Source: a virus
Lineage: Duplodnaviria; Caudoviricetes
Virus record (IMG/VR): IMGVR_UViG_2513237213_000004
Span: 9,381 to 73,380 of that record
Length of the DNA: 64,000 bases
Direction: 5' to 3' (one strand)
Shown one piece after another: positions 1 through 64,000 of the stretch. Each line of letters begins with the position of its first letter. Positions within the stretch are counted from its first letter, which is position 1. The translations under genes were made by a program, and so were the position numbers. Below the pieces are notes generated by a model. It did not search any database and was not told the origin of the DNA. It worked only from the letters and a program-made list of their open reading frames with translations.

Positions 1-3000
1 CCTTTAAACATACAATCATCACCAGCGCTCCAATCCTCTACTTTGTCGCTATCAAAGGATATGGATTTCTGATAGATACTACCTTCAACCGTGGGTGTAT
101 CCGTAGATGGATTCGATGGATTATCTGTAGACGGGTTATCCGTCGAAGGTTTGTCCGTGGACGGGTTATCTGTTGATGGATTGTCTGTCGAAGGTGTATC
201 CGTGGAAGGATTATCAGTAGACGGGTTATCCGTCGAAGGCTCGTCCGTGGACGGGCTATCTGTTGAAGGTGTAGGCGCACTCGGAAGCGTTATCTTCGTA
301 CCGCTAAGATTACATTCAATCGTCGTGGGAAGAATATTTCCAGAATGACCAAAGTATCCATTTTTAAAAGTGCGGAATCTGTAGAAATCAACGTTATCAA
401 CCTTGATAATCCACTTTCCACTAGCATTGCATTTCGTTGGAACATCAGTGCCGCCTTCCCAGAAAGCAAATACATCACCACCGGCTTTCATGTTTGTAGT
501 AATGTTCTGCAAAACAATCTGTGATGGCATTTCCAGTTTTCCATCGAATACACATTTATAAGAATTATCACCAACGTAAACAATATCCCCTAAGTTATAC
601 GACGTGTTAGCCTTCCATTCTGTTCCTTGCTTAGACGAAGAAATCCATTCCCAGATTATATCACCATCAACGCAACGAGCATTACTATTTACAGGAATTC
701 GGCCACTCGTCGTACCGTCCTGGTCCACCAATTTGTATACTCGTTCTACTCCGTCATTACCTTGGGAAATAACATAACTATCCTTTTCCCACCAAGTTTT
801 AGGGAACCAGTCTTTGCCAATGAAACCAAGTTTTGCCGTTCCCCAATCGAAGCTGCCATGCCAAGCCGTGTCAATCGGAGGCTTATCAGAAAGAATACCT
901 TCTTTGAGGACTTTGTAAAGACGATGATCCGCATAGATAATATCGTTCTTAGCCACTTCCATGCTCGGAGAAAAAGTCTTTGTAACGAACTTTTCTTTGG
1001 TATCAACGTATTCCCAATAGCAGGCATCAAGGCATTGCGGATATGTGTCAACACCTTCAATAACTTTGCCGGACGTATGTACCGGGCGATAACCATTGGA
1101 ATGACCAGCAGAAATACATTCCCAACAAGTCAACGGCTTCCAGGAAGATTCACTGGTATAGCAGCAATCACCGACGGAATAATCTTTGTTTGCCTGCCAC
1201 TCGTTCCATTCGACATATTTTACCGTCGCACTACCAAGAGAAAACTCTTTACCACTAAGGTCACTGGGTTTATTATCCTCACTAATCGTCGGAATCTTAC
1301 CGCCCTTAGTTACGAAAAAGATATTCGTATTATAGAAGGAGGTCAAGCCACTAGCATCAACGGAGCGATCAAACGTTCTAATGAACTGTCCACGGGATAC
1401 ACTTCCATCACCGGTATAAGCCTCTGTCCAGTCAATGCCCCGACCAAGGAGTTTCCAGCGTAATGTTCCCTTATCATCATTGCCGGTATCTTTGCACTGA
1501 CCAACAACTGTCGTAGGAGCCTGCCCAGAGGTCTTGCAATATCTTTTCCCTGCAACCATAAAGTAAACCAGATATGTATCCGGTTCATAACTATGGAAAT
1601 TGCAATCTCTAATCGTGATTTCCGGGAACTTATGCGTATCCAGCGTGCTCACGGCTTCTTTGTTAAAGTCGATTTTGCAAACATCGAATTCTTTCCCGCC
1701 TGGTTTCTTCAACCAAGCATCACAATTCTCAATGACAACCCGGCCCTCAAAAATTCGCCCATACGTCGTATTAAACTCAAGGATATGTGCATTAGGATAA
1801 CTATCGTTAGGCAATTCGTTGACATAGAAATTGCTATTAGTAATCTGACAAATACCACGGCCCTCACCAATCTGAATTGCATGATTAAAGAGGTTACAGT
1901 GGTCGATATACAAATTTTGGAAATAATTATGAATATCAAGACGGTTTGCATTGACTCGCTCAATATGAATATCCTTGACGCAGTTCATTGCCGTAGCGCC
2001 CCAATATCCTTGCATTGAAACATCGTGAATGTGGAGGTCAAGACAATTCGTTGCACGAATCATGTAGCCGGAAGTACCATTGGAGCTACCCTGCATTTTA
2101 CCGGCAGCATTGAAACCAACGATATCAGAGATTTCTGTATTATAGCAACCCCAGACATAAATCATCGTATTCTTAAATACTGTGTTGTGCATTTGATTAC
2201 TGTCTGGATAGAAATTAAATCCACGGATATGAGCGTTATGAGTCTTGCACCAGAGCACGGAGCAATACTTATTCGCGCTGGTAGCCAATTTTACATTACA
2301 GCCCACGAATTCATAGTGCGTCGATGGAAGCATATTGTAAGAAATTGTGAATTTACTATTTACAGTCTGCGTAGATGCTGCATGGCCTTCATAGCTTGAC
2401 AGAGAGGATTTGATTTCCAGGCCACCAGCGTTATTCCAATCGTATGTAATTGGATTAGCCAGCACGCCATCTGTCGTATGCAAGAGTAATTCATATCGTG
2501 GCTCTGAATAAAGATAACCGGAGTCATCGCGGACCGCATACGGTTCCTCTTGTAGAAAAATCAGAGCATTTTGTTCCAAGTGGGACTCTTTGCCTTCTGT
2601 CCCAATAACAAAGTTATCCTTCGTATATGTTTTCTTAGAATCATCCGTGGGTTCATAGGACCAATAATCTGTTTCGTTGTCACCCCAAAGGTAAAAGCCA
2701 AACCAGGTTGCATTACAATCCTGTACATATAACTCGGAACCAGACAGGTCGATGTTTCCATGACACTGGATAGGTTCATTGTTATCTTTCCGTATAATGC
2801 CCTCGTGATTTTCCAGCTTTACATAGTAATGCTTACGCTTAGAAATAGGCTCTATACTATAGTTTGACGATTGATAACGGTGTGCCATCATAATAGCGTC
2901 GTAATCATCAGTTTTACCATCAAGTTTAGCACCGAACATTCTATAGTTAATAACTTTTTCATCAAGTAAAGCATAAAGTTTCTTATGAACTTCCTTGCCA

Positions 3001-4175
3001 TTATCGTCAAGTACAGGGATTTTTGCCCCTTCGGTATCCGTTTCAAAAATGTAATCCCCATTTTCGTCCAAAACCGGAGTGCCATTGATATCCTTTTTGA
3101 TTTCATATTCAACTTCATCAGTTTCGCAAAGGTAAATCGCCCAAGGTTTAGAACTAACGTCCGGAACATAGCTACAAATATAGTTAGCACCGCCGCCATC
3201 ACCAGGCTTATAATAACCTCTAAAACGTATTCTATCGTTTTCCTTCGCTTCAATCTGGTCATTTTCAAGGTCTGCTATTTTATCAAAGGTCAACCCATCA
3301 CCCTGGGAAATAACTGTGGTCGGCCCGGAAGGTTCCGTGGAAGGATTTTCATTCGGCGGATTAGTGGCCCATTGGTCTGACATTTTCTTTACATAATCAG
3401 CATATTCTTTTGCCGTGGATACCTGTGTAGAAAGATTCGTAAGCAAAGAAGAAACGTCCTCTTTGTATTTATGCGTAGCAGACTCGGAAGCCTTTGCATT
3501 ATCTTCGGAAATCTTCGCATTATACTCGGAAACTTTAGCATTGGCTTCGGAAGTCTTAGCATTATTCTCACTATCTTTGGCCTTGGTTTCCGATAACTTT
3601 GCATTATCCTCGGAGGTTTTAGCACCGGTTTCAGAGTTCTTTGCATTTCTCTCGCTTGTAGCACACCGGGTAACACTTTTCTCTACCTCGGAAGCCTGGT
3701 CATCAATCGTCGCAGCCTTGGTGTCGATGTCAGTCTGAATATCCTGGATTTTTGTCAAGATCTCTTTGATTGTACTGATATCAACCTTCAATGGCGCAAT
3801 GTTTTCTTCGTTATACGCCTTCAAATCATTGTATGCCTTCGTAGCTTCTTTGGCCTTATCCGTGGCAATACCGGCCTGTTCTTTGGCAATATCAGCCTGT
3901 TCCTTGGCATCAGCAGAAGAAAAAGAATCATCTGTGAGCAACTTATTATAAATCTCTTTTACTTCATCACGAATCGTAGAAAGTTCTTCGACGCTCGTCG
4001 CTTTATTTAGGTTTTCTTCAAGAACTCTAAGATTTTCCGCGATAACATCATAAATACCAGTGTTATCCGCAGTAGTGAAGGGGCTTTCCTTAGAAACAAC
4101 CCCTTCTTTCACAATATTATCGTCTTTATCTCTTTGTTCTAAATATTGGAATCCTGCATTTAAAATAGCAATCAA
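1..4175 (-). CDS. Tailspike/tail fibre with pectate-lyase-like beta-helix (3' end runs off the window; not in ORF track)
   Basis: Translated by hand and open in every stretch read (4175 to about 1860, and the last ~1 kb in the same frame). SD AAAGGAG at 4176-4182. Contains SExNAK heptads, GYYKPGDGGGANY, INYRMFGAKLDGKTDDYDAI (Pectate_lyase_3-type start), beta-helix-like RLDIHNYF, CBM-like WKANTSYNLGDIVYVG and a PSTDN linker. Follows the J-like gene. Confidence 0.8.
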   Translation of the reverse strand, partial: MIAILNAGFQYLEQRDKDDNIVKEGVVSKESPFTTADNTGIYDVIAENLRVLEENLNKATSVEELSTIRDEVKEIYNKLLTDDSFSSADAKEQADIAKEQAGIATDKAKEATKAYNDLKAYNEENIAPLKVDISTIKEILTKIQDIQTDIDTKAATIDDQASEVEKSVTRCATSERNAKNSETGAKTSEDNAKLSETKAKDSENNAKTSEANAKVSEYNAKISEDNAKASESATHKYKEDVSSLLTNLSTQVSTAKEYADYVKKMSDQWATNPPNENPSTEPSGPTTVISQGDGLTFDKIADLENDQIEAKENDRIRFRGYYKPGDGGGANYICSYVPDVSSKPWAIYLCETDEVEYEIKKDINGTPVLDENGDYIFETDTEGAKIPVLDDNGKEVHKKLYALLDEKVINYRMFGAKLDGKTDDYDAIMMAHRYQSSNYSIEPISKRKHYYVKLENHEGIIRKDNNEPIQCHGNIDLSGSELYVQDCNATWFGFYLWGDNETDYWSYEPTDDSKKTYTKDNFVIGTEGKESHLEQNALIFLQEEPYAVRDDSGYLYSEPRYELLLHTTDGVLANPITYDWNNAGGLEIKSSLSSYEGHAASTQTVNSKFTISYNMLPSTHYEFVGCNVKLATSANKYCSVLWCKTHNAHIRGFNFYPDSNQMHNTVFKNTMIYVWGCYNTEISDIVGFNAAGKMQGSSNGTSGYMIRATNCLDLHIHDVSMQGYWGATAMNCVKDIHIERVNANRLDIHNYFQNLYIDHCNLFNHAIQIGEGRGICQITNSNFYVNELPNDSYPNAHILEFNTTYGRIFEGRVVIENCDAWLKKPGGKEFDVCKIDFNKEAVSTLDTHKFPEITIRDCNFHSYEPDTYLVYFMVAGKRYCKTSGQAPTTVVGQCKDTGNDDKGTLRWKLLGRGIDWTEAYTGDGSVSRGQFIRTFDRSVDASGLTSFYNTNIFFVTKGGKIPTISEDNKPSDLSGKEFSLGSATVKYVEWNEWQANKDYSVGDCCYTSESSWKPLTCWECISAGHSNGYRPVHTSGKVIEGVDTYPQCLDACYWEYVDTKEKFVTKTFSPSMEVAKNDIIYADHRLYKVLKEGILSDKPPIDTAWHGSFDWGTAKLGFIGKDWFPKTWWEKDSYVISQGNDGVERVYKLVDQDGTTSGRIPVNSNARCVDGDIIWEWISSSKQGTEWKANTSYNLGDIVYVGDNSYKCVFDGKLEMPSQIVLQNITTNMKAGGDVFAFWEGGTDVPTKCNASGKWIIKVDNVDFYRFRTFKNGYFGHSGNILPTTIECNLSGTKITLPSAPTPSTDSPSTDEPSTDNPSTDNPSTDTPSTDNPSTDNPSTDKPSTDNPSTDNPSNPSTDTPTVEGSIYQKSISFDSDKVEDWSAGDDCMFK
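96..269 (-). repeat. 15-nt tandem repeat encoding PSTD(N/K/T/E/S)
   Basis: Ten contiguous 15-nt units at 120-269 plus one at 96-110, in frame with the tailspike ORF. Confidence 0.9.
3483..3660 (-). repeat. 21-nt repeats encoding SE(D/N/A/Y)NAK-type heptads (fibre coiled-coil stalk)
   Basis: Translation SERNAKNSETGAKTSEDNAKLSETKAKDSENNAKTSEANAKVSEYNAKISEDNAKASE. Confidence 0.8.
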
Positions 4176-4180
4176 CTCCT

Positions 4181-7100
4181 TTAATTAACAACAGTATAAA
4201 ATTTATTCGTATCGGCCAAAACGAAAAACGCTGCCGTACCAGAGCCATCAAGTTTTTCTGTGGACGCTACATCGAAATCAGCCGAATTAACATAGATGGC
4301 CCAATTGTGGTAAACATCGTAAGGCCATGTTTTACAAAACATTGGGGCGATATCTAGTGTTATTTCTACTGGTTGACCTGCTACGACAGGGAATTCAACA
4401 GAAACAATGTCTATAGATGAAATATAACCATAATCATTATAACTTCTACTATTATGAGCATATGGATCTGTACCTATTCTTAATTGAGAGCATCTTTGTC
4501 TATCAAAGAAAGCACCTTTATAAACTTGCCGACCACCGCATTTCACAGTCATCGTATCGCACCCTTCGTCAAACTTTATACCACAATCCGGTCTATAATA
4601 GCTATTACCGTTTCCAGCATCTTTCCCCATGCCACATGTGCAATACAATCTTACTTTATTACATGTAACAGGAGGATAAATTGTAAATGTAGTGGTATAG
4701 TTTTCTGCCCTACCCCATGAATACTTAGGGCCACCTCCACGTTTCATTGTCCATGCGACGGTATCTTTGATTGCGCTATGTGAATGAGCACCTTCAATTT
4801 CTGAATAAGCATGTACTCGGAAACCTTTTTTGCTTATTTCATCAGCATAGCATTTCAGAGAAATATTTGACGTTGAATACTCACTAGAACCTGTCAAGAC
4901 ATTCTGCGGAGTTACAATGACAGACGGAGTAACCGGCCATGGCTTAGTAAACTTGATATAATCGCCATTCTTTGCCACGCCCATAAGCATATGGGAAACA
5001 TTGGAAAACTCATTACCATTCTGGTCAGCAAAGGTCATGCCTCCTGCACCAAAGGTAACTGTTTCTCTCGAACCGGAAACATGAAGGCCGCTTACATCAA
5101 GGAGAACAGAGCCACCTTGTATACCTTGATTTCCCTGTAAGGCAATAGTGTTTGCACTCAATTTATCTGCGGTAATAGCCCCAGCCTTAATCATGCCACC
5201 AAAGATAACATCATCATCAAACTTCGTCGTACCGGTGATATGCAGATAATCACCGCTAATCGTAGTCCCCAATGGAGTCATATTAATCTGATTAATAATA
5301 TTTTTACCATTGAAATCCTTCGTTGCAACTCGCATATTTATATTGTCTTTCATCTGCGATATAGAACTATAACTGCAATTCTCCGGTGACTTCGATAACT
5401 CGGTTACAATGCTGCTGATTTTATCTCCTTGGATTTCCAATTGAGAAGTAGCATCTTTGAGTTTGTCTGCAACGTTAATATCAATTTCATTGGATAACTG
5501 TTTAATCTGTGATGCGGTCCTGGTTTTTAAATCTGTAACTGTACTTTTGATTTCTCCGTCAGATTTTTCCAATGCCGTGATTGACTCGTTGATTTTCAGA
5601 AGGTCTTTTGCAGTATCCTTGGCTTTTTTCAATGATTCTGCAATGCTCTTATCAACCTTATCCAACGAAATGCTTTCATCGTCAATCCACTCGCTTTTAA
5701 ATGTAGGACTAATCGTGAAACTATACTCATGGGATACATTGCCCTCGCCAATCCGGTCTACATAACAAGCCTTCAACGAATAAACATCCGGCTTGCCTTT
5801 GTATTCATAGATAGCATTGATTGAATCAATTGTATCCGCCGTATAAGCACCGGAAATATAAAATCTTACCTTATCTGCACCAGGCGGGAACGATGGAACT
5901 TTAATGGCTATTCCTCTTGGCGTATCCTCGAACTTAACATAGGATGGCGCATTAGGCTTCGGATAACTCCATTCACACGTTGCCGGATACGAATGTTTCC
6001 CTTGGAAATTCACCGCATATAAATACGCTTTACCGGTACGGTCACTGATGGAAACTTCAACGCTCCTGTCCGTTGTTCTCCCAAGAAGTCCATTGGGATT
6101 ACCTACTTTTTCATCAGTGCGTAATTCATAGTATTTTACATCGCTATCCAGAATATCGTCCCACATAAACAAGAAGCTATCCGAGAAATCATAATGAAGA
6201 TTCTGTGGGGAAGCCGGGACCGTTCTTCTAGGCTTTACGGTGCAATTACAATGGGGCGCGGTGGCCTCCGATGAAAGCAGGCCCTCGTCCGACTTAGCCT
6301 GGACCATAAATTCATATTCATCGCCAAGATGAACATTAGGAATAAGCATTGTCCCCTGTGATTCCCCTGCGGATTTCCACCCAGACAGATAACCAAGTTG
6401 GCTGATAGATACATCAGATGGAACATTCTCCAAGTCACATGCTACCGTACTATTAGTCTTGTAATATACCATTGCGGTATTTACGTCGTATCTCTCCGGC
6501 AATTTAAAGGACACCGCAATGTCATAGCCAACACTTGCGTCCGGGCGCGTTCTATACCGTGTAACCGCCGTTAAATCGGTAACATGGCCAGGTCTACGAC
6601 GCTCCGTGGAAATGGAGTCAGCATCGGCAGGGACATAGTTATACCAGCTTATGCCACCGCCTAAATCGTCATTGTAAAGGTCCGGGTTATACTGCCTGCC
6701 GGAGATTGTAAACTTATGGTCCTCGGTTTCCTTGATTTCCGCGATGCGAATAGGCAAATCCTTGAATACATCATGATAAGTTACCGTGACTACATCGCCC
6801 GGTTCCAGGTGCATAGCCTGGTAGCCGGTGGTGAAACTAAGCTGCAACGGGCAAGCCAGGTTATAATCTCGGTAGAACCGGGCCAACCGCAGCGCTTGAT
6901 TCTGTGAAGTCACACCGTTCAACTGTACTTCCTTAGTAACAATCTTTCCGCGTTCCTTCTGATCCGAAAAATCTTCACATAGGCAACACGTCGATTGCCA
7001 ATTATTCCGTGGATCAATGATTTTCACACTGTATTTATTCGGCGTTTCCGATAATCTCAAAGGAGCCACGGATAAATCGGAGCAATTACTATCGTTAAAC

Positions 7101-8662
7101 CGGTAAGATACTTCCTCTTTTTTCTCGATTTTCAGACTGAATTTACCATGAGCAATTGTAAGATAACCGCAGAAATTAGCAAGGATTTCTTGTAACCAGT
7201 TAATAGCAGAATTACTCTGGTCAATAACCATGTTTAATTCATAGCGTTTTGCCTTGACCACTACGTTATCTGAATTATGGAATTCAATGACTTCATCGCA
7301 ATAATCCGCAGCTTCACGCCAGGAATCATCGTCCAGGTCATCTTCGGTAATCCATTTGCCCATGCCATAGCGCTTACTAAGCATAAAATCACGCAAGCAT
7401 AAAGCAGGGTTCGTAGAATACTCCGTCTTGCCGGTTCGCATATCATATACTTTTTTACCGCGAATAATCGCAGATACTGTAGGATTACCATTGAGTTCTG
7501 CCGACGTATTGAAGTGCATATCCAACCAGGCCAACTGCGGATACCCGCCGACTTCTTCATAGTTATCCGGTGGTTCACAATCATGGAATACATACTTTGT
7601 TCCACCTTTTACCGTATCAGCCTTGACCGCCACAGGATTCATATAACAACCTTTGTCTGTTGCGGTAATTGTCTTATAGAACTTACCATCAGAATAACTT
7701 GTGATGCCATATTTCTTCTTTAGCATATTCCTGCCAAATTCTACGTTCTTGACATTGCCACCCATGATATTTCCGTTCCAAAGGTCAAGATACTCCGAAT
7801 ACTGACTATCTGATATCTTTTCATCGCAATCAGCAGAAGTACCAATGCTAACCTTTTTCTGATAACTCTTGGTTTCAATCTTTAAGTCACCAGGATATTT
7901 CGTTGTAGTTGCCGTAGGGAACGCTTCCCAACCTTCACCTTTACGATTGATATAAGAAATCAAAGAAGAAATATTCATCTGCCATTCATAGAATGAGCCA
8001 TTTCCACTCGCATCATCTTTATTACAAAGATAGATCTTATCTGTTTTATTATCCGCGGTTAAATAAAGATATTTACTTTTAAGTTCTACCGTCGCATCTT
8101 CGTATTTCCGATTTTGGATCGTGAATACTGCGCCTTCCTGTTGTCCCTCTGTTGGGATCAGCAGGTCATTGGCGCATACGCTTTCAATACCATCAATGCC
8201 GCCTTCGCACAAAACAACATGTTTATGCAATTGATTTGCTTCGCTATCCGTTTGATGATAGGTCTGATTTCCTGTTATCTTACGATAACCATAGATAACG
8301 GGAATAAGGCCATCAGAGGACATTGTTTCCTGTGCCCTATCAAACCGTTGTACGTCCGGAGAACCGCCTCCTACGTCCATATTGGGGCGGTTAATCGCGG
8401 TCCATACCGTAGATGCCAAAGCTGCGCCCATGACACCTGCTGCGATGCTTACACCATGAGCAGCCGTGATACCAAACATGGCCGGGTTACAGAAACCAAT
8501 AGCTGCAAAGCCAAGAGTAAGCAAAACCTTGCCTACGCCTTTACCACCGCTATGATGACCAAACAACTGTAAATCTATTTTAAAATCTTCCGGCACAAAT
8601 GGCTTCAAAAGATTTTCTTCAAATTTTTCATCAGAGATTATATTCTTTGAATTGAAATCCAC
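4181..8662 (-). CDS. Tail tip/host-specificity protein (lambda J-like, phage-tail_3 and FN3-like regions)
   Basis: 1493 aa with motifs IPVIYG..KITG, NPALCLRDFML.KRYG and HLEPGDVVTVT; last gene of the tail tip block; GTG start after GAGGTGA. Confidence 0.85.
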   Translation of the reverse strand: MDFNSKNIISDEKFEENLLKPFVPEDFKIDLQLFGHHSGGKGVGKVLLTLGFAAIGFCNPAMFGITAAHGVSIAAGVMGAALASTVWTAINRPNMDVGGGSPDVQRFDRAQETMSSDGLIPVIYGYRKITGNQTYHQTDSEANQLHKHVVLCEGGIDGIESVCANDLLIPTEGQQEGAVFTIQNRKYEDATVELKSKYLYLTADNKTDKIYLCNKDDASGNGSFYEWQMNISSLISYINRKGEGWEAFPTATTTKYPGDLKIETKSYQKKVSIGTSADCDEKISDSQYSEYLDLWNGNIMGGNVKNVEFGRNMLKKKYGITSYSDGKFYKTITATDKGCYMNPVAVKADTVKGGTKYVFHDCEPPDNYEEVGGYPQLAWLDMHFNTSAELNGNPTVSAIIRGKKVYDMRTGKTEYSTNPALCLRDFMLSKRYGMGKWITEDDLDDDSWREAADYCDEVIEFHNSDNVVVKAKRYELNMVIDQSNSAINWLQEILANFCGYLTIAHGKFSLKIEKKEEVSYRFNDSNCSDLSVAPLRLSETPNKYSVKIIDPRNNWQSTCCLCEDFSDQKERGKIVTKEVQLNGVTSQNQALRLARFYRDYNLACPLQLSFTTGYQAMHLEPGDVVTVTYHDVFKDLPIRIAEIKETEDHKFTISGRQYNPDLYNDDLGGGISWYNYVPADADSISTERRRPGHVTDLTAVTRYRTRPDASVGYDIAVSFKLPERYDVNTAMVYYKTNSTVACDLENVPSDVSISQLGYLSGWKSAGESQGTMLIPNVHLGDEYEFMVQAKSDEGLLSSEATAPHCNCTVKPRRTVPASPQNLHYDFSDSFLFMWDDILDSDVKYYELRTDEKVGNPNGLLGRTTDRSVEVSISDRTGKAYLYAVNFQGKHSYPATCEWSYPKPNAPSYVKFEDTPRGIAIKVPSFPPGADKVRFYISGAYTADTIDSINAIYEYKGKPDVYSLKACYVDRIGEGNVSHEYSFTISPTFKSEWIDDESISLDKVDKSIAESLKKAKDTAKDLLKINESITALEKSDGEIKSTVTDLKTRTASQIKQLSNEIDINVADKLKDATSQLEIQGDKISSIVTELSKSPENCSYSSISQMKDNINMRVATKDFNGKNIINQINMTPLGTTISGDYLHITGTTKFDDDVIFGGMIKAGAITADKLSANTIALQGNQGIQGGSVLLDVSGLHVSGSRETVTFGAGGMTFADQNGNEFSNVSHMLMGVAKNGDYIKFTKPWPVTPSVIVTPQNVLTGSSEYSTSNISLKCYADEISKKGFRVHAYSEIEGAHSHSAIKDTVAWTMKRGGGPKYSWGRAENYTTTFTIYPPVTCNKVRLYCTCGMGKDAGNGNSYYRPDCGIKFDEGCDTMTVKCGGRQVYKGAFFDRQRCSQLRIGTDPYAHNSRSYNDYGYISSIDIVSVEFPVVAGQPVEITLDIAPMFCKTWPYDVYHNWAIYVNSADFDVASTEKLDGSGTAAFFVLADTNKFYTVVN

Positions 8663-8674
8663 GCTCTCACCTCT

Positions 8675-9469
8675 TTATCTATAAACGCTCTCAAAGGGGA
8701 TAGCCGGGAATCCACTGTAATGTTTCATATTTCCATATGCTTTGCACCGTTCCACCGTCTTATTGCAGCCTCGGACAACCTCTGCTTGCTTGCCAACGAT
8801 ATCATGGGCGAAACCAACGTTCACAACGATATCTGCCCCGCTGGAACTAGAAATAACCCTGGACTCTCCTTCGACGGTAATTACTCCGTCTTTCCAGTAA
8901 TCTTCCTTGTAATCCATATCCAAGGTAATCGTGCTTCCCTGGACATTCGTAACCATTACGTTTTCTTTTCCCAGATCCATGCAGCACTCTGCATCGCCAA
9001 ACTCACTATTGCAGGCCAGACGATAATTCCGGTTCGGACAATTGATTTCCGGGAGCCGGGCATTGATTTTCGCGGACAACACACCATCTGAAAACGTCGG
9101 CTCGTCAATGAAGCCAGAGAATACCAACTGCAATGCGTTGGGATTAGACAGGCTTTCCGGATACTGAATTCGGACAATCGTCGCAGAACAACCACGGAAA
9201 TCAAAGCCGTTCATCACGAATTGCAGCATTTCATGGGAGCAATCAGCCACGGATATATTGACAGAATCATTGATTGTATCCAGGTTCCGGGCAATGTCCC
9301 CTCTCTGGAAGGGAACTGCGAGATAAGTTGCACCGGCGAACTCTATGTTTTCATCACAGGCAGCCAACCGGGTAATCCCGGTCCGCAGGTTCAAAATGTA
9401 TAACTCGATGAAAAATGGGTTCCCACTTTCTTTGGCCTTAGCCATACATACCGGTAAAACTACGCTCAT
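8675..9469 (-). CDS. Minor tail protein (lambda L-like/DUF2163-BR0599 type)
   Basis: Cys pattern C...C..EFGD..C and C-terminal GCNKT..RC..YGN..HYSGFPAIP. Confidence 0.8.
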   Translation of the reverse strand: MSVVLPVCMAKAKESGNPFFIELYILNLRTGITRLAACDENIEFAGATYLAVPFQRGDIARNLDTINDSVNISVADCSHEMLQFVMNGFDFRGCSATIVRIQYPESLSNPNALQLVFSGFIDEPTFSDGVLSAKINARLPEINCPNRNYRLACNSEFGDAECCMDLGKENVMVTNVQGSTITLDMDYKEDYWKDGVITVEGESRVISSSSGADIVVNVGFAHDIVGKQAEVVRGCNKTVERCKAYGNMKHYSGFPAIPFESVYR

Positions 9470-9882
9470 GCGTCATTTCTCCGGAACCCATACTTGAAGC
9501 ATTGAGTCCACATACCGCGATGGTAAATCGTAGACTTACTCTCGCCCTCTACCGCCGGGACCTCCATGGCCAATAGCTTGCCATATTCCAGGTAAATTCC
9601 CAGGTGTATGCAGCCGTTAATCTCAAACACTACAACGTCACCAAAGGAAAGATCCTTGTAATCAACCTCCGTAAAATTCCGCAGAAGGTATTCGTAGAGC
9701 CTACGCCAATACTTAGGCTGCGCGTATTCGTCCTCCGTTGGATAGGGCTTACCATCGTCAAAGGACTGGGACCAGCCATGTTCCTTATAAAACAACTGGA
9801 CCAGGCCAAAGCAATCACATTTATCAAAGTCAGCACCAGCATACTTATGAGTTATGCCAATGTATTTTCCAATATCTTCCAT
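9466..9882 (-). CDS. NlpC/P60 tail assembly protein (lambda K-like)
   Basis: DCFGLV catalytic Cys, FGDVVVF, HLGIY. Confidence 0.85.
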   Translation of the reverse strand: MEDIGKYIGITHKYAGADFDKCDCFGLVQLFYKEHGWSQSFDDGKPYPTEDEYAQPKYWRRLYEYLLRNFTEVDYKDLSFGDVVVFEINGCIHLGIYLEYGKLLAMEVPAVEGESKSTIYHRGMWTQCFKYGFRRNDA

Positions 9883-10574
9883 CAGTCAACTACCTCCAAT
9901 TCCATTTGACATTCATAGCCGATAATGTTTTTCAGTTCTCTTTTATCCTTGATCTCCAATTTATCCGGGAAGATAACTTTTAACGTTTCCCCGTTATACC
10001 GGAAGGTCAATGGAACCCTGCAATGGGAATTAAAAAGCCGGATCATTTTATCTCTCTCCGGTTTCAGACCAGACCACTTCCCTGTAATTGTTCGCGTAGG
10101 CTTCACCTGCTTTTCCATACGCTCGCTACGTTGGCCCATAGATACTACGTTGGTATGCCAATCAACTATCTGGTCAGTGTCACCGTATGGACCAGGTAAT
10201 ACATCTGTTTCCTGGGCCGTGGGATAATTAGTAAGCTGGTGGTCAACTTCCAGGGCCACACCACAGGAATACGCTTTGATTATCCCGTTCTCTCGTTTGC
10301 ACTTCGGATTTATAGCCTGGGCGAAATAGCAAACCTCTGTAATCCCATCGTAGGTAAAATAAAAAGGCTCCTGCAAGCCTTTATGGTCATTATAGAATTT
10401 TACCAGGGCTGCCAGGTCAAGTCCGCTTATCTCAAATGAATACGTTTTCTTGGCTCTCACCCTGCGTCTATAGTATTGCTTCGTGTAATCTTCAAAACTC
10501 ATAGCCTTGGAGTTCCATTCATAGGTGATACTCACATCACCATATGGCGTAAACCTAAATTCCTCCATGGACAT
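9882..10574 (-). CDS. Distal tail protein (lambda M-like, internally duplicated)
   Basis: Two similar halves (FYNDHKG..EPFYFTYDG / FNSHCRVPLTFRYNG); first gene of the tail tip block. Confidence 0.65.
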   Translation of the reverse strand: MSMEEFRFTPYGDVSITYEWNSKAMSFEDYTKQYYRRRVRAKKTYSFEISGLDLAALVKFYNDHKGLQEPFYFTYDGITEVCYFAQAINPKCKRENGIIKAYSCGVALEVDHQLTNYPTAQETDVLPGPYGDTDQIVDWHTNVVSMGQRSERMEKQVKPTRTITGKWSGLKPERDKMIRLFNSHCRVPLTFRYNGETLKVIFPDKLEIKDKRELKNIIGYECQMELEVVD

Positions 10575-10721
10575 ACCTCCGTTTCTTCAATGTTATACAA
10601 TGGATATTCTTTGCCCCCTACCCCATAGCTTCCTCACAATTTCCTAGAAAAGAAACCATGTATACTATGGAAACATGGCAAAGAAAAGAAATCAGAGCAT
10701 AGGGACTTGCACCCTACACCC

Positions 10722-10770
10722 ATAATAAAAAAAAGCAGGGTTTTCACAACCCTACTTTGGAAAAAAATTT
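10722..10770 (-). promoter_or_regulatory. Candidate phage late promoter GGGTTGTGAAAA-N13-TATTAT (copy 1)
   Basis: Near-identical 30-mer at 32401-32430 with the same 13-nt spacing to TATTAT; points into the tail tip genes. Confidence 0.5.
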
Positions 10771-10842
10771 TATATTATGCAGGACTTCTTGATAAATTTG
10801 TTGAATACCCCATTGAAATTGAATTAAGGAGGGAGAAACAAC

Positions 10843-11673
10843 ATGAGTTTAAAAAACACTTTAGCTACCATGGTTTCCATAGCAGCAATCTTCGCACTCG
10901 TAGGCTGTGGCGGTCCTAAGACAGTGCAGAATCAGCAAGTTACCTTATCTTTAACCTACGGAGATAGGGCAGGAGTATACACTGGGGAGGTCAATGAACA
11001 AAACATTCCCAATGGCAAGGGGAAATTTGAAACCAAGAACTCCGCTGGTCAGACCTGGGTATATGAAGGCACATTTAAGGACGGTCATTTTGATGGCCAA
11101 GGTAAGACAACATGGCAAGGAATCAACCAGTCAGAAGAAGGCACATACTCCAATGACCGTTTAAACGGTCAGGGAAAAAGGACCTTTAGCGTAAATGGAA
11201 AACCGGAAACATACGAAGGTAACTTTGTATCTGGTATACCTATGAAGGCCGAAACCGTTGGCCTTAATACCGACGTTTCTTACGCCGATTGGACCTATAA
11301 AGTTACCGCCGTAAAAACACAGAAATCTGCGGGTAACAAACAGGCATCGGGCCAATTCCTTATTTTAACAATGGATACCCAGAACAATGGCCAACAAACC
11401 CGTCAGCCCGGCTCTGGTAATTTCTATGTACTTGCCGATACCAGCAATGGTAGGATTTACAAGATGGATAACGATGCTCCTGCGCAAATCCGCATAACGA
11501 CCAAGAATTTTAACAATCCTTGGTATCTGTCAGATGTTAATCCTGGGAATAAAGCAAATGGAATCCTTATTGTTTTTGATATTCCAGATGATGTTAACGT
11601 CAACAATCTTGTCCTCATTCCAAATCAAAGTCAAACCAAGGGTGATGTAACTCCTATAAAATTACAAATGTAA
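10843..11673 (+). CDS. Moron lipoprotein with MORN repeats and DUF4352-like domain
   Basis: Lipobox ALVGC, repeated YxGxFxxGxxxGxG, C-terminal WTYKVT...FLILT...VNPG...G.LIVFDIP; antisense to the late operon. Confidence 0.8.
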   Translation: MSLKNTLATMVSIAAIFALVGCGGPKTVQNQQVTLSLTYGDRAGVYTGEVNEQNIPNGKGKFETKNSAGQTWVYEGTFKDGHFDGQGKTTWQGINQSEEGTYSNDRLNGQGKRTFSVNGKPETYEGNFVSGIPMKAETVGLNTDVSYADWTYKVTAVKTQKSAGNKQASGQFLILTMDTQNNGQQTRQPGSGNFYVLADTSNGRIYKMDNDAPAQIRITTKNFNNPWYLSDVNPGNKANGILIVFDIPDDVNVNNLVLIPNQSQTKGDVTPIKLQM

Positions 11674-11677
11674 ACGC

Positions 11678-11711
11678 AAAAAAGCCCCATCACTTAGATG
11701 GGTTTTTTGTT
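11678..11711. terminator. Bidirectional intrinsic terminator
   Basis: A-run, CCCATC-ACTTA-GATGGG hairpin, T-run, between convergent genes. Confidence 0.75.
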
Positions 11712-11723
11712 TTAGTCTTTGAA

Positions 11724-11927
11724 TTAACCTTTGATAGATGACAGAACTTCTTCGGCGGACAGATTGTTAGTAACCATGTATTCCATGAGTTCCTTATAAT
11801 CCTCCTTAGCCTTAGCAGATTTCAGTTCACCTAGTTTACCTTTGAGAGCCTTGATTTCATTCTGCTTCTTCTCGATCTTTGCTTCGAGAGCACTGATTTT
11901 TTCTTCGTAATTCACTTTTCTTGCCAT
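11724..11927 (-). CDS. Small coiled-coil protein (moron)
   Basis: 67 aa; SD GGAGG; own promoter upstream. Confidence 0.75.
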   Translation of the reverse strand: MARKVNYEEKISALEAKIEKKQNEIKALKGKLGELKSAKAKEDYKELMEYMVTNNLSAEEVLSSIKG

Positions 11928-11959
11928 TGTAAAATCCTCCTAAAAATAATATATCATAT

Positions 11960-11988
11960 ATATTACATTATTCGTTAGTAATTTGCAA
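11960..11988 (-). promoter_or_regulatory. Sigma70-type promoter TTGCAA-17-TAATAT with TG extension
   Basis: Read directly from the sequence. Confidence 0.65.
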
Positions 11989-12028
11989 GCAACACATGAC
12001 TAAGTTACCAGGTAATATACTTGTATAT

Positions 12029-12544
12029 TTACTGTTTTTCTTTATTGTCTGGCAAAGAAAATTGCTCTCCGCACCGCATACACTTATAGCCAGACTTCCA
12101 AACTTTTAATTTCTCACACGCCTCCCTGTATCCATCTTTGTGTAATGCGTGATAGGAGAACCCCAAAATCATAAAAACTGCACCTACGCCAAACGCGGTC
12201 AATCCATCTTTTGTAGATAGCGAAAGCAATAAAAACATAGTTCCCAATATATAAAAAGATACATATTTTGTTTTATATGATTTATATGTAGGCTTCTTTT
12301 CTAATATCCTCAATGCTTTGATATCTTCCGATTTACATTTAGGACATTGATAGTCTGGATTTCCTTGATTAATTATATTGATATTTGCTCCATCGTAATT
12401 ATTGGTTACATATGTATTATAGTTATTAATTGCCTTCTCGGTTATAAAAGCAGTTCCACAATGCTTACAAATTCCAGCCTCCTTAGTATCATCTACTTCT
12501 ATCGCAGCCCCACATTGAGTGCATCTAGCCGGTATGAACCCCAT
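12029..12544 (-). CDS. Zinc-ribbon membrane protein (moron)
   Basis: CxxC pairs (CTQC, CKHC, CPKC, CMRC) and two hydrophobic helices. Confidence 0.75.
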   Translation of the reverse strand: MGFIPARCTQCGAAIEVDDTKEAGICKHCGTAFITEKAINNYNTYVTNNYDGANINIINQGNPDYQCPKCKSEDIKALRILEKKPTYKSYKTKYVSFYILGTMFLLLSLSTKDGLTAFGVGAVFMILGFSYHALHKDGYREACEKLKVWKSGYKCMRCGEQFSLPDNKEKQ

Positions 12545-12622
12545 GTATATCCCTCCATTCCTAGAACCCCAATATCCTTTTGCTATTTTCTACCTTTCTC
12601 TTTTGATTTCCTCCCCACAAAC

Positions 12623-12659
12623 AAAAAAATGACCTCCAAGGATTTCTCCCCAGAGGTCA
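12623..12659 (-). terminator. Intrinsic terminator after the tape measure gene
   Basis: TGACCTC...GAGGTCA stem followed by T7. Confidence 0.65.
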
Positions 12660-12665
12660 AACCTA

Positions 12666-15600
12666 TTACCGGAATCCCATCCGCTGATTCCTTCCCAGAA
12701 TAGCATTGAGAGCCCGTGGATTCTCTGCCAGTGCTTTCATCACCTGCTCCGAAGATGCCTGCGTATTGAGCACCACCAGGCCACCACCGTTCCCGTCTTT
12801 GCCCATGTTCCGCAACAAGTCAGTTTGCTGCGCCATGAGGCTTTCCATCTTTGCATTGGGATTATCGCGGTTAAGGACCGCCGCTTTCCTCGTTACATTG
12901 GCGGAAATATGGGGAACATACGGAGTGGGGGCAATAGCACCGCCATCAGCGTATTTACCATAGTTCATCTTGTCAAGTGTATCCTTGCCGATGCGCTTAG
13001 TAGCTTCGGCGGTCATCACATATTCGCCATTGGACAAATATACGAATCGATCTTTGTTACCGATGTAAGCCAGGATACTATCACTGGTTCCCGTTCCGGC
13101 CCCGGTGATTGCTCCTGCGGTTTGACCACCGGACGCATAGCCAGGAATCGTGCCTCCCGTGGCCCTTCCTGGGATATCGCCGCCATCAGCGAACTTCATA
13201 CCAGCGCGGACCAACAAAGCCCTTAGCTGGATTTTCAAGAGTTGTTGCAATGCAAATTTACCAATGTCAGCCCAAAGTTCCTTGAAGGAATCTTTGAAGG
13301 ATTTACCCTCGGCCAACACATTGGTAAACATGTTGGTCATGCCATTGAGAATCATGTTATTGAACTCTAATTCTACTTTGTTTATTTCCTTCTCTTTATC
13401 CTGGAGGGCCTTTGTGGTTTCATTGACTTCTTTCCGGGTATCCTGCTCGGCCTGGGTTCCCACGTTAGCCAGGGAATTCCACTCTTGACTAAGGCGTTTG
13501 ACTTCGGCCTCCTGCTTGGCTATATCGTCGTTTAACGTTGCTCCTTTGCCATTACTACGGAGGTCAGCAAGTTTCGCAGAAGCCTTCTCGTATTCCTCTA
13601 GCTTTTGCTCACGAAGAATATCTCCTTCCTCCTTGGCTTCTAGGGCCGCAGCCTTCTTACGTTCTAGCTGGTCACGCAGGATATCCCTCTGGGCTTCCAA
13701 GACATCCTGTTTCCCCTTGGGGTTTCCATCGCCATACGGGTGGGCCAATTCATAGTCAGTATCCATTTTATCAATGAGATACTTATCCATGTCATCCTGG
13801 TTCATAAAGCCCGCAGCCTTTTCCCATGCCTGGCGTTGGTCCTCAATGGCCTTCGTGGTTTTTACCACCTTCTGCCGGATCTTTTCTTCGGCCTCTACCT
13901 GCTTCTTAAAGGAACCATCAGCATCATTGGTAAGCTCGGCCAATGCTTTACGCTCTGCCGGGACAAGTTCTTCCCAAGTTTTTCCCTTTTTAGCAAGGGC
14001 CACACCGATTTCCTTATGAGAATCCAAGTACGCCTTGATATTCGCCTGCGTAGAACTAAGGGCATTTTCCAGTTCACCCTGGGACCACTTCAACATATTC
14101 AGCTTCATATCGGCCACCGCTAAGTTTACTCTGTCCTCCGCAGACTTTCCACCGTTAAGAAAATCTATCGACTTAGCTTTCCAGGTTTTTGTATCCGCGT
14201 TCTCATAAGCCATCTGCTCTTTATAAAGAATTTCCTGATATCTATCCGGCTGGAAATCATTGATACTCTTTGGGGCCTTCTTCCGGCCACCGATACTTTG
14301 CGTATACGGTTTCCCTGCCAAGGTATTTACCGAGATTACACCTTCAATACCAGTGTCAGCAAAAGCGGTTTGCCAGTTCGTAGTATAATAAGCGGATACG
14401 CCTTGGTTGCCACCGGCAGCATAGTAACCTTCACCGTTGGGGCCAATCATGATTACATGGCCTGCCTTGCCTCCGTTGCCATTCGTGTTCGTCAATGCGA
14501 TATCGCCGGGACGGACGGTGTACTGACCGGAGGTAATCTCCGAATAAGGATGGAAAGCATAGCTGGCTGCCTGGCTCCAATTCGTCGCTACCGGTGAAAG
14601 ATTATCAACGGTCTGCTGATCTACCCCGGCATTGACAAGCGCCTTCTGGATAAACGTTGTACATACCTTTCTGCCAATATCGCGCCAATCGCCGCCACCA
14701 TAGGGCTGACCTAATTCTTCCTTGGCTCCGGCGAGAACCTGGTCATTGAAAGAGGTGTAACCGCCAAAGTTATTATTATCGAAAGACCAGGAATTTAATT
14801 GTGCTTGTCTAAGGGCCATGATCTTGTCCCCATAACCAGAGCTCATGTCCCCGAAATACGCATTTAAAGCAGCCTTTAAGTCAACATGGCCATCGCTGGT
14901 CTTGGTATAGTCCGCCTTTTCAGCAAGGAGTTTTACTGCGGTCATAGCATTGTTAAGCGGATTAGAGATATCTCCTGTACCAAAGCGGTCAGCGTCGGCC
15001 TGTTGCACCTGGAACATACCAAAGTGTCCAGAGTGCATATAATCTTCCAGTAGGCTTCCATCGCCATTGTACTGCTTAATCGTAGTATCACCACCGGACT
15101 CATGGGCAGCTATGGCACGAAGCAAAGGTTCATCAAACCCGTATTGCTTTGCGGTTTCGGAATTTGCTGCGGCCCGGATAGCCATGGACAGATCATCGGT
15201 CAGCTTTTCATCAGCCTTCGGTTTTTGATGGCTAGTACGCGGGTGAGGCGTTCTTTCGTTGCCATACTTATTATTATCCGGAAGGGAATTCTGATGATTT
15301 TCCTCGGCCTTTTCCCTGCCCTCTATCAGAGCAGCCCTTGTAGCGGCTTCGGAAGCAAGATTTTCCTCTTTCTGCTCTTTTTCTTCCAGGCTTCCCAGAT
15401 TACCTTGTTCAGTTTTCAGATAATCTTCTATAGGGCCAACGTTGCCAATCTTCCCGGCTTCTTCCACGGCCTTATCCATATCCCCTTGAGCTTTGGCTAT
15501 TAATTCATCGGCTTTTGCAATTACTGCATCAGTACCGCCATTCCATTTCACTTCCAAGTCATTAAACCAGCCCATGATTCCGCCTAGTTTTCCATAGTTC

Positions 15601-18600
15601 TCTGCTGCGTCTTTCATCTTTTGAGCACTTTCCAAAGTAGCCTTTGCAGCATCGTATTTGCCCTGGTTCATCACACGGGCCAACCAGTTCCAACCTTCGC
15701 CGTTTCTCTTAACCTGCTTTAGTTCTTCCTGTAATGCCTCTATTCTGTGCCTCGTACTCTCAATTTGCGCCTTAGTAGCCTTAGCGTTCTCCTGTGCCGT
15801 GTTTGCTATATTTTTTTGCTCCTGGATACTTTTGCTTTTCTCTGTACCCATGTAATCCTTGATGGCCGTTAACTTAAACCCGTTGTCATCAAGGAATTGG
15901 CCAGCGTCAGTATGTAGGATTTCAGCGACGGTTTCTTCCATGTCCTTCAACTGCTCCTGCTTCGCCTTGTATTCCTCGCTGCCTTCGCTGACCGTAGCAA
16001 GACTCTCTTTGACCTTGTTATACGCTTCGGCCACCTGCAATACTGCGGTTTCCCGGCGCTCTGCCTGGTCATACTCCTGCTCTGCCGTGTCGATTTTCTC
16101 CTTGATAGCATCGGCAGCATCATGGGCAGCATTGGCTTCCTCGCCTTCTGCCATAGCGGTCATAAGGAGGTCTGCACCCATGGTAGCAGCGATTGTAGCA
16201 ATGATGGTCATAGGACCACCAAGGGCCGATATTGCCGTGGTCAAGGTACGAGAAGTAACCGTGGCCACACGCTCTGCCGCTGCAAACGCAGAAGTAGCCA
16301 AAGCACCCGCACGAAGGACAATGTTCTTCCGGCCTACTGCTGCCGTTCCTGCGGTTTCTGCAACGGCCTCCCCGGTGGCAGCGCTGGCGTTTGCAGCTTT
16401 GCTTGCGGTATTAGCTGCGGTAGCTGCGGTATTTGCCGTAGTAGCTGCGGACTCTGCATGTTTAGCAGCCGTTGACGCACCAGTGCTTGCTGCATTGGCC
16501 GTTTCCGAAGCCGTATTTGTAGCCTTGGAAGCCGTGTTCGCCCCGGTCTGTGCCGTGTTAGATGCCTCGGCTGCTCCGTTGGTCCGTTGTGCCGCACTGT
16601 TTTGCTGCAACGCTATGGTTTCTTCCCGGATTTTCTGCGTATGTTCATTTCGTTCTTCGATGTCAGCACCGCTTCCCATGGTGCTCCTGCCGGTTCCCAG
16701 GGCCGCAGCACGTTCCGCACCTTTGGCTCGGCCTTCCTCCTTAGAGTCAGCGTACATATTACCGAAGAAACCTTCTGCCCGGTCACCTTTGCGATAATCC
16801 TCACTCATTCCCCAGGTAGTTCTTGCGGCTTCCTGCGCGGATACAATCTTGCCTAATGCTGCGGATGCAACCTTGATTGCTCCCAAGCCTGCTACAACGT
16901 ATCCTAGATACTTAGCCAATACAAGGACATTCGTCTGGCCTTTCCCGGCTTCCTCGGTCATTTTACGGAGCCCTGTGGTTATATCCCGGATCTGCGTTGC
17001 CAGCCACTTTAAGCTATCGAAGCCTCCCTGCTGACCAAGCGTAGCCACGAAATTCACGGCTTCTGCTTTGGCCTGTTCAAATTTACGCTTGATGGTATCC
17101 ATTTGTACGGCCACCTGCGCATCAGCAAACCCTTTGGTTTGACCATCGTTAAGAACACCCTGCATACGCAGAATTTCTTTGTAGTTTTTGAGGATTGCTG
17201 CAATTTTCGAGTATTGGTACTTGCCCCCAGCGAGAGTTGAAAGGAACTTCGTAGTATCCTTGCTTGTACTGCTCACGGCCAAGGATACATCGAGAATCTG
17301 CTTTTCCAGGGAACGCACATGCTCTACGCCATCGGTTCCCAATTCTCTCGTTTTAATGCCCCAGAGTTTCAGCGCCTTATCAGCCTTGCCGGAACCCATG
17401 GTTACAAACAAGGACTTTAATGCCTGTCCAATCTCATTACCGCTGCGGGCCGTAGTACGAACACCGGTTTCCACGAGCGATGTAAAGAAGGAGAAGGACA
17501 CGCCAGCCTGGGCTGCCGACGCACCAGCGACCTGGATTGCCTGGGAAATATCCTGGCCGGACGCAGCGCCGCTATGAGCAGCCCTGGTCCAGATATCAAT
17601 GATTTCCGAAGAACGGGTAAGCAGATCATTGGTATTTTCCGTCTGTAAATTCCACTGTGACATGGCCGCTTCCAGACCTTTCGTTGCTTCTTCCATGGAG
17701 AACGCATCGGCAACGGCCATCTTTGCTGCTTGGTCCGTGAAAAGTTTTGTATTGACCACACCATTTTCACCCTGTCCATACATACGACCAATGGAACGAG
17801 CAGCCTCTAATACCTCATCGGTGCTCTGACCATACTTACCAGCAATGCTGATGAAATCCGTCATAGCCTTGTTCATCTTCTCTGTTTCTTCGGCAAAACC
17901 TACGGCATCGGAGGCTTTCATATTCGGATTAGCTTCGATGGACGGGATAACCTGCCGGATAGCAGCCATGCGATAATCAATGTTGGTCATTTCGTTTTCC
18001 GCCAACGTAGGAACACCGGCAGCAACGCCAATGGCTGCACCCGTGGTAATCCACTGTAAATGCGACATTGCTTTACGAGCAAATTCAGATTGAGTACGAG
18101 AAGCTCCCTGGATGCTCCGCTGATATCTATCGTATTCCCTTTCGGTCTGTTGGAGTGCGCGACGAGTTTCTGCGAAAGCCTGTAGATTCTCCTGCGTAGG
18201 AGCTTTGCGATACGTCGCGTACAGAGATTCACACCGGGACTGTAACCGGCGAAGTTCCTGCTCATACGAGCGTACTTCTGTGGTCTGGTTACCAAGATTC
18301 TTGCCAAGGGCCGAAGCGTCCCTGGCCGCCGTAGATGCTGCATTGAAAGACTTTGCGTCACTAAAGCCAATCACCGGATTGACCGGAGCCACTTCCAACG
18401 CTCTCTTACCGCCAAGAACGCGTAACTGTTCCCGGTACTCTCTGGTTACCCGCTGCGCTGCCTGCAATTCTTCGTCTGTAAGCTGCCTGCCGCGGGAAAT
18501 CGCAACATTCCATTTTTCCGCATCGGCTTTTACCTTGTCCCAAACCTGGCGAAGTTCCTTGCTGCCACCATAGTTCCCGGCCAGGGCATCGTTTCTCGCA

Positions 18601-19508
18601 TTGATGACGCTACGGTTATTAGCGACGTTTCCACGCACCGTATCATTGATTTTCTTGCGGTTCGCCTTCTCCGTTGCCTCGGCAATGGCTTGCTCTTGTT
18701 CCAGGATTTTCTTCTGGTTCGCAATTTCAGCCCTCTGCTTTGCAAGGATACCTTCGTGAATCTTAGCAATGTTCTCCTTGACCTCGCGCAACTGGTTACT
18801 CTCGCGGACCTCTTTAGCATAGTTTACCCATCCGCCCTTTTTAGCATAAGGATTTTCCACGGCTTCCAGGCCATAGTTTTCCAGCGTCTTATTGGCACTG
18901 TTAATCATAGAGCGATATTTGTTAAACGTGCTCTGGGCCAGGGCCTTATGACGCTGCATGGACCGGTCATAGGCTTTCAGTGCGCTTTCCTGTGATTTAA
19001 TCGCTGCGGTTACTTCGTCAAACTGTGCTTTAGCCTTGGCTCCCAGGATATTATTAAGATCCAGACTCTTAATACGCTGCATTTCATCTTGGACCATCTT
19101 AATCTGGGAAAGAACCATGTCCAGGCTCTTGGTTTGCTTGGAGTCAGCAAAACGAATGATACCGCCACGCATAAGATGCTCTTTTTCTGCATTTAACTCT
19201 CGGAGAATCTTCCGAAGTGAAACCATGTTATTCGTGAGGTCAGTGAAACCTTCATCTACGCCTTTGCCTTTCAGATCCAGCTTGCCTATTTCATCGCCAA
19301 CACTTTTTACCGCCTTGGCAAATCTATTTGCTCCACCAGTAGCCGCATCGAAGCCATCTTTGCCCCCGAACTTGGTTACTTCATGGTTGAGTTCCTTGAA
19401 CGTGCTCTCGAAAGCCTTTGTGTCATTCCGGATGCTCTCTAAGCGCCGTTTGAAGTAATCAACGTCAAGTTCGACTGTATATTTCAATGTTCTATCGTTA
19501 TCAGCCAA
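12666..19508 (-). CDS. Tape measure protein with lytic transglycosylase and NlpC/P60-CHAP-like domains
   Basis: 2280 aa helical protein; TP901-type core (AAHSGAASGQDISQAI, GNEIGQALKSLF); AIAAHESGG..GMFQV..NAMTAVKLL..ALNAY (SLT); LGQPY..CTTF..PGDIAL..GHVIMI; C-terminal FADGG/GTGTSDSILA motifs. Confidence 0.9.
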   Translation of the reverse strand: MADNDRTLKYTVELDVDYFKRRLESIRNDTKAFESTFKELNHEVTKFGGKDGFDAATGGANRFAKAVKSVGDEIGKLDLKGKGVDEGFTDLTNNMVSLRKILRELNAEKEHLMRGGIIRFADSKQTKSLDMVLSQIKMVQDEMQRIKSLDLNNILGAKAKAQFDEVTAAIKSQESALKAYDRSMQRHKALAQSTFNKYRSMINSANKTLENYGLEAVENPYAKKGGWVNYAKEVRESNQLREVKENIAKIHEGILAKQRAEIANQKKILEQEQAIAEATEKANRKKINDTVRGNVANNRSVINARNDALAGNYGGSKELRQVWDKVKADAEKWNVAISRGRQLTDEELQAAQRVTREYREQLRVLGGKRALEVAPVNPVIGFSDAKSFNAASTAARDASALGKNLGNQTTEVRSYEQELRRLQSRCESLYATYRKAPTQENLQAFAETRRALQQTEREYDRYQRSIQGASRTQSEFARKAMSHLQWITTGAAIGVAAGVPTLAENEMTNIDYRMAAIRQVIPSIEANPNMKASDAVGFAEETEKMNKAMTDFISIAGKYGQSTDEVLEAARSIGRMYGQGENGVVNTKLFTDQAAKMAVADAFSMEEATKGLEAAMSQWNLQTENTNDLLTRSSEIIDIWTRAAHSGAASGQDISQAIQVAGASAAQAGVSFSFFTSLVETGVRTTARSGNEIGQALKSLFVTMGSGKADKALKLWGIKTRELGTDGVEHVRSLEKQILDVSLAVSSTSKDTTKFLSTLAGGKYQYSKIAAILKNYKEILRMQGVLNDGQTKGFADAQVAVQMDTIKRKFEQAKAEAVNFVATLGQQGGFDSLKWLATQIRDITTGLRKMTEEAGKGQTNVLVLAKYLGYVVAGLGAIKVASAALGKIVSAQEAARTTWGMSEDYRKGDRAEGFFGNMYADSKEEGRAKGAERAAALGTGRSTMGSGADIEERNEHTQKIREETIALQQNSAAQRTNGAAEASNTAQTGANTASKATNTASETANAASTGASTAAKHAESAATTANTAATAANTASKAANASAATGEAVAETAGTAAVGRKNIVLRAGALATSAFAAAERVATVTSRTLTTAISALGGPMTIIATIAATMGADLLMTAMAEGEEANAAHDAADAIKEKIDTAEQEYDQAERRETAVLQVAEAYNKVKESLATVSEGSEEYKAKQEQLKDMEETVAEILHTDAGQFLDDNGFKLTAIKDYMGTEKSKSIQEQKNIANTAQENAKATKAQIESTRHRIEALQEELKQVKRNGEGWNWLARVMNQGKYDAAKATLESAQKMKDAAENYGKLGGIMGWFNDLEVKWNGGTDAVIAKADELIAKAQGDMDKAVEEAGKIGNVGPIEDYLKTEQGNLGSLEEKEQKEENLASEAATRAALIEGREKAEENHQNSLPDNNKYGNERTPHPRTSHQKPKADEKLTDDLSMAIRAAANSETAKQYGFDEPLLRAIAAHESGGDTTIKQYNGDGSLLEDYMHSGHFGMFQVQQADADRFGTGDISNPLNNAMTAVKLLAEKADYTKTSDGHVDLKAALNAYFGDMSSGYGDKIMALRQAQLNSWSFDNNNFGGYTSFNDQVLAGAKEELGQPYGGGDWRDIGRKVCTTFIQKALVNAGVDQQTVDNLSPVATNWSQAASYAFHPYSEITSGQYTVRPGDIALTNTNGNGGKAGHVIMIGPNGEGYYAAGGNQGVSAYYTTNWQTAFADTGIEGVISVNTLAGKPYTQSIGGRKKAPKSINDFQPDRYQEILYKEQMAYENADTKTWKAKSIDFLNGGKSAEDRVNLAVADMKLNMLKWSQGELENALSSTQANIKAYLDSHKEIGVALAKKGKTWEELVPAERKALAELTNDADGSFKKQVEAEEKIRQKVVKTTKAIEDQRQAWEKAAGFMNQDDMDKYLIDKMDTDYELAHPYGDGNPKGKQDVLEAQRDILRDQLERKKAAALEAKEEGDILREQKLEEYEKASAKLADLRSNGKGATLNDDIAKQEAEVKRLSQEWNSLANVGTQAEQDTRKEVNETTKALQDKEKEINKVELEFNNMILNGMTNMFTNVLAEGKSFKDSFKELWADIGKFALQQLLKIQLRALLVRAGMKFADGGDIPGRATGGTIPGYASGGQTAGAITGAGTGTSDSILAYIGNKDRFVYLSNGEYVMTAEATKRIGKDTLDKMNYGKYADGGAIAPTPYVPHISANVTRKAAVLNRDNPNAKMESLMAQQTDLLRNMGKDGNGGGLVVLNTQASSEQVMKALAENPRALNAILGRNQRMGFR

Positions 19509-19653
19509 CTTTTATCACTCTCCTTATATTCTTGTCCACGAGGTTCGCCCATATAGCCCTTCTACGCTATCACCTATATAAACTATTGCGTCCACCTCTA
19601 AAATCGCTCTACGGGCCTCCTACGGCTTCTGTGAGCATTTCCGGGTAAAAACC

Positions 19654-19682
19654 TTGCATTGCTAAAAATACAGTGCTATAAT
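19654..19682 (+). promoter_or_regulatory. Sigma70-type promoter TTGCAT-17-TATAAT (extended -10)
   Basis: Read directly from the sequence. Confidence 0.7.
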
Positions 19683-19904
19683 ACTCAATGTTGTCACACT
19701 TAATTTCATATTGCGACCATGAATCATTTCACGCTAACATAAGCGGATTAAAAACTCCTACTTATGAACCCGGCATATAAAAAATGCGGGGGGTATTTCA
19801 AATTGCTGACTGTGGCCTTGTACCCTTGCGCTCAACCGAAAAACCGCAACGCGGTAAAGGACATAGGAAGCACAAATATTTTTTATTCTCTTGGAGGGAT
19901 TCTC

Positions 19905-20081
19905 ATGGAAAACATGAATAACGTCGCAATTGTAAATGAAATTAAGGGTAAACTTATCGGAGCCGAGCAAATTCTTTTTTTGCTCAACCAAAACGGCACC
20001 AATGATGACTACGAGGACGTTATTGAAATTGTCCGTAATACTCTCTCAGATGCCATGGAGCTTACTGATAAAATACTGTGA
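19905..20081 (+). CDS. 58-aa hypothetical moron protein
   Basis: SD GGAGG 7 nt before the ATG at 19905 (track ORF starts at 19764); promoter upstream, terminator downstream. Confidence 0.6.
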   Translation: MENMNNVAIVNEIKGKLIGAEQILFLLNQNGTNDDYEDVIEIVRNTLSDAMELTDKIL

Positions 20082-20085
20082 CGAA

Positions 20086-20119
20086 CTAAAGGTACGATGG
20101 TTAACATCGTGCCTTTTTT
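20086..20119 (+). terminator. Intrinsic terminator
   Basis: GGTACGATG-GTTAA-CATCGTGCC followed by T6. Confidence 0.7.
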
Positions 20120-20353
20120 ATTCGCCAAGTAATGCCCGGATAGCATCGTCACCTTCCAAAACTTCTCCGGAAGAATCACCGTTTAATTCCGCTTGTTCTT
20201 TTTCTGCATTTTCGCTAAGGCCAAGCAATAAATCTTCCATCTGGTTAATCCTTAAATTCTCGATATCCTCCATTGTGAGGCTTGTGTTTTTAACTAAGGA
20301 CGCAAAAAGATTACGCCAATGAGTTTCTTCGCCCTTCTTTATTTCTGTTTTTT
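20118..20353 (-). CDS. Tail assembly chaperone C-terminal extension (gpGT-like), reached by -1 frameshift
   Basis: The -1 frame after the slippery T-TTA-AAA reads ...HWRNLFASLVKNTSLTMEDIENLRINQMEDLL...LLGE*. Confidence 0.75.
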
Positions 20354-20713
20354 TTTAAAGGTGGATAAACCAAGAAGCAATTCCACAATCTGCGCTGCCG
20401 TTTCTAGGTCCAACCATTCGTTAATCTGTTCCTTTGTTTCCCGGTAATCCAATGCTAACTCTACGATTTCCATCACATCATCAGCAAAGCCATTATCGAA
20501 GTTTATCCTCCCATCCGGCAGGGTTTCTACTTCGCCATCTTCGCCAATAACCGGGGCCATAGCATAGAGGGCAAAAGAGCCCGGATCATACTTCGTCGTA
20601 AAATCGGTTACCGTTTGAATATCTTTGAATCTCGCGCTGAATACCTTGTGCTTTTTTCCGTATCTATCACGGACAGTCCGATAAACAGATACACTATTTT
20701 CTTCCTGTTCCAT
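20339..20713 (-). CDS. Tail assembly chaperone (gpG-like)
   Basis: Lies between the major tail and tape measure genes; SD AGGAG before the ATG at 20713; ends in the slippery sequence TTTAAAAAAAAA. Confidence 0.8.
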   Translation of the reverse strand: MEQEENSVSVYRTVRDRYGKKHKVFSARFKDIQTVTDFTTKYDPGSFALYAMAPVIGEDGEVETLPDGRINFDNGFADDVMEIVELALDYRETKEQINEWLDLETAAQIVELLLGLSTFKKKQK

Positions 20714-20830
20714 ACAATCAACTCCTATAAATGAAAAAAGACACCTCACAGGTGTCTAAAATATGTTATACTTATTAAGTTGCCACAACCTTCCATCAAG
20801 GGTTAATCCGGCGAGGAAGGAGGGAACGAT

Positions 20831-20920
20831 ATGTTTACTCACGAATTTTGGCTTTCGGTGTTAGCAAGTGCTATCGGCGGCATAATTGTCGAAGTTGCCT
20901 TGCGTTGGTTAGGTATGTAG
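20831..20920 (+). CDS. Type I toxin, Fst/Ldr-like 29-aa membrane peptide MFTHEFWLSVLASAIGGIIVEVALRWLGM
   Basis: Strong SD GGAAGGAGG with upstream anti-SD CCTTCC; single TM helix ending in RWL; convergent sRNA with a direct repeat. Confidence 0.75.
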   Translation: MFTHEFWLSVLASAIGGIIVEVALRWLGM

Positions 20921-20956
20921 CCGATACCATGTGTGGTAATTAGCCAGACACCAATC

Positions 20957-21007
20957 AAAAAAGGCCCCCATGCTAGTCCATCACCACTAGCGGGGCCTTT
21001 TTCTTTT
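20957..21007. terminator. Bidirectional terminator of the TA locus
   Basis: A6-GGCCCC...GGGGCC-T-rich tract. Confidence 0.8.
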
Positions 21008-21040
21008 GGGTAACATATGTATACCCACGAATTTTTAGCT
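20957..21040 (-). ncRNA. Candidate type I antitoxin sRNA (about 85 nt)
   Basis: Promoter TTGACT-17-TATATT at 21075-21047; shared terminator; 21015-21035 matches the toxin start region 20829-20849 at 19/21. Confidence 0.65.
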
Positions 21041-21046
21041 ACGTTT

Positions 21047-21075
21047 AATATATCACTTCGCGCCGTAAAAGTCAA
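21047..21075 (-). promoter_or_regulatory. Sigma70-type promoter TTGACT-17-TATATT
   Basis: Read directly from the sequence. Confidence 0.7.
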
Positions 21076-21090
21076 TAATTTCATAATTTA

Positions 21091-21162
21091 ACAATGGTAT
21101 AATTGTATAACTGTGTACCATTACGCCATTACACTGCTATACAATTACACCATTACAATGGT
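21091..21162. repeat. Octamer array 1 (9 units, 8-bp period)
   Basis: ACAATGGT ATAATTGT ATAACTGT GTACCATT ACGCCATT ACACTGCT ATACAATT ACACCATT ACAATGGT. Confidence 0.85.
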
Positions 21163-21171
21163 GCAATATAA

Positions 21172-21204
21172 GAAAAACGGGCCTGGCTACGAAAGCCAAG
21201 CCCC
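21172..21204 (-). terminator. Intrinsic terminator after the major tail gene
   Basis: GGGCTTGGCT-TTCGT-AGCCAGGCCC followed by GTTTTTCT. Confidence 0.7.
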
Positions 21205-21209
21205 ATTCC

Positions 21210-21953
21210 TTAGTCAGCCACCTTGGAAACCGTGATAACTGCAAAGTCATCGTGACCATCACCAGGATCAAGGATATTGACCGTAAGCTGCGGCGTAGAT
21301 GCCTTATCACGAGCCGTTTCAATATCGAATTTACCATCGCAACGCACACGACGAGCATAGATATCAACCTGGTACTTAGTACCGTCGCTGGATTCCGTCT
21401 GGAACATCCAGTTGAACGTAGCGACTTCCGGCATTGCGTTTTTCAGCATGGAAGCCTGCACTGCGGAAGCATCGTCAGCCTTGTACCATACTGCATATTC
21501 GCCTGCTTCTGCACCTTCGGCAAAAGTTACTTTACCGTCAGCACTTACAGTTACCTTGTCAGACTTTGCACCGTCCGGACCAAGAATTGCGATGACTTCA
21601 ACACCGGACAGAGTTTCGCCTTTCATAAGTTCCGTAGATTCCGTGGTCAGCAAAACACGATTCGTGCGCTTATTTCCGGAAGCCTGCAAATTAACGCCCT
21701 GGGCTACCGTAAGCTGCGAGAGGGAAAATTCCGCATTGGTAATCTCAATGTTACCTTCCTTCTTGCTGATGAAAGTGTAAAGCGGGAACAGAGAATCACC
21801 ACCGTACTGGTCCTCGGTAGTCGCATTGACGTTCAGCTTCATGCTCTGGCTCGTAGTCAGTTCCAGGAGTTTACCGGAAACAGTGTTCAGAACACCTTTG
21901 CCGATACCATGGAGTAACAAGCCTTTACCTAAAATGTTGTTCAGATTAGCCAT
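21210..21953 (-). CDS. Major tail tube protein
   Basis: Sits after the tail terminator and before the chaperones; shares the AAAGGAATGTGAT SD context with the capsid gene; beta-rich. Confidence 0.75.
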   Translation of the reverse strand: MANLNNILGKGLLLHGIGKGVLNTVSGKLLELTTSQSMKLNVNATTEDQYGGDSLFPLYTFISKKEGNIEITNAEFSLSQLTVAQGVNLQASGNKRTNRVLLTTESTELMKGETLSGVEVIAILGPDGAKSDKVTVSADGKVTFAEGAEAGEYAVWYKADDASAVQASMLKNAMPEVATFNWMFQTESSDGTKYQVDIYARRVRCDGKFDIETARDKASTPQLTVNILDPGDGHDDFAVITVSKVAD

Positions 21954-21974
21954 GTTATACATCACATTCCTTTC

Positions 21975-22403
21975 TTAGTTGAATACCAATGGCATAAATT
22001 CCAATCGGTATTTAAATATATCTTTGATTCCAGAGGTTTTCTGTCCTTCGGAGCAAACTCGCTCGTCAAAATACTCGTGCATAAGGTAGACAATTCTCTC
22101 TCGTATGTTACCGACTTCTGACCGGTTTTTCGTATAAATATCAATTCTTAGAATTCCCTTATTCATATAAGCATTTTTCGTGGTGCTTGCATCGACAAAA
22201 TAAAACGCAATGAAATTCAAATCCTTTGGTTCATATTCGTCTACTTCTTGGTCCCTTCTGCGGAACTTCAAAGAAAAATTCTTGTCTTTCGCCGGACAAA
22301 ATGAAGCATCATTTTCCGGCCTTTTTATTTTGAGGTATCTTTGTAAATCCTCGTCGCTGGTGAGCACATTAGCCAGCTTTTCTGTGTATTGAAAAGTGTT
22401 CAC
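21975..22403 (-). CDS. Tail terminator-like protein
   Basis: Synteny; LRIDIYTK motif. Confidence 0.55.
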   Translation of the reverse strand: MNTFQYTEKLANVLTSDEDLQRYLKIKRPENDASFCPAKDKNFSLKFRRRDQEVDEYEPKDLNFIAFYFVDASTTKNAYMNKGILRIDIYTKNRSEVGNIRERIVYLMHEYFDERVCSEGQKTSGIKDIFKYRLEFMPLVFN

Positions 22404-22981
22404 TTTGGTTCACCTCGCATAATATATCTGTCAGCCATAGCCCCCAGCGCATTGAAAATATCATCTTCCATTACGGCTATCCTTGCCGATTTACCAGAAG
22501 AAGCGGTGACATTTTCCTTGACAATATGCTGACCTTCAATGGGACGTACTTTGGCCCATGGTTTACCACCGCCAGCCGTTTGCCATTCCAGGTTTAAACC
22601 ATGAGGCATAGCTGCGGAAGAACCTTGATGCCAATTTCCATCTAAGTCCTGATAAGGGCCACGGGTGCGGATTTCTGTGCCGCTTTCATCGTTACCAGGT
22701 GGCTTTCCACGCTCTTTATTCCACAACTCACTACGTTTATAAGCCGGTAAATCCGGGTTTTCTTTTGCATTATCCATTTTTGAGCCGGAGCCGTGTTCCA
22801 AAATCCACATCTTTTGGCCGCTCGCGACGTATTCACCACGCACAACATCGTAATCATCTTTGACTATATGAAAGTCAATCTCGGCGTTGCCCTCTGGCCT
22901 TTTATGCTTTGACCAGTCAGACCGGATATCATCCATGATCCCCCTCGCCGTTTTCTGCATCACATTCGCCAGTTCACTCAT
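22400..22981 (-). CDS. Tail completion/HK97 gp10-like protein
   Basis: Synteny; ILEHGSGSKM motif. Confidence 0.55.
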   Translation of the reverse strand: MSELANVMQKTARGIMDDIRSDWSKHKRPEGNAEIDFHIVKDDYDVVRGEYVASGQKMWILEHGSGSKMDNAKENPDLPAYKRSELWNKERGKPPGNDESGTEIRTRGPYQDLDGNWHQGSSAAMPHGLNLEWQTAGGGKPWAKVRPIEGQHIVKENVTASSGKSARIAVMEDDIFNALGAMADRYIMRGEPK

Positions 22982-23538
22982 TAGCGGTTATCCTCGGATA
23001 CCTGGACTTCAAAAAGATTTACATACTTGGCCGTATCTACGTTTACCACGTTATAGTTTCTCCCGTTCAATCTGATTCGATATAGGAGGTCAATATCAAT
23101 GTTCGGCTGCATGATGATCTTTTTTACCGTCGTTTGCAGGATACCAGCGTCATACTGCTTCATCGCTGCGGATATATCAGAGAAATTTACCGGGACATTC
23201 TCGGCAATAGTCACTGGTCTCTGTTCAATCAGTTCATAGTCCTCATAAATGTCCTCAAACTTGATTACCTCGATATATCCGTTGATCCGTCGCCCTTGCA
23301 TCTGCACTGCATCGGCGGACCGTTGCTTTGCAATGATAAGGAACTTCTCGCCGGACACCTCGCGGGTAATTAGCTCGCCATCGGTAATCTCTGTGTCTGT
23401 ATTGGTTACTATAACCTTGCCATCAGCAATAGTCTTTGGAGCCATAGACTTACCACGGCGAAGCACCAAGGCTTTCTCGGTTTTATCACGGAACGTAAGC
23501 GGTTCCAGGCGGTCCGCATAGAACTGTAAGACATTCAC
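22981..23538 (-). CDS. Head-tail adaptor/closure protein
   Basis: Synteny; C-terminal RIRLNGRNYNVVNVD. Confidence 0.55.
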   Translation of the reverse strand: MNVLQFYADRLEPLTFRDKTEKALVLRRGKSMAPKTIADGKVIVTNTDTEITDGELITREVSGEKFLIIAKQRSADAVQMQGRRINGYIEVIKFEDIYEDYELIEQRPVTIAENVPVNFSDISAAMKQYDAGILQTTVKKIIMQPNIDIDLLYRIRLNGRNYNVVNVDTAKYVNLFEVQVSEDNR

Positions 23539-24101
23539 TGCACCTGCACCCCGTCCAGAATCCGCTTTACTTCCTCGGTCATAACACCGTCATTACCAAG
23601 CGTAACCTTGATATCATAGTCATCACGGGACTTCCACCGCAAAATACCGCCCATCTGCTTGATATTGCAGGCGAGAATCCCGCAGGCACGTTTTACGTCC
23701 TCCGGAACCTCCGGATATCCGCTGGTATACTTCACCGTGATAAACTTAGGCGTGCTCCGGAACATCAAGGACCGGGGCATGTAGAAGGAGAAATACTGCG
23801 ACGTATCGCCATCGAACTCTAAGCACTCCGGTTCCAACTCCAAAGAATCAGTACCAAAAGGGCTGCGGGTTTTCGCAGATACCTTATCTATGGATATCCT
23901 GGGATAATGAATCAGCTTCCCACGGGTTTCCTCGGTAGTCCTGCGATAAGTCAAGTCAACTCGTTCTGTATATTCCACCGGACCAAAAGAGCAGCCTTTA
24001 TATGCGTCAATGAGGACACTTGCTGCCTCGATGTGATCCATGGTCACACCAACGGTCAAACCGCAATACTTCGTGAGTTCATCTTCGGTAATGTATGTCA
24101 C
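23535..24101 (-). CDS. Head-tail connector protein
   Basis: MTYITEDEL N-terminus; VKYTSGY..VPEDVKRAC motif. Confidence 0.65.
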   Translation of the reverse strand: MTYITEDELTKYCGLTVGVTMDHIEAASVLIDAYKGCSFGPVEYTERVDLTYRRTTEETRGKLIHYPRISIDKVSAKTRSPFGTDSLELEPECLEFDGDTSQYFSFYMPRSLMFRSTPKFITVKYTSGYPEVPEDVKRACGILACNIKQMGGILRWKSRDDYDIKVTLGNDGVMTEEVKRILDGVQVQ

Positions 24102-24271
24102 TTGATATACCCCTCCTTGCGCAGATGCTCCGCAAATTCCGTAGACACATTAACTTTCCCATCTTTAATGGGGATTTCCACAGAATTTGCCAGGAAAGAC
24201 CTGCATTTCTTATATGCCTCTGCTACCTCATACCCGGTAACTTCGGCCTCTGTTTTCTTCTTAGCTGCCAT
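24098..24271 (-). CDS. Small virion-associated hypothetical protein
   Basis: SD GGGGGTGA before the ATG at 24271; directly after the capsid gene. Confidence 0.6.
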   Translation of the reverse strand: MAAKKKTEAEVTGYEVAEAYKKCRSFLANSVEIPIKDGKVNVSTEFAEHLRKEGYIK

Positions 24272-24379
24272 GCTCTCACCCCCCATCAATCTCATGCCCT
24301 AATTAAGCCCTTCAAGGGTAGGGTATTTTGGTAAGGGCGTGGGATTACTCCTCACGCGCCCTCCCTTGAAAGGCATGGA

Positions 24380-25447
24380 TTAAGCCGTGGGATTAACGGT
24401 CTTAGTCAGAATGAAGTGTGCGCCGGTCTGTGCTCCGTGTACGATGTAGTTGGAGAAATCCAGTACAAACTTGTCCGTCAGCAGACGGTCATTTGCCAGC
24501 GGGGTTTCCGGATTAGCAATCTCGTAAACCTGCGGGCCATCATTGAACAACCAGATACGGTCAATCATTTCCGTATTGAGTGCGACAATCTTATGCGTTA
24601 CTGCGCCGGTCTTTTCATCGACTTCCGGTTTAATAAACGGAGTGAGGACAATCGGCAGAACACCCATCGGAGTGTAGAAGCCAGTCACCTTTACGCCAGG
24701 CAGGATTTCAGCCTCGATTTCACGATGGTAAATCTGGCGTTTCTGTTCCTCTTTTACCAGCACATCGTAGGTGGCATGGTTCATCGCAATGACATTCGGC
24801 TGGCCTTTGTAATCAAGACGGGCCATGAGATTGGCGATCTTGGTATTCAGAGCATCGGAAATCGTAGTATTATCGGCAATCGGAGTTACATCGGTAATCT
24901 GGGAAAGCACACCGCAATACTCGAAGGAGTCCGTTGCATCCAGAGCCGTCTTGCCGTTCCAGAAGTCATTGGAAGTCTTACGAGCGAAATCAACAAACAT
25001 GTCATTGTAATCTTTCGTAGTCAGATCCTCGAAAGTACCGTAGTTCTTCTCCATCTGGCGGGTGAAGAAGTCATAGCGGATACCAGTAGCATATGCACGC
25101 GCAAAAGCCTGCTTCCAGTTATCACGCTTATAATCGTTGTCCAGAGCCTTCGGACGGTAGGACGGATTTTCCTTCGTGCCAAAGCCCGCGCGGGGATCAA
25201 TGGCTACCGTGTTTTCCGGAATTGCCATCTGCTCATTCCAGGTGTGGGGGTAACCTTTTGCCCGGACAGAGTTCACTTTCAGACCAATGGCGAAGTCACG
25301 TTTCAGATAATCATGGAGCACAGAATCATAGTCACCAACAACGAGCATATGATCTTCGTTGTATACGGTCACCGGGTTACCTGCGGACTTAATCAGCGTA
25401 CCGTCCATACCGGTAGCCATAGCCGCTGCGAATTTTTCTCTAGCCAT
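24380..25447 (-). CDS. Major capsid protein
   Basis: 355 aa after the protease/scaffold gene; strong SD; motifs FWNG...FEYCGVLSQI and P.VIAMN. Confidence 0.8.
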   Translation of the reverse strand: MAREKFAAAMATGMDGTLIKSAGNPVTVYNEDHMLVVGDYDSVLHDYLKRDFAIGLKVNSVRAKGYPHTWNEQMAIPENTVAIDPRAGFGTKENPSYRPKALDNDYKRDNWKQAFARAYATGIRYDFFTRQMEKNYGTFEDLTTKDYNDMFVDFARKTSNDFWNGKTALDATDSFEYCGVLSQITDVTPIADNTTISDALNTKIANLMARLDYKGQPNVIAMNHATYDVLVKEEQKRQIYHREIEAEILPGVKVTGFYTPMGVLPIVLTPFIKPEVDEKTGAVTHKIVALNTEMIDRIWLFNDGPQVYEIANPETPLANDRLLTDKFVLDFSNYIVHGAQTGAHFILTKTVNPTA

Positions 25448-25492
25448 GTTTCACATCACATTCCTTTCTAAAAAAGAGCCAATCCCGAAGGA

Positions 25493-26509
25493 TTAGCCCT
25501 GCATACGAAGTTTCGTAATCTCTTTAATTTTGTCCATGGGACTCATTGCAGATGCCTTGATTTCGGCCATCTTAGCTTCCCGGTCATCATCGCCCACCAG
25601 CGGATTGCCTGCTACATGCTGACCAGCCTTCGGAGTGGGGATTTCCTCTTTGGAACCTTTCATCGGTTCCGGCTCTTTGCCTTCCTCGCCATCTTCCGGT
25701 TCGCCCTCGCCCTTTTCCTCGGCTGCTGCCTTGATTGCGTCAACGTCGTTCTTGGCCTGCTCTGCGGCAGCCTTGACTTTATCAATAGATGCCTTGATAT
25801 CGTCCAGATCCTCTTTGGATACCTGTGCTTCCAGAGAAGCCTTGATTTCGCCCTGGGTTTCCTCGATGCTCTTAATGCGCTGCTCCATGGATTCAGCCAC
25901 AGAAGCCGCAATCTCTTTTACCAGTGCGTCCTTTTCCTCTTTCGTCATTTCCACATCACTCCTATTTGCTTTTGCTGCTGCCAGTTTTTCAATGAACGTG
26001 TCACTGAAAGCTGCACAGTTCTGCCAAAGGATTGCACAACCACAACCCTCGAATTTGTCCATATAAATAACTTCCTCGTCCTCATGGGTGGCCGTTGCAT
26101 ACCATTCCAAGGAGAAACCCAGGGAACCAGCGCCATTGAGGATCATGTACGCTTCATCCGGATATTTCTCTTTCCACACAACGATTTCAGCCATGAGGTT
26201 TTCGCCTTCTGCATGAACTTCTCGGATATAACCGATGTTCACATTGCCGTGGTCCGTGAATAAATCCTCCGTATCCTCGTACCAACTCGGATATACGCAA
26301 TTCAGCGGCATCCCTACAAAGGACTGTGCGCAGGCGTCCACAGACTCCTGCGTAAATGCTACGAGCTTACCACCGGCCCCACACGGCGAACCAGACGATG
26401 CCTTGCCAATCGTAGCAATGCAGCCGGTAATTACCATTTTGTGTGCTTCCGTGGACATCACAACATTAGAGAGCGATGCTTCAATCTTTGTCTTTTTCGT
26501 TGCTATCAC
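25493..26509 (-). CDS. Prohead protease-scaffold fusion
   Basis: N-terminal protease-like region (H..VNIGYI, LGFSLE) followed by an acidic coiled-coil C-terminus. Confidence 0.7.
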   Translation of the reverse strand: MIATKKTKIEASLSNVVMSTEAHKMVITGCIATIGKASSGSPCGAGGKLVAFTQESVDACAQSFVGMPLNCVYPSWYEDTEDLFTDHGNVNIGYIREVHAEGENLMAEIVVWKEKYPDEAYMILNGAGSLGFSLEWYATATHEDEEVIYMDKFEGCGCAILWQNCAAFSDTFIEKLAAAKANRSDVEMTKEEKDALVKEIAASVAESMEQRIKSIEETQGEIKASLEAQVSKEDLDDIKASIDKVKAAAEQAKNDVDAIKAAAEEKGEGEPEDGEEGKEPEPMKGSKEEIPTPKAGQHVAGNPLVGDDDREAKMAEIKASAMSPMDKIKEITKLRMQG

Positions 26510-27794
26510 CCCCTTCTGTATTAGTAGTATCCTTTATATTTCCGTTCCCATTGAATCCACCAGCAATACCAAGGTCAACATTGATATTCGCCGTTTTCTC
26601 CGGGTAGGTCATATTGGCATAATCAGAGGTGCTTTCCTCGTAGCCCATGATTCTGCGGACTTCGTTTTCCGTAAGCACTCCCTTGTAGTATTCATCCACC
26701 ACACGCTTGGATTTTACGGATTTCTGCATTTCAGAATCCTCGAAGATATATCGGAATTTCAGTACACCGCCAAGGCCCATGTTGGCAATCACATAGTTGT
26801 TATACAGGTCCTCCATCATCGCTGCATAGGGCTTAATGAGTTCCTGTGTCATAGCGTTTTCCTGGTCCTCACCGGTGCTCCTGTCATTTGCAATGACCAG
26901 ACCAAGTTTTTCCGGTGGGATGCCAAAGGCCACACCGACAATCTGCGTCAACTTTTCAAGCCACTGCAAATACAGGCCATCACTGTTGATTGCCTTGATC
27001 TGCTTGGTTTCCACAGACTTGGAACCGGCCACAACCGGGATACGTCCAGTGCCTTCGATATCGTTCTTCATGTATTCGATGAATTTCTCTCGTTGTTCGG
27101 AGTTGATTCCTTCACCCAGGGAAATCAAGAACTCTGCCGTAGCGTTGGTGGCCTTCTCGTTGGCCTGCTCAATGGAGTCCAGGTAAAATCTCACATACTG
27201 GTAAGCCATCATAATCGGAGATAAGCCATAGGGCTGATATGTGAAGTAGGACCGCTGCATATAAGCAATGTCCTTGGCCGTGAAATACTTCATGCCATCT
27301 TCCTGCTGCTGCATATACCGTACTGCGTTATCGTCCGTGTAATCGTATGGAACCACCATCTGAATCGTCGAACCATCCACCGGATAAAGGTATACAGGGT
27401 GCTTCGTGGACCGCGCCTTGGCCACCTCTGCGCACATAGCGTCAAGCACCATGGCATCATCCAAAAGCCGCTTCGTGAACGAACTACGGCTATCCACAAG
27501 ATTAGGATGCTCAATGCAATTCTGTACCGCTGCAATCTCCCGGATTTTCTTTCCCCGGCCACCAATCACATCAATGGTATACGGCTGCCGGGCCAAGGAA
27601 TCCTGGACAATGGTTATCGCCTTCCGCACGATTGGATCACGACTGAAATTCCGTAACTGCCTTACCGTGGGATTTTTCGGGAGCACTGACTTGCGCTTAT
27701 TATCCCGTGGCATCCAACTCATGTACATCTGGTTTGGAAGGAGCCTAGCGAGGGGACCTTTGCTTGCCAAAAACTTTTTTACGTTGTCAAACAA
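26481..27794 (-). CDS. Portal protein
   Basis: 437 aa after terL; LYPVDGSTI, YGLSPI, VAFGIPPEKLG, LTENEVRR motifs. Confidence 0.9.
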   Translation of the reverse strand: MFDNVKKFLASKGPLARLLPNQMYMSWMPRDNKRKSVLPKNPTVRQLRNFSRDPIVRKAITIVQDSLARQPYTIDVIGGRGKKIREIAAVQNCIEHPNLVDSRSSFTKRLLDDAMVLDAMCAEVAKARSTKHPVYLYPVDGSTIQMVVPYDYTDDNAVRYMQQQEDGMKYFTAKDIAYMQRSYFTYQPYGLSPIMMAYQYVRFYLDSIEQANEKATNATAEFLISLGEGINSEQREKFIEYMKNDIEGTGRIPVVAGSKSVETKQIKAINSDGLYLQWLEKLTQIVGVAFGIPPEKLGLVIANDRSTGEDQENAMTQELIKPYAAMMEDLYNNYVIANMGLGGVLKFRYIFEDSEMQKSVKSKRVVDEYYKGVLTENEVRRIMGYEESTSDYANMTYPEKTANINVDLGIAGGFNGNGNIKDTTNTEGGDSNEKDKD

Positions 27795-27808
27795 TGTTTC
27801 TCACCCCC

Positions 27809-29443
27809 TCATTTAAAAAAACCGAAGGGCGTATTTGCCATTCGGTTCCTGTTTTTATTCATATTCATTCTGCTTCCTCCGGCATCAATGCTGCCAAAGG
27901 AGAAATTTGCTACCGATGTTTCAAGCAATGGCTTCAATGCCATTTCTAAGCAATCAGGGCCGTCATCATGGCCCTTTGGATAATTCCGAAGCTGACTAAG
28001 TAATATCTTCTGCCCGGCCTTAAACTTGATATGTCCCTGCCGAACATGGGGAACCAGGCTCTCGATACGGGCAGCCTTGCTATCGCCATTGGTATGGCAT
28101 ACGTCAATCCAGTCAAGGTAAATCCCTGCCTGCACCAGTTCACGCTGCAAAGTCGAAGAAAAAAACAACTGCATCTGGTTCGTTTCACAGACAATCTTCG
28201 GATTATGCGGATAATACTTAGCGATTATCGCCTTTGCGTCCTCTATGATTTCCTCCGGCCTCCGCTTTTTGAGGTCAGCGTCCAATACATAGAAGTAATT
28301 GTCAGAACACCGAGCCACCGCGATAATAGCGGAAAAGTCGTTCATGCGCTTACCACCGATGGCCGGATCAATCGCAATGCAAACCTCTTTGATTTCCGGA
28401 CAATCAACGTAGCGGTTATTCTCCAACCACTCTGTCTTGAACGTCCGTGTATTCTCGGTCTGTGGATCGTTTTGGAACTCGCTGGCAAACCCTTCCTCGG
28501 ACGCTATCCTGCGCTCCATCAAATGCTCATACATATCTGGGCGCTGGTTCGGCCAAAGGACTTCCGTACCGGCCAGCATTTCTTCCTTGTGCTTCCGGTA
28601 GAAGGCCATAGCATCTGAATAAGCATGGTCACCACGGGTTAAGTCCGTCATTATATTTTCCCATTCACTCCATAGCGGACTATCGGAAAACTTAATGACC
28701 GCCTGGAACGTCTTGCGCACCCAGGAGGAATACTCCCCATCATTCAGCATATGATAAAGCAGCGCATCATATGAAAGCACTGTACCAATGTAAAAGAAGG
28801 AACACGTTGGACACCCCATAGGCATCACATCAGAATTGAACCACTGTTTTAGTGAGGCGTTCTGCGATGGACTAGCCACCTGCTCCGCCGTTTCTAAATC
28901 GTCTAGGATTACCAGATCCGGGCGCGTACTATTAAATTTCATGCCGCGCATCTGTGCTCCTGCGCCTTTCGACGTGAGAAATACTTTGTTTCTCGTGTAG
29001 ATTTCGTTGGAATTCCAGATATCATCATTCTTCATTTCACCGAAATCATTTTTGATTCGCTCATTGAATTCCAATTCGTTACGAATATCAATGATGAATT
29101 GCTTTGCCACCGGCCCCGTCGCGGATATAATCACGATGAAGCGCTTGTAACCATAGCAAACACACCAGAGTACAAACGCGAATGAAATCAGAGTTGACTT
29201 CGCATGGCCACGCGGGGCAGCCACAACGTTCCTGGTTTCTTCATCGCTATGATTAAGGATTACATCTTCTACCTTATGGATCAGCCAAAGGTGGAATTTC
29301 TCGGACCACTCTGACTTGAAAGAATCTGCGAGATAATACTCGCAGAACCGCTTGAAATCATGGGCGCAAATGTCACGCATACTTTGGTTATCCCCTTCTC
29401 TACGAAGTGAACCACCAAAAATCTGCCTCATTGCATTTGCCAT
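27809..29443 (-). CDS. terL: Terminase large subunit
   Basis: Walker A APRGHAKS, Walker B LVILDDLE, nuclease motifs IAIDPA and HDDGPD. Confidence 0.92.
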   Translation of the reverse strand: MANAMRQIFGGSLRREGDNQSMRDICAHDFKRFCEYYLADSFKSEWSEKFHLWLIHKVEDVILNHSDEETRNVVAAPRGHAKSTLISFAFVLWCVCYGYKRFIVIISATGPVAKQFIIDIRNELEFNERIKNDFGEMKNDDIWNSNEIYTRNKVFLTSKGAGAQMRGMKFNSTRPDLVILDDLETAEQVASPSQNASLKQWFNSDVMPMGCPTCSFFYIGTVLSYDALLYHMLNDGEYSSWVRKTFQAVIKFSDSPLWSEWENIMTDLTRGDHAYSDAMAFYRKHKEEMLAGTEVLWPNQRPDMYEHLMERRIASEEGFASEFQNDPQTENTRTFKTEWLENNRYVDCPEIKEVCIAIDPAIGGKRMNDFSAIIAVARCSDNYFYVLDADLKKRRPEEIIEDAKAIIAKYYPHNPKIVCETNQMQLFFSSTLQRELVQAGIYLDWIDVCHTNGDSKAARIESLVPHVRQGHIKFKAGQKILLSQLRNYPKGHDDGPDCLEMALKPLLETSVANFSFGSIDAGGSRMNMNKNRNRMANTPFGFFK

Positions 29444-29452
29444 GAAATCACC

Positions 29453-30412
29453 TTACTTTAAATGGTATTTACGGAAATGCTCTTGGATTTTCCGTAACCG
29501 AGCCTTGGTATAGCCTGGATGCTTCGGATACCAATCTGATAATGGGATAAGCCCCTTGGCTCCGTTGCAATCAGTACAAGCCGGGACAATGTTCTCTATG
29601 AGGTCAACTCGTTCCGGGGACACCTTGGCCATCACCGATTGAGGAACCAGGTGCTCCGGGATAAGAGCCACATGCTCTTTACCGCAATAAGCACATTTAT
29701 GACCGAACTCCTTTTTAATCCGTTCCCATTCCACAGTATTACCAAAGACACCATTGAGGGACACCCACCGCCCGGTCTGACTCCGGATAATCGTTTTGGA
29801 CTCAATACCAACCACGAACTCTGTCATTACCTCCATAGGCACATGCTCCAAAAGCCATTCCTTGACCGTGATATTGATTGCCGAAGAATATGGAACTGTA
29901 ATTCCAAACCACTCACCAATGGCATCATAGAAATCCCTCGGTCTGTTGCCAGGAACCGCACCGATATACCGAGACATGAGATTATCAAAGGTATAACGCG
30001 GATTTACAAAGGGCTTGACCACTCCAGATTGCATAAGCAAATCCTTTAGGTCATCCAACTGTTTACCAACGCTATCCACGGCAATCTCATGTCGGCTATC
30101 CTGGGACACCAGCGGAAGCACATCATGCGTTACCCACCGTTGGTATTCCTTGGCCGTTCCCTTCCGGCTGCTGAAAATCAACCGGTAAATACCAGGAAGG
30201 CTTACTGCGTTCATCTTCTGGGGGCCACCAGGCGTATCCATGGTTATCATCCTGCGTTCATCGGCATCTAACCGGGAAACCGCATCGCGACTATTATGGA
30301 TATCCAGGGCCTCGCATACGTCATTTGCGACGTACCACCGCAAAGGGCCTATTTTCTGACTCCGGACATCATCAAAGATGCCAGAGCCAAACATAGATAC
30401 TTCATTGTTCAT
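29453..30412 (-). CDS. Bro-N domain/HNH endonuclease fusion
   Basis: N-terminal WYVANDVCEAL...YRLIFSSRK.TAKEYQRWVTHDVLP (Bro-N); C-terminal CAYCG...EH..P...ENIVPACTDCN..KG (HNH). The ATG at 30412 overlaps the upstream stop (ATGA); track start is 30448. Confidence 0.8.
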   Translation of the reverse strand: MNNEVSMFGSGIFDDVRSQKIGPLRWYVANDVCEALDIHNSRDAVSRLDADERRMITMDTPGGPQKMNAVSLPGIYRLIFSSRKGTAKEYQRWVTHDVLPLVSQDSRHEIAVDSVGKQLDDLKDLLMQSGVVKPFVNPRYTFDNLMSRYIGAVPGNRPRDFYDAIGEWFGITVPYSSAINITVKEWLLEHVPMEVMTEFVVGIESKTIIRSQTGRWVSLNGVFGNTVEWERIKKEFGHKCAYCGKEHVALIPEHLVPQSVMAKVSPERVDLIENIVPACTDCNGAKGLIPLSDWYPKHPGYTKARLRKIQEHFRKYHLK

Positions 30413-30537
30413 CGTGTCTTGTGATTGAAAATTTCTTTTCTCGCCCACCGCTTATCGTCCCGGTCCTTTACATGTCTGCGAAGGTCCTTGGCTTTCTTGA
30501 CGTGACGCGGATGGCGCTCTTTTTCTTCCATGCTCAT
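30409..30537 (-). CDS. 42-aa basic hypothetical protein
   Basis: SD GGAGA; MSMEEKERHPRHVKKAKDLRR...; stop coupled to the next ATG. Confidence 0.5.
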   Translation of the reverse strand: MSMEEKERHPRHVKKAKDLRRHVKDRDDKRWARKEIFNHKTR

Positions 30538-30551
30538 TTTTGAGTTCTCCC

Positions 30552-31193
30552 TTACAAATTACTCGGCGCTATCTTCCGCAGCGACTCAATCAGCATTGGA
30601 TTCTCACGGAACGCCTTCATAATTTCTTCATAAGATTCATTGTCTAAACGTACTCGAAGAATATCGTTGATGATATTCATTGCTTTTTCCACGGTCTTAT
30701 AGCAGTACACTTTCTCCTGGATCGCTCCGATCTCGGAGGAAAGCGTTTGTTGCCGCAGCGTCATTTTGTCGAGCATATCAATGACCTGCTTCAAATCTGA
30801 AACCTCTACATCACCATTACCCACTCTCCGGTCCAGTTCATCGAGCTCAACCGAGATAATGTCAACCGCGTTGTTTACGAGATTCAGCGCCTTGACCTTG
30901 GTTCCATAGACGTTTACCACCTGTTCATCGGTGGGCGCGGTCATGTCACCGCCAAGGCCATTGTCCCTGCACCACCGAGCAATTGAGTTATGGGAAATCT
31001 TGTAGCCGTTGGGAATCAAGTTCCCATCGTTGATTTCCTTCGTGATGTCACGGTAACTCTTGCCCTTTAGTCGCTTATCGCGAACCAGTTCACACAGACC
31101 GAACTGTTCTACCAGGGAACCCATGGCCCCGTTGGTATGCAGCCGGTCCGGGGCTTTGTTTCCCGGTGGTGGCGCAGGATGATTCCTTGCCAT
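30552..31193 (-). CDS. Probable terminase small subunit
   Basis: N-terminal HTH-like KSYRDITKEIN...ISHNSIARW followed by a helical region; first gene upstream of terL. Confidence 0.55.
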   Translation of the reverse strand: MARNHPAPPPGNKAPDRLHTNGAMGSLVEQFGLCELVRDKRLKGKSYRDITKEINDGNLIPNGYKISHNSIARWCRDNGLGGDMTAPTDEQVVNVYGTKVKALNLVNNAVDIISVELDELDRRVGNGDVEVSDLKQVIDMLDKMTLRQQTLSSEIGAIQEKVYCYKTVEKAMNIINDILRVRLDNESYEEIMKAFRENPMLIESLRKIAPSNL

Positions 31194-31221
31194 ACCAAAC
31201 ACTCCTTATTTTGTTTGTATT

Positions 31222-31252
31222 AAAAAAGGAGCACCAGCCGCAGCTATGCTCC
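31222..31252 (-). terminator. Intrinsic terminator immediately upstream of terS
   Basis: GGAGCA-13-TGCTCC followed by T6. Confidence 0.6.
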
Positions 31253-31286
31253 CCGGCACCTCCCCGCAGGTACTATGCCTATTCTT

Positions 31287-31342
31287 ATACATTTACGCCA
31301 TTACACCGTTATAACTGTATACCTTTACAATGGTATAATGTC
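31287..31342. repeat. Octamer array 2 (7 units)
   Basis: ATACATTT ACGCCATT ACACCGTT ATAACTGT ATACCTTT ACAATGGT ATAATGTC. Confidence 0.8.
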
Positions 31343-31355
31343 GTATATTTTCATG

Positions 31356-31425
31356 TGGCAGTCAAAGGAGTCGAACCTTTACCTCTGCTGGAATCGCAGT
31401 GTTCCTACCGTTAAACTATCCCGCC
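31356..31425 (-). pseudogene. Degenerate tRNA/tRNA-like element (Gly-TCC-like, shortened anticodon arm)
   Basis: Intact D arm GTTT-AACGGTAG-GAAC and T arm AAAGG-TTCGACT-CCTTT; acceptor stem has 2 mismatches; anticodon arm CTGC-GATTCCA-GCAG is about 2 nt short. Confidence 0.65.
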
Positions 31426-31426
31426 A

Positions 31427-32151
31427 TAAAAGGGGCCTGCGCCCCATTCCCGTTTAGGCCACGGGCAAGACCTCTGCAATCAAACCTACAACTCATTGCA
31501 GCCCTTAGTTGTCGTATAAGGTTTTTAGACCACGAGCAGAGGAACATCGAACATACCAGCTACTAGTGCGAACACCTATCTGTAATGCTCTATGAACCCT
31601 TGTTCTCTTGTGGCAAACTAGGTACGGTAGCTACACTTCTTTTTTAAGAAACCTATTGACTTTCCTGGCTCCCAGGTTATACTTTCTTGATTTCCAGGAA
31701 ACGGCTTCGGGCAGACTATCCCCTGCAAAGGAGATAGATTAGACTGTCCGTAGATACTTTCCGTCATTCCGAGGTATCCGTATCCGTGGTGCTCCTGCCA
31801 ACCAATGAAATCATCGGTCAGCCATAGCCTATCAGTCAATTACGCCCCAGACTGTCCCAGGTTTCCCCGGCAAGACTATGAACCCTTCCCACCACCGTTA
31901 TCGTGGCAGTCAAGCGATTAACCCTCCGCGCCCTATTTTTAACCATGGCTTTCGCTTTAGGCTTAACGAGGTCTTGCAGCGCTTTTCAACCCCTTTGGTA
32001 ACTCCCCAATAGCACCGAACAGACCAGGGAGGCCCCGCATATTCTCTGCATCAGCTATGCGACACTGGCAATTTATATACCGCAGGCAGCGGATAGGAAC
32101 CAGGCAGCGAAATAACGTATGCCACCGGGAACCCCTTCGGCTCACACCGAC
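31427..32151 (-). ncRNA. Candidate long structured RNA A (about 725 nt)
   Basis: Strong promoter, no credible ORF or SD, many hairpins, ends in GGGGC-GCAG-GCCCC-TTTT just before the tRNA-like element. Confidence 0.55.
31656..31683 (+). promoter_or_regulatory. Antisense promoter TTGACT-16-TATACT inside RNA A
   Basis: Read directly from the sequence; A/T-rich UP-like tract upstream. Confidence 0.5.
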
Positions 32152-32157
32152 AAATAT

Positions 32158-32186
32158 ATTGTACTCTTGTTAATCTATATTGTCAA
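32158..32186 (-). promoter_or_regulatory. Sigma70-type promoter TTGACA-17-TACAAT driving RNA A
   Basis: Near-consensus; nearly identical to the promoter at 56751-56779. Confidence 0.8.
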
Positions 32187-32291
32187 CACTGAAATATATT
32201 GGTCATTCAATGTATAACTATGGTTGCTTAGGTATTCTATGATAACTAAGTAACTCCTAAGTAAGTACCAAGGATAAAAGTGGTATAGGTA

Positions 32292-32324
32292 TGAGCGAAG
32301 CGAATACCAAGTGAGCGAAGCGAA
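32292..32324 (+). repeat. Direct repeat TGAGCGAAGCGAA x2 (20-bp period)
   Basis: Copies at 32292-32304 and 32312-32324. Confidence 0.8.
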
Positions 32325-32381
32325 CTTCAAACCACTGGATTCAATGATATACTATGTTACCCCCCTACCCCCCGTACATAT

Positions 32382-32430
32382 ATAATATGAAAATCGACAC
32401 TTTTCACAACCCTATTTTGAAAAAAAGTTT
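32382..32430 (-). promoter_or_regulatory. Candidate phage late promoter (copy 2)
   Basis: GGGTTGTGAAAA-N13-TATTAT, as at 10722-10770. Confidence 0.5.
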
Positions 32431-32504
32431 AAAAATTTTTTCTTGGGAGCTCCGGAGGGCCTTCGGCGGGGCTTTGGTATTTCCAGAAGCACCCAAGTGA
32501 TGCT

Positions 32505-32805
32505 CTGGTATTCTATGTATATACCTATGGAGAAATATGGAGAAAATTTTTCTCTGGTTGGCCTTTAGATCCACAAATGCTCTCTGGTCAGATTCTTTGC
32601 ACCCCTGGTATCGCCTTCGCGGGCCTTAGTATGCCTGGTCCTTTATGCTTTTTGTCTGGTCAGCTATGGTTTTCTATGTATCACTCCTATGAACCCTTAT
32701 GGGACAAGGCTTCACACTGGTTTTCTATGGTAACCTATGTATATTTCTTCTGTATCACACCCCAGGAAGCCTTATGTAGCAAGGGCTGACGCTGGTTTTG
32801 CTATG
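32505..32805 (+). repeat. Cluster of (C/A)TGGT-N3/4-CTATG degenerate repeats
   Basis: Copies at 32505, 32656, 32666, 32717, 32727 and 32792, plus several partial CTGGT units. Confidence 0.6.
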
Positions 32806-33458
32806 AAAAAATTTGGAAATGGCGTCGTTACGAACTTGGGACTATGCCCGCGCCCGGAACCCCAGAAAAATCGGCATTGGAAGCCCTTTTCGCACCCCGG
32901 CCCCATTGCCAGGACAAGGCAGCCCCATTTTTCCCAGGAAGGGCCCCGCCGGAACAAACGCCAAACACGCGGCGACGCTGAAAAGCCGGGACCCCCCCGC
33001 CACACAAGGCCCCGCGCCTATTCCCTGCTATGTGACTTTATATGTATATAGTCACATTTTATAGGGTAAAACGTCCATTTTTTCCGGGAAAAGGCCCGGA
33101 AAAGGCCATACAAACCCCATAGAGGCCATTTAAGCCCTTGCCTATGTAATTATACCTATCAACACATAGAAGGCCCTTGCAGGCCCCATAAGGCCGTATA
33201 AATCCGTGGTATGGTATTTTGCTATTGTTCCCTATTCCCTGCATAATTCTGCGTATATTCTGCGTATAATCCTAGCGCCTCCCAGCCATCCCAGGACAAA
33301 AGAGGCCCTTGTATGATCTCCCATCCTGCCATACTATGTATAACTTTGTTTTTTCTTTTATATTGAAGGTTTTTGTATATGACTATACTATGTATTAATT
33401 TTTTTTAACACTGTAAGCCCGCGCCACGCAAGGGCCCGCGCTGCACACATGATAATAA

Positions 33459-33515
33459 AAGTGACTTTTTGAAAAAATAGTGCTTGACTTTGTACCCATA
33501 CAAGCGTAATATAAT
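33459..33515 (+). promoter_or_regulatory. Early promoter TTGACT-17-TAATAT with upstream box AAGTGACTTTTTGAAAAAATA
   Basis: The identical box precedes the recombinase promoter at 42871. Confidence 0.7.
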
Positions 33516-33669
33516 AACTGTCAGAGGGACAACAACAAAACACCGATAGCGCCGGGACTTATCGCCGTAACTGTAAAAGGGGAGGGATTAAAGCCGGGGC
33601 AGGCAAAGTAGGGTTGACCAATGACAAGCCGATATTAACAGTGTAGAACAATGGAGAGAGGTTATCGCA

Positions 33670-34227
33670 ATGAAAAAAACATATTTTGTATGGCGTGATG
33701 ATGAAGGAAAAATTTTTGACAAGGGCTTTTCAATCGAAGCAAGCGCAAAAGATGACGTTGCAACCATGGAGGCCGTAGCAAAGTATTTTGAAGCCCTCTA
33801 TGATGAAAATGTAACCTATATTGACGGTGTGATCCGTGTTCATTGCGGTGCTGATATCCGCGGGATTGACTTGCGCGTGTTTAAAGCTGAATTCAATGAA
33901 AACTATAAAGCAGCAAAGAACCATGTAGCCGAATATAAAGAAGAATACACCGAACCGGAACCGGCTACCGACGTTGAACCAACCACGGAACCGGAAAAGG
34001 TGGAACCGGCCAAAAAGGTTCGCCGTCGTAATCGCCAGATCATAAAAGCAATGGCAAAATGCTACGGTAATAAACATGCAAAATTGCAGCTTTTTGGCAA
34101 AGGTAAACTCTCAACACATAAAAATTATCGTGGTTATTGTCGTAGTTATACCGCCTATAAAGATTATAAAAAAGGCGGATACTTACCAAAAACATTGGTA
34201 ACAAAATATTTTCCTAGTGTAGCATAG
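33670..34227 (+). CDS. Early hypothetical protein
   Basis: SD GGAGAGAGG; 185 aa. Confidence 0.75.
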   Translation: MKKTYFVWRDDEGKIFDKGFSIEASAKDDVATMEAVAKYFEALYDENVTYIDGVIRVHCGADIRGIDLRVFKAEFNENYKAAKNHVAEYKEEYTEPEPATDVEPTTEPEKVEPAKKVRRRNRQIIKAMAKCYGNKHAKLQLFGKGKLSTHKNYRGYCRSYTAYKDYKKGGYLPKTLVTKYFPSVA

Positions 34228-34248
34228 ATTTATATTTTTTTACCTTGC

Positions 34249-34278
34249 GTGTTAATTATAATAGTCAATTGTTAATTT
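34249..34278 (+). promoter_or_regulatory. 30-bp box GTGTTAATTATAATARTCAATTGTTAATTT (copy 1)
   Basis: 29/30 identical to 54922-54951 (minus strand); both directly precede an SD. Confidence 0.65.
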
Positions 34279-34293
34279 ATGGAGGCTTTAACA

Positions 34294-34521
34294 GTGAATA
34301 ATAACAACGTTATAGCGGTAAAAGCTGACAGTGCTTTTACAGGAATTCAAATACATAGTGTTATCTATGATATAGACGATAAAATTTGTTTTTCTTATTG
34401 GATTGAAGGCCAGGACAAGGCAAGAAAAGCAACGTCAAAAATTCGCTATACGGCAGCAGGCCGGGCCTATTTTATGAGTCGTAACCATCGTCAATACTTA
34501 GATGAATTTATGCGTGTTTAA
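34294..34521 (+). CDS. Early hypothetical protein
   Basis: SD GGAGG, GTG start. Confidence 0.65.
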   Translation: MNNNNVIAVKADSAFTGIQIHSVIYDIDDKICFSYWIEGQDKARKATSKIRYTAAGRAYFMSRNHRQYLDEFMRV

Positions 34522-34576
34522 TGGTATACGGGGCCGGGGCCTTCCCGGTCCCAGGACAAGAAGGGAAGGAAAAACA

Positions 34577-34798
34577 ATGGTAATGACAGTGGAACGTGAT
34601 GGATTTTATGATCTCTATAATAATTCGTGGTCCGGTGCTATTCCGGTGCTAGATGAAATTGAAAAGCAGGGCCGGGAGAACGAAGCAATGGATATAATCG
34701 AAAATACCTTTGCCGGGGAGATCCCGACGGATACACAAGTTAACGATTTTATATGGTTTGACCTTGCGGATATTATGGGCGGTTTATTTGATTTATAA
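34577..34798 (+). CDS. Early hypothetical protein (WSGA..NDFIWFD type)
   Basis: SD GGAAGGA; acidic protein. Confidence 0.7.
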   Translation: MVMTVERDGFYDLYNNSWSGAIPVLDEIEKQGRENEAMDIIENTFAGEIPTDTQVNDFIWFDLADIMGGLFDL

Positions 34799-34843
34799 TA
34801 GTGACGGGCCGGGCCTTCCCGGTCCTATGGAGGGAATAAAACA

Positions 34844-35242
34844 ATGTATGTAAAGATGGAGAACGGCAAAAAGATCAGTGTTTACAATGGCAAAATATGG
34901 GGCGCTAATATTTCACAATACGCCATGGAACACAAAAATCTTGATTATAAATCAATGATTGACGCGATGACATATAACGAATTCTTTGATTGTGGTAACG
35001 TGTTTAATGTCGTGGACGACTGGGAATGTATAACTGGGAACGATTACGACGACGAAACAGGCGAATATTATGAGATTTTCTGTTATTACCTTGTGAGCGC
35101 AAGGGCAGTGGAAAACTTGCAGAAATACACCGACGAAATTGTGTTTTATTCGGAAAAACTAGACTTGTATGTGTTCGGTGTAACTCATTGGGGAACGTCC
35201 TGGGATTATGTGTTAACAGGTTATGAGATTGTAGGCGAATAA
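34844..35242 (+). CDS. Early hypothetical protein
   Basis: SD GGAGG; C-terminal DLYVFGVTHWGTSWDYVL. Confidence 0.75.
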   Translation: MYVKMENGKKISVYNGKIWGANISQYAMEHKNLDYKSMIDAMTYNEFFDCGNVFNVVDDWECITGNDYDDETGEYYEIFCYYLVSARAVENLQKYTDEIVFYSEKLDLYVFGVTHWGTSWDYVLTGYEIVGE

Positions 35243-35298
35243 TAATCATTGGTATAGGCACGGGGCCGGCGGTCCGGTCCCTGGGGAGGTAAAGTGTT

Positions 35299-35490
35299 AT
35301 GAAAAGAGTAAACACGTTAATCATTGATTTGATTATGTATGTAATCGGTTTATATAGCCGTAAAAAATCAGTGGTAACTTGTAATGGTGTGTTTTGTGGT
35401 TATGCTTATAGTTCTTTTCCGGTCCGCCGTTACCTATATACAATCATGTTTATCCTTGCTTTTGTCCTGGGCTTAATCATTGGTGAATAA
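35299..35490 (+). CDS. Small membrane protein
   Basis: SD GGAGGT; hydrophobic C-terminus. Confidence 0.6.
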   Translation: MKRVNTLIIDLIMYVIGLYSRKKSVVTCNGVFCGYAYSSFPVRRYLYTIMFILAFVLGLIIGE

Positions 35491-35506
35491 TGGAGGGAAT
35501 AGAAAA

Positions 35507-36034
35507 ATGTTTGCACATAATATCATGGTTTATATCAATGGAACGCGGGAAAAATTCTGTAAGGAAACCTGGGAAAAGATAACAAGCGTTGACGCGGTTT
35601 ATCCGGACGATATCGACAAGGAAAAGAAAATGGAACGAAGTGAGTTAACGGACCTATACAGTGAAGTGGTCCCGGTAAATGTGAACGGCATTACATATAT
35701 GATTGATGTGTACTATGTTCCGGCTATTGTAAACGGCGAATATATGGAGGTCAAAACAGTAGAAAACGTGGTTTTACAAATGAATATAAATGGCCATTAT
35801 AGTGAAAAAGAATTTCCTAATTATGATAGTGCTTTTAATACAATGTTAAAGAAGCAGGAAAGTATGGAAAAAGAAATAGGCATTATCACGCCATATATCC
35901 GGGATAAGCATGGACGTATAAAAGCAAGTAATGGCCTGTATTACGAATGTAATTGGACGATGTACACCGCGACTATTTACGACGATAGACACAACCAGAT
36001 TATGTGGTCGCATATTGTGGAGGACTGGGATTGA
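35507..36034 (+). CDS. Early hypothetical protein
   Basis: SD GGAGG before the ATG at 35507. Confidence 0.7.
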   Translation: MFAHNIMVYINGTREKFCKETWEKITSVDAVYPDDIDKEKKMERSELTDLYSEVVPVNVNGITYMIDVYYVPAIVNGEYMEVKTVENVVLQMNINGHYSEKEFPNYDSAFNTMLKKQESMEKEIGIITPYIRDKHGRIKASNGLYYECNWTMYTATIYDDRHNQIMWSHIVEDWD

Positions 36035-36035
36035 T

Positions 36036-36347
36036 ATGGGATATACAGTGAAAAATTTACCGCTATACCGTGGAATAAAAGGTATTAGGTTTATAAGCCA
36101 TGGTATGTGGTCCGATGCGGAATTAGTTTATAAAGGTTATGTGTTCAACTATAACGATATAGAAGGCGCATTATGGGAAAATTTCTTAGAGGATCAAAAC
36201 GAAGTGGAGGCGCATTATCTGGATCGGACCGGGGCGGACGAACAAGAAAAACGTTTTAATCAGTGGTTAGAAAATGGAAGGCCCGCGCAAAACTATTTAG
36301 ATGATTGTATTTTTGGCAAGTGTTATACAGGTTATTTTTACCGGTAA
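36036..36347 (+). CDS. Early hypothetical protein
   Basis: ATG at 36036, two nt after the previous stop. Confidence 0.7.
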   Translation: MGYTVKNLPLYRGIKGIRFISHGMWSDAELVYKGYVFNYNDIEGALWENFLEDQNEVEAHYLDRTGADEQEKRFNQWLENGRPAQNYLDDCIFGKCYTGYFYR

Positions 36348-36369
36348 ACAATGGATGGAGGTCTTGAAA

Positions 36370-37089
36370 ATGTCATTAGAAAAGTATATCGAAAACATGC
36401 TGCCCGCTGGCAGCGGTATTAACGGGGAATATTCCATAGAGTTCAAGGAAAATAAAATCGTTGTAAAAAATTCCTGGGATAACATGAATGAATTAGGCTA
36501 TTATGATGGCGTTTTCAAGTTCTCCATCACATACCGCCTTGACGGTTCCATGATGTTACATTTCCATGGATTGACTAGGAACGAATACAGGAAAATTGAA
36601 AACGAAGGTTTACGGGATTATTTAGAATCATTGTTTTATGAGTTTATCCCTGCTATGGTAGCAATTTTAAAAGGTGATATTCCGGCATATAAAAACAACG
36701 CGGACCGGGATAAGCTGGAACCGCTGGAACGTGGATTTTTAGAAACAATGGTACAGGATGCAGCTTATAATTATCAGGATTATGCACCGGAAAACATACC
36801 GGAAAACATATATAAGGCCGTCCGGGATTATCCCTTTACTATTGAGAATATCGACGATAAAGCACTGGAAAACGCGCTGCAAGTGATCCAGGAAGCTGGC
36901 AAGGGCCTGCCGGATAACGTGGATAGATACGATTTAGGCGGCGAAATATACCTGGCTATTTGTTACGGTGAAACGGAAAATAGCATAGCGAAGGAAATTG
37001 CAAAAAGTGGTAAATGGCAGCAATTTGCCGACGCAAGCAAGGAAATTTCCATGGATTATTGCGGAAAATATCGTGTAGTCGTTGAATAA
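36370..37089 (+). CDS. Early hypothetical protein
   Basis: SD GGAGGT before the ATG at 36370. Confidence 0.7.
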   Translation: MSLEKYIENMLPAGSGINGEYSIEFKENKIVVKNSWDNMNELGYYDGVFKFSITYRLDGSMMLHFHGLTRNEYRKIENEGLRDYLESLFYEFIPAMVAILKGDIPAYKNNADRDKLEPLERGFLETMVQDAAYNYQDYAPENIPENIYKAVRDYPFTIENIDDKALENALQVIQEAGKGLPDNVDRYDLGGEIYLAICYGETENSIAKEIAKSGKWQQFADASKEISMDYCGKYRVVVE

Positions 37090-37104
37090 TGGAGGGCACA
37101 AAAA

Positions 37105-37773
37105 ATGAGAATTGAAAAGAAAATTATCCCGGCGGTATATGTTCCAGCACATATTGAAACCATGAAAATCTATGAATATAGCGAATTAGCGGACGACGTA
37201 AAAGATAGATTGAGAAAAGAGGCTTTTGATAGTTTAGATATTTACGATATTATGGATTCATGGGAAAACACTGTAAAAGCTATTGGAAAATTGATTGGGG
37301 CCGAAAAGCCTAGCTATGAGATTGGATATTGCTGCCATAATTATCTAAGATTTATCTTTGACGAACTGGAGGGAGAAATAAGCGGCCCGCGTGCTATGGC
37401 GTGGATACAAAATAACTGGATTGATAAAGCATATAAGGGGAAATACTTTTCAACGCCATTTAGAAAATGCGAAAAAAGCAAAGAGCACCCGGCAGGAATA
37501 ACCTATAAATATCGGTATAGTAAAATCATGGTGGCCTTAGATAATTGTCCTTTTACTGGTGTATGTTATGATTGTAATTTTGGCGAAGCATGGACCGAAT
37601 TTAAGGAAGGAATCCGGCAGGGAAAACAATTAACAATAAATGACTTTTTGGAAATATTGGAACAAAAGCTGGTCAGTGATATTTCACAGGAAATTGATTA
37701 CAGATTTTCTAACGAAGGCATTGACGAAGAATTAAGTGAAAATGAATACTATGAAAACGGGGAGGCCGTATAA
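37105..37773 (+). CDS. Early hypothetical protein
   Basis: SD GGAGG; 222 aa. Confidence 0.75.
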   Translation: MRIEKKIIPAVYVPAHIETMKIYEYSELADDVKDRLRKEAFDSLDIYDIMDSWENTVKAIGKLIGAEKPSYEIGYCCHNYLRFIFDELEGEISGPRAMAWIQNNWIDKAYKGKYFSTPFRKCEKSKEHPAGITYKYRYSKIMVALDNCPFTGVCYDCNFGEAWTEFKEGIRQGKQLTINDFLEILEQKLVSDISQEIDYRFSNEGIDEELSENEYYENGEAV

Positions 37774-38460
37774 ATGAAAACGTTAGCAAGTAAGGTGCTG
37801 GAAGTAATCAATGATAATTCCATGAATAACAATGCAAAGGTGGAATATATCAAGGAAATTTGCGAAAAAGATATTTTCAACGAAAACAGGGATAAACTTT
37901 GTACTAAAACGGAAAAGAAAAGACTTTCCACCATTGAAAAATTCTTAGATAAAGCGACTTATAAAGAAGTTTGCAAGTATATCTTGTTAGAAAATGGCAA
38001 AGCTATTTATACAGATTGTCACGTTGAAGCAATTATTCCGGAAAAATTCATTGATAACATTGATAAAAAATATATCCTTCCCAATGGTCAAAAGTATTTA
38101 CCTTATAAAAAAGTTATTCCTACGTTATCCGGTGATATTGCAACCTGTAAAATTACCTACGGTGAACTAATGGCCTTTGCAAAGGTGGCGAAGGCGGCCA
38201 AAAAAGGCCTGCGTGGATCAGACCGGGATTTAAAAGACGACATAAGCCTTGCCTATTCCGACGGACTATATCGTGATTACAATGTGAACTATTTGATCCA
38301 TTGCTGCAACGTGGCCGGCGTTGATGAAATGACATTGAAGGCCCCGGCAGGACTGAAAAACGTATTTATCCCGGCAACGATTGAAACAGAAAACGGCTGC
38401 AAATTCATCGTGGCAGGCTGCCGGGGAGAACACACGAAAACAGGAAAGAAGGTGGCCTAA
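37774..38460 (+). CDS. Early hypothetical protein
   Basis: Abuts the previous stop; 228 aa. Confidence 0.75.
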   Translation: MKTLASKVLEVINDNSMNNNAKVEYIKEICEKDIFNENRDKLCTKTEKKRLSTIEKFLDKATYKEVCKYILLENGKAIYTDCHVEAIIPEKFIDNIDKKYILPNGQKYLPYKKVIPTLSGDIATCKITYGELMAFAKVAKAAKKGLRGSDRDLKDDISLAYSDGLYRDYNVNYLIHCCNVAGVDEMTLKAPAGLKNVFIPATIETENGCKFIVAGCRGEHTKTGKKVA

Positions 38461-38621
38461 TGAAGCTGGAACCACGACGGAAAACCACAAAGAACGGCTA
38501 TTCATGGGCCGTATGGGATAAATTAAATAATTCATGGTTCGCCGCTGCAATGGTTATGGATTATCCCTGTAAAAAAGATTGTATCTATGCTATCCGGTAT
38601 TTGTTAAAAGAGGGTATTTAA
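38460..38621 (+). CDS. 53-aa protein, paralog of 42641-42811 (not in track)
   Basis: TAATG coupling; MKLEPRRKTTKNGYSWAVWDKLNNSWFAAAMVMDYPCKKDCIYAIRYLLKEGI. Confidence 0.65.
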   Translation: MKLEPRRKTTKNGYSWAVWDKLNNSWFAAAMVMDYPCKKDCIYAIRYLLKEGI

Positions 38622-38622
38622 A

Positions 38623-39138
38623 ATGAAGGCTTATAAGTTATTCAAGATAAAAGATGGTCAGCTTTTCCCGCTTTATGTCAACGCATCCACGCCGGTCCCT
38701 TTGGGGACCTGGCTAGAGGCGGAGGCCGGGCCGCTGGCTGCCGACGGTAAGCACGTTAAATCTAAACTAGGTAACCTGGCTTATCGCCCTGGCTGGCATT
38801 GTTCGGATTATCCCGTGGCGCTTCATATTGGCGAAAAGAAAAATCCGACGGATAAGCTGCCTAGTTACCGGCCCCGGTCCCAGGTATGGGCCGAAGTAGA
38901 AGTAATGGATCGCGTAAACTGGCAGCAGGAAGCGAACAAACAAGGGAAAAACCAACGGGATAAACAATTAAAAGTGGTCCCGGTAAATGGATACTATGAA
39001 TATAAAACGAATCCAAACATGTATGGCCGCTGGATCATTGCCGGGAATATCCGGGTAAATAAAATCCTAAGTGATGATGAAGTAAAACAGATTAACAGTA
39101 AGATTGATGTGGAGGACCTTCCCAGGAAGGCAGCATAA
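38623..39138 (+). CDS. Early hypothetical protein (LAYRPGWH motif)
   Basis: 171 aa; SD GAGG. Confidence 0.75.
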   Translation: MKAYKLFKIKDGQLFPLYVNASTPVPLGTWLEAEAGPLAADGKHVKSKLGNLAYRPGWHCSDYPVALHIGEKKNPTDKLPSYRPRSQVWAEVEVMDRVNWQQEANKQGKNQRDKQLKVVPVNGYYEYKTNPNMYGRWIIAGNIRVNKILSDDEVKQINSKIDVEDLPRKAA

Positions 39139-39155
39139 GAGAGAAGGAAAAAGCA

Positions 39156-39728
39156 ATGAATACCGTTTTATTGTCGTGGAAGGACGCTGAAAAAATCTTT
39201 AAGTGGGCGTATGAAAATAAATCTATGATGTATCAATTTCCGGAACCGTTGAAAAATATTCGACTGGTTATCGAAAAATGGGAAGCCAAAATCCAGCGCT
39301 ATGGAAACAAGGTAAAAATCCATCACTGGTATGATGGTAAGGCCAAAGGAACCCAGGAATTTAAATTAGGCATCCCCATTACCATAATTGACAACAAAAC
39401 GGATTTTCGCGGGCCGGATAAAATGACAATGGTAGCGACTTATGCAGCGCTTATGGCCTATATGGTATATGCACCAAAGGAAATTATAAAGGAACCGGCA
39501 AAGATGGCCGTACACGCCCCAGGAGGCCCCAGGAAGGCCGGAAAAGGGTACACCTATATACTACATAGGATAAGCAATAAAGCACCGCAGGGAGGCCACC
39601 ACAGAAGTCCGCAGGGAACCTTCACGGTCCGCGGCCATCACAGACATTATAAGAACGGTAAAACAATCTGGATTAGAGAATATACAAAGGGCACTGGGGA
39701 AAACAAGGAAAGGACATATAAGCTATGA
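39156..39728 (+). CDS. Early hypothetical protein (C-terminal VRGHHRHYKNGK.IWI..Y.KG)
   Basis: 190 aa; SD GAAGGA. Confidence 0.75.
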   Translation: MNTVLLSWKDAEKIFKWAYENKSMMYQFPEPLKNIRLVIEKWEAKIQRYGNKVKIHHWYDGKAKGTQEFKLGIPITIIDNKTDFRGPDKMTMVATYAALMAYMVYAPKEIIKEPAKMAVHAPGGPRKAGKGYTYILHRISNKAPQGGHHRSPQGTFTVRGHHRHYKNGKTIWIREYTKGTGENKERTYKL

Positions 39729-39943
39729 TTAAATGGGAAAAGGAACACGCTGCCATTGTTGTTCTAAACATGGTTAAATTCTATGTGAAATACAGGCAGG
39801 AACGTGAGAAGGAAATTACGGCTAGTTATTCCGGGAAATTAGAGGGATATATTCAAGGGATTACATTTGCTGACAAAACCTATGCGTTATACCTTCATAG
39901 ATTAGCGAATTGGTACACTAAAAGATTATTGCGGAGGAATTGA
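39725..39943 (+). CDS. Early hypothetical protein
   Basis: Overlaps the previous stop; 72 aa. Confidence 0.6.
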   Translation: MIKWEKEHAAIVVLNMVKFYVKYRQEREKEITASYSGKLEGYIQGITFADKTYALYLHRLANWYTKRLLRRN

Positions 39944-39945
39944 AA

Positions 39946-40695
39946 ATGGAAAAAATTGTAAAACCTGGCATGTTTAACGAATATCAGAAAATTGCTTTTT
40001 ACCATGGAGAAAACATGGTAAGAATCGATAATTTTGAAAGTGGTAATATTGAGATCCCGGAAGGGTGGGAAAAGGCTATAAGTGGCTATACCTATGAAGC
40101 TAATTCGTTCCGGGCTCCGAAAGGGATTGTATTTGATAGCGAAAATTTCCAGGTACGGAACGCGCGTAAATTGAATCTGGCAAAGAACGACCTGTTCACC
40201 ATCAAAGAGTATGACAATGTGGACCGGGAAGGCAAGCGCGTGTTGTATATCCCGGCGGAAATTGAACCGGCTGGCGAAGTAAAGCAATGTGAATCTAAAT
40301 TCGGTTACTATCTTTACAAGAAAACGAAAGTAAATTGCCCTATCAAGGTTACTGTCTGGCTGCGCGAAGTGGTAAGCAAGGAAAAAGCCGACGAATGTTT
40401 CAAACAATGGAACGGGAAAAGATACGAAGAAAAGCCCGGCGTTGCCCATGAAGTAAAACATAGACAGTCTTTTGATGGAACACAGGATGATTATATTATC
40501 GTGCATTACATTGATATTATTGTTCCATGGTTTTACCTGCTGACCTTTGATAAAGTCGTATATAGTGAATACTATGAACTCACGGATAAATTGGCCGGTA
40601 AAATGAATGAAGTTCTGGGAGGCAAAAGCCTTTCCCACTATGACATTGATAAGCTGCTGGAACACTTTGATATTACTGAAAAAACGGAGGCGTAA
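39946..40695 (+). CDS. Early hypothetical protein
   Basis: SD GGAGG before the ATG at 39946. Confidence 0.75.
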   Translation: MEKIVKPGMFNEYQKIAFYHGENMVRIDNFESGNIEIPEGWEKAISGYTYEANSFRAPKGIVFDSENFQVRNARKLNLAKNDLFTIKEYDNVDREGKRVLYIPAEIEPAGEVKQCESKFGYYLYKKTKVNCPIKVTVWLREVVSKEKADECFKQWNGKRYEEKPGVAHEVKHRQSFDGTQDDYIIVHYIDIIVPWFYLLTFDKVVYSEYYELTDKLAGKMNEVLGGKSLSHYDIDKLLEHFDITEKTEA

Positions 40696-40698
40696 ACC

Positions 40699-40962
40699 AT
40701 GGAAAAGAAAACAAGAGAAACGACGCGGGCCCGCTGCTATAATTTCCTGGCAATGAATTGTGATGGCTTATTAAAGACAAAGGCATCTAAGATGTTTAAC
40801 TGGAAAGAAGCCTGTAACATGTATGAAACAAGGATTTTCCTGTTATGCGAAGTTCTAAAAATTGATAGTTCCCAATTGAATTATTATGGGACCGTCAAGA
40901 AATACCGTCCGGATTTATTTGAACAAGACTTTTACAACGATGTTCGTAAATATGTGAAGTAA
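40699..40962 (+). CDS. Early hypothetical protein
   Basis: SD GGAGG. Confidence 0.65.
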   Translation: MEKKTRETTRARCYNFLAMNCDGLLKTKASKMFNWKEACNMYETRIFLLCEVLKIDSSQLNYYGTVKKYRPDLFEQDFYNDVRKYVK

Positions 40963-40976
40963 CGGAGGAAATAACC

Positions 40977-41396
40977 ATGGTAATTATAGATAAAAAGCAT
41001 GAGCAGAAAATCAATGAGATATTGAAGGGAGGGCAGGGAAAATCAACCGCAAGAACCATTGATAATGCAGAAGAATTGATTAGTTTAGTGGAGAAATACA
41101 AATCAAACCTGCCGCCTATTCCAAAAGCCCATTTAAACCATTGCAAGCTGATTATATTTGTTGGTGCCGGGCACTTTGCAAACGCTTATAAGTATATACC
41201 AATGGGAACGCAGGTAACGATTGAATTTGGAAGGGATGGATTAGGGCGCCTAGTTTCTGTTAGTCGAACCAATGTAAAAGGGGCAAAAGAATATAGTTTC
41301 ATGCTTACCAAAGAAGCTAAGCAATCGGCGCTAAGGTGTCTCAATATATTACCTTGTGATTACGATAAAGACAAGGATTGCTGGAAAGCCTGCTAA
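40977..41396 (+). CDS. Early hypothetical protein
   Basis: SD context AACGGAGGAAATAACCATG. Confidence 0.7.
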   Translation: MVIIDKKHEQKINEILKGGQGKSTARTIDNAEELISLVEKYKSNLPPIPKAHLNHCKLIIFVGAGHFANAYKYIPMGTQVTIEFGRDGLGRLVSVSRTNVKGAKEYSFMLTKEAKQSALRCLNILPCDYDKDKDCWKAC

Positions 41397-41416
41397 GTCA
41401 AACGGAGGAAATAACC

Positions 41417-41644
41417 ATGAGAAAATATAGGAAGGTTACCATGTTTGTGGCTTTTGATATTCCGGACGATATACCGGAGGAATCCCAGGAACGCATGGAG
41501 GAAGATTTTGATAGCACGTTGCTTGTTGACCTTGATAATGTCAATTACGATGCAGAACTGGATTACTCATATGAGTACGACGTGGAGGAAACAACGTCGG
41601 AAAAATTAAAAGAAGAAAATAGCTTTATGTTTGGGAGGATTTAA
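41417..41644 (+). CDS. Small acidic early protein
   Basis: Same SD context AACGGAGGAAATAACCATG. Confidence 0.65.
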   Translation: MRKYRKVTMFVAFDIPDDIPEESQERMEEDFDSTLLVDLDNVNYDAELDYSYEYDVEETTSEKLKEENSFMFGRI

Positions 41645-41646
41645 CC

Positions 41647-41904
41647 ATGGATAGACTTGAATACGAAAAGAATAATATTACTTGGTGCATTGCGAAGCTG
41701 AATAAATTGTGTGACTATGCGTATATCCAGCGTTGCACTCACGCCGCTGGCAATCCATTGGAAAAGCCACACTATCAAATTGTTATCAATGGTTACGCCA
41801 TTGAATCGTACCACGGTTTTGATGAACTGGCTGGCCGTATATCTGACTTTGTAAATATCTTTGAAGCTGGCCATAGGGTGGCCCGTGGCATGGATTGTTT
41901 GTAA
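41647..41904 (+). CDS. Early hypothetical protein
   Basis: SD GGAGG. Confidence 0.65.
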   Translation: MDRLEYEKNNITWCIAKLNKLCDYAYIQRCTHAAGNPLEKPHYQIVINGYAIESYHGFDELAGRISDFVNIFEAGHRVARGMDCL

Positions 41905-41916
41905 GGGGGCATAAGC

Positions 41917-42150
41917 ATGAAATACTATGAACTTATTTTCGGAAATTATAAAGAGAATCCCGATTGGTCCATCGTTATCAAAGGAATTCGTAAGCCCACT
42001 GTTATAGAAGCTAATGAGTTTTGCGCGAGTGATGTTGCTTACTATGGCGAGGTAACAGAAGTTTTCGATATTTCCGAGGACGATGTATACACTGACTTTC
42101 ATACTGAGAATATTGACAACTGGCCAGTATTTGGCTTGGATTGTTTGTAA
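41917..42150 (+). CDS. Early hypothetical protein
   Basis: SD AAGGGGG. Confidence 0.65.
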   Translation: MKYYELIFGNYKENPDWSIVIKGIRKPTVIEANEFCASDVAYYGEVTEVFDISEDDVYTDFHTENIDNWPVFGLDCL

Positions 42151-42164
42151 GGGGGATAATTACA

Positions 42165-42371
42165 ATGAGAAAAAGCGAATTTGTAAGGCTGCACATCCAG
42201 CTTGCAGGGATCAAAACAGGTACAAGGATTAGGCATGGCGTCCATGCTCCATACGTTCAATACAGAGGTATTCCGCGGTATAGGCAGCTAGTTAAGCTGG
42301 CGAAGCGCAAAGAGGCAATCAAGGCCGGGGATAAGTTTTATCCGTATGATGACAATTTCTGGAACGCATAA
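42165..42371 (+). CDS. Small basic early protein
   Basis: SD AAGGGGG before the ATG at 42165. Confidence 0.6.
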   Translation: MRKSEFVRLHIQLAGIKTGTRIRHGVHAPYVQYRGIPRYRQLVKLAKRKEAIKAGDKFYPYDDNFWNA

Positions 42372-42386
42372 CAGGAGGAAACAACA

Positions 42387-42641
42387 ATGAAAATTTATAC
42401 GCTTCATCACTGTGACGAATGGTGTACCTGGGATAGCATGGAAATGGCCGACGAATATTTCCGGGATAACGAGGAAGGCCGGAGGAAATTACTGGAACGA
42501 ATCACGGAAGAAATCGAATCCGGTTCCATTGAACTCATTGGCGACATTGGTTTTCTGAACCTTGATATTAGCTGCGGCAATATCCGGAACGCTAACGATA
42601 GACTGAAATACGCTTATATTAATACTATGGAGGCTGCATAA
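42387..42641 (+). CDS. Early hypothetical protein
   Basis: SD AGGAGG. Confidence 0.65.
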   Translation: MKIYTLHHCDEWCTWDSMEMADEYFRDNEEGRRKLLERITEEIESGSIELIGDIGFLNLDISCGNIRNANDRLKYAYINTMEAA

Positions 42642-42811
42642 TGACAAAGTATGAACCCAGACAAAGAACCACCGGCGGGAAAACGTGGTGGGAGCCCTGG
42701 AACCCCAGGACTAACCGCTATTCTACACTAACTGCCCTTGGCAAGTATCGAACCCAGAAGGGCTGCGCTGCTGCAATTAAATTCTATGAACGGTGCTATG
42801 GAGGAATCTGA
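42641..42811 (+). CDS. 56-aa protein, paralog of 38460-38621 (not in track)
   Basis: TAATG coupling; MTKYEPRQRTTGGKTWWEPWNPRTNRYSTLTALGKYRTQKGCAAAIKFYERCYGGI. Confidence 0.65.
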   Translation: MTKYEPRQRTTGGKTWWEPWNPRTNRYSTLTALGKYRTQKGCAAAIKFYERCYGGI

Positions 42812-42870
42812 AATCGTAGGGCGTATTAAGTAAAACATAAGTGGGACTCTATGGCCCCACTGTTAACAAT

Positions 42871-42924
42871 AAGTGACTTTTTGAAAAAATAATGCTTGCA
42901 GCGGTATTTCCTCTATGTTATAAT
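42871..42924 (+). promoter_or_regulatory. Promoter TTGCAG-17-TATAAT with upstream box AAGTGACTTTTTGAAAAAATA
   Basis: Read directly from the sequence; box identical to 33459-33479. Confidence 0.7.
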
Positions 42925-42946
42925 GGAGGAAAAGGAGGAAGGAAAA

Positions 42947-43756
42947 ATGATGGATTACACAGAATTCCTAGAAGAAGTACGAAAAACGCGCCGGGAATCA
43001 ACCTGGAAAAGCTATTGCATGGCCTTGGAAAAGTTTCCGGAAGGAACCGAAGAAGAAATCATTGATTACATTGATAAGTCACCGCATCAGGGCAGCACTA
43101 AGAAGGCCAATTTGCGTATCCTGCGTTTGGCCCTGGATTACAACGGGGCTTTAACCAAAGGAATCAAGCGCATTATCAAGTCATACCGTCCGGATGAATC
43201 CTTGCAGGAATGTCCCACGGATAAGCAGGTTGAAAAGATCTGGGACCATCTTAAATCCTTCCGCGAAAAGGCAATGTTCTCCCTCATGGCTTATATGGGC
43301 TTTCGTGTTGGCGAAGTCCGGAACCTGAATCTCAATGACATTACGGAAAATGGCATGATTATCATCCGTAAATCCAAAGGTCATCGCCCGGACATTATGC
43401 CGATGGTCCACAAGCGGGTATATGAATCACTTAGATCCTACCTGCATGAGCGTCGAAACACAGATAACCAGGCATTATTTACCGGTCCCCATGGCAGGTT
43501 ATCCCTGGGATATATTAAGAATATGTTTATCAATGAATTCAAGAGTAATGACCTCCCACAATTCCACTGTCATTCCCTCCGGAGATACTTCGCAAACTCC
43601 ATGTATAACAATGGCGTATCCTTGTTAGATATGCAGGACAACATGAGACATAAATCCCCGGAAACCACGAAACGCTATTTGAACCTTGGTCAGCAGAATC
43701 GTATCGACGCGATGCGGAAAACCTGGGGCGACAATGTTTCAAAAATGTTTGCATAA
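42947..43756 (+). CDS. Tyrosine recombinase, short XerC/D-like
   Basis: Catalytic set GFRVGE (R), SKG (K), HSLRR (HxxR), MRH (H), TKRY (Y); about 270 aa with no arm-binding domain. Confidence 0.9.
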   Translation: MMDYTEFLEEVRKTRRESTWKSYCMALEKFPEGTEEEIIDYIDKSPHQGSTKKANLRILRLALDYNGALTKGIKRIIKSYRPDESLQECPTDKQVEKIWDHLKSFREKAMFSLMAYMGFRVGEVRNLNLNDITENGMIIIRKSKGHRPDIMPMVHKRVYESLRSYLHERRNTDNQALFTGPHGRLSLGYIKNMFINEFKSNDLPQFHCHSLRRYFANSMYNNGVSLLDMQDNMRHKSPETTKRYLNLGQQNRIDAMRKTWGDNVSKMFA

Positions 43757-43775
43757 TGATAGGGAGGATAATTCA

Positions 43776-43832
43776 ATGATACATATTCTTTGTGTGACAA
43801 TTGGTGTGTTTTGGTTACTTTTGAAATTATAA
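43776..43832 (+). CDS. 18-aa hydrophobic micropeptide MIHILCVTIGVFWLLLKL
   Basis: SD AGGGAGG at normal spacing; stop abuts the next SD. Confidence 0.4.
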   Translation: MIHILCVTIGVFWLLLKL

Positions 43833-43847
43833 AGGAGAGAAAAATAA

Positions 43848-44450
43848 ATGGCAACCGGCGAAAGATATTATACTGACAAAAAAGAAATTCTCGTGCTTAA
43901 AAGCGAAACGGCTGAATACGAAGAAAACAAGGACTTTAATCCGTTTGATCCTGAGAGTGATGATGGAACGCCGGACAGTTTTTGGGACGGAATGAGAGAA
44001 TATCAATCGCATATTCGTAAGATTACTAAGGAGTTAAAGACCGACTGGGTTGATAACTATACATCCGATGGAGAGACATTAGATCCCGATGCTGGCAATG
44101 AAGCATGGGAGAAACTAATGGAGGAAATACCGATGCTGACCAACGGAAGTCTTGTGCAAGCATTGGAAGCAGAAGAATGGAAGAAATTGGTAAAGCAGAT
44201 AAATAGGTATGCGTGGAGATACGTTGACCGGCTATCCCAGATAAAATCAAATGCAGCTTACGAAGAAGATAGACTCGGATATACGCGCTGCACTGAATAT
44301 ACGCCAGAGGAATTTGTAAAAGAATATAAGCCGGAGCTAGTTGACGGGAAAATATATATTAAAAATCCTAAGAATATGACCTATGCTTTAAGAGGGTACG
44401 TTGAAAAGCATAGGGAAGAAATCGAAACATTGATAAACGGAGGAGAATAA
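43848..44450 (+). CDS. Hypothetical protein
   Basis: SD AAGGAG; 200 aa. Confidence 0.7.
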   Translation: MATGERYYTDKKEILVLKSETAEYEENKDFNPFDPESDDGTPDSFWDGMREYQSHIRKITKELKTDWVDNYTSDGETLDPDAGNEAWEKLMEEIPMLTNGSLVQALEAEEWKKLVKQINRYAWRYVDRLSQIKSNAAYEEDRLGYTRCTEYTPEEFVKEYKPELVDGKIYIKNPKNMTYALRGYVEKHREEIETLINGGE

Positions 44451-44452
44451 CA

Positions 44453-44731
44453 ATGGGAGATTTAGAGCATGGTTACTATGGTTATGACCAGGAAGCTGAA
44501 ATTGAAAAGACTTTATCTGAATATGATGATACCATTGAACCGAAGCCGACAATTATTCCAGCCAAAAAAGCAAGGGCAAAGGATTATGATAAGGTTTGCC
44601 ATGAGCTAGGGTTTAATCCGGGCGTAAAGTTTATAAAGATAACCACTCGTGGGACCATAGGTTTCACATGCGGTAAGCCAGAGGAATTTCGCCCAGGCCG
44701 CGTAAAATGGACATATGAAAAGGAGGGTTAA
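44453..44731 (+). CDS. Hypothetical protein
   Basis: SD GGAGGAG. Confidence 0.65.
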   Translation: MGDLEHGYYGYDQEAEIEKTLSEYDDTIEPKPTIIPAKKARAKDYDKVCHELGFNPGVKFIKITTRGTIGFTCGKPEEFRPGRVKWTYEKEG

Positions 44732-44735
44732 AAAA

Positions 44736-44906
44736 ATGCTTACCGCAAGGGGAGAATATGAAAATAAAAAGGAGCTTCTGCTTTATCAGATCTATTCAAA
44801 AGTTGGTATGTCCCCAGGGCCCTTGGAATTGAAGGCATGTCTTGAGGCGTTCTCGGATAGATTCATTGACAAACTTAGAGAGAAAAACCAGGCAGGGCAA
44901 GAATGA
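44736..44906 (+). CDS. Hypothetical protein
   Basis: SD GGAGG before the ATG near 44736 (track ORF starts at 44715). Confidence 0.55.
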   Translation: MLTARGEYENKKELLLYQIYSKVGMSPGPLELKACLEAFSDRFIDKLREKNQAGQE

Positions 44907-44915
44907 TGCTCGTTT

Positions 44916-44971
44916 ACGCCATTATACATGTATACCATTGTACCATTACACCATTATACAGGTGTAAATGT
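44916..44971. repeat. Octamer array 3 (7 units)
   Basis: ACGCCATT ATACATGT ATACCATT GTACCATT ACACCATT ATACAGGT GTAAATGT. Confidence 0.85.
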
Positions 44972-44986
44972 ACAGAAATTCATATA

Positions 44987-45027
44987 AAAATCCCGTAGGC
45001 GCTCTACATGGCTCTCTACGGGATTTT
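44987..45027. terminator. Bidirectional terminator at the convergence of the early and replication blocks
   Basis: AAAATCCCGTAG...CTACGGGATTTT inverted repeat. Confidence 0.7.
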
Positions 45028-45092
45028 CTATGTCTGTGCAATAGTTTATATGCGTTGTCTATTCGATGGCCCTCTATGGGCTTTCTAGACGT

Positions 45093-45440
45093 TCATTTTT
45101 CTAACTCACCACGATAAAGTTGTAATGCCTGTGTCGCGGTCAGTTCATCGAAGGAATTTTCCAGGCTGCCTAACAATTTCATAGCTTCATCGCTGGCCAT
45201 GCCTGTGTTTTTCATGGCAAGGACAATATAAGCCAGAACAATGTCATTGAAACGGCCCGTGTCGAAAAGTTGGCAGCTATTATACTCAGCTTCATCCAAT
45301 GTTGTCATCGGTTTCACTTCGGATAATCCTTTGAGTGCTTCCTTCAAGGCTTGCTTGATGCTTTCCGGGGACCGATCCGGGTATTTCTTAGAAAACATTT
45401 CAAGTAGTTCTGCTAAGTTTTCTAACTGTGTATGATTCAT
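45093..45440 (-). CDS. Hypothetical protein
   Basis: SD AAGGTGG before the ATG at 45440 (track start 45521). Confidence 0.65.
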   Translation of the reverse strand: MNHTQLENLAELLEMFSKKYPDRSPESIKQALKEALKGLSEVKPMTTLDEAEYNSCQLFDTGRFNDIVLAYIVLAMKNTGMASDEAMKLLGSLENSFDELTATQALQLYRGELEK

Positions 45441-45484
45441 GATTTCCACCTTATTTGCGTTTATGCTTGCGCTTACTTCTATCT

Positions 45485-45688
45485 TTACGATAAGCAGACG
45501 TAAGCATTGTAATCTTTCCATCGGTATTTTTTTTCAATGGCTGCATCCACGGCAATAGTAGACTGCCTTATGATATTAGTTTCTAGTTCGACAATCATGC
45601 TCCTACCATTTAGGCCACATTTTTCGCCATATTCATCCATGAAATCGTGTAATAAAAAGAACAGTTTATCCAAGTCGCGGAGCTCCAT
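45485..45688 (-). CDS. Hypothetical protein
   Basis: SD GAGGTG. Confidence 0.6.
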   Translation of the reverse strand: MELRDLDKLFFLLHDFMDEYGEKCGLNGRSMIVELETNIIRQSTIAVDAAIEKKYRWKDYNAYVCLS

Positions 45689-45770
45689 AAAAACACCTCA
45701 CTTATCAGATTTGCGACGGTAACAATTCCGACAGAGTATTTGACAGTTTTCTTTATTAGTTAGCTCATAA

Positions 45771-46199
45771 TTATCCTCTAATCTTCAATTCGTATCCAAG
45801 AATATCCAGGACCACTTGTAACTCATTAACCTTAAATGTTTCATGGTTAACCTTATAGGCAAATGTGGGCTGCACAAACTTGGCCCCGGTCCTTTCGTTA
45901 AATATCCTTCGCACATCCTCCTTGGTTACCCCATTGGCTTCAAAGATGGACTCAATGACCTCTTTCAATGGAGTCATTGGCAATTCAACGTTTCCCTTGG
46001 CGATAACCGGGGAGAATCCCAGAATATCACAAACCACCTGTAATTCATTGGCCTTCAATGTTTCCTTGTGGATCTTATATGAAAATGCCTGCTGCGTGAA
46101 AACCGCCCCGGTCCTGGCGTTGTATTCCTCCACCATTTTCCCCAGGGTAATCCCCTTGGCAGCTATCATATTTTTTACAGTTTGTTTTACTTCAATCAT
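45771..46199 (-). CDS. Tandem XRE-like HTH protein
   Basis: Two repeats of (Y/F)NxRTGAxFxQxxFxYKxxxETxKxNELQVVxDILG. Confidence 0.7.
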   Translation of the reverse strand: MIEVKQTVKNMIAAKGITLGKMVEEYNARTGAVFTQQAFSYKIHKETLKANELQVVCDILGFSPVIAKGNVELPMTPLKEVIESIFEANGVTKEDVRRIFNERTGAKFVQPTFAYKVNHETFKVNELQVVLDILGYELKIRG

Positions 46200-46211
46200 T
46201 GTATTCCTCTT

Positions 46212-46706
46212 TTACTCTAAAAGTCCACATAAATACTTAAAATCACCGGGGTTAATCGCGGAATATGTTTTCTCTAAGGTTTTCATATCTGCTTTCTCCT
46301 TTGCTTTCGCTATCACCTGTGATGTAATTATTACAGTCGATGGATTATTTACCTCGGATTTTCCCCTCGATGTCCATTCTGCTTCCTTACCATTTAGAAG
46401 TACGGTTCCATTCTTGTAATGAGAAGCAACAAGTGATTCATAGTAATTTCTTGTCTGCGTATTAAAATAACAAAGTAATATCTGGTAATCTATATTTTCA
46501 CTATTATAATTAGCTGGATAGGCCATCTTTGCCCAGAAATAAATCCCTTGCATTTTCCCATTTTGCCAGAAAAGTTTTATGGAATCTTCATCGTAATATT
46601 CTGCTGGACAACTTACATCATTGTTAACCTTAATCCAATGGGCGGCCATAGCCATATTCGTGGATAATCCAATGAATAGAACAAGCATCATTATAATTTT
46701 TTTCAT
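46212..46706 (-). CDS. Secreted protein, surface-adhesin-E-like
   Basis: Signal peptide ending AMAA, then HW..V...YYDEDSIK...FWAKM. Confidence 0.55.
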   Translation of the reverse strand: MKKIIMMLVLFIGLSTNMAMAAHWIKVNNDVSCPAEYYDEDSIKLFWQNGKMQGIYFWAKMAYPANYNSENIDYQILLCYFNTQTRNYYESLVASHYKNGTVLLNGKEAEWTSRGKSEVNNPSTVIITSQVIAKAKEKADMKTLEKTYSAINPGDFKYLCGLLE

Positions 46707-46736
46707 TGCTAGTCACTCCCTCTCTATATTATACCA

Positions 46737-46765
46737 AAGAAACCGCCAGGGATAAACCTTGGCGG
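46737..46765 (-). terminator. Intrinsic terminator after the sigma-like gene
   Basis: CCGCCAAGG-TTTATC-CCTGGCGG followed by TTTCTTT. Confidence 0.65.
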
Positions 46766-46774
46766 CCATTTTTA

Positions 46775-47317
46775 TCATGGTTTATATTTGCATTTTTCAC
46801 AATAGCAGCAGCAGGTTTCATTGTCCCCAAAGGCTTCCTCTAGGTACGCTGGTATCCTGCATTTGCGTTGATTCTTCATTGCTGCATCCATCGGATATGC
46901 CACCTTTACTACCGGGCTTCCGGCCTCGTATACCGGTGAATCCCGGCGAAGCAATTCGTCTAATCCCTCGGCATATTTCCGAATCGTTTTCAGATGCTTG
47001 CTCACGGCCTGCTGCGAAATCCCCAGGTGCTTCCCGATTTCCTCATAGGTCAATCCCTTGGAAATCATCACAATGATGTTCCAGTTATCTTCCGAGAGGC
47101 GTTTCCGAAGTTCAACCAGGGCATCTTCAAGGCCCTTTTCCCTCTCGTGCTCTACCAGGACATCCGCCGGATCTCTGGGAACCTTCATGTAATCTTCCGG
47201 TAAAGGCTTTTTATTCTCGCTCCAATCCAGGAACTCTAGGCGGTTCAAAGTATCGCCCAGAGTTACCCGGCCAGCGTTGTAATCTTCCACAAGCTGACGG
47301 AGATAATCAACGGCCAT
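46775..47317 (-). CDS. Sigma70 region-4 HTH regulator (candidate late activator)
   Basis: LSEDNWNIIVMISKGLTYEEIGKHLGISQQAVSKHL; Cys-rich C-terminus. Confidence 0.75.
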   Translation of the reverse strand: MAVDYLRQLVEDYNAGRVTLGDTLNRLEFLDWSENKKPLPEDYMKVPRDPADVLVEHEREKGLEDALVELRKRLSEDNWNIIVMISKGLTYEEIGKHLGISQQAVSKHLKTIRKYAEGLDELLRRDSPVYEAGSPVVKVAYPMDAAMKNQRKCRIPAYLEEAFGDNETCCCYCEKCKYKP

Positions 47318-47621
47318 TGGCGATTACCTCCCTTGCGTCCCTAGCTTTCTTAATCGTGTTCAACTTATATTCAGACGTGGCAAATCTCATATTGTACCCG
47401 ACCTTAGAACCAAAGAACTGGCACCGGCGAACAACGGAACCGTCGGCCAAAACTCTGATCCCTTTGTCTTTCTTCCCTGGCTCCTCCTTGGCATCCACAT
47501 AGCGGACATCATCGGAGTATTTGAGAAGTTCTTTAAGAGTCCTGGTAAGATTGTCTGATTCAATCAACAGGCGGTAAAGGTCACCGCCGTTGTTCAAATC
47601 CATGAGTACGGAGTAAATCAA
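47307..47621 (-). CDS. Hypothetical protein
   Basis: Coupled ORF, 104 aa. Confidence 0.6.
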   Translation of the reverse strand: MIYSVLMDLNNGGDLYRLLIESDNLTRTLKELLKYSDDVRYVDAKEEPGKKDKGIRVLADGSVVRRCQFFGSKVGYNMRFATSEYKLNTIKKARDAREVIANGR

Positions 47622-48037
47622 ACTCCGGTACTCCCAAAGCCGCCACGGTCCTTGCTGCCAAGGTCCTCGCGAATACTGAATTTAACTGACTTCATCACCG
47701 GTACGACACGGAACTGCGCGATGCGGTCTCCCTTTTTGATAACTCCGTCCTCCATGGCCAGAGCCGGGAACTGCCATTCATCGCCGTTGCCACAATAAGC
47801 ATTATCGATGATACCCGTGGAATTAACCAGGAGAATCTTGTACTTCTTAAACGTAGAACTGCGGGGAAGCAGGTGACCTTCGTACTCCTGCGGCAACTTC
47901 ATGGCCACGCCCAGGGGAATCATCAGGAAATCCCCTTTGTTATATTTCACGGTCATACCGGCTTTTAAATCAATCCAATCACCATGGCGTTCCGGCAGGG
48001 AACCGGGGCGAATCTCTTTTACCTTAATGTTAATCAT
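47618..48037 (-). CDS. dut: Trimeric dUTPase
   Basis: DWIDL, PRSS, GIIDNAY, GDRIAQ, RGGFGSTG motifs. Confidence 0.93.
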   Translation of the reverse strand: MINIKVKEIRPGSLPERHGDWIDLKAGMTVKYNKGDFLMIPLGVAMKLPQEYEGHLLPRSSTFKKYKILLVNSTGIIDNAYCGNGDEWQFPALAMEDGVIKKGDRIAQFRVVPVMKSVKFSIREDLGSKDRGGFGSTGV

Positions 48038-48039
48038 TG

Positions 48040-48336
48040 TTATTTATCCTCCAATTTCACATATTCTGTGACTTCGACCATCTTCTTGACTTTCTTGACC
48101 TCATAGGGCTGTTCGTAGAATTCGTTTTCCTGCATTTCGGTATTGCCGCGTGACCAATCAACGGCAAACAGTCTGTCTCCCATAGAAAACACTGACTGCA
48201 CAGGAGTAGACCAGCGTTGGGGTTCACCTACATGCTTTTCCTCGCCGTAAGCGTATACTAGTTCTTCTATTTCTTCTTCGTCAAACTGTTCACCAGCGTC
48301 ATAGCGTCGTAAGAACTCATTATCATCATCAATCAT
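48040..48336 (-). CDS. Hypothetical acidic phage protein
   Basis: SD AAGGAG; W.RGNTEMQENE..QPYEV motif. Confidence 0.7.
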   Translation of the reverse strand: MIDDDNEFLRRYDAGEQFDEEEIEELVYAYGEEKHVGEPQRWSTPVQSVFSMGDRLFAVDWSRGNTEMQENEFYEQPYEVKKVKKMVEVTEYVKLEDK

Positions 48337-48348
48337 TGTTATATCTCC

Positions 48349-48480
48349 TTAATTCTCAAATAAGAAAGCCAAAAACCAAGCCATAAGCGAAGTCCAAAAC
48401 ATTGCTGCATATATTTCTTCCAACGGCGAGATAATCAGAAATACCATCGCCAGCAGGAAACATCCTTTTCTTACTTCCAT
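48349..48480 (-). CDS. 43-aa membrane protein
   Basis: TAATG coupling at 48480; two hydrophobic stretches. Confidence 0.5.
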   Translation of the reverse strand: MEVRKGCFLLAMVFLIISPLEEIYAAMFWTSLMAWFLAFLFEN

Positions 48481-49078
48481 TAGTCGCACACTCCTAATTC
48501 CTTTGCATAGGGCAGGGAAGAAATAAATTCCTCGCAGAACCAACGCCACTGCGGAAGGCGGTGGGTTTTGCGCTGGTAATACATCGTCCGAAGCTGCGCA
48601 TAGTTCGTGGAAATCCCGGCTGCTAAACAAATCCCCTCCGGCATATTCGCCTTGACACGCAACAAGTTTTCTTCCGTGGGGTTCAAGGTATAATCCTCGA
48701 CAATTCCCTCGAACAAGGCCAGGATCTTATCGTCCACGGCTGCATCGGCCATACGGCGGTAATCCAGCGCCTTGCCCCGGTGCATCGTGCTCTGGGAATT
48801 TTTCGACGTAAATACACCGTAGGTATCGAACTGCTGCCAGAAGTAACGTGGGGCCAATACGTCGAATGTAACCGGTATCTGCCGAAGGAACTTATCATCC
48901 CCATGGCCAATTGGGGAGTGCCCCAGGTTACTGCCCAATCGCAGCATATCTTCTACAGTGCGTTTATCCAGTGTCATATCCTCGTTGACCACCGTGGCCA
49001 TCGGATAACCGGCGCGGATCAGCGCTTCCCGGATACCATACACATTCACATTGAACACCTTGAATAATCTATCAGTCA
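48480..49078 (-). CDS. ThyX-like (flavin-dependent thymidylate synthase fold) phage protein
   Basis: GHGDDKFLRQI.V.FDV.APRYFWQQFDTY...NSQSTMH...TNYAQLRTMYYQRKTHRLPQW; ATG at 49078 overlaps the previous stop. Confidence 0.6.
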
Positions 49079-49248
49079 TCTGCATATCGTATTGCCTCAT
49101 TTCTTACCATTCGTTTTACACCGCTTCTCATTCTGACCTCACAGGCCCCTGGCTGCGCTTTCGTGACAACTCCCTGGAACATATAGGGAAGTCCCGTGGT
49201 GGGCAGCTTTTCTTTCCACTGAACCGTGGCCCCAATCTTATATCTCAT
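49072..49248 (-). CDS. 58-aa hypothetical protein (not in track)
   Basis: MRYKIGATVQWKEK...; coupled on both sides. Confidence 0.55.
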   Translation of the reverse strand: MRYKIGATVQWKEKLPTTGLPYMFQGVVTKAQPGACEVRMRSGVKRMVRNEAIRYADD

Positions 49249-49459
49249 GGTTTAACTTGACCACCTGGGAAGCGTCTTTCCATTTTTCAGAGTCATCCGT
49301 GAACATAATTTTGATTCTCTGCCTTTCGGCTCCGTTCTCGTCAAAGTCCCATTTCATTGCAGCTATGTTGCCCTTATGCGGGTAAATCGTATTTCGCAAT
49401 GTTGGAATGATTACCTCGTCCAGCAAAGAAAGTTTATTGTTAGCCATATCTGTAAACAT
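49238..49459 (-). CDS. Hypothetical protein
   Basis: SD GGAGG before the ATG at 49459 (track start 49549). Confidence 0.6.
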   Translation of the reverse strand: MFTDMANNKLSLLDEVIIPTLRNTIYPHKGNIAAMKWDFDENGAERQRIKIMFTDDSEKWKDASQVVKLNHEI

Positions 49460-49461
49460 TG

Positions 49462-49641
49462 TTAGTCCTCCGTATGTTCCCTTTTTAACCATCTGTCTGT
49501 GGCAGTTGCACATTCTCCGTCGCAAACTCCGGTATCGTACTCCGGACATAAGTCACAAGAGTCACAAGAGAGTATGTAGTCAAGGAAAATGGCAAGTTCC
49601 AGGTCAGACATTGAGCGAATCCAGTCTGCATTAGTTTTCAT
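49462..49641 (-). CDS. 59-aa Cys-rich phage protein (not in track)
   Basis: MKTNADWIRSMSDLELAIFL..CDSCDLC...C..EC...WL; SD GAGAGGT. Confidence 0.65.
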   Translation of the reverse strand: MKTNADWIRSMSDLELAIFLDYILSCDSCDLCPEYDTGVCDGECATATDRWLKREHTED

Positions 49642-49643
49642 AG

Positions 49644-49784
49644 TTACCTCTCCGTTTTATCTGGGCGTTTTGGCCTGGTAGTCAATACGCCACCTGCGTT
49701 ACCTTTGCTGCCCCCGTAACCGGCCACCATACAGGCGGCGATTACAAGGAAAACAAAGAATAAATCTATATCATTCACAATCAT
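49644..49784 (-). CDS. 46-aa membrane peptide (not in track)
   Basis: ATGA overlap with the RNR stop; hydrophobic N-terminus. Confidence 0.4.
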   Translation of the reverse strand: MIVNDIDLFFVFLVIAACMVAGYGGSKGNAGGVLTTRPKRPDKTER

Positions 49785-52012
49785 TCACAAGCATTGTACC
49801 CGCAATTATCGCAGGTCCAGCACTTTGCCTCTGGTCTAAGCGTGTGCTTATGGCACTCCGGACACTCTCGCAGGCCATCGTCCTCCGGCGGTTCCTCGGT
49901 GGGCAATTCCGCTGGTGCACTGGTTAACTCTCGTTTCATGGATAATTCCATGGCATCGGCAATAGCATTGCTGCAAGACAAGGAAACATCTTTGCCCTGC
50001 CGACGAAGGACCTGGCAGGCCGGGCATTTATTGGCCCTAAGTTCATCAATGATTTTCGACACCTTCACGCCGGAACGCAGGGCCAGGGAAATCAACCGGG
50101 TAATCGTGTTGATATTGCTCTTGCACCCACCGGACGGATTCGTGAATACCTCGAATACATGGCCATCATCGGTCTTATTCGTTGTGACATACATGGAACT
50201 TACGCAAGAGGTCTGTTCCCGTACCGTGGAACCATTGACAACCTTGACTTCTCTACGACTTTCCTTTGGCTCTATGGTGTCATAGTCCGGAGTTTCGGTT
50301 TCCTCCGGCTTATCGCTGACACCCAGGATATTTCCTCGCTTGCAGCCATCGCGGAACACCGTAATCCCTTTGAGGCCCTGTTTCCAGGCTGCCATATAGA
50401 TTTCCTCGATTTCTTCCACCGTGGCCGAATTCGGCAGGTTTACCGTGGAGGAAATAGCATTATCAACGTAATCCTGTAAGATCCCCTGGAACGCCACACG
50501 CTCCATCGGCGGTACTTCATGGGACTCAATGAGGAAGGGGAATTTCTTCTTGGCTTCCTCCGGGGAAATCCCTTCTAAGCCATGGAATTTCAGCAGGTCA
50601 GCAACGCCACGGGCATATACCGTGAAGGTCTTGCCACTGTCCTCCATGCTATGAGAAGTCCTCTGATAAGCAATCTTATACATCGGCTCGATGCCACCAG
50701 TAAAACCACCAGCGAACAGAGAAATCGTGCCGGTAGGAGCAATGGAAAGCAGCGTGCCGTTACGCAGGCCATATTTCTTAATCAAATCGTGAGCTTCTGG
50801 ATATGCCTTGATAACCGGTGATGCCATGGTTTTCTCCAAGTCAAACTTGCGGAACGCACCTTTCTTGGCAGCCAGAGAAGCAGAAGTCAGCAATGCCTGT
50901 TCCATGATGATATCCATGATATCCGAAGCCACCGCGCGAGATTCCTCGGAGCCATAACGAATTCCCATAGCTACAAAGGCATCTGCCAGGCCGAACACAC
51001 CCAGGCCAATGCTGCGCCAGTCAGCGATGGTTTCCCGGTTTAAATCCAAAGGCTGCATATCATAACCATAATCCAGGATTTCATCAAGCATACGAACTGC
51101 GGTATCCGTAATCATGCGAAGATGTGTTTTGTCAATCGTTGCATGATCCGTGAATTTATCCTTGATGGCGTTGTAAACATTGATAGAGCCAAGGTTACAA
51201 GAGTTGCCGCCGTTCCCAAAGAATTCCGCGCATGGATTCGATACGTCAATCTTGTACTCCAGATAACCAGAGAGCAAATTGAAATTCCTTACTCGGTCAA
51301 TGAAGATTGCCCCAGGATCGCCCCAATCCCATTGCGTTTCACAGAACTCATGGAAGAAGGAACGCGCATCAATGGTTTTCTCAATGTGGCCCGTTTCCGG
51401 ACTATCATAGACCAACTGGAACGGCTGATTCTTTTCCACGGCTTCCATAAATTCATTGGTGAACTTGATGGAAATATTCATAGAAGATAACTTAGAGCCG
51501 TCCTGCTTGATTCGCAGGAATTCTTCGATGTCCGGGTGGTCACACCGCAGGCCAACCATAAGCGCTGCTCTGCGACCATTCTGGCCAATGGTTCCGCCGG
51601 TCACATCAAAGATATTCAGGAAGGACACGGCCCCGGTGGAGGTCATCGCACTGTTATTCACCGGCGCTCCTTTTGGGCGCAGGTTATCAATGGCCAACCC
51701 GCAGCCACCACCATAGGAGCTAATGCGGGCAATCTTCTTGGCCGTATCAAAGATGGATTCGATGTTATCCTTCGGTGTGGGCAGCACATAACAATTACTC
51801 ATGCTAACCTTACGCTTACCCTTGTAACCAGCACCGAATAACGTGCGGCCAGCCGGGAGAAAATCTGCGTTTTCCAGGACCTTCTTGGCTTTCGGCTTTA
51901 ATTCATCGCTAAAGATAGATGCCACGCGGCCAATGAACTGCTCCGGTTTCTCGCCTTCATGCAGATACTTTCGTTCCATGATGCCCATGGAAACTTCATT
52001 GTCATACCACAT
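49781..52012 (-). CDS. nrdJ: Class II (adenosylcobalamin-dependent) ribonucleotide reductase with C-terminal Zn ribbon
   Basis: FLPAGR, SNCYV, NPCAE, SCNLGSIN, IGLG, SIAPTGTISL, GLKGITVFRDG; no ATP cone and no beta-subunit gene nearby. Confidence 0.85.
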   Translation of the reverse strand: MWYDNEVSMGIMERKYLHEGEKPEQFIGRVASIFSDELKPKAKKVLENADFLPAGRTLFGAGYKGKRKVSMSNCYVLPTPKDNIESIFDTAKKIARISSYGGGCGLAIDNLRPKGAPVNNSAMTSTGAVSFLNIFDVTGGTIGQNGRRAALMVGLRCDHPDIEEFLRIKQDGSKLSSMNISIKFTNEFMEAVEKNQPFQLVYDSPETGHIEKTIDARSFFHEFCETQWDWGDPGAIFIDRVRNFNLLSGYLEYKIDVSNPCAEFFGNGGNSCNLGSINVYNAIKDKFTDHATIDKTHLRMITDTAVRMLDEILDYGYDMQPLDLNRETIADWRSIGLGVFGLADAFVAMGIRYGSEESRAVASDIMDIIMEQALLTSASLAAKKGAFRKFDLEKTMASPVIKAYPEAHDLIKKYGLRNGTLLSIAPTGTISLFAGGFTGGIEPMYKIAYQRTSHSMEDSGKTFTVYARGVADLLKFHGLEGISPEEAKKKFPFLIESHEVPPMERVAFQGILQDYVDNAISSTVNLPNSATVEEIEEIYMAAWKQGLKGITVFRDGCKRGNILGVSDKPEETETPDYDTIEPKESRREVKVVNGSTVREQTSCVSSMYVTTNKTDDGHVFEVFTNPSGGCKSNINTITRLISLALRSGVKVSKIIDELRANKCPACQVLRRQGKDVSLSCSNAIADAMELSMKRELTSAPAELPTEEPPEDDGLRECPECHKHTLRPEAKCWTCDNCGYNACE

Positions 52013-52470
52013 TAGGCAAGCAGACTCCTTCTCTGTTCGCAAAGCTGGTTGATTTTCTCGTTAATCTCACCAATCTTCTTTGCCTTATCGACGGAAACAA
52101 TGTGGCCTTTGAAGATCTCTGCATATTCATCGCAGCCAAGTTTTTCCCCGTTATCATCCATGATATTCCCGTCATTTGCCATGTAGTAAGGAGAACAGTA
52201 GGTCTCACCGGTATCCGGATCAACCAGGGCAAAGGCTTCACCAGCCTTGATTCCCATGGCGTCCATGATACGCTCACACTTGGTCAGCTTTTCAATCTGA
52301 ACATCGGTATATTTTACGATATTGTTATTATCGTCCCACCGTACTTCGTAAAGGTCATCACCGGTATAGCCGGACTTACTCACCGAAATCACAGTGCCGT
52401 ATTCGTCGCTCTTAATTCCATACTGGAAGCCAACTGGCTTCACTCTTTCTCCTACTTTAAACATATTCAT
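52012..52470 (-). CDS. Paralog 1 of a KOW/SH3-like triplet
   Basis: FKVGERVKP...IMDAMGIKAGEAF. Confidence 0.7.
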   Translation of the reverse strand: MNMFKVGERVKPVGFQYGIKSDEYGTVISVSKSGYTGDDLYEVRWDDNNNIVKYTDVQIEKLTKCERIMDAMGIKAGEAFALVDPDTGETYCSPYYMANDGNIMDDNGEKLGCDEYAEIFKGHIVSVDKAKKIGEINEKINQLCEQRRSLLA

Positions 52471-52477
52471 GCTGCTA

Positions 52478-53005
52478 TCAATCCTCCATTAAATCTTCGC
52501 GAATCTGATTGAGTTCTTCGGCCAATTCGTCGATTTCTTCGGTAAGCGTTTCGATTTTCTGTAAAATCTCTTGCGTATCATCATCGGCAACAGGGGCAGA
52601 ACCATTTTGGAACAAGTATTTAAGTTCATCGACAGTCAAATCATCATGGTTACCATCGTAAACTTCGCCGTTCTCTAAGGTGTAAGGCCCCCAACCATAA
52701 AACTCTCCATCGTTGCGTTTGATTTCAAAGGGAACTCCCTCACGAACTCCTAACGCATACAAGGCCGTTTCCTTTTTGCTCAAAGGCTCCAACTTATCAA
52801 CGTTAACCATCCAGCAACTATCTTTCTCGCGAAGCAACCCGGCATCACCAAGTCCCCCGTTATGTCCTGGGAAATCACCGTAGAATTCAACCAACGGGGC
52901 CTCATTGTTACCACCAACGATGACACCAACCTTGCCCTCTAACTGTACCTCGCTGGTATCTTTCTTTACCCGCACATGCTGACCAATGTATAACTTATCG
53001 CTCAT
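52478..53005 (-). CDS. Paralog 2 of a KOW/SH3-like triplet
   Basis: LYIGQHVRV...ALYALGVREGVPF; ATG at 53005. Confidence 0.7.
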   Translation of the reverse strand: MSDKLYIGQHVRVKKDTSEVQLEGKVGVIVGGNNEAPLVEFYGDFPGHNGGLGDAGLLREKDSCWMVNVDKLEPLSKKETALYALGVREGVPFEIKRNDGEFYGWGPYTLENGEVYDGNHDDLTVDELKYLFQNGSAPVADDDTQEILQKIETLTEEIDELAEELNQIREDLMED

Positions 53006-53012
53006 AGTGTTA

Positions 53013-53540
53013 TCATGCTCCTTTTCTGATTCTCGCCAATTCGTTTTCTTTTTCTTCAATCTGGCCCTGGAGAACGCAGATTTCCTCTTTCAACTGCATT
53101 TCTCTGTCACTGAGGATTTCAATGTGCCCCGTCATCAAGGCTTCGTATTCATCCGGTGCTAGTACGTCATCATTACAGTCAACGAAATCTTCTCCGTCAA
53201 ACATGAACGGGCCATTTTCCATAACATTGTCGTATTCATCGTAAATATCGAACCACTGCCCCTCATAGAGCCCCAAGGCATCTACGATTTTTTCCATGCC
53301 CGTCAAGGGTTCGATTTCTTCATCATTAATGTAGAAGCACGAATCCTGTTCGGGATTCTTACGCTGATCTTGGGAAACAGAAGATGCTCCGGTGTGCATC
53401 CCAGTGTTTTTCTTATCCCAGTCAACCAAGATGGCTCCACTGCATTTACCAATTACAGTTCCATAGCACGGATTCTCCATATGAAAATCCATCTTGTTCG
53501 TGGCTTTTACGCGCTGACCAATGAAAAATCTATTACTCAT
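53013..53540 (-). CDS. Paralog 3 of a KOW/SH3-like triplet
   Basis: FFIGQRVKA...IVDALGLYEGQWF; ATG at 53540. Confidence 0.7.
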   Translation of the reverse strand: MSNRFFIGQRVKATNKMDFHMENPCYGTVIGKCSGAILVDWDKKNTGMHTGASSVSQDQRKNPEQDSCFYINDEEIEPLTGMEKIVDALGLYEGQWFDIYDEYDNVMENGPFMFDGEDFVDCNDDVLAPDEYEALMTGHIEILSDREMQLKEEICVLQGQIEEKENELARIRKGA

Positions 53541-53934
53541 GTTTCCAACCGTCCCTTTCTTCGTCATACCGACGAATAACACATTCTACCCTCGGATTCT
53601 GCCGGTCAATATCGAAATCAATGTACCGTGGTAAAGCCCATCGGTCATTATCGAATACTCCTGCGTGTTCCAAGGCGTCAAAAATCGCCTTTCCTTGGTT
53701 ATCAACATCACGCTTCCTGGCATCCGGCCAATATGTCATAATGTCGATGACCACCTTAGTTCCTTCAGTGGTTTCCCACCCCTGGTCCTCCATGGCCCCG
53801 GCAATGATTTCCTCCGCAGCAGCGAACCACTCTTTCGCCTTTTTCGTGCGGATTCTCTTGCCAAACTTCGTCGTAAAGTACAGGGCGTTAATGGAGGGAA
53901 CCGGAGGTAGTACCACTTTTAGGACATCGGTCAA
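53533..53934 (-). CDS. rusA: RusA-family Holliday junction resolvase
   Basis: PPVPSINALY; RKRDVDNQGKAIFDALEHAGVFDNDRW. Confidence 0.85.
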   Translation of the reverse strand: MTDVLKVVLPPVPSINALYFTTKFGKRIRTKKAKEWFAAAEEIIAGAMEDQGWETTEGTKVVIDIMTYWPDARKRDVDNQGKAIFDALEHAGVFDNDRWALPRYIDFDIDRQNPRVECVIRRYDEERDGWKHE

Positions 53935-54140
53935 TCAGTAACCTCGTCCAGCATATTAGCTATGGCCTCGGCCACTTCAATTTCATCATCCGTAGCATCA
54001 TCACATTCAACGGCAAAAAGGAACTCTTTAAACAACTTAGCTTCCTCATATGACATACGAATGGAAACATCCTCGTTCTTACTTTCGGGGCCTATGCCCT
54101 TAATATAGCGCTGAATCCCCGCTGCTCGTACTGTAATCAT
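53931..54140 (-). CDS. Hypothetical protein
   Basis: Coupled ORF, 69 aa. Confidence 0.6.
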   Translation of the reverse strand: MITVRAAGIQRYIKGIGPESKNEDVSIRMSYEEAKLFKEFLFAVECDDATDDEIEVAEAIANMLDEVTD

Positions 54141-54904
54141 GCAAATGCACCCTCGCCGGTAAAGTCATCGTCCGGCACATCGGTTTCCGGAGAGATACGA
54201 TAGTCAGCATCGTTCTTAACCAGGGAATACCAATAGAGGTACTGCTTTGCCTTATCGTGGTCAGACTCGGCCTGGCCCTTGTGCATCGCTCTCATGGTAT
54301 ACTTGACGAAATTACCAAGCAGGAAGCCTTTGAACTGCTCCGGAGTAAAGAACGTCTGCATTACTTCAAGAGGCTGCATAGCGGACGCCTTATAATGCTC
54401 TTGGTCACTTGCCAGCCCCGTGTTTTCGCTCGGCTCAATCAAAGTGACATGCTTCGGGCTAAAACAGTAGCCGGATGCTCCTTCAAGGTTAACGAAGCTA
54501 ATTCCAGCATCAGATACCGTCATTTCTTCTCCACAATACCGTCTCATGCTCGTTGCGAAACAAGGAACTGTATCAATATCGCCATCATCGTCAGTGCCAA
54601 ATTCTTCTTTCATGGAATCCCAGGAACGAACCAGGACCTTATCGCCCTTTCGTAACTCCCGCTGCTTTTTCGCAGGAACCAAGGAATCTTCCGGGAACCA
54701 ATAGAAGTCAATCCCTTTCATCTGGTAAGTATCATCACGGTCATCGGCCACGGATACTTCTCGGATTTCCCCACAGTAATCTTTCATTCCCTCTGTGAAA
54801 GAACACTGGGGAATATCAACCTCTCCATCTTCGCCTACTCCATATTCCTTTTTCATTTCTTCCCAGGAACGAATACGAACATAGTCACCTTTTTTAAAAC
54901 GCAT
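54137..54904 (-). CDS. DUF3310 (SaV-like) protein with two N-terminal KGD.V.RSW repeats
   Basis: HYK..MQPLEVMQ..EQFKGFLLGNFVKY.MRA.HKG..D..KAK.YL; SD AAAGGAG before the ATG at 54904. Confidence 0.75.
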   Translation of the reverse strand: MRFKKGDYVRIRSWEEMKKEYGVGEDGEVDIPQCSFTEGMKDYCGEIREVSVADDRDDTYQMKGIDFYWFPEDSLVPAKKQRELRKGDKVLVRSWDSMKEEFGTDDDGDIDTVPCFATSMRRYCGEEMTVSDAGISFVNLEGASGYCFSPKHVTLIEPSENTGLASDQEHYKASAMQPLEVMQTFFTPEQFKGFLLGNFVKYTMRAMHKGQAESDHDKAKQYLYWYSLVKNDADYRISPETDVPDDDFTGEGAFA

Positions 54905-54921
54905 GTATCTTATCTCCTTTG

Positions 54922-54951
54922 AAATTAACAATTGATTATTATAATTAACAC
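54922..54951 (-). promoter_or_regulatory. 30-bp box (copy 2 of 34249-34278)
   Basis: GTGTTAATTATAATAATCAATTGTTAATTT. Confidence 0.65.
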
Positions 54952-55004
54952 TCAAAGCCTAAAAAGGCTATTCTCGGAAAGCATATCTTAAACATTTCTA
55001 GCTT

Positions 55005-55733
55005 TCACTTCTCCTGCCGCGGATAATACTTCTTAATCCTCGGCTCTCCATCGAATGTAGACAAGAATTTTATCAGCTTGTCCCGCGCATCCTCTGGCGA
55101 ATCACAGTATTGGTCATAGTACATCTTGCCTTTATAGAAGAATCTCCACCCCCAACGCTTCTTCTTAGTGTTATAAGAAACGCCGTGATAAGGGCTCCTA
55201 GTCATTCTGTATTCATTACAGGGGATAAAAGGCAAGATCTTTATTGCCTGCTTTTCCTTCTCTGTAAATTCGTTAAGGCAAGCATACTCTCCATAGAATT
55301 TCTTTGCCCACTCATTATACTTAACCGCAGCCTCAAGCTCTGTAGGGTATGAATCCTTTGTATAGGCTTTGTTATCCTTCCAAAACATCACACACCAATG
55401 ACCAAAGCGGTCACGGGTTACGCCCTTGAACTTAGAGGTACAATCACGGGAATCAGTCTTTTTAGAGTTCCACGCGTTTTCCTTTGCCGATACAAGCCGG
55501 AGATTTTCTCTGCGATTATCTAAGGTATTATGGTTAATATGGTCTACCATCATACCGACCTGGGCTCCCATAATAACTCTATGAAGTAGCCCTAGCTTAT
55601 CGTTGATGCAATAAGGGCGGTCAGATTGGCCATTAACATGCCATACTACCGACGAATACTTTTCATAGATATCATCATCTACCAAAGTAAAAAGGTTTTC
55701 CCCACGCTTACCAGACAAAGGAATTTTTTTCAT
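55005..55733 (-). CDS. HNH homing endonuclease with AP2 domains
   Basis: LHRVIM..VDHINHNTLDNRRENLR; SKFKGV..ELEAAVKYN; second YHGVSY..W repeat. Confidence 0.88.
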   Translation of the reverse strand: MKKIPLSGKRGENLFTLVDDDIYEKYSSVVWHVNGQSDRPYCINDKLGLLHRVIMGAQVGMMVDHINHNTLDNRRENLRLVSAKENAWNSKKTDSRDCTSKFKGVTRDRFGHWCVMFWKDNKAYTKDSYPTELEAAVKYNEWAKKFYGEYACLNEFTEKEKQAIKILPFIPCNEYRMTRSPYHGVSYNTKKKRWGWRFFYKGKMYYDQYCDSPEDARDKLIKFLSTFDGEPRIKKYYPRQEK

Positions 55734-56626
55734 TCTCTTGGCATCTCCTTATGATAATTCCCGCAATGGTGAGTCTGAAAGAAATCACAATACTCATTCA
55801 CATCGCACCAATCAGCGCACCTGCGATTAGGATAAGTCTTACTGCTATCCCAACGCTCTGACTTCTTACAAGGTGGTGGACATACGCCGTTTTGCAATGC
55901 CTCACGCAATCTCTTAGCCTTTGTTTCAAAGTAAAGCCTTATCCACCGCTTACTAATGAGATTGATAGGAACAATATAAGCTGCTTGTGTTAGTCCCATT
56001 TTCTTAGCCTCGGCATCAATGGATGAACGTAGGAACATATTTACTCGAATCTGCTTCACGGGCAATCCTTCGTTCTCCATCATATAGCGGTAATAGTTTA
56101 ACTGGATTGCAATATCCATTACTTTGCGGACGCCATTGGGCTCCCATATCTGTTCCCATACTTCTTCACCTTTGCGCTTTCCCCTTGTAACTGTTCGTTT
56201 TCTCCACTTCGGAGTCATTCCCAAACAACGAGCAATTCTCCCGCTGCGGAAAAATTTCCAGTCCCACAGGGTTTGCGTGGTCGGATCATAAGCATCAAAG
56301 CACCCAGAGGTAATATCATCCGTCATTCGATGTTCTGCCATCCAGCCATCCGGAGAAGCATCCTCAAACGCCTTATGACTGTTTGTCCCAATCATAGCAG
56401 CGATACTTCCCATTGGATGAATCGCATAATCCTTGGTTATCTCCAAGAACGTCTGTCTTGTCGGTTTGATAAGCTGCGTTACGCTCGGCTTACCGAACCA
56501 ATGACGGGTGCTTTCTACCGCCGCAGTGAGCGCTGGTAGAGACATGCACCGATGGTCACACCCCTTCAAGCATTGCTCAAAGGGAACCTTTTCTCCGGCT
56601 TGACACCGGAAGAACTTAGCAGGCAA
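55730..56626 (-). CDS. PD-(D/E)XK (Cas4-like) nuclease
   Basis: SVTQLI, GCFD, LWDWK, QLNYY motifs; C-terminal Cys cluster. Confidence 0.75.
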   Translation of the reverse strand: MPAKFFRCQAGEKVPFEQCLKGCDHRCMSLPALTAAVESTRHWFGKPSVTQLIKPTRQTFLEITKDYAIHPMGSIAAMIGTNSHKAFEDASPDGWMAEHRMTDDITSGCFDAYDPTTQTLWDWKFFRSGRIARCLGMTPKWRKRTVTRGKRKGEEVWEQIWEPNGVRKVMDIAIQLNYYRYMMENEGLPVKQIRVNMFLRSSIDAEAKKMGLTQAAYIVPINLISKRWIRLYFETKAKRLREALQNGVCPPPCKKSERWDSSKTYPNRRCADWCDVNEYCDFFQTHHCGNYHKEMPRE

Positions 56627-56670
56627 CTAAGTTCCGAGCTCCTTACTATACAAAGTAAATCCTCCTTCGT

Positions 56671-56726
56671 ACACCATTGTAGCATTATGCCATTACAATG
56701 GTGTAACGTTATACCATTATACCGTT
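56671..56726. repeat. Octamer array 4 (7 units)
   Basis: ACACCATT GTAGCATT ATGCCATT ACAATGGT GTAACGTT ATACCATT ATACCGTT. Confidence 0.85.
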
Positions 56727-56750
56727 GGGTTTGCCCCAACAACATAATAT

Positions 56751-56779
56751 ATTCTACTCTTGTTAATTATAATTGTCAA
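56751..56779 (-). promoter_or_regulatory. Sigma70-type promoter TTGACA-17-TAGAAT
   Basis: Spacer ends in TTAACAAGAG, as in the RNA A promoter. Confidence 0.75.
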
Positions 56780-56795
56780 GGGTTAAATATAATAT

Positions 56796-58781
56796 TTATA
56801 AAACTTTTTCGGTCAACCTTGATTTCTCCGGATCATATACCAGATTAAACAAGGTATCCTCGCTACGACGCTCACGAGCCTTTACCAGCTTTATCATAGA
56901 GTCATACTTATATTTCTCTCGGTCAATCGGAGAAAGCGTAGAATCCAGTGCTCTGCGCCACAAGAGGTAAACGTAGTCCCCAGAGTCACCAATGGCCCCG
57001 GAACCGCGAAGGTCCTTCTGCTCCGGCTCATGGAACCTGCCGCCCTGTTCTTTGCCCTGACCAGACTTATTAAGCTGCGAAAGTATCACAAAGAGAACAT
57101 TGAGCTCCTTGGCAAAGTCCTTGGTTTTTTCTGCCATAGCTTCTTCATCAGTCAAGGTATCCCGGCCACGCATCTTCTGAAAGTAATCCACGGCCACAAT
57201 GTCAACCGGAGAAAGCCGAGCATTGGTCAGTTTTACATATTCTGCCATGTCATCCAGTGTCAGCCCTGGTTTATCAACGATAAACAAATGCTTTTCCAGT
57301 TTATCGCTAATCATCGTTACCAGGTCAGGGTTCATGGCGATGTATCCAGGCACATCATACCGGCGAATCCCTACGATCTTGGCTACGAGGATCTTCATTA
57401 TATCTTCCTTTGGCATTTCCAAAGAGAAAAATAACACGGTTTTACGCAGTTTCACGCACCAATGGAGTATCCATTCCAGCAGATTTTCGGTCTTGCCGGA
57501 GTTCGATGCAGCGCCCAGGATAACCACGTTCTTACGTTTGAACTTAGCAGCCTTGTCAATGTTCGGGAAACCTACGCCGAAATATTCCTCGTCTTTGACG
57601 GATTCCAGCGCATGAAAGGAGTCGATTGCCGAAGCAATGTCCTTCATCCGTTCTTCCGTGGTGTCCTCCTTGATTGATAGGAGTTCCCGAACAACGCTAA
57701 TATCTCGCTGCCAGACATCCGCAAGATATTCAGCAATATCCTGCCGAACCATCGGATTTTCCACGGTCCGCACAAAGTCTACGATGTTCTTTTCCTGGAT
57801 TTCCTTATCATCGGTTTCAGAGATAATCTGCTTGGCCACATAGAAATCCATGGATACATACTGGCAATCCTTGGCAATGTCCTTGCCCGCCACCAGCATA
57901 TCATTGAAGTCTTTGCATCCATCCGGGATAACGGCCACCTTCACGACGATTTTAGGCGCATGTTTTTTAAAAAGGTCCCTGGCTCGGCGCACGAACTTCG
58001 ATGCCTTACCATCATTGTCCGGACAAAGAACAACTTTGCCATTTTCAATGGGGGTGAGCAGGCTCTTGATATGCTCTACATGACTTTTAGTAACGCTGAT
58101 ACCGCAGTAAGCCACCGCACAATTCCCCTGCTGCACCGCCGACATAGCATCGAAAGAACCCTCGCATAAGATGATTGTCTTGGTATCTTTGAGGTGCTTT
58201 AGAGCCTGTGGTAAGCCAAAGAGGAATTCACCCTTCGTAAACAGGCCCTTCACGTTCTTACTGTTTTTATACTTTGGCTTCTTATCAAAGTATCTATAGA
58301 GGAACGCTACCGGCCTTCTCCATTCGTCGTACATCGGAATCGTGAGAGCCTTGATTTTTTCAGAGTATCCCAGGCCATATGTTTCGATAGTTTCATCGGT
58401 CAGCCCGCGTTTATGCAGATAATCAATCACTGTAGGCAGCTTGGCCTGCATCTGATGAATCCATGCTGCGTTGCGCTCTGTGATACCCATATGCTCCCGG
58501 TATTCATCGCTTTCACTAATGGTCAGCCCAAAGTCATCACAGAGCGTATGTACGGCCTGCTCAAAGGTGCATCCGTCTCGGCCCATGACATAATGGATAA
58601 TGTCGCCGCTGGCCTGGCACGAGAAGCAATAGAATTTATTATCCGGAAATACGACGAAAGTTGACGGATTATCCCCGCCATGAATAGGGCAGGCACACCG
58701 GTATGTCCCATCGCTCTGCAATTTGAGATCCGGGATATATTCGACCAACGACTTACCACGAATTACATCAATAATGTTCAC
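56796..58781 (-). CDS. Primase-helicase (CHC2 Zn finger, Toprim, DnaB-like SF4 helicase)
   Basis: CPIH..CFSC, CEGSFDA, CPDND, GCKDFND, GAASNSGKT, FFSLEM, VAVDYFQ, LSQLN, DLRGSG. Confidence 0.92.
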   Translation of the reverse strand: MNIIDVIRGKSLVEYIPDLKLQSDGTYRCACPIHGGDNPSTFVVFPDNKFYCFSCQASGDIIHYVMGRDGCTFEQAVHTLCDDFGLTISESDEYREHMGITERNAAWIHQMQAKLPTVIDYLHKRGLTDETIETYGLGYSEKIKALTIPMYDEWRRPVAFLYRYFDKKPKYKNSKNVKGLFTKGEFLFGLPQALKHLKDTKTIILCEGSFDAMSAVQQGNCAVAYCGISVTKSHVEHIKSLLTPIENGKVVLCPDNDGKASKFVRRARDLFKKHAPKIVVKVAVIPDGCKDFNDMLVAGKDIAKDCQYVSMDFYVAKQIISETDDKEIQEKNIVDFVRTVENPMVRQDIAEYLADVWQRDISVVRELLSIKEDTTEERMKDIASAIDSFHALESVKDEEYFGVGFPNIDKAAKFKRKNVVILGAASNSGKTENLLEWILHWCVKLRKTVLFFSLEMPKEDIMKILVAKIVGIRRYDVPGYIAMNPDLVTMISDKLEKHLFIVDKPGLTLDDMAEYVKLTNARLSPVDIVAVDYFQKMRGRDTLTDEEAMAEKTKDFAKELNVLFVILSQLNKSGQGKEQGGRFHEPEQKDLRGSGAIGDSGDYVYLLWRRALDSTLSPIDREKYKYDSMIKLVKARERRSEDTLFNLVYDPEKSRLTEKVL

Positions 58782-58783
58782 AA

Positions 58784-58951
58784 TTAACCCCTCTTATATT
58801 CATCCTTCAAACACCAGCGATGCAGTGAACCAGCCATAGGATAAAGCACCCGTTCAATTGTGAAATCGCAGATCCGATATATTGCTTCTCCAATGATAGC
58901 TATAGGCATAATCGCACAGACCTTCCAAGTAACTAAAGTCTTATCAAACAT
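58784..58951 (-). CDS. Small hypothetical protein
   Basis: SD GGAGG before the ATG at 58951; the longer track ORF merely reads through octamer array 5. Confidence 0.5.
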   Translation of the reverse strand: MFDKTLVTWKVCAIMPIAIIGEAIYRICDFTIERVLYPMAGSLHRWCLKDEYKRG

Positions 58952-58967
58952 AGACATCCCTCCATTT

Positions 58968-59015
58968 ACGCCATTATAACGGTATACTGTTATACCATTA
59001 TACATGTATACCATT
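58968..59015. repeat. Octamer array 5 (6 units)
   Basis: ACGCCATT ATAACGGT ATACTGTT ATACCATT ATACATGT ATACCATT. Confidence 0.85.
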
Positions 59016-59427
59016 ACTCTATTATTTCTACTGGAATCCACTGGCGGCCCCATGCTAAACATTGATCCGTAGTTTCCATGAGCAGGTCAATCCTGTTTTC
59101 GTAATCACCGCCGAATCTATCCTGTACCACCCAGATTTTACCGTCGATAAGAAGTTTTGTCCCAAAGGGCAAATCATCGGCTGCACAGGTATAAAAGGGA
59201 GTTCCTTCCACGCCACTAGCCGTAAGACCATCACCGTTCCCCTCGGCCACTGTATAGGCCGATACGTTCATTGTGATTACCTTTGTTTTCTTCTCTGCTA
59301 CTACCGGTGGTGGTGGCTCCGGAGTAGCATATATTTCTGTGTCCGGTATATAAAAATTCCCCGGCGCTGCCAGGGGATTTTCTATGAACATCATCGCAGC
59401 TAATAGAGCCGCTGTTTTATAACCGAT
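59014..59427 (-). CDS. 3D-domain (cell-wall/MltA-like) protein, probably secreted
   Basis: SAYT..G.TASG..CAADDLPFGTK..VQDRFG..IDL; the in-frame ATC at 59427 with an SD adds a signal peptide (track start 59394). Confidence 0.8.
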   Translation of the reverse strand: MGYKTAALLAAMMFIENPLAAPGNFYIPDTEIYATPEPPPPVVAEKKTKVITMNVSAYTVAEGNGDGLTASGVEGTPFYTCAADDLPFGTKLLIDGKIWVVQDRFGGDYENRIDLLMETTDQCLAWGRQWIPVEIIE

Positions 59428-59428
59428 A

Positions 59429-59638
59429 TTACCGCCTCTTTCCTATCATGCAGCCAATGAACAAGACCAGGGCAAGGATACCCACGTTTGCCGGTGAGAA
59501 ATAACGTGCCCCTGTGACCAAATCAAAGAGGACAATAACGCAGGTGGCCCCCAAGAGCCAAAATGCCGCTACCACGGTAAATCCGATGGCCGTTCCCAAG
59601 GCCCATGAAATTCCTTCGCCAATCGCTTTCATCATCAC
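59429..59638 (-). CDS. Small membrane protein
   Basis: Two TM segments. Confidence 0.6.
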   Translation of the reverse strand: MMMKAIGEGISWALGTAIGFTVVAAFWLLGATCVIVLFDLVTGARYFSPANVGILALVLFIGCMIGKRR

Positions 59639-59817
59639 TTCTTCGCCTCCTTGCGTTTCTTCTGATGTGCTGCGGTTTCAGCCTTGGCCTCGGCATCGAC
59701 AATCTTCATCTGCTCCTTGAAATGATGCGGGGGCACGGCCTTCTGTTTGCGCTCGTAGTGATGGCTCATATTGAAATGCTTTGCCAACTTGATAAGTTCT
59801 TTCTTTGATACTGTCAT
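59635..59817 (-). CDS. Small basic protein
   Basis: SD GGAGG. Confidence 0.55.
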   Translation of the reverse strand: MTVSKKELIKLAKHFNMSHHYERKQKAVPPHHFKEQMKIVDAEAKAETAAHQKKRKEAKK

Positions 59818-59820
59818 TGA

Positions 59821-60129
59821 TTACCATTCCTCCAACAACTTCAAATAATCTGTTACCGTCGTTTCCTTGATGACGGTCATACGCTGCTTCTGATTCCATT
59901 CTGGGGCCTTGTAAAACAACCCCTGCATGGTAAGGTCCGGATTCTTCCCGGTGGCCATCATGTACTCATGGAACAGGTTTAACACTGATTCATCAAGTCT
60001 TTTGAAGAAGTTCCACACTCTGAAAAAATCCCGTGTGGGTTTACCACCGACAAACGCCTGCTTGCCGATGGTTCCCAGGAATTCCATTGCTAACCGGTGT
60101 GGTTTCTTTGATTCTTCCCATGGTTTCAT
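59821..60129 (-). CDS. Hypothetical protein
   Basis: SD GAAGGTG. Confidence 0.6.
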   Translation of the reverse strand: MKPWEESKKPHRLAMEFLGTIGKQAFVGGKPTRDFFRVWNFFKRLDESVLNLFHEYMMATGKNPDLTMQGLFYKAPEWNQKQRMTVIKETTVTDYLKLLEEW

Positions 60130-60171
60130 TGTTTCACCTTCATCTATATTTCACATTGACAAATATAATGG

Positions 60172-60531
60172 TCAATGATTGCAAAAAAGTTCCTTTAATA
60201 CCTTGGGAGTATACCTACGGTACGTCTGACTTCTTTCGCAGCGCTTCATCGCGCGTACATCGCAGCCACCGGATACCTTTATGAGTTCCAGGCGATTCTT
60301 GAACTTCCTCCTGCGACGCAGATACTTCCGGAGAAGTCGTACATCGTTAAGCAAGTCAGCACGCGGAGTACCCTTTGATAATTCAATGTGGTGCATCAAG
60401 TCACTGATTGCCTGGTCACAATGGCGCAGCCCTGCAACAAACTCTGCTTTCCGCGAAACCTCCACGTTTACGCTATGAGCAGCCTTGCTGATGTTCGCAT
60501 CAATGTTCCTGCATACGTTTACGGAGTTCAT
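60172..60531 (-). CDS. Hypothetical phage protein (DQAISDLMHHIEL type)
   Basis: SD GAGGTGAT. Confidence 0.65.
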   Translation of the reverse strand: MNSVNVCRNIDANISKAAHSVNVEVSRKAEFVAGLRHCDQAISDLMHHIELSKGTPRADLLNDVRLLRKYLRRRRKFKNRLELIKVSGGCDVRAMKRCERSQTYRRYTPKVLKELFCNH

Positions 60532-60655
60532 CAGTAATCACCTCGATTTCCTTGGCCAGCATATCCATCGCTGCTGCCTGTTCACACTCTGGATTACCAG
60601 AGAACCCACGTAAAACCTCTGCTACACCATCTAATCTATATGCGATATCTTCCAA
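60500..60655 (-). CDS. 51-aa hypothetical protein (not in track)
   Basis: SD GGGAGG, TTG start. Confidence 0.5.
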   Translation of the reverse strand: MEDIAYRLDGVAEVLRGFSGNPECEQAAAMDMLAKEIEVITDELRKRMQEH

Positions 60656-60729
60656 AATTCTAATCCTCCCAAGATCACCATTTATGCGGGGGGTTCGTCC
60701 CTCGCATGATACCAGTTACGAGTCAACGA

Positions 60730-61329
60730 TTATACCGGGATTTCCTCGTCAGAATCACCGTCAAACGGATTTTCATCCTGCGGGGTTACACCGAAAGCAT
60801 CATAGTCAATACCGCTACCGCTATAGCGTACCAACTTATCAACGGCAATCTGGTTGATATAGAGGTTAATGCCATTAGCTCTCGTGGAGGACCAATAAGC
60901 GCTCGGCTGATAAAGCACGCGAATAACGGAACCCTCACCGATGGCCACATCCTTATCCAACGGGCAGCCATGAACCGTATCCAGGACCGGGATATGCTTC
61001 TGCTTTTCCTCGCCCGTCTGACGATCCGTATAGAAAGCCGTGGTCTGGAAGTTGAACAACAGGGAACCATCTTCCTGTTCCTTGTAACCGGTGGTGGCAT
61101 CTGCGGACCATTTCTTGCCTTCAAACTTAGCATTTGCCTTGGCTGCTTCCAGGAGATCATCGCAGATTTTCTTCATCTTGGCTTCGGCTTCTTTATCCTC
61201 GAACTTCAAGGACACTTTGTACTTACGCTTACCCTCGTATTCGTCGTAACGAGTGTTGATCTTCGGCCAGATAGCCTTGCCAGCCAGGGATACCATGGGT
61301 TTGTCGGTGAGGTTTACATTGATGTTCAT
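60730..61329 (-). CDS. ssDNA-binding protein, T7 gp2.5-like
   Basis: GKAIWPKIN..DEY..YKVSL, IGEGSVIRV, GINLYINQI.V..LV.Y, acidic C-terminus. Confidence 0.8.
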   Translation of the reverse strand: MNINVNLTDKPMVSLAGKAIWPKINTRYDEYEGKRKYKVSLKFEDKEAEAKMKKICDDLLEAAKANAKFEGKKWSADATTGYKEQEDGSLLFNFQTTAFYTDRQTGEEKQKHIPVLDTVHGCPLDKDVAIGEGSVIRVLYQPSAYWSSTRANGINLYINQIAVDKLVRYSGSGIDYDAFGVTPQDENPFDGDSDEEIPV

Positions 61330-61365
61330 TTACGCATCGCTCCTTTAATTATACTTAAAATACGT

Positions 61366-61579
61366 TATTTATAATTGTCATTGAAAGCAAAAGTTGTCAA
61401 AAATATTACACGTTTCTCATTATACACCTGTTGATTTCATTTAACACCTGTGTTATAATCTAAGCAACGGTAGATAAGTCATTGCTTTTCAACGACTTAT
61501 ACAGTATAGCATTGTGAAATTAAGTTGTCAAGTGTTTTTCTTATTTCACACATATATTTTTTTATGACAATTATAAATA
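61366..61579. promoter_or_regulatory. Divergent ssb/repressor control region flanked by a perfect 15-bp inverted repeat
   Basis: TATTTATAATTGTCA (61366-61380) and TGACAATTATAAATA (61565-61579). Confidence 0.55.
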
Positions 61580-61775
61580 TCACATTGGTCATGCTATATA
61601 GAAAAAACTTTTAGAACAGAGGTGAGAAATGCAGCAGAGTAATCAAGGCAAGGCATAAAGTCACATCGATATCTTGGATTAGAGAAAAAAGATTATTTAA
61701 GAGAGAAAGATACGACGTAACAAAGGGGAATGTTACGAGTTGACCGCCAGATGGTTTAGAAAAGGAGAAATTAAA

Positions 61776-62135
61776 ATGAGAACTTTGAATAGGGTTAAGG
61801 AGCTTCGAGTCGCGAAGGGCCATGAGAGCCAGCGAGAATTCGCGAATTTCGTCACGAATAACTTGGGTTGCCCGGTTTCCTATGGAACAATCAATAAATT
61901 GGAAAACCAGAATGGAAACCCAACATGGGAATTATTGGATACGCTCGCTACGTACTTCCAGGTATCCACGGATTATCTAATGGGGAGAACCAATAAAAAT
62001 CTTGCGGTAGCAGCGCATGTCGATGAAGAACCAGGTGACGAGTTACCCCCCGAAGCCAAAATCGCCGTAGACACATTCTACAATAAGATGAGGGCTTTAT
62101 ATGGTAAAAACAAAGGAACTGTGGAAAATAGCTAA
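61776..62135 (+). CDS. XRE-family repressor (CI/ImmR-like)
   Basis: NRVKELR..SQREFA..TINKLENQNGNPT..LA.YFQVSTDYLMGR; SD AAAAGGAG. Confidence 0.88.
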   Translation: MRTLNRVKELRVAKGHESQREFANFVTNNLGCPVSYGTINKLENQNGNPTWELLDTLATYFQVSTDYLMGRTNKNLAVAAHVDEEPGDELPPEAKIAVDTFYNKMRALYGKNKGTVENS

Positions 62136-62640
62136 AGAAGCAAATGTATTTATCGGTTACGAGGATTTTAGTAACATACACCCTGGGATATATATCAGAG
62201 GTGAAATAAATGTTATTGGCCTGGACAACCATTTAACGCCCACCGAAGAACGATGCGTTCTTGCAGAGGAATTGGGACATCATTTTACTTTGCCGCCAGG
62301 TATGGACTTGAGAGAGTCACATAGGTACGGCATTTTACAAAAAAGAATATTTTATGAAACCATCGCGCGTGAATACGCAGTCAATCTTTTGATCCCATAT
62401 GACCAATGGGAAAAACTTATGAAAAAAGAAGATACTACAATTGAAGAAATAATGACAACATTTGATGTGACAAGGGAATTCGCCTATTATTGTCTCGATA
62501 TGTACTTCTTCGGCACTATTTTCATAAATCCATATAAACATATGGAGGGGATACCAGGTGACCGAATAGAAGAAGAAAAAGAAATACTAGCAAGGTGGAT
62601 CTCTGACATTAAAGTTCAGATAGCTAAGAAAGCTGCATAA
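62101..62640 (+). CDS. ImmA/IrrE-family metallopeptidase (anti-repressor)
   Basis: ERCVLAEELGHHF..E..AREYAVNLLIP; directly follows the XRE gene. Confidence 0.88.
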   Translation: MVKTKELWKIAKEANVFIGYEDFSNIHPGIYIRGEINVIGLDNHLTPTEERCVLAEELGHHFTLPPGMDLRESHRYGILQKRIFYETIAREYAVNLLIPYDQWEKLMKKEDTTIEEIMTTFDVTREFAYYCLDMYFFGTIFINPYKHMEGIPGDRIEEEKEILARWISDIKVQIAKKAA

Positions 62641-62643
62641 AAA

Positions 62644-62680
62644 GAAACCCCAGGGATGATAAAGGTTCCTGGGGTTTTTA
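62644..62680. terminator. Intrinsic terminator after immA (T-tracts on both strands)
   Basis: AAACCCCAGG-loop-CCTGGGGTTTTT. Confidence 0.8.
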
Positions 62681-63292
62681 AATGGGGAAAATGAGAACTT
62701 GGGGAAGTGTGTTTGTGCGTGTCCCCATCCGCAGAAGTCCTCTGTCTAATCATCATACGAAACAGGGACTTCCTACCTAGTATAACATATGCAAAAAAAA
62801 AAAAAACAGTTAATCTCTATCTTTGGGCACAGTCCGTTTCTAAGCTACTTCCTACTACGCCCGCCGCGATAAGCACCCCTGAAACGCTTCGTAACGCCCA
62901 AACTTTGACATGGGAGATAAGCACTAAAACTATCTAAATTCATCGTATGTTTTTTTAAACTTCTTATTGACTTTAGCGTTATTTTATGATGGAAGCCGAA
63001 GGAAACGGGAGAGCAAAGCATAGTGCTACCTTAGACATCGAAAAGACAATAGTCTACTGTAGCACTACAACGAAAATTGATGGAATCCGTGAGGTTTCCG
63101 GTGTCGCTTTTCGCAATTCAATTAGTCATCGTCACTACAACGATACAGAGGTTTCATAGTGGTCTAAGTACCCCACACTACCACGCCCCTCGACGTGTTC
63201 CTCTGGCCCGGTTTATTTCAACCGTACTCTAGGCTCAATACCAATGTATCTTGCCCTTTTAGCCCCCGCAGGCTTCTTAACGCTCCATAAAC

Positions 63293-63334
63293 AAAAAATG
63301 CGTTGGTCTAATAGCCTTCCACGGCCCCAACGCA
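63293..63334 (-). terminator. Terminator/attenuator hairpin inside RNA B
   Basis: TGCGTTGG...CCAACGCA followed by T6. Confidence 0.55.
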
Positions 63335-63584
63335 CTGTCTATCTACGCTTATTATGGGAGTTAACCTGTTCTTCACCCACTTAGGTCATCGTCCTGTATT
63401 GAATAAACCAGGACGAACCCCGCCGACTTACTGCTGCCGCTGGCGATACGGTGGACTCTCTATGAGTTGCCAATTTATATACCGCCTGCTCGCGGTGGCA
63501 TCCATGCTTTCCCAGAATAAGGATCTGGGCGACCTATGGCGGCTTCTTCTCGCCATTGAGGACCATGAAACACCGCACAAGAAC

Positions 63585-63613
63585 TTGACGAGTCCCTTGT
63601 TTATATGTATAAT
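63585..63613 (+). promoter_or_regulatory. Promoter TTGACG-17-TATAAT (extended -10)
   Basis: Read directly from the sequence. Confidence 0.8.
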
Positions 63614-63619
63614 GGACTC

Positions 63620-63694
63620 ATAAACCAAATGTCAATCCGCCTGTTTGTGCGGTGATAGGACCTGGAAGTACGCCAATACTTCTAGGTCTTTTTT
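63620..63694 (+). ncRNA. Candidate counter-transcribed small RNA (about 75 nt)
   Basis: Bounded by the 63585 promoter and terminator GACCT-GGAAGTA-CGCCAA-TACTTCT-AGGTC-T6 (63659-63694); no ORF. Confidence 0.6.
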
Positions 63695-63737
63695 CATGCT
63701 CTTTTTCGATTGTCATGCGTGATTATCCAGCGTTTTC

Positions 63738-63780
63738 TGTGGATAACTGCTATGCTCATATATTATCATAGTTATCCACA
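63738..63780. promoter_or_regulatory. Two perfect, inverted DnaA boxes
   Basis: TGTGGATAA at 63738-63746 and TTATCCACA at 63772-63780 (11-bp inverted repeat, AT-rich spacer). Confidence 0.8.
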
Positions 63781-63788
63781 AGAGTCAA
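63760..63788 (-). promoter_or_regulatory. Promoter TTGACT-17-TAATAT with a DnaA box in its spacer
   Basis: Read directly from the sequence. Confidence 0.65.
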
Positions 63789-63858
63789 TAAGGTTTATTC
63801 AGAAATGAACCATATTTTCTCTTGTGTCCCGCGAAAACACTGACCTCTTTGAAATTGA

Positions 63859-63981
63859 ACGCCATTACGCCATTACACCATTATACATGTGTGATACCGT
63901 TATAACGGTGTAATGGCTTGACTGTATAATGGTGTAGCGTTATAATGTTACACAGGTACAACGGTATAATAGTATAATGAT
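63859..63981. repeat. Octamer array 6 (about 15 units) containing a plus-strand promoter TTGACT-17-TATAAT (63918-63946)
   Basis: ACGCCATT ACGCCATT ACACCATT ATACATGT (gtg) ATACCGTT ATAACGGT GTAATGGC TTGACTGT ATAATGGT GTAGCGTT ATAATGTT ACACAGGT ACAACGGT ATAATAGT ATAATGAT; an SD GGGGAGG follows at the window edge. Confidence 0.9.
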
Positions 63982-64000
63982 ATGAAGGGGAGGAATACCA

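Follow-up and report, generated by a model that had tools for sequence, protein, structure and literature searches.

The stretch without open reading frames that precedes the packaging genes of this phage is, on the evidence of related loci, a composite of two separately inherited structured RNAs that have become joined. The phage belongs to a ruminant-gut group. The window analysed here is the final 64 kb of a 73-kb contig (C4), whose GC content is below that of the 3.0-Mb chromosome; a check for circularity found no overlap between the ends of the contig. From the promoter to a terminator-like hairpin, the stretch covers ~725 nt without a conserved open reading frame, and all its features lie on the minus strand. 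We consider it probable that this unit is a fusion of two RNA genes in a non-coding RNA island ahead of the packaging operon, the 5' part (module 1) being an undescribed accessory RNA and the core of the 3' part (module 2) a widely conserved RNA of four hairpins. The original prediction had proposed a structured non-coding RNA of ~725 nt, either a new ornate RNA or a cis-acting antiterminator leader. A new ornate RNA fits the 5' ~510 nt, but the whole is not supported as a single RNA, since the 5' ~510 nt and the 3' ~215 nt are independent and have genes or tRNAs between them in most of the relatives that carry both.

Results and Discussion

Genomic setting and search for relatives

Among the genes of the window are an integrase (42896–43756), a ribonucleotide reductase and a primase-helicase. 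The RNA stretch sits upstream of the terminase and portal genes, and the ~31 kb of genes downstream of it are all on the same strand. The packaging operon starts with a gene for a 216-aa protein of no known family (30552–31202, minus strand), a candidate small terminase by position only. After it come a BRO-N/HNH protein, a large terminase of the Mu type (phrog_38, E 1e-106) and the portal protein.

The productive route to relatives was this neighbouring 216-aa protein. Its 40 homologues were collected and their contigs compared, and the resulting set of 34 related loci was examined against the RNA stretch with BLAST and nhmmer. The contigs come mostly from bovine, sheep and goat gut metagenomes. 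Direct searches gave little: blastn with the RNA stretch found no homologue among the INPHARED phages, and in a BLAST search of 262 genomes of the host family the window's own genome was the sole match. Exact-pattern scans returned L119 as the only relative in IMG/VR, while the 94 matches to the 15-mer GCGGTATATAAATTG, the 31 matches in JGI metagenomes and the matches in the genome collection (0, then 16) were chance, as judged by nhmmer for the 15-mer and the metagenomes. One metatranscriptome (X21) gave zero cover of the stretch, which counts neither for nor against transcription.

Two modules and their junction

Module 1, which has many helices, occupies positions 31644–32152 (minus strand). 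Module 2 consists of a 5' half (31532–31643, minus strand), conserved among the closer relatives only, and a core of four hairpins (31425–31531, minus strand), from which a covariance model, R1, was built. In the window the two modules are joined at ~31644/31645 with ~15 nt between them, the shortest form among the loci.

Full-length copies of module 1 are present in the window and in five relatives (L101, L110, L102, L119 and L181), with nhmmer E values of 1e-129 to 1e-167 in the first four, and fragments were found in L111 and L114. Module 2, on the other hand, is kept without module 1 in L003, L099, L100 and others, and its 5' half is 82–86% identical in L003, L099, L100 and L110–L114 whether module 1 is present or absent. 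What separates the modules varies from locus to locus: a Mom-like gene and a small ORF in L101, L110 and L114, a single small ORF in L111, a tRNA and an N6/N4 methyltransferase in L102, and two tRNA or tRNA-like genes in L181. In L119, module 1 is followed by a small hydrophobic ORF of ~50 aa (520–669, minus strand), which lies directly 3' of the T-run, has the ribosome-binding site GGAGG and could encode a membrane peptide or a toxin.

The T-run that closes module 1 elsewhere is reduced to GGTTTCTT in the window. Contigs from two other ruminant-gut runs span the junction with ~94% identity, and the fused form is therefore a natural variant and no assembly artefact.

It is also worth considering what comes after the RNA elements and before the packaging genes. 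In relatives this slot holds genes for Mom-like proteins, N6/N4 methyltransferases and a PAPS-reductase-family protein, and DNA-modification genes were located there in L101 (3658–4359), L110 (1712–2479), L003 (5270–5870), L102 (4005–4655), L107 (4028–4666) and L106 (5660–6475). The slot before the packaging genes thus appears to be an anti-restriction hot spot.

A 12-mer, AAGGGTTCATAG, had been reported to recur at 31590, 31876 and 32687, and it does so exactly, with all three copies on the minus strand against 0.29 expected. It is common to module 1 and the 5' half of module 2, and its third copy (32687–32698) lies in a region of CTATG iterons. In the 1.25 kb from 32210 to 33455 this motif occurs 16 times on the plus strand and twice on the minus strand. 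One could imagine a primer or regulatory transcript of an adjacent origin in this region, or a packaging component like the phi29 pRNA. Such a role would fit the location between an iteron-rich non-coding region and the terminase genes, as well as the shared 12-mer; in L102, furthermore, a divergent gene for a Rep3-type plasmid initiator (971–2455) is found ~860 nt upstream of module 1. However, module 1 is missing from most of the relatives that have the same packaging genes and cannot, therefore, be indispensable for packaging or replication. The window's phage also has its own primase-helicase elsewhere, and no similarity to pRNA or to the Rfam plasmid primer and antisense families was found. 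We regard a replication or packaging role as quite improbable. Apart from this question, the initiator in L102 hints at a phage-plasmid lifestyle for some members of the group; in its place, the phage of the window has an integrase.

Structure of module 1

The absence of a translated ORF from the stretch, as claimed originally, is borne out by the homologues. No ORF is conserved in the copies of module 1, where open frames reach at most 88 codons and lie in differing places. The substitutions have no 3-base periodicity, and the indels are mostly of 1–2 nt and mostly not multiples of three.

Taken alone, the sequence folds only mildly better than shuffled sequences, with z scores of −1.74 for the minus strand and −0.56 for the plus strand. 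The case for structure therefore rests on covariation with relatives. The set comprises six sequences that are ~74% alike overall, three of them being more than 85% alike. From a sequence-only MAFFT alignment of five copies we obtained a proposed structure of 117 pairs in 18 helices, with 93.4% paired. Compensatory changes are seen at 36 of the 117 pairs, to be compared with 15.2 ± 2.8 in column shuffles (none of 500 reaches 36) and with 6–9 in controls in which the partners were slid by 1–3 columns. When the divergent L181 is added, the six-sequence RNAalifold fold has 39 compensatory pairs out of 116. The long-range helices differ between the five- and six-sequence folds; the local helices are secure, and the long-range ones should be taken as provisional. 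Many invariant G-U pairs are valid on the minus-strand reading only, which points to an RNA rather than a DNA structure.

The covariation among homologues, which the original prediction had named as a check, also sorts the individual stems that it had listed for the transcript. The stems CCGGG-GAAA-CCTGG, CAGTC/GACTG and CCCGT/ACGGG covary in the homologues, and relatives retain AGCTA..CTAGT/ACTAG-TAGCT only in part. The stems AAACCT/AGGTTT and ACAACT/AGTTGT find no support, as they clash with the strongly covarying hairpins H1 and H2 of the module 2 core. The same applies to a closing helix UGGCA/UGCCA, which forms only 3–4 of its 5 pairs in L101, L102, L119 and L181 and has a covarying competitor.

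The 5' domain of module 1 (31966–32094, minus strand) is composed of a hairpin, UAUAUAAAU, a pseudoknot, a long covarying stem-loop and AAAGGGGUUGAA. The pseudoknot contains a short helix in which A-U and G-C pairs switch in step in all five sequences, and the loop pairs downstream. A covariance model of this domain, R2, scores the five seed sequences at 127–159 bits and L181 at 82 bits.

Further downstream is the hairpin CCGGG-GAAA-CCUGG (31857–31871, minus strand), with a GAAA tetraloop that is invariant in all six sequences and a stem that covaries (CCGGG/CCUGG versus CGGUG/CGCCG, and others). The alignments reveal, in addition, an element resembling a tetraloop receptor, GCCUAAAGC-GAAA-GCCAUGG (31943–31962, minus strand), which reads CCUAAG...UAUGG in L110, L102 and L181 and CCUAAA...CAUGG in the window, L101 and L119. 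The former letters are those of what we take to be the 11-nt GAAA-tetraloop receptor, and the latter are presumably a plausible equivalent variant.

We also considered the possibility that the RNAs have no function of their own, being decayed remnants of old tRNA genes, a dead intron or a mobile element whose structure reflects shared ancestry. The tRNA-like element next to module 2 is indeed clearly degenerate, the single-sequence folding is just marginally above the shuffles, and the sequences are few and related. On the other hand, compensatory changes are far more numerous than in either the shuffled or the slid controls, all six copies retain the promoter, no group I or group II intron model matches, and the loops GAAA, UAUAUAAAU and GAUGCAGAGAAU are invariant across the module 1 copies at an overall likeness of ~74%. 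This explanation is, in our judgement, highly improbable.

Promoter, terminator-like hairpins and operator-like repeats

Module 1 is preceded by a sigma-70-type promoter, TTGACA-17-TACAAT (32186 to 32158, minus strand), which agrees with the consensus at 11 of 12 positions, as had been recognized in the original prediction. All five homologues have it in the same place, with TTGACA, a spacer of 17–18 nt and TATACT or TATAAT. A second copy of the promoter, 85% identical, is found in the window at 56746–56791 (minus strand) as TTGACA-17-TAGAAT. On its 3' side are a small hairpin, an operator-like cluster and a gene (55730–56626), and the primase-helicase gene is just upstream.

The 3' end of module 1 carries a conserved GUCAAG-NN-U6. 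There is no clear GC-rich hairpin directly before this sequence, and termination at this point is therefore uncertain.

The terminal hairpin GGGGC-GCAG-GCCCC followed by UUUU (31445 to 31432, minus strand) was likewise part of the original prediction, and it is recovered by the terminator scan. With 5 G-C pairs, a 4-nt loop and UUUUAU it has the form of an intrinsic terminator, and it covaries in the relatives. It turns out to be the fourth hairpin of the module 2 core. It may act as a terminator, or it may simply precede a processed tRNA, as tRNAs come directly after it in relatives. A second terminator-like hairpin, GGAGCA...UGCUCC followed by U6 (31222–31252, minus strand), was read from the sequence just before the ribosome-binding site of the 216-aa gene, and L003 and L181 have equivalents with T-runs.

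Between the tRNA-like element and the 216-aa gene there is an operator-like cluster of CCATTAC / GGTATAA repeats (31285–31341, minus strand). Similar clusters recur in the window at 56660–56720, 63860–63990 and 21118–21150, and in L003 at 4890–4930, 5225–5260 and 5873–5925. The motif is near-palindromic, CCATTRYAATGG with GGTATAA repeats, and the clusters are located between promoters or RNA elements and the first genes of several operons. They look like operators of a phage regulator. In relatives they flank inserted accessory genes on both sides, and they may serve as recombination joints for gene cassettes.

Module 2 core and the adjacent tRNAs

We now consider the 3' part of the stretch. 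Model R1, which describes the ~105-nt core, matches the window and 29 of 33 related loci; in the R1 search the core is absent from L178–L180 and L182. It is always located 100–400 nt upstream of the homologue of the 216-aa gene and in the same orientation, and in most of the related phages it has tRNA genes around it. In an alignment fitted to the model, pairing holds in 97.9% of the cells and both sides change in 15 of 21 pairs; the score for covariation reaches 0.736, compared to 0.19 for shuffles and at most 0.155 for slid controls.

Directly after the U-run of the core is a degenerate tRNA-like element of 70 nt (31356–31425, minus strand). It scores 36.3 bits with the Rfam tRNA model, whose threshold is 29 bits, while ARAGORN calls no tRNA. 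Its acceptor stem has two non-pairs at the base, and its anticodon loop is non-canonical and lacks U33. At the same position the relatives have real tRNAs (Tyr, Met, Arg) or odd ones; neighbouring tRNAs or tRNA-like elements occur in the window, L102, L104, L106, L116, L168 and L181. A tRNA-Tyr abuts the U-run of the core in L104 and L106, a tRNA-Tyr precedes the core in L116, and in L168 the core has tRNA-Tyr and tRNA-Met before it and tRNA-Arg after it. Odd or degenerate tRNA genes beside the core were observed in L102 (3876–3946 and 4789–4857), L104 (4421–4495) and L106 (4310–4384), with 'anticodons' of 4 or 2 nt according to ARAGORN.

These neighbours bear on the main rival explanation, namely a leader of the late operon that acts in cis and comprises the whole unit or, at the least, module 2. 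In this scenario, RNA-mediated antitermination or attenuation would govern read-through of the hairpins at 31445–31432 and 31252–31222, and module 1 would be a sensor or an extension. It applies chiefly to the module 2 core, for which it is possible. The fixed distance and orientation of the core relative to the first gene of the packaging operon are what one would expect of a leader, as are the hairpin and U-run at its end that the terminator scan accepts, the second terminator-like hairpin before the ribosome-binding site in the window, L003 and L181, and the ~31 kb of downstream genes on one strand. Moreover, the GGUUU in the loop of H2 could pair with an A-run and CC on the 5' side of H1, forming an alternative structure or a pseudoknot. 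Nevertheless, real tRNA genes abut the core on either side in several relatives (L104, L106, L116 and L168), which is more in keeping with a processed array of RNAs than with a pure leader. The operator-like cluster between the core and the 216-aa gene suggests that the operon is controlled separately, module 1, with a promoter and a T-run of its own, is dispensable, and no Rfam leader or antiterminator family matches. Taken together, a leader covering the unit or module 2 is an alternative of some weight that we nonetheless consider unlikely.

A possible distant copy in RNA B

A possible distant copy of the 5' domain of module 1 was detected with R2 in another part of the window, RNA B (63496 to 63354, minus strand). 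The match extends over the full length of the model with 19.1 bits (E 0.0017) and includes a compensated long stem. RNA B and module 1 have the exact 15-mer GCGGUAUAUAAAUUG in common, and blastn aligns just 41 nt at 75%. When R2 was run over 150 genomes of the family, four weak matches of 18.6–20.9 bits were obtained; they look like chance, as they lack UAUAUAAA and contain many non-pairs. Because chance matches reach similar scores, the copy in RNA B is suggestive only. The part of RNA B that resembles module 1 (63290–63500, minus strand) is ~200 nt long and has its own terminator, GCGUUGG...CCAACGC with U6 (~63334–63293). RNA B may thus be a short form of the module 1 RNA family, nearer in size to the throat-1 RNA.

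Proposed function

The reading that we favour is that module 1 is an optional, independently promoted and highly structured non-coding RNA. It would act in trans as a stable folded accessory RNA of the phage, of the kind represented by GOLLD and ROOL, and the GAAA loop and the receptor-like element could contribute to compact folding or to self-association. The conserved promoter, the conserved non-coding fold, the optional presence, the fixed slot and the GOLLD/ROOL-like setting together favour such a trans-acting accessory RNA. A role of module 1 in cis, as a long 5' leader, is possible, as the genes that follow it are always in the same orientation.

In most homologues module 1 would end at the T-run, after which come tRNAs or DNA-modification genes. 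In the window we infer that transcription from the promoter probably continues into module 2, because no cassette lies between the modules here and only a degraded T-run is left. The module 2 core would then either be freed as a small RNA by tRNA processing or act as a leader that governs read-through into the packaging genes. Transcription itself, like action in trans and any biochemical role, is a prediction.

We know of very few bacterial or phage RNAs longer than 400 nt with extensive conserved structure, and to our knowledge the function of GOLLD and ROOL is still not known. If an unrelated large RNA does reside in a tRNA island before the late genes, it would mean that this niche repeatedly yields such RNAs. 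With ~510 nt, module 1 is a compact target for cryo-EM and genetics. The natural series of variants, with the RNA alone, with tRNAs, with a Mom or methyltransferase gene, or without the RNA, offers a ready comparison for studies of function. The ~105-nt core next to tRNAs is a separate and much commoner candidate RNA, suited to modelling and to submission to Rfam.

Comparison with known RNAs

Rfam 15 was searched at gathering thresholds, and the tRNA-like element was the only match in the stretch. In permissive scans of 2.8 kb and 761 nt the only addition was throat-1, below its threshold. Module 1 appears, by these searches, to be a family that matches no described Rfam family.

Several other candidates were rejected. 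A group II intron finds no support, as RF01998 has no match in the genome, no intron family appears in the region scans, and neither L101 nor L110 keeps the 5' GUGUG. HEARO and other transposon guide RNAs, retron RNA and CRISPR give no Rfam match either, and the neighbouring genes that were scanned contain no reverse transcriptase, Cas or TnpB domain.

Among the Rfam models, only throat-1 (RF03110) gives recurrent matches to module 1, and these always fall in the 5' domain. The window scores 18.3 bits and L101 20.4 bits, well short of the threshold of 124.4 bits, and the model finds no member in 151 genomes of the phylum. The two RNAs share a hairpin, UAUAAAU, a short helix with a loop able to pair downstream as a pseudoknot, GGGG, a long stem-loop, CC and then AAAGGnnGAA, but about half of the 334-position model is unmatched. 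A relationship between throat-1 and module 1 should be treated as a lead and not as a result. More speculatively still, module 1, the copy in RNA B and throat-1 might form one undescribed superfamily of phage RNAs with a pseudoknotted core in common. The ~510-nt form would then be a third large RNA of the GOLLD/ROOL kind, using the GAAA loop and receptor for compact folding or self-assembly and acting on tRNAs or the translation apparatus during infection. We consider this doubtful.

The put RNA of phage HK022 and the EAR element of Bacillus are cis-acting RNAs of processive antitermination. The module 2 core resembles them in being a short multi-hairpin RNA near the start of a terminator-containing operon. 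It differs in that there is no sequence or model match and that the core is flanked by tRNA genes.

GOLLD and ROOL are phage or prophage RNAs found near tRNA islands (bioRxiv 10.1101/2024.12.08.627333; PMC5737381). The original prediction had mentioned both and assigned the RNA to neither, and by the Rfam models it belongs to neither. In the whole genome neither GOLLD (RF02032, threshold 150 bits) nor ROOL (RF03087, threshold 99.1 bits) has a match at E ≤ 10, the permissive region scans yield none, and the control genomes are likewise without a match to ROOL, which leaves the sensitivity of the ROOL search uncertain.

In GOLLD the 3' region is described as conserved and the 5' region as less so, and the linker sometimes contains tRNAs (bioRxiv 10.1101/2024.12.08.627333). 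The present locus is similar in holding large structured phage RNA in or beside a tRNA island. It also has an analogous layout without detectable homology, with a widespread 3' core, an optional 5' module and tRNAs or genes between the two. It differs in size, as many GOLLD members exceed 800 nt while the parts here measure ~510 and 105 nt. The parts also have separate promoters or contexts, and intervening protein genes can place them more than 1 kb from each other.

The comparison with ROOL concerns module 1 in particular. Module 1 is far rarer, with six copies found, and its long-range helices, which change between the folds, give no firm basis for comparing junction counts or helix layout. 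ROOL and GOLLD assemble into RNA-only homo-oligomeric cages; for module 1, self-association would be an analogy. ROOL is similar in its setting, being phage-associated, found in the rumen or ruminant gut near tRNAs and having no obvious protein partner, and it is similar in its dimensions as well: ROOL comprises ~500–600 nt with many helices and pseudoknots, and module 1 comprises ~510 nt with 18 helices and at least one pseudoknot.

Follow-up and report, generated by a model that had tools for sequence, protein, structure and literature searches.

Why does a phage-plasmid carry the same 15-nt sequence at two distant places, and what kind of molecule does that sequence belong to? The window analysed here (the whole stretch of 64,000 nt) is part of a circular 73,380-bp phage-plasmid whose record begins at the ATG of parA. 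The sequence, CAATTTATATACCGC, has just two copies in the window, both exact (32069-32083 and 63471-63485; chance expectation 0.23 at ≤2 mismatches), and the minus strand of both copies reads CCGC-loop-GCGG-UAUAUAAAUUG, as an earlier note on this DNA had described. That note took the two loci, RNA A and RNA B, for paralogues of one undescribed RNA closed by a 5-bp helix. Here, we report that both 15-mers very probably represent one element, present in each of two full-length paralogues of a large structured RNA family absent from Rfam 15. The family is new and has clear boundaries; in Selenomonas-family bacteria it lies beside parA on plasmids and phage-plasmids, whose DNA replication it probably initiates or regulates. 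For this explanation as a whole, i.e., identity, setting, and mechanism together, we estimate a probability of about 0.5.

The element shared by the two copies is the 3' arm of a hairpin, Hc, followed by a conserved UAUA(A)A junction. In RNA A, Hc (CCGC 32092-32089, GCGG 32083-32080) and the junction UAUAUAAAUUG (32079-32069) cover 32069..32092 on the minus strand, so that the 15-mer is the Hc 3' arm plus the junction; in relatives, the conserved part of this region is the hairpin and UAUA(A)A only. The 15-mer was rejected as a general signature: its 94 exact loci in IMG/VR are close to the estimated chance number (both strands, assumed collection size), and none of them matches our covariance model R2. 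A sigma-70 promoter reading of GCGGTATATAAAT was dropped as well. A -10-like hexamer in it is conserved (TATAAT in the viral contigs G001 and G002), no -35 is found at the right spacing in any copy, and the preceding stem covaries.

The 5-bp closing helix lies outside the fold. Its 5-mers are complementary and sit where the earlier note placed them (UGGCA 32124-32120 with UGCCA 32070-32066 in A; UGCCA 63500-63496 with UGGCA 63472-63468 in B), but the relatives do not bear out a closing helix that is conserved through a compensatory G-C/C-G swap. In the B family (three sequences), 73% of the cells pair, two-sided changes are zero, 3 of the 5 pairs are broken somewhere, and the result equals that of shuffles. 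In the A family (two sequences), there are likewise no two-sided changes, and both variable positions are compensated by other partners: column 40 (C to A) pairs with column 53 (G to U) within a local hairpin, and column 96 (A to G) pairs with column 109 (U to C) within a downstream helix. The local hairpin (GGUGGC/GCUGCC, 32103..32126, minus strand), with three two-sided pair changes against the G002 homologue, absorbs the proposed 5' arm; the downstream helix (UGC-CAGU/GCUG-au-GCA, 32047..32071, minus strand), with an A-U to G-C change, absorbs the 3' arm, and its inner 4 bp match helix 54-57/66-69 of our seven-sequence alignment, where one pair takes four pair types. The two 5' arms are non-homologous, being the 5' arm of the local hairpin in A and the 3' arm of a short variable hairpin in B (63498-63507, two compensatory changes), and the closing helix is missing from the single-sequence minimum-energy folds of both RNAs.

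In the core that A and B do share, a hairpin whose loop is rich in U comes first, and a variable hairpin, Hc, and the UAUAAA junction follow. Next come a 4-bp helix capped by a UCGC loop, then GAUGC and GCGGGG, a helix of 9 bp, ACCUAAGUGGGUGAA, and the closing helix of the core. Further conserved blocks lie 3' of the core, and more than 400 conserved nt continue past it. In the seven-sequence alignment 95.5% of the cells pair and 17 of the 27 pairs show two-sided changes, a level reached by 0 of 500 shuffles and not by slid controls (≤7); RNAalifold independently recovers the same four helices. The Hc stem alone occurs as CCGC/GCGG, CUGC/GCAG, CACU/GGUG, and AGCC/GGCU. Because 22 of the 177 cells (~12%, our own count) are G-U pairs, with an invariant U-G among them, the fold is specific to the minus strand.

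The claim of two paralogues of one undescribed RNA is borne out, with homology extending far past the 15-nt core: a B-only model, shared covariation, and the lack of any Rfam 15 family for A, B, G001, G002, Megamonas, or the third-genus contig G134 (E up to 5-10) all point this way. Model R1, made of B-type sequences only, matches A at 31978-32153 with 18.2 bits (E=3e-5) and the A homologue of G002 at E=0.02; these two A copies are its only non-B matches in 93 kb. Model R2 finds the Megamonas locus (52.9 bits, E=1e-11) and G134 (42.1 bits, E=1e-8; E per genome), neither of which was in its training set. One could argue instead that A and B are non-homologous, that the 15-mer and the similar helices arose by chance or convergence, and that the plasmid RNA family consists of B only. 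Indeed, pairwise BLAST of A against B gives only E ~0.02-0.3, A is within the training sets of R2 and R3, and its R1 score is no higher than that of coding false positives elsewhere: four extra R1 matches of 13-18 bits in 24 genomes of the genus fall in coding-like sequence and were discarded. Since the 18 bits of A equal the best of these, A-B homology is weak at the sequence level and rests on the small search space, collinearity, and shared structure. These are nevertheless hard to reconcile with convergence, as at least 10 conserved blocks run collinearly through A, B, Megamonas, and G134, the motif order is identical over ~500 nt (A against G134 included), covariation in the common structure extends across the A and B types, and the 15-mer is exact. 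We regard non-homology as very improbable.

RNA A is the simpler of the two forms. A promoter scan places TTGACA-17-TACAAT (11/12) at 32158..32186 on the minus strand, and a matching promoter precedes the A homologue in G002; this consensus promoter is fused straight onto the core. The family-homologous part, ~520 nt without a credible ORF, runs over 31630..32151 (minus strand) and is 74% identical to L102:5975-6500. Its conserved core domain is matched at 31960..32096 (minus strand) by R2 with 108.7 bits and by R3 with 103.3 bits; RNA A was a training sequence of both models, and these scores are not independent. Within the core, the helices Hg (31997-32036) and Hk (31968-31993), together 31968..32036 on the minus strand, covary and flank a conserved ACC-AAG-GGG-UGAA strand. 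A separate 3' module of ~210 nt follows at 31430-31640 (minus strand) and ends in a terminator at 31432-31445 (minus strand), after which come a tRNA-like element and further promoter-like motifs upstream of terS. The RNA A loci have no leader hairpin, antisense unit, or UUGGCG loop motif, and perfect DnaA boxes are absent near the A copies.

RNA B is a predicted ORF-less transcript of ~750-950 nt within 62790..63752 (minus strand; both ends inferred), and no sense-strand ORF longer than 66 aa is present in 62690-63750. It is 71-74% identical over ~650-780 nt to its counterparts in G001 and G002, and RNAalifold on its 5' domain gives two-sided changes in 30 of 108 pairs. The leader (63752 to ~63560) is followed by the core, an internal terminator, and a 3' domain. 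R1, R2, and R3 all match the core domain at 63346..63532 (minus strand), which comprises the helices Ha (63511-63529), Hb (63498-63507), and Hc (63482-63495), the junction (63471-63481), and the helices Hd' (63437-63451), Hg (63384-63421), and Hk (63354-63380), all on the minus strand. Just 3' of the core, an intrinsic-terminator-like hairpin with a U-run was read from the sequence at 63293..63334 (minus strand); the same feature stands at the same place in G001, G002, and Megamonas, and A and G134 have none. The mechanism proposed below does not account for this conserved mid-RNA terminator, which counts against it.

Both copies have strong promoters upstream and the two leftward gene blocks downstream, which, together with the conserved terminator right after the core of B, would suit a cis-acting leader of the late and replication operons, e.g., an HK022 put-like antitermination element, a riboswitch, or an attenuator. 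The gene context argues otherwise. Between RNA B and the replication block stand convergent immA/immR-like genes (62101-62640 and 61740-62135, plus strand), with a bidirectional terminator (62650..62690, both strands) separating them from the 3' end of RNA B; the next gene is also convergent in Megamonas and G134, i.e., in all three mapped B contexts. RNA A stops at its own terminator ahead of the tRNA-like element, other promoter-like motifs precede terS, and the RNA runs on for >400 conserved nt past the core. Unlike the HK022 put-type leader, then, the RNA is outside the leader of any operon; the antitermination function suggested in the earlier note is not supported, and a cis leader of any kind, already disfavored, is most improbable.

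The region upstream of the RNA B core looks like a control region. The scan predicts a sense promoter, TTGACT-17-TAATAT with a TG, at 63760..63788 (minus strand), and promoters of the same kind in Megamonas and G134. It is overlapped by an inverted pair of perfect DnaA boxes (63738-63746 and 63772-63780), the only perfect boxes in the 64 kb. Perfect boxes occur in four of the five B-type loci, as the same pair in G001 and G002 and as one box in G134; they are absent at the Megamonas locus, which has iterons instead. On the plus strand, promoter and terminator predictions suggest a counter-transcribed small RNA of ~75 nt within 63585..63696, with a promoter TTGACG-17-TATAAT (63585-63613) and a terminator hairpin (63657-63690) whose loop is CGCCAA (UUGGCG on the sense RNA). 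This antisense RNA would overlap the RNA B leader. The layout is predicted also in Megamonas and G134 by the same scan, and in G001 and G002 by alignment, and every B-type locus has the order sense promoter, loop hairpin (which is also the small-RNA terminator), core. The hairpin with a UUGGCG/CGCCAA loop is found in five of five B-type loci; the plus-strand loop is CGCCAA in the window, G001, and G134 and TTGGCG in G002 and Megamonas, and the strand carrying UUGGCG thus varies by locus.

Going by the title of Asano et al. 1998 (as cited in PMC10724649), the Inc antisense RNA of ColIb-P9 has the UUGGCG loop as its recognition motif. The resemblance to Inc RNA and CopA (IncI-alpha, IncFII) is that UUGGCG or its complement sits in a hairpin loop of a counter-transcript at a maintenance locus, in all five B-type loci; the difference is that the target there is the leader of a rep mRNA, whereas no ORF follows here.

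Another possibility is that the dyads work as DNA, either as a pLS20-type origin or as minus-strand single-strand initiation hairpins, with transcription merely opening the region. Covariation alone cannot separate RNA from single-stranded DNA, and a precedent exists in oripLS20, the class E theta replicon of Bacillus pLS20, described in the cited passages as ~1.1 kb, without a typical replication gene, containing DnaA sites, and adjoining a partition module (PMC8557374; PMC9743546). The likeness is one of layout only (a ~1 kb ORF-less module, DnaA boxes, partition genes beside it). As described in those passages, which mention no RNA or antisense RNA, the partition ATPase of pLS20 is the actin-like Alp7A rather than ParA; and R3, run with filters off over NC_015148.1 60000-65774, gave no match, with a best value in the oripLS20 region of 5.9 bits (E=0.4). 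Moreover, correctly oriented promoters lie upstream of the element in every scanned locus, the G-U cells, the invariant U-G included, would pair poorly in DNA and could not pair at all on the opposite strand, and an antisense transcription unit implies an RNA target. Action as DNA is, in our judgment, improbable.

What, then, does the RNA do? B-type copies lie ~0.5-0.7 kb from parA and divergent to it in the window replicon, in the Megamonas funiformis conjugative plasmid, and in G134, and ParA is the sole protein common to all three replicons. The Megamonas element is a T4SS/MobA plasmid with an annotated Rep in none of its 54 CDS. Cumulative GC skew of the phage-plasmid and the Megamonas plasmid tracks gene orientation and located no origin. 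Of the functions listed in the earlier note, a replication primer is the best contextual fit to the parA adjacency, the DnaA boxes, the antisense RNA, and the lack of a recognizable Rep, and we assign this role as putative. By analogy with known systems, the RNA could be the working molecule of a replicon without a recognized Rep gene, with B the controlled and A the uncontrolled form; we hold this reading at slightly under even odds. The origin would be primed or opened as the region is transcribed and the transcript folds, as in ColE1 RNA II; a kissing contact of the antisense RNA with the leader hairpin would set the copy number; DnaA would act at the RNA B promoter; and RNA A would be an uncontrolled version for lytic or induced replication.

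The parallel with ColE1 RNA II/RNA I consists in a long, structured, ORF-less transcript by plasmid maintenance functions, a predicted short counter-transcript that has its own promoter and complements the long RNA in its 5' part, and no recognizable initiator gene nearby. The present system shows no sequence similarity to ColE1. It occurs in Negativicutes rather than Enterobacteria, and its larger RNA has a core that is shared between genera; DnaA boxes at the promoter, an internal terminator, and a second, antisense-free copy on the phage-plasmid are further differences. No plasmid RNA family of Rfam, RNAI included, was matched over 62600-64000 at E up to 10, nor was one in the related loci. 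The VBR1 replicon (PMC12753305) has protein initiators and was set aside as not relevant.

A more far-reaching version of this reading, which we find rather doubtful, would make the locus a Rep-less Negativicutes replicon class in which the ornate ~0.5-0.8 kb RNA is itself the initiator and is carried twice by the phage-plasmid, the parA-side copy throttled by DnaA and the kissing antisense RNA for low-copy maintenance and the stripped copy firing lytically, i.e., a life-style switch at the RNA level. The proposed mechanism is weakened because the fold is larger and more conserved than a simple primer needs, and because hypothetical proteins, e.g., that of the 549-aa Megamonas ORF (annotated as 539 aa, no Pfam hit), could be novel initiators. 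Iterons usually imply an initiator protein, and those of Megamonas weaken it too. It is further weakened because the complete related phage contig G003 has neither RNA and G001 is without the A core, so that this phage group can do without A and has other replicons as well.

Covariance-model searches found relatives in two rumen viral contigs, the Megamonas funiformis conjugative plasmid, and the third-genus contig. A TerL-based search collected 8 viral-contig, 6 metagenome, and 2 genome loci, among which an A homologue occurs only in G002 and a B homologue only in G001 and G002. Stricter multi-block DNA patterns in IMG/VR returned only the known G001 and G002 copies; R2 and R3 at E cutoffs of 0.001-0.01 found no further members in additional genomes, among them ~130 other Negativicutes, ~147 other genomes of the phylum, and the genera of the two positives; and RNA B had no blastn match in PLSDB or in phage records.

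A rival reading is a stand-alone ornate RNA with a function in trans apart from replication start, such as a partition or stability scaffold, an anti-defense decoy, or a GOLLD/ROOL-like self-assembly, which rides with the par module as conserved backbone and whose level the antisense RNA sets. Its size and complexity (at least 10 conserved blocks and many covarying helices), the phage-borne RNA A beside a tRNA-like element, the fact that it heads no gene as a leader, the dispensability of A in G001, and the absence of both RNAs from G003 would all fit. GOLLD and ROOL are likewise large, ornate, non-coding, and phage-borne, and they often adjoin tRNA-like elements in phages. Unlike them, the present RNA is also found on a conjugative plasmid and is associated with parA, DnaA boxes, and an antisense RNA; the GOLLD and ROOL models of Rfam gave no match at the gathering threshold or at E up to 10, nor is there likeness to any other Rfam family at that E. 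The DnaA boxes and the antisense unit with its UUGGCG loop are hallmarks of replication control, and the Megamonas plasmid is without a recognizable Rep gene. A function in trans is in our view unlikely, though a real contender.

As to what the locus would mean, a conserved, covarying, strand-specific RNA stands where a Rep gene normally sits, with DnaA boxes and a predicted antisense RNA of the classic kissing-loop type, and it does so in Negativicutes of the gut and rumen, on mobile elements that are unrelated to each other. To our knowledge, RNA-driven, initiator-free replicons are textbook knowledge only for ColE1-type plasmids of enterobacteria, and we know of no mechanistic explanation of the Rep-less pLS20 origin since 1995. 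If the RNA is the replicon, it would be a new plasmid replicon type for bacteria without typing schemes or genetic tools, a minimal origin for Selenomonas and Megamonas vectors, and a simple account of the phage-plasmid switch between controlled and runaway replication. Whatever its function, a new large structured RNA family suits structural work.

One likeness to a known family deserves mention. Throat-1 RNA (RF03110) was the sole Rfam family to align to the motif of the earlier note, and only in RNA A. It was not matched by B, G001, G002, Megamonas, or G134 (E up to 5-10), nor found in 151 genomes of the family. At 18.3 bits (E=0.03), the alignment of A falls below the gathering score of 124.4, and we treat it as a lead rather than as membership. 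In throat-1, as in RNA A, the first hairpin and UAUAAAU precede a helix of 4 bp, after which a G-rich strand, a long helix, and CCUAAAUGGUAGAAGA follow in this order.

RNA A and RNA B are both located on the minus strand, within long ORF-less stretches and 3' of predicted sigma-70-like promoters (A, 32186-32158, TTGACA-17-TACAAT; B, 63788-63760, TTGACT-17-TAATAT). The 15-mer CAATTTATATACCGC is present exactly twice in the window (32069-32083 and 63471-63485; chance expectation, ~0.23 matches at ≤2 mismatches), and each copy, read on the minus strand, is CCGC-loop-GCGG-UAUAUAAAUUG, as the earlier note had described. The alignment of A with B extends well past this core. In related rumen viral contigs, located via the terminase gene, RNA B is matched in G001 and G002 with 71-74% identity over ~650-780 nt, and RNA A is matched in G002 with 74% identity over ~470-520 nt. 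Conserved blocks of the RNA B homologues alternate with variable hairpins carrying insertions, and such block-wise conservation is the usual appearance of structured RNA. The covariance model R1, for which the three B sequences were the sole training set, was run unfiltered over 93 kb and found, beyond the B copies, only A (E=3e-5) and the G002 homologue of A (E=0.02). The R1 score of A, 18 bits, equals that of the best coding false positive among 24 genomes of the genus, so the homology of A and B rests on the small search space together with the alignment and structure evidence.

Aligning five sequences, A and B types together, gives 95.9% paired cells and a covariation score of 0.46 versus 0.19 for shuffled alignments, with 0 of 500 shuffles as high. 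A second covariance model built on this alignment (R2) matches two sequences outside its training set, each from another genus of the same family of bacteria, i.e., one on a Megamonas plasmid (G076:C2:44931-45088; 52.9 bits, E=1e-11 per genome) and one on a contig of a third genus (G134:C20:6460-6611; 42.1 bits, E=1e-8 per genome). In the seven-sequence alignment, 95.5% of cells are paired and 17 of the 27 pairs change on both sides; no shuffle is as high, slid controls give at most 7 two-sided pairs, and RNAalifold independently gives the same helices. The stem of the conserved core hairpin (Hc) varies as CCGC/GCGG, CUGC/GCAG, CACU/GGUG, and AGCC/GGCU, always with UAUA(A)A next to it; the 15-mer is the 3' arm of Hc plus the junction. 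G-U pairs make up ~12% of the paired cells of this alignment, and the fold is therefore assigned to the minus strand. At full length, at least 10 collinear conserved blocks are shared by RNA A, RNA B, and both plasmid copies and reach ~500 nt; pairwise BLAST matches between copies are weak, yet collinear. The proposal of two paralogues of one undescribed RNA thus stands: R1 finds A, the common structure covaries, the blocks are collinear, and Rfam 15 at gathering threshold holds no matching family, a tRNA match excepted. The only suggestive weak Rfam match is that of throat-1 to RNA A (18.3 bits versus a threshold of 124.4), which aligns at the same hairpin and UAUAAAU and then at several later motifs in equal order; throat-1 matches no other member of the RNA family and gave no hit in 151 genomes of the bacterial family, and we treat the link as a lead only.

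Inside one genome, A and B have a common Hc variant: CCGC/GCGG in the window (32080-32092 in A, 63482-63495 in B) and CUGC/GCAG in G002 (comparison loci of the rumen contigs: L102, L116, and L117). Outside Hc, A clusters with A and B with B. This sharing points to gene conversion over short patches or to selection for a common genome-specific partner.

The specific evidence of the earlier note, i.e., a 5-bp closing helix (UGGCA/UGCCA in A, UGCCA/UGGCA in B) with a compensatory swap, is wrong. Its four 5-mers are indeed in place and complementary; covariance-model search and covariation test, the check it had proposed, yielded relatives and a covarying fold, but the closing helix shows no two-sided change in three B or two A sequences. 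In the B sequences the helix is 73% paired: 0 of 5 pairs show a two-sided change, and for three of them pairing is lost in one or more sequences; UGC of the 5' arm pairs instead with GCA just upstream, forming a short variable hairpin in which one pair is G-C, C-G, or A-U and the next is C-G, G-C, or U-G. In the A sequences, the two varying positions are compensated by other partners, the first within a local hairpin (32103-32126) with three compensatory changes, the second within a helix (32047-32071) that begins immediately past the UAUAUAAAU junction and is closed farther downstream. The 5' arms in A and B are not homologous positions, and different downstream partners in A versus B absorb the G/C difference of the 3' arm. 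The minimum-energy folds of RNA A and RNA B do not contain the closing helix.

The earlier note had also offered an antitermination leader. Inside RNA B, a conserved terminator (63293-63334, minus strand) is followed by >400 more conserved nt, a T-run, and a bidirectional terminator, beyond which two convergent plus-strand genes encode an HTH protein of the XRE type and a peptidase of the M78/ImmA type; the next gene is likewise convergent in Megamonas and G134. RNA A runs into a terminator at 31432-31445; a tRNA-like element comes next, ahead of terS-like and terL genes. Since B and its relatives in Megamonas and G134 face convergent genes and A stops at a terminator before the tRNA-like element, both an antitermination leader and a riboswitch are removed from consideration. 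The HTH gene overlaps the metallopeptidase gene (61740-62640, plus strand), and the pair is likely a repressor/anti-repressor lysogeny switch of the ImmR/ImmA kind. The terminator-like hairpin and U-run within B lie at the same place in the B-type RNAs of L116, L117, and the Megamonas locus L140, the hairpin itself differing between elements (an extra GC-rich stem in G001/G002, a short perfect stem in Megamonas), and are absent from A and G134; this may be a regulated stop giving short and long forms.

The whole contig is 73,380 bp, of which the window is 9381-73380, and its first base is that of the ATG of a ParA ATPase gene; finished circular replicons are customarily written starting at such a gene. 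It carries genes for terminase, portal, a 2280-aa tape measure, ribonucleotide reductase, primase-helicase, a T7-type SSB, and a DnaE-type polymerase. A record starting at parA with this phage gene set is that of a phage-plasmid, and the host family is Selenomonadaceae, as the closest named relative is a Selenomonas ruminantium MAG. The Megamonas copy is on NZ_CP048628.1, a circular plasmid of 46,189 bp from Megamonas funiformis JCM 14723 with a type IV secretion system, a MobA/MobL relaxase, topoisomerase III, and ArdA; there is no replication initiator among its 54 annotated CDS. The RNA family is rare, being found in 3 of ~200 Selenomonadaceae species genomes searched plus two IMG/VR contigs, and in 0 of ~130 other Negativicutes and 0 of ~147 other genomes of the phylum.

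One order of elements is common to all five B-type loci: sense promoter, DnaA boxes (Megamonas excepted), loop hairpin, small-RNA promoter, and core. The window has an inverted pair of DnaA boxes at 63738-63780, the only two perfect boxes in 64 kb; G001 and G002 share this pair, and G134 has a single perfect box. At all five loci the loop of the long hairpin reads UUGGCG on one strand, with CGCCAA opposite; the Inc antisense RNA of ColIb-P9 has UUGGCG as its loop motif, going by the title of Asano et al. 1998, which PMC10724649 and PMC3753616 cite. A predicted near-consensus small-RNA promoter (window, 63585-63613, 11/12; Megamonas, 12/12; G134, 10/12 with TG) is directed back at this hairpin, which on the plus strand would be the terminator of the predicted small RNA; on the sense strand the RNA core comes next. 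The A-type copies have neither DnaA box nor UUGGCG/CGCCAA hairpin, and their promoter is fused straight to the core. An origin structure at the DNA level seems improbable: the promoters, the G-U pairing, and the predicted antisense unit all speak against it. The Megamonas locus has no perfect DnaA box; instead, L140:15300-15380 (NZ_CP048628.1 ~45300-45380), in the region covered by the predicted antisense RNA, contains five direct repeats ACTACTAAA(A/G) and three GTTTATA, which are iteron-like and take the place of the DnaA boxes in the phage-plasmids.

The layout of the RNA B region is like that of ColE1, the RNA II and RNA I replicon, with no relation in sequence. It is also like that of oripLS20, for which PMC8557374 and PMC9743546 give ~1.1 kb, no typical replication gene, DnaA sites, adjoining alp7AR, and an unknown mechanism; here too there is no relation in sequence. 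Considering these two layouts together with a ~1 kb ORF-less region adjoining partition genes, DnaA boxes at the promoter, a predicted kissing-loop counter-transcript over the 5' leader, no recognisable initiator gene near the B-type RNA, and the portability of the RNA, which is found on otherwise unrelated elements, we read this combination, a signature of plasmid replication-control regions, as an RNA replicon (probability roughly 45%). The RNA would be the active molecule of a replicon without a recognised Rep gene, with B as its copy-controlled version for the plasmid state, while lytic replication would use A, the uncontrolled one. ParA (31-42% identity) is the sole protein that the phage-plasmid has in common with both the Megamonas plasmid and the G134 contig, and in all three the RNA diverges from parA, 0.5-0.7 kb apart; an ornate trans-acting RNA with another role, travelling with this par backbone, is the main rival and in our view rather unlikely. 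Its plasmid-replicon setting makes the element more interesting than the earlier note stated.

The 17-mer TATAACGGTGTAATGGC has seven copies at ≤3 mismatches versus 0.19 expected (21125-21141, 31297-31313, 44942-44958, 58970-58986, 63861-63885, and 63901-63917). Copies form a cluster of inverted repeats before parA, another single copy separates the terS-like gene from the tRNA-like element, and CCATTA(C/T)A repeats resembling them occur at equivalent places in G001; the motif looks like an operator, a centromere, or a phage-specific promoter motif. The tRNA-like element itself (31356-31425, minus strand), directly 3' of RNA A, matches the Rfam tRNA model with 36.3 bits and gets no call from ARAGORN; its acceptor stem contains mismatches, and its anticodon loop is missing the U33 normally present. 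It may be a tRNA mimic or else a degenerate tRNA. The last ~210 nt of 'RNA A' before the terminator (31430-31640, minus strand) are a separate module with no Rfam family match, conserved in G001 without the A core (L101:7108-7316) and in G002 with ~390 nt inserted between module and core (L102:6851-7061). Between the terS-like gene and terL, a 331-aa ORF (29453-30448, minus strand) has an N-terminal domain of the Ant/Bro type and a C-terminal part resembling HNH endonucleases; its product may be a packaging accessory or a homing endonuclease.

Follow-up and report, generated by a model that had tools for sequence, protein, structure and literature searches.

How a circular phage genome with no recognisable initiator protein is maintained as a plasmid is the question raised by the locus analyzed here. 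The window, i.e., the whole stretch of 64,000 nucleotides analyzed, corresponds to C4:9381-73380, and its end coincides with that of C4, which is 73,380 bp in length and one of the 10 contigs of a 3.63-Mb genome. The ATG of parA is position 1 of C4, namely the first base past the window end (this junction was missed in the preliminary description of this DNA), and the ribosome-binding site of the ParA ATPase constitutes the last bases of the window. Thus, we regard C4 as a circular replicon rotated to parA. Three groups of genes are present on C4, i.e., those for the tail and head, those for an HTH/ImmA pair, and a replication set of the T7 type. The last encodes an exonuclease, a primase-helicase, a Gp2.5-like SSB, and, adjoining parAB, a polymerase of the DnaE type. 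This gene content characterizes C4 as a phage-plasmid. Despite the SSB, exonuclease, primase-helicase, and DnaE, no Rep protein was recognisable on C4. The host belongs, judging from genome kinship, to the same family as Megamonas, the Selenomonadaceae (diderm Firmicute), and its genome contains LpxC. GC skew on C4 tracks gene orientation and is uninformative on the origin.

An ORF-less gap (62,690 to 63,800) is bounded by the terminator of ImmA (~62,685) on one side and the operator/promoter repeats of parA (63,810-64,000, plus strand) on the other. The latter region contains repeats and a promoter, with the parA ATG being the next base, and is a candidate parS or operator; further copies of the repeat were found elsewhere on C4 and on C3. 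The preliminary description placed in this gap a leftward, structured transcription unit free of ORFs (RNA B), which is preceded by a DnaA-box promoter and opposed by a countertranscript, and stated that no Rep gene lies downstream. The unit was borne out by our analysis and is conserved in relatives. The second statement is also right, as RNA B converges on the HTH/ImmA pair encoded on the opposite strand.

We assembled the homologous parA-upstream gaps from two IMG/VR records (L007 and L008), three metagenomes (L041, L038, and L037), and a Logan assembly (L197), and an additional homologue from a complete plasmid of Megamonas funiformis (G119:C2, NZ_CP048628.1). Altogether, RNA B was found to be a conserved structured RNA of ~800 nt, spanning 62,950-63,790 on the minus strand, which occurs in seven phage-plasmids and the 46-kb conjugative plasmid of Megamonas. 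The length is given by the point at which conservation ends, near 62,950 (about column 965 of the A2 alignment). In the A2 alignment of six homologues, RNAalifold predicted 197 base pairs, and 182 of them were assessed after the pairs touching the untranscribed promoter had been dropped. Over these 182 pairs, 94.1% of the cells were paired, while the corresponding values were 36-44% when the partners were slid by 1-3 columns. Compensatory double changes were detected at 57 of the 182 pairs against 26.5 +/- 3.4 in shuffles (none of the 500 shuffles reached 57), and only 10-20 pairs bore double changes in the slid-partner controls. The single-sequence fold of 62950-63750 reached -270 kcal/mol (z = -5.2) on the minus strand and -235 kcal/mol (z = -3.3) on the plus strand. 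Because of this more stable fold and the invariant G-U pairs, we assign the RNA to the minus strand.

Neither strand contains a reading frame that remains open in all six homologues. Single sequences do show scattered ORFs of 50-140 codons, but the positions of the interruptions differ from homologue to homologue, and the indels are not multiples of three. A protein-coding reading of the region was thereby ruled out. ParA of L007 is 99% identical to that of the window, but the gap is only 74% identical. Invariant blocks of 20-30 bases are interspersed with variable stretches.

The promoter of the large RNA (63760-63788, minus strand) consists of a -35 hexamer TTGACT (63788-63783), a 17-nt spacer, and an extended -10 hexamer TAATAT (63765-63760) preceded by TG. 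TTGAC is invariant in all of the aligned homologues and the -10 hexamer is conserved as well; transcription would start near 63750. The box scan detected a cluster of DnaA boxes at 63723-63780, comprising two perfect boxes and a 7/9 box at 63723. One of the perfect boxes (TTATCCACA on the plus strand; 63772-63780) resides within the promoter spacer, and the other (TGTGGATAA on the plus strand; 63738-63746) corresponds to about +5 to +15 of the RNA. These two, 34 bp apart from each other, are the only perfect DnaA boxes on the 73,380-bp replicon, on which ~0.56 would be expected by chance. The transcribed box is invariant in the six rows of A2 and L197. The Megamonas copy is devoid of the DnaA box, implying that control by DnaA is not universal in the family.

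The 5' leader of ~190 nt (63562-63750, minus strand) is variable, with A2 columns about 55-270 being poorly conserved, and holds the target of the antisense RNA. Helices 1-3 in the leader are weak (74-87% paired). The second TTGACA motif that had been noticed at 63635-63630 is present, but it lies in this variable stretch and is not conserved. On the plus strand, the gene of the countertranscribed small RNA (63585-63696) possesses a TTGACG-17-TATAAT promoter at 63585-63613 and a terminator stem at 63657-63690 followed by a U-run, and encodes an RNA of ~75 nt. The promoter hexamers and the terminator hairpin were retained in all six homologues, with the stems covarying, and the body was variable; the copies in five of the six fold into one variable stem-loop plus the terminator. 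A fixed promoter and terminator combined with a variable body are the pattern of plasmid copy-control and incompatibility RNAs.

Downstream of the leader, helices 4-7 (63474-63561, minus strand) each contain 2-4 pairs with compensatory double changes. All of the sequence features listed in the preliminary description were found in place, and its stems turned out to be helices of the covariation-supported structure. The ATGGCG/CGCCAT stem (63536-63556) and the CCCAGA/TCTGGG stem (63511-63529) are helices 4 and 5, respectively, each with three pairs bearing double changes. The central domain of ~150 nt (63347-63499, minus strand) is the most conserved portion, and is characterized by a hairpin followed by UAUAUAAAUUGG, the helix TCGTCCTG/CAGGACGA, and GUGGGUGAAGAAC...CUCCCAU. 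The TCGTCCTG/CAGGACGA stem (63389-63416) is helix 12 and bears seven double-change pairs. The covariance model R1 for this domain, built from seven homologues of the RNA B type only, scored 173.5 bits on the window.

The internal domain at 63275-63349 (minus strand) is attenuator-like and comprises helix 17, namely the terminator-like TGCGTTGG/CCAACGCA-U6 (63293-63334), closed by helix 16. Five and four covarying pairs with double changes were detected in helices 17 and 16, respectively. In the window, helix 17 runs straight into U6 and there is no separate terminator hairpin; the relatives including the Megamonas plasmid carry an extra canonical terminator hairpin and U-run at this site. Helix 16 uses bases 3' of the U-run and is supported by its four covarying pairs, and therefore a read-through, full-length RNA must exist.

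The 3' domain of ~300 nt (62987-63283, minus strand) contains covarying helices 23, 24, 26, and 30, and was detected in the window by model R3 with 153.9 bits. Its motifs are GUAGUGUGGGG...AGACCACUAU, CCGGAAACCUC, the nested AGTGCTAC/GTAGCACT hairpin, and CCCGUUUCCU. The nested hairpin with TAGAC/GTCTA (63022-63066) corresponds to helices 29 and 30, which bear one and three double-change pairs, respectively. The domain terminates in CCCGUUUCCU...AAGUCAAUAAG, with an AT-rich stretch beyond. Conservation stops at the boundary motif CCAUCAUAAAA...AAGUCAAUAAG (62950-62986, minus strand), where GC drops to 0.37-0.40, and we infer that this motif is a possible RNA end or transition point. The T14 run noted near the end of the unit is present at 62793-62806 (minus strand), but it lies outside the conserved element and is absent from the homologues; it may serve as the final transcription stop in the phage of the window alone.

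Without exception among the seven phage-plasmid copies and the Megamonas copy, i.e., in eight independent replicons belonging to two types of element, the RNA is directly upstream of and divergent from parA. The Megamonas copy was matched by R1 with 54 bits (E 1e-15) and, in a collinear arrangement, by R3 with 35.7 bits (E 3e-8); this copy is AT-rich and possesses its own antisense promoter and terminator. The plasmid that carries it is not a phage but a conjugative element bearing a type IV secretion system, and encodes a MobA/MobL relaxase, VirD4, VirB4, VirB8-10, TrbL, topoisomerase III, ArdA, ArdC, and toxin-antitoxin genes. No Rep was detected on this plasmid by Pfam in the 30 largest ORFs or by NCBIfam in the four ORFs that were blank in Pfam, the PGAP annotation contains none, and MOB-suite assigned no replicon type. 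As the block of the RNA, its antisense RNA, and parA is common to two kinds of mobile elements without a recognisable Rep, we regard the block as a portable maintenance module.

L198 and L009, of which ParA sequences are 68-70% identical to that of the window, share a similar layout of the promoter, DnaA box, and antisense gene. The similarity was detected in L198 by nhmmer (E 6e-6) and in L009 by reading of the sequence, with a non-significant E value (0.28). The bodies behind these leaders are ORF-less, ~0.9 kb in length, and unrelated to RNA B, which suggests from sequence comparison that the bodies are exchangeable replicon cassettes. In L198, more DnaA boxes occur at the far end of the gap. 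L199 (ParA 65% identical) has a gap of only 350 bp without the large RNA.

The searches beyond these replicons gave no further members. Neither blastn of the region against phage and plasmid collections, which may leave out the window's own record, nor a DNA search of 60 related genomes, nor an ImmA-based search for the locus in viral contigs yielded a useful match. A 26-base motif had no exact match in 185,579 species genomes, the ParA relatives in the species genomes were at most 43% identical and none was accompanied by such an RNA, and model R2 found no additional members in ~180 ParA-flanking loci and 150 genomes of the class. An 18-mer match on a 342-kb contig falls in coding DNA and was rejected as a chance match.

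We propose that 62,950-63,790 is probably the replication and copy-control module of the circular phage-plasmid, being Rep-less, RNA-based, and controlled by an antisense RNA, as far as comparative sequence analysis can tell. This proposal is based on the reality of the RNA (57 of 182 pairs with compensatory changes, 94% pairing, minus-strand G-U pairs, and no reading frame), its constant position adjoining and diverging from parA, and the failure to find an initiator on either the phage or the Megamonas plasmid. The proposal is further based on the antisense gene with its constant promoter and terminator and variable body, the location of the only two perfect DnaA boxes of the replicon at the promoter of the RNA, the exchangeable cassettes implied by the layout in L198 and L009, and the experimental precedents that share the geometry (PMC7157519; PMC8557374). 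The Rep-less replicon context proposed in the preliminary description thus fits the element, which abuts parA on phage-plasmids and a conjugative plasmid, all without a recognisable initiator.

In the mechanism that we envisage, the full-length RNA would stand in for Rep and start theta replication of the plasmid-prophage, either by priming or forming an R-loop, or by offering a scaffold to replication proteins of the host. DnaA at the promoter and the start site would tie RNA synthesis to the host cell cycle, and the antisense RNA and the internal terminator would restrict the number of full-length RNAs. The small number of full-length RNAs would in turn set copy number and incompatibility, and the neighbouring parAB would segregate the plasmid copies.

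Several observations argue against this replicon reading. The invariant blocks and the ornate fold exceed the needs of a simple primer, a partial paralogue (RNA A; see below) is located far from parA and is missing from at least one sister phage, L199 is devoid of the large RNA, and the Megamonas copy lacks the DnaA box. Besides, a novel initiator could be hidden among the small or unknown ORFs of both replicons.

Rep-less theta replicons of Firmicutes have reportedly been known functionally since 1995, when Meijer and colleagues described oripLS20 of pLS20. This replication module of a Bacillus subtilis conjugative plasmid is of class E theta type, is ~1.1 kb in length, possesses DnaA boxes but no rep gene, and adjoins alp7AR, and its mechanism is not known (Val-Calvo et al. 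2021, PMC8557374). The preliminary description knew of no described example of such an origin in a Firmicute phage; oripLS20, as a Rep-less DnaA-box origin located by partition genes on a Firmicute plasmid, is one such precedent (PMC8557374). Both oripLS20 and the RNA B element are ~1 kb in length without a replication-protein gene, carry consensus DnaA box(es), and diverge from the adjoining partition operon (alp7AR and parAB, respectively) on a large low-copy Firmicute element. By eye, oripLS20 also resembles RNA B in that its leader contains terminators in antisense orientation, followed by a terminator and U-run inside the element and then by a GC-rich structured stretch ending in AAAGUCAA. 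Four short motifs (CCAyAAUAAGCGU, GGAAACCUCA, CCnGUUUCCU, and AAAGUCAA) are shared in the same order with similar spacing. To our knowledge, no RNA product of oripLS20 has been described. Neither R2 nor R3 matched oripLS20 (NC_015148.1:64464-65774), and the collinear 7-mer test against it gave no significant signal, as the observed value was attained in 41 of 200 shuffles; homology between the RNA bodies is not supported statistically. The profile of six origins of the pLS20 family matched only the leader/antisense module of L008 (E 1.4e-6). At the level of function, the analogy between the two elements is close. The two elements differ in that oripLS20 is reported from Bacillus only and bears its DnaA box in the middle of the element, whereas the boxes of RNA B are at the promoter.

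The second group of precedents is the non-RepA origins of the parABS mycobacteriophages of cluster A, such as RedRock, Alma, and LadyBird (Wetzel et al. 2020, PMC7157519). Prophage maintenance requires the ori of ~600 bp, which also suffices for autonomous replication and contains an ncRNA located directly upstream of parA in the reverse direction (PMC7157519). These ncRNA origins thus likewise precede the present case and the claim of no described example (PMC7157519). Similar to RNA B, they belong to phages in the plasmid state, and their ncRNA lies upstream of and points away from parA with no conserved ORF. RNA B matches this geometry on a Rep-less phage-plasmid, with its transcription being deduced from the conserved promoter. 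The ori regions of the mycobacteriophages diverge fast between relatives, as is the case here. On the other hand, their hosts are Actinobacteria and their sequences are of high GC, and neither DnaA boxes nor an antisense RNA nor a conserved secondary structure has been reported for them (PMC7157519). The RNA B element is also longer and its core is far more conserved.

ColE1-type replicons resemble RNA B in having no initiator protein and a long structured RNA upstream of the origin, and RNA I of ColE1 is, like the antisense RNA found here, short and complementary to the 5' part of the long RNA. However, ColE1 shows no sequence or Rfam similarity to RNA B, and the ColE1 antisense RNA targets the very 5' end, whereas the target in RNA B is at about nt 55-135. 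RNA B further differs from ColE1 in the internal terminator, the DnaA box at the promoter, and its occurrence on low-copy elements with partition genes in Negativicutes. Altogether, the sequence evidence places RNA B most naturally among the RNA-associated plasmid replicons without Rep, as a structurally defined variant from Negativicutes with a probable role in replication.

RNA B matches no catalogued family. The scan against Rfam 15, a check named in the preliminary description, gave no match to RNA B or its homologues at either gathering or permissive thresholds, even at E <= 10, and this includes the models of ROOL, GOLLD, OLE, and RNA I/RNA II. Nevertheless, R1 found a second locus on the same phage, RNA A (31,961-32,096, minus strand; 35 bits, E 2e-10), as well as the homologue of RNA A in the phage of L008. 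As R1 was built from RNA B-type sequences only, we regard RNA A and RNA B as paralogous in the central domain, and the paralogy is confined to that domain because R3 does not match RNA A. RNA A resides far from parA, where the late operon begins, next to a tRNA-like element, and neither a long leader, an internal terminator, a perfect DnaA box nearby, nor an antisense gene was seen. The RNA A central domain is absent from the phage of L007. RNA A may be a version that is free of regulation and serves lytic growth; alternatively, the domain common to both RNAs may do something unconnected with replication. The throat-1 RNA (Rfam RF03110) is an orphan motif from human throat metagenomes. RNA A resembles it in a hairpin followed by UAUAAAU, a CGGGG-hairpin(UUCAA loop)-CC element, and UAAAnGGUnGAAGA. 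The throat-1 model scored 18.3 bits on RNA A against the gathering score of 124.4 bits and matched neither RNA B, the RNA A homologue of the sister phage, nor the Megamonas copy, and thus membership in throat-1 is unsupported.

The existence of RNA A is the main support for a different reading, in which RNA B is a large ornate ncRNA that, like ROOL and GOLLD, travels on phages and plasmids as cargo and serves some purpose outside replication, and the parA site is simply permissive or co-regulated. We consider this reading unlikely, albeit worth keeping in mind. RNAs with tertiary structure typically show long invariant blocks and fold into several domains, ~180 loci of other ParA genes yielded no member of the family, and the central domain of RNA A lies at the late operon head beside a tRNA-like element, the usual setting of ROOL and GOLLD (PMC5737381). 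Nevertheless, RNA B matched no Rfam family including ROOL, GOLLD, and OLE, even at E <= 10. The strict adjacency to parA, seen across eight independent replicons from two types of element, is at odds with cargo, which would also leave the DnaA boxes, the dedicated antisense RNA, and the lack of a recognisable Rep without explanation.

It is improbable, in our judgement, that the region is a DNA-element origin, in which DnaA boxes and an AT-rich stretch are fired by host DnaA while transcription only activates the origin or regulates parA and the RNA product has no role. The conserved DnaA boxes at the promoter, the extra boxes at the far end of the L198 gap, and the thought that oripLS20 uses DnaA (PMC8557374) are consistent with such an origin. 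On the other hand, the compensatory changes demonstrate selection on RNA pairing over ~700 nt, which an element acting only as DNA would not require, and the Megamonas copy retains the RNA without the DnaA box. Finally, the internal terminator-like hairpin and the scattered ORFs of 50-140 codons might recall a long leader through which downstream genes are regulated or attenuated, or else the remnant of a protein gene, but this is very improbable given that the next genes, ImmA and HTH, are on the opposite strand and converging and that the frames are broken differently in each homologue with indels not in multiples of three; the attenuated leader for the replication block offered in the preliminary description is rejected, since no gene follows in the orientation of the RNA.

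Returning to the Rep-less RNA replicon, a bolder version of it can be put forward tentatively, as possible rather than probable. RNA B might represent a new class of large 'replicator RNAs', in which an RNA of ~0.8 kb would be the sequence-specific plasmid initiator in Negativicutes and its folded core would be a scaffold or self-processing primer. The stripped-down RNA A would then serve the phage outside the plasmid state, e.g., in lytic replication, and oripLS20 may be a distant member of an old and so far unrecognised RNA-replicon superfamily of Firmicutes.

RNA B constitutes a large bacterial RNA family that is missing from Rfam. No RNA structure is known to have been tied to the replicons of the oripLS20 type, and the family described here provides a secondary structure backed by covariation with clear domain limits, as well as an antisense RNA and an internal terminator of its own. 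Its occurrence on phage-plasmids and a conjugative plasmid offers a concrete, mutable model for an RNA replacing an initiator protein. The RNA B family would account for the failure of replicon typing on such plasmids, and may be a source of much-needed low-copy vectors for Selenomonas, Megamonas, and their relatives.

The window contains a second structured RNA devoid of ORFs, RNA A, on the minus strand (31428-32151, with the core at 31961-32096). In a covariance model search, the model of the central domain of RNA B built from seven RNA B homologues (R1) matched RNA A with 35 bits and an E value of 2e-10, and a further model (R2), of which the training set included RNA A itself, gave 91 bits. 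RNA A is thus paralogous to RNA B across the central domain. The RNA A counterpart in one of the sister phages (L201, the phage of L008) was 74% conserved across ~460 nt, and a search for the central domain of RNA A in the other (that of L007) found none.

Downstream of RNA A, window positions 31356-31650 on the minus strand hold a tRNA-like element and a further non-coding stretch (GTAGCTACCGT...GCCACAAGAGnACAAGGG) that was kept in both sister phages. The tRNA-like element scored 36 bits with the Rfam tRNA model, and no tRNA was called there by ARAGORN. Immediately downstream of this element (C4:40665-40725, corresponding to window ~31,285-31,345) lie further copies of the repeat units found upstream of parA (types ACGCCATTAC, GGTGTAATGG, and TATAATGGTGTA; window 63810-64000), and the units also occur on a different replicon (C3:61171-61198). 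The repeats common to these three places are candidate parS or operator sites.

In L198, a locus with a related ParA but another RNA body, the ORF-less gap carries two additional DnaA boxes, TGTGGATAA and GTTATCCAC, at its distal 3' end (2880-2935), and thus the element is bracketed by DnaA boxes. L010 and L011, in which the related ParA proteins are 53-56% identical, share a conserved stretch of ~350 nt upstream of parA (L010:5170-5520 and L011:2075-2410; 75% identity), representing a third type unrelated to the others.

The Megamonas funiformis conjugative plasmid NZ_CP048628.1, which carries an RNA B copy, encodes a CptIN-family type III toxin (L207:10424-11050, minus strand; NCBIfam, E 1e-54), labelled only as hypothetical by PGAP. 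The leader of the Megamonas RNA contains direct repeats, namely ~5 copies of ACTACTAAAAG and three of GTTTATA (L206:1860-1925, equivalent to NZ_CP048628.1 ~45,290-45,360). These repeats occupy the place of the DnaA boxes in the phage-plasmid copies and may be iteron-like sites.
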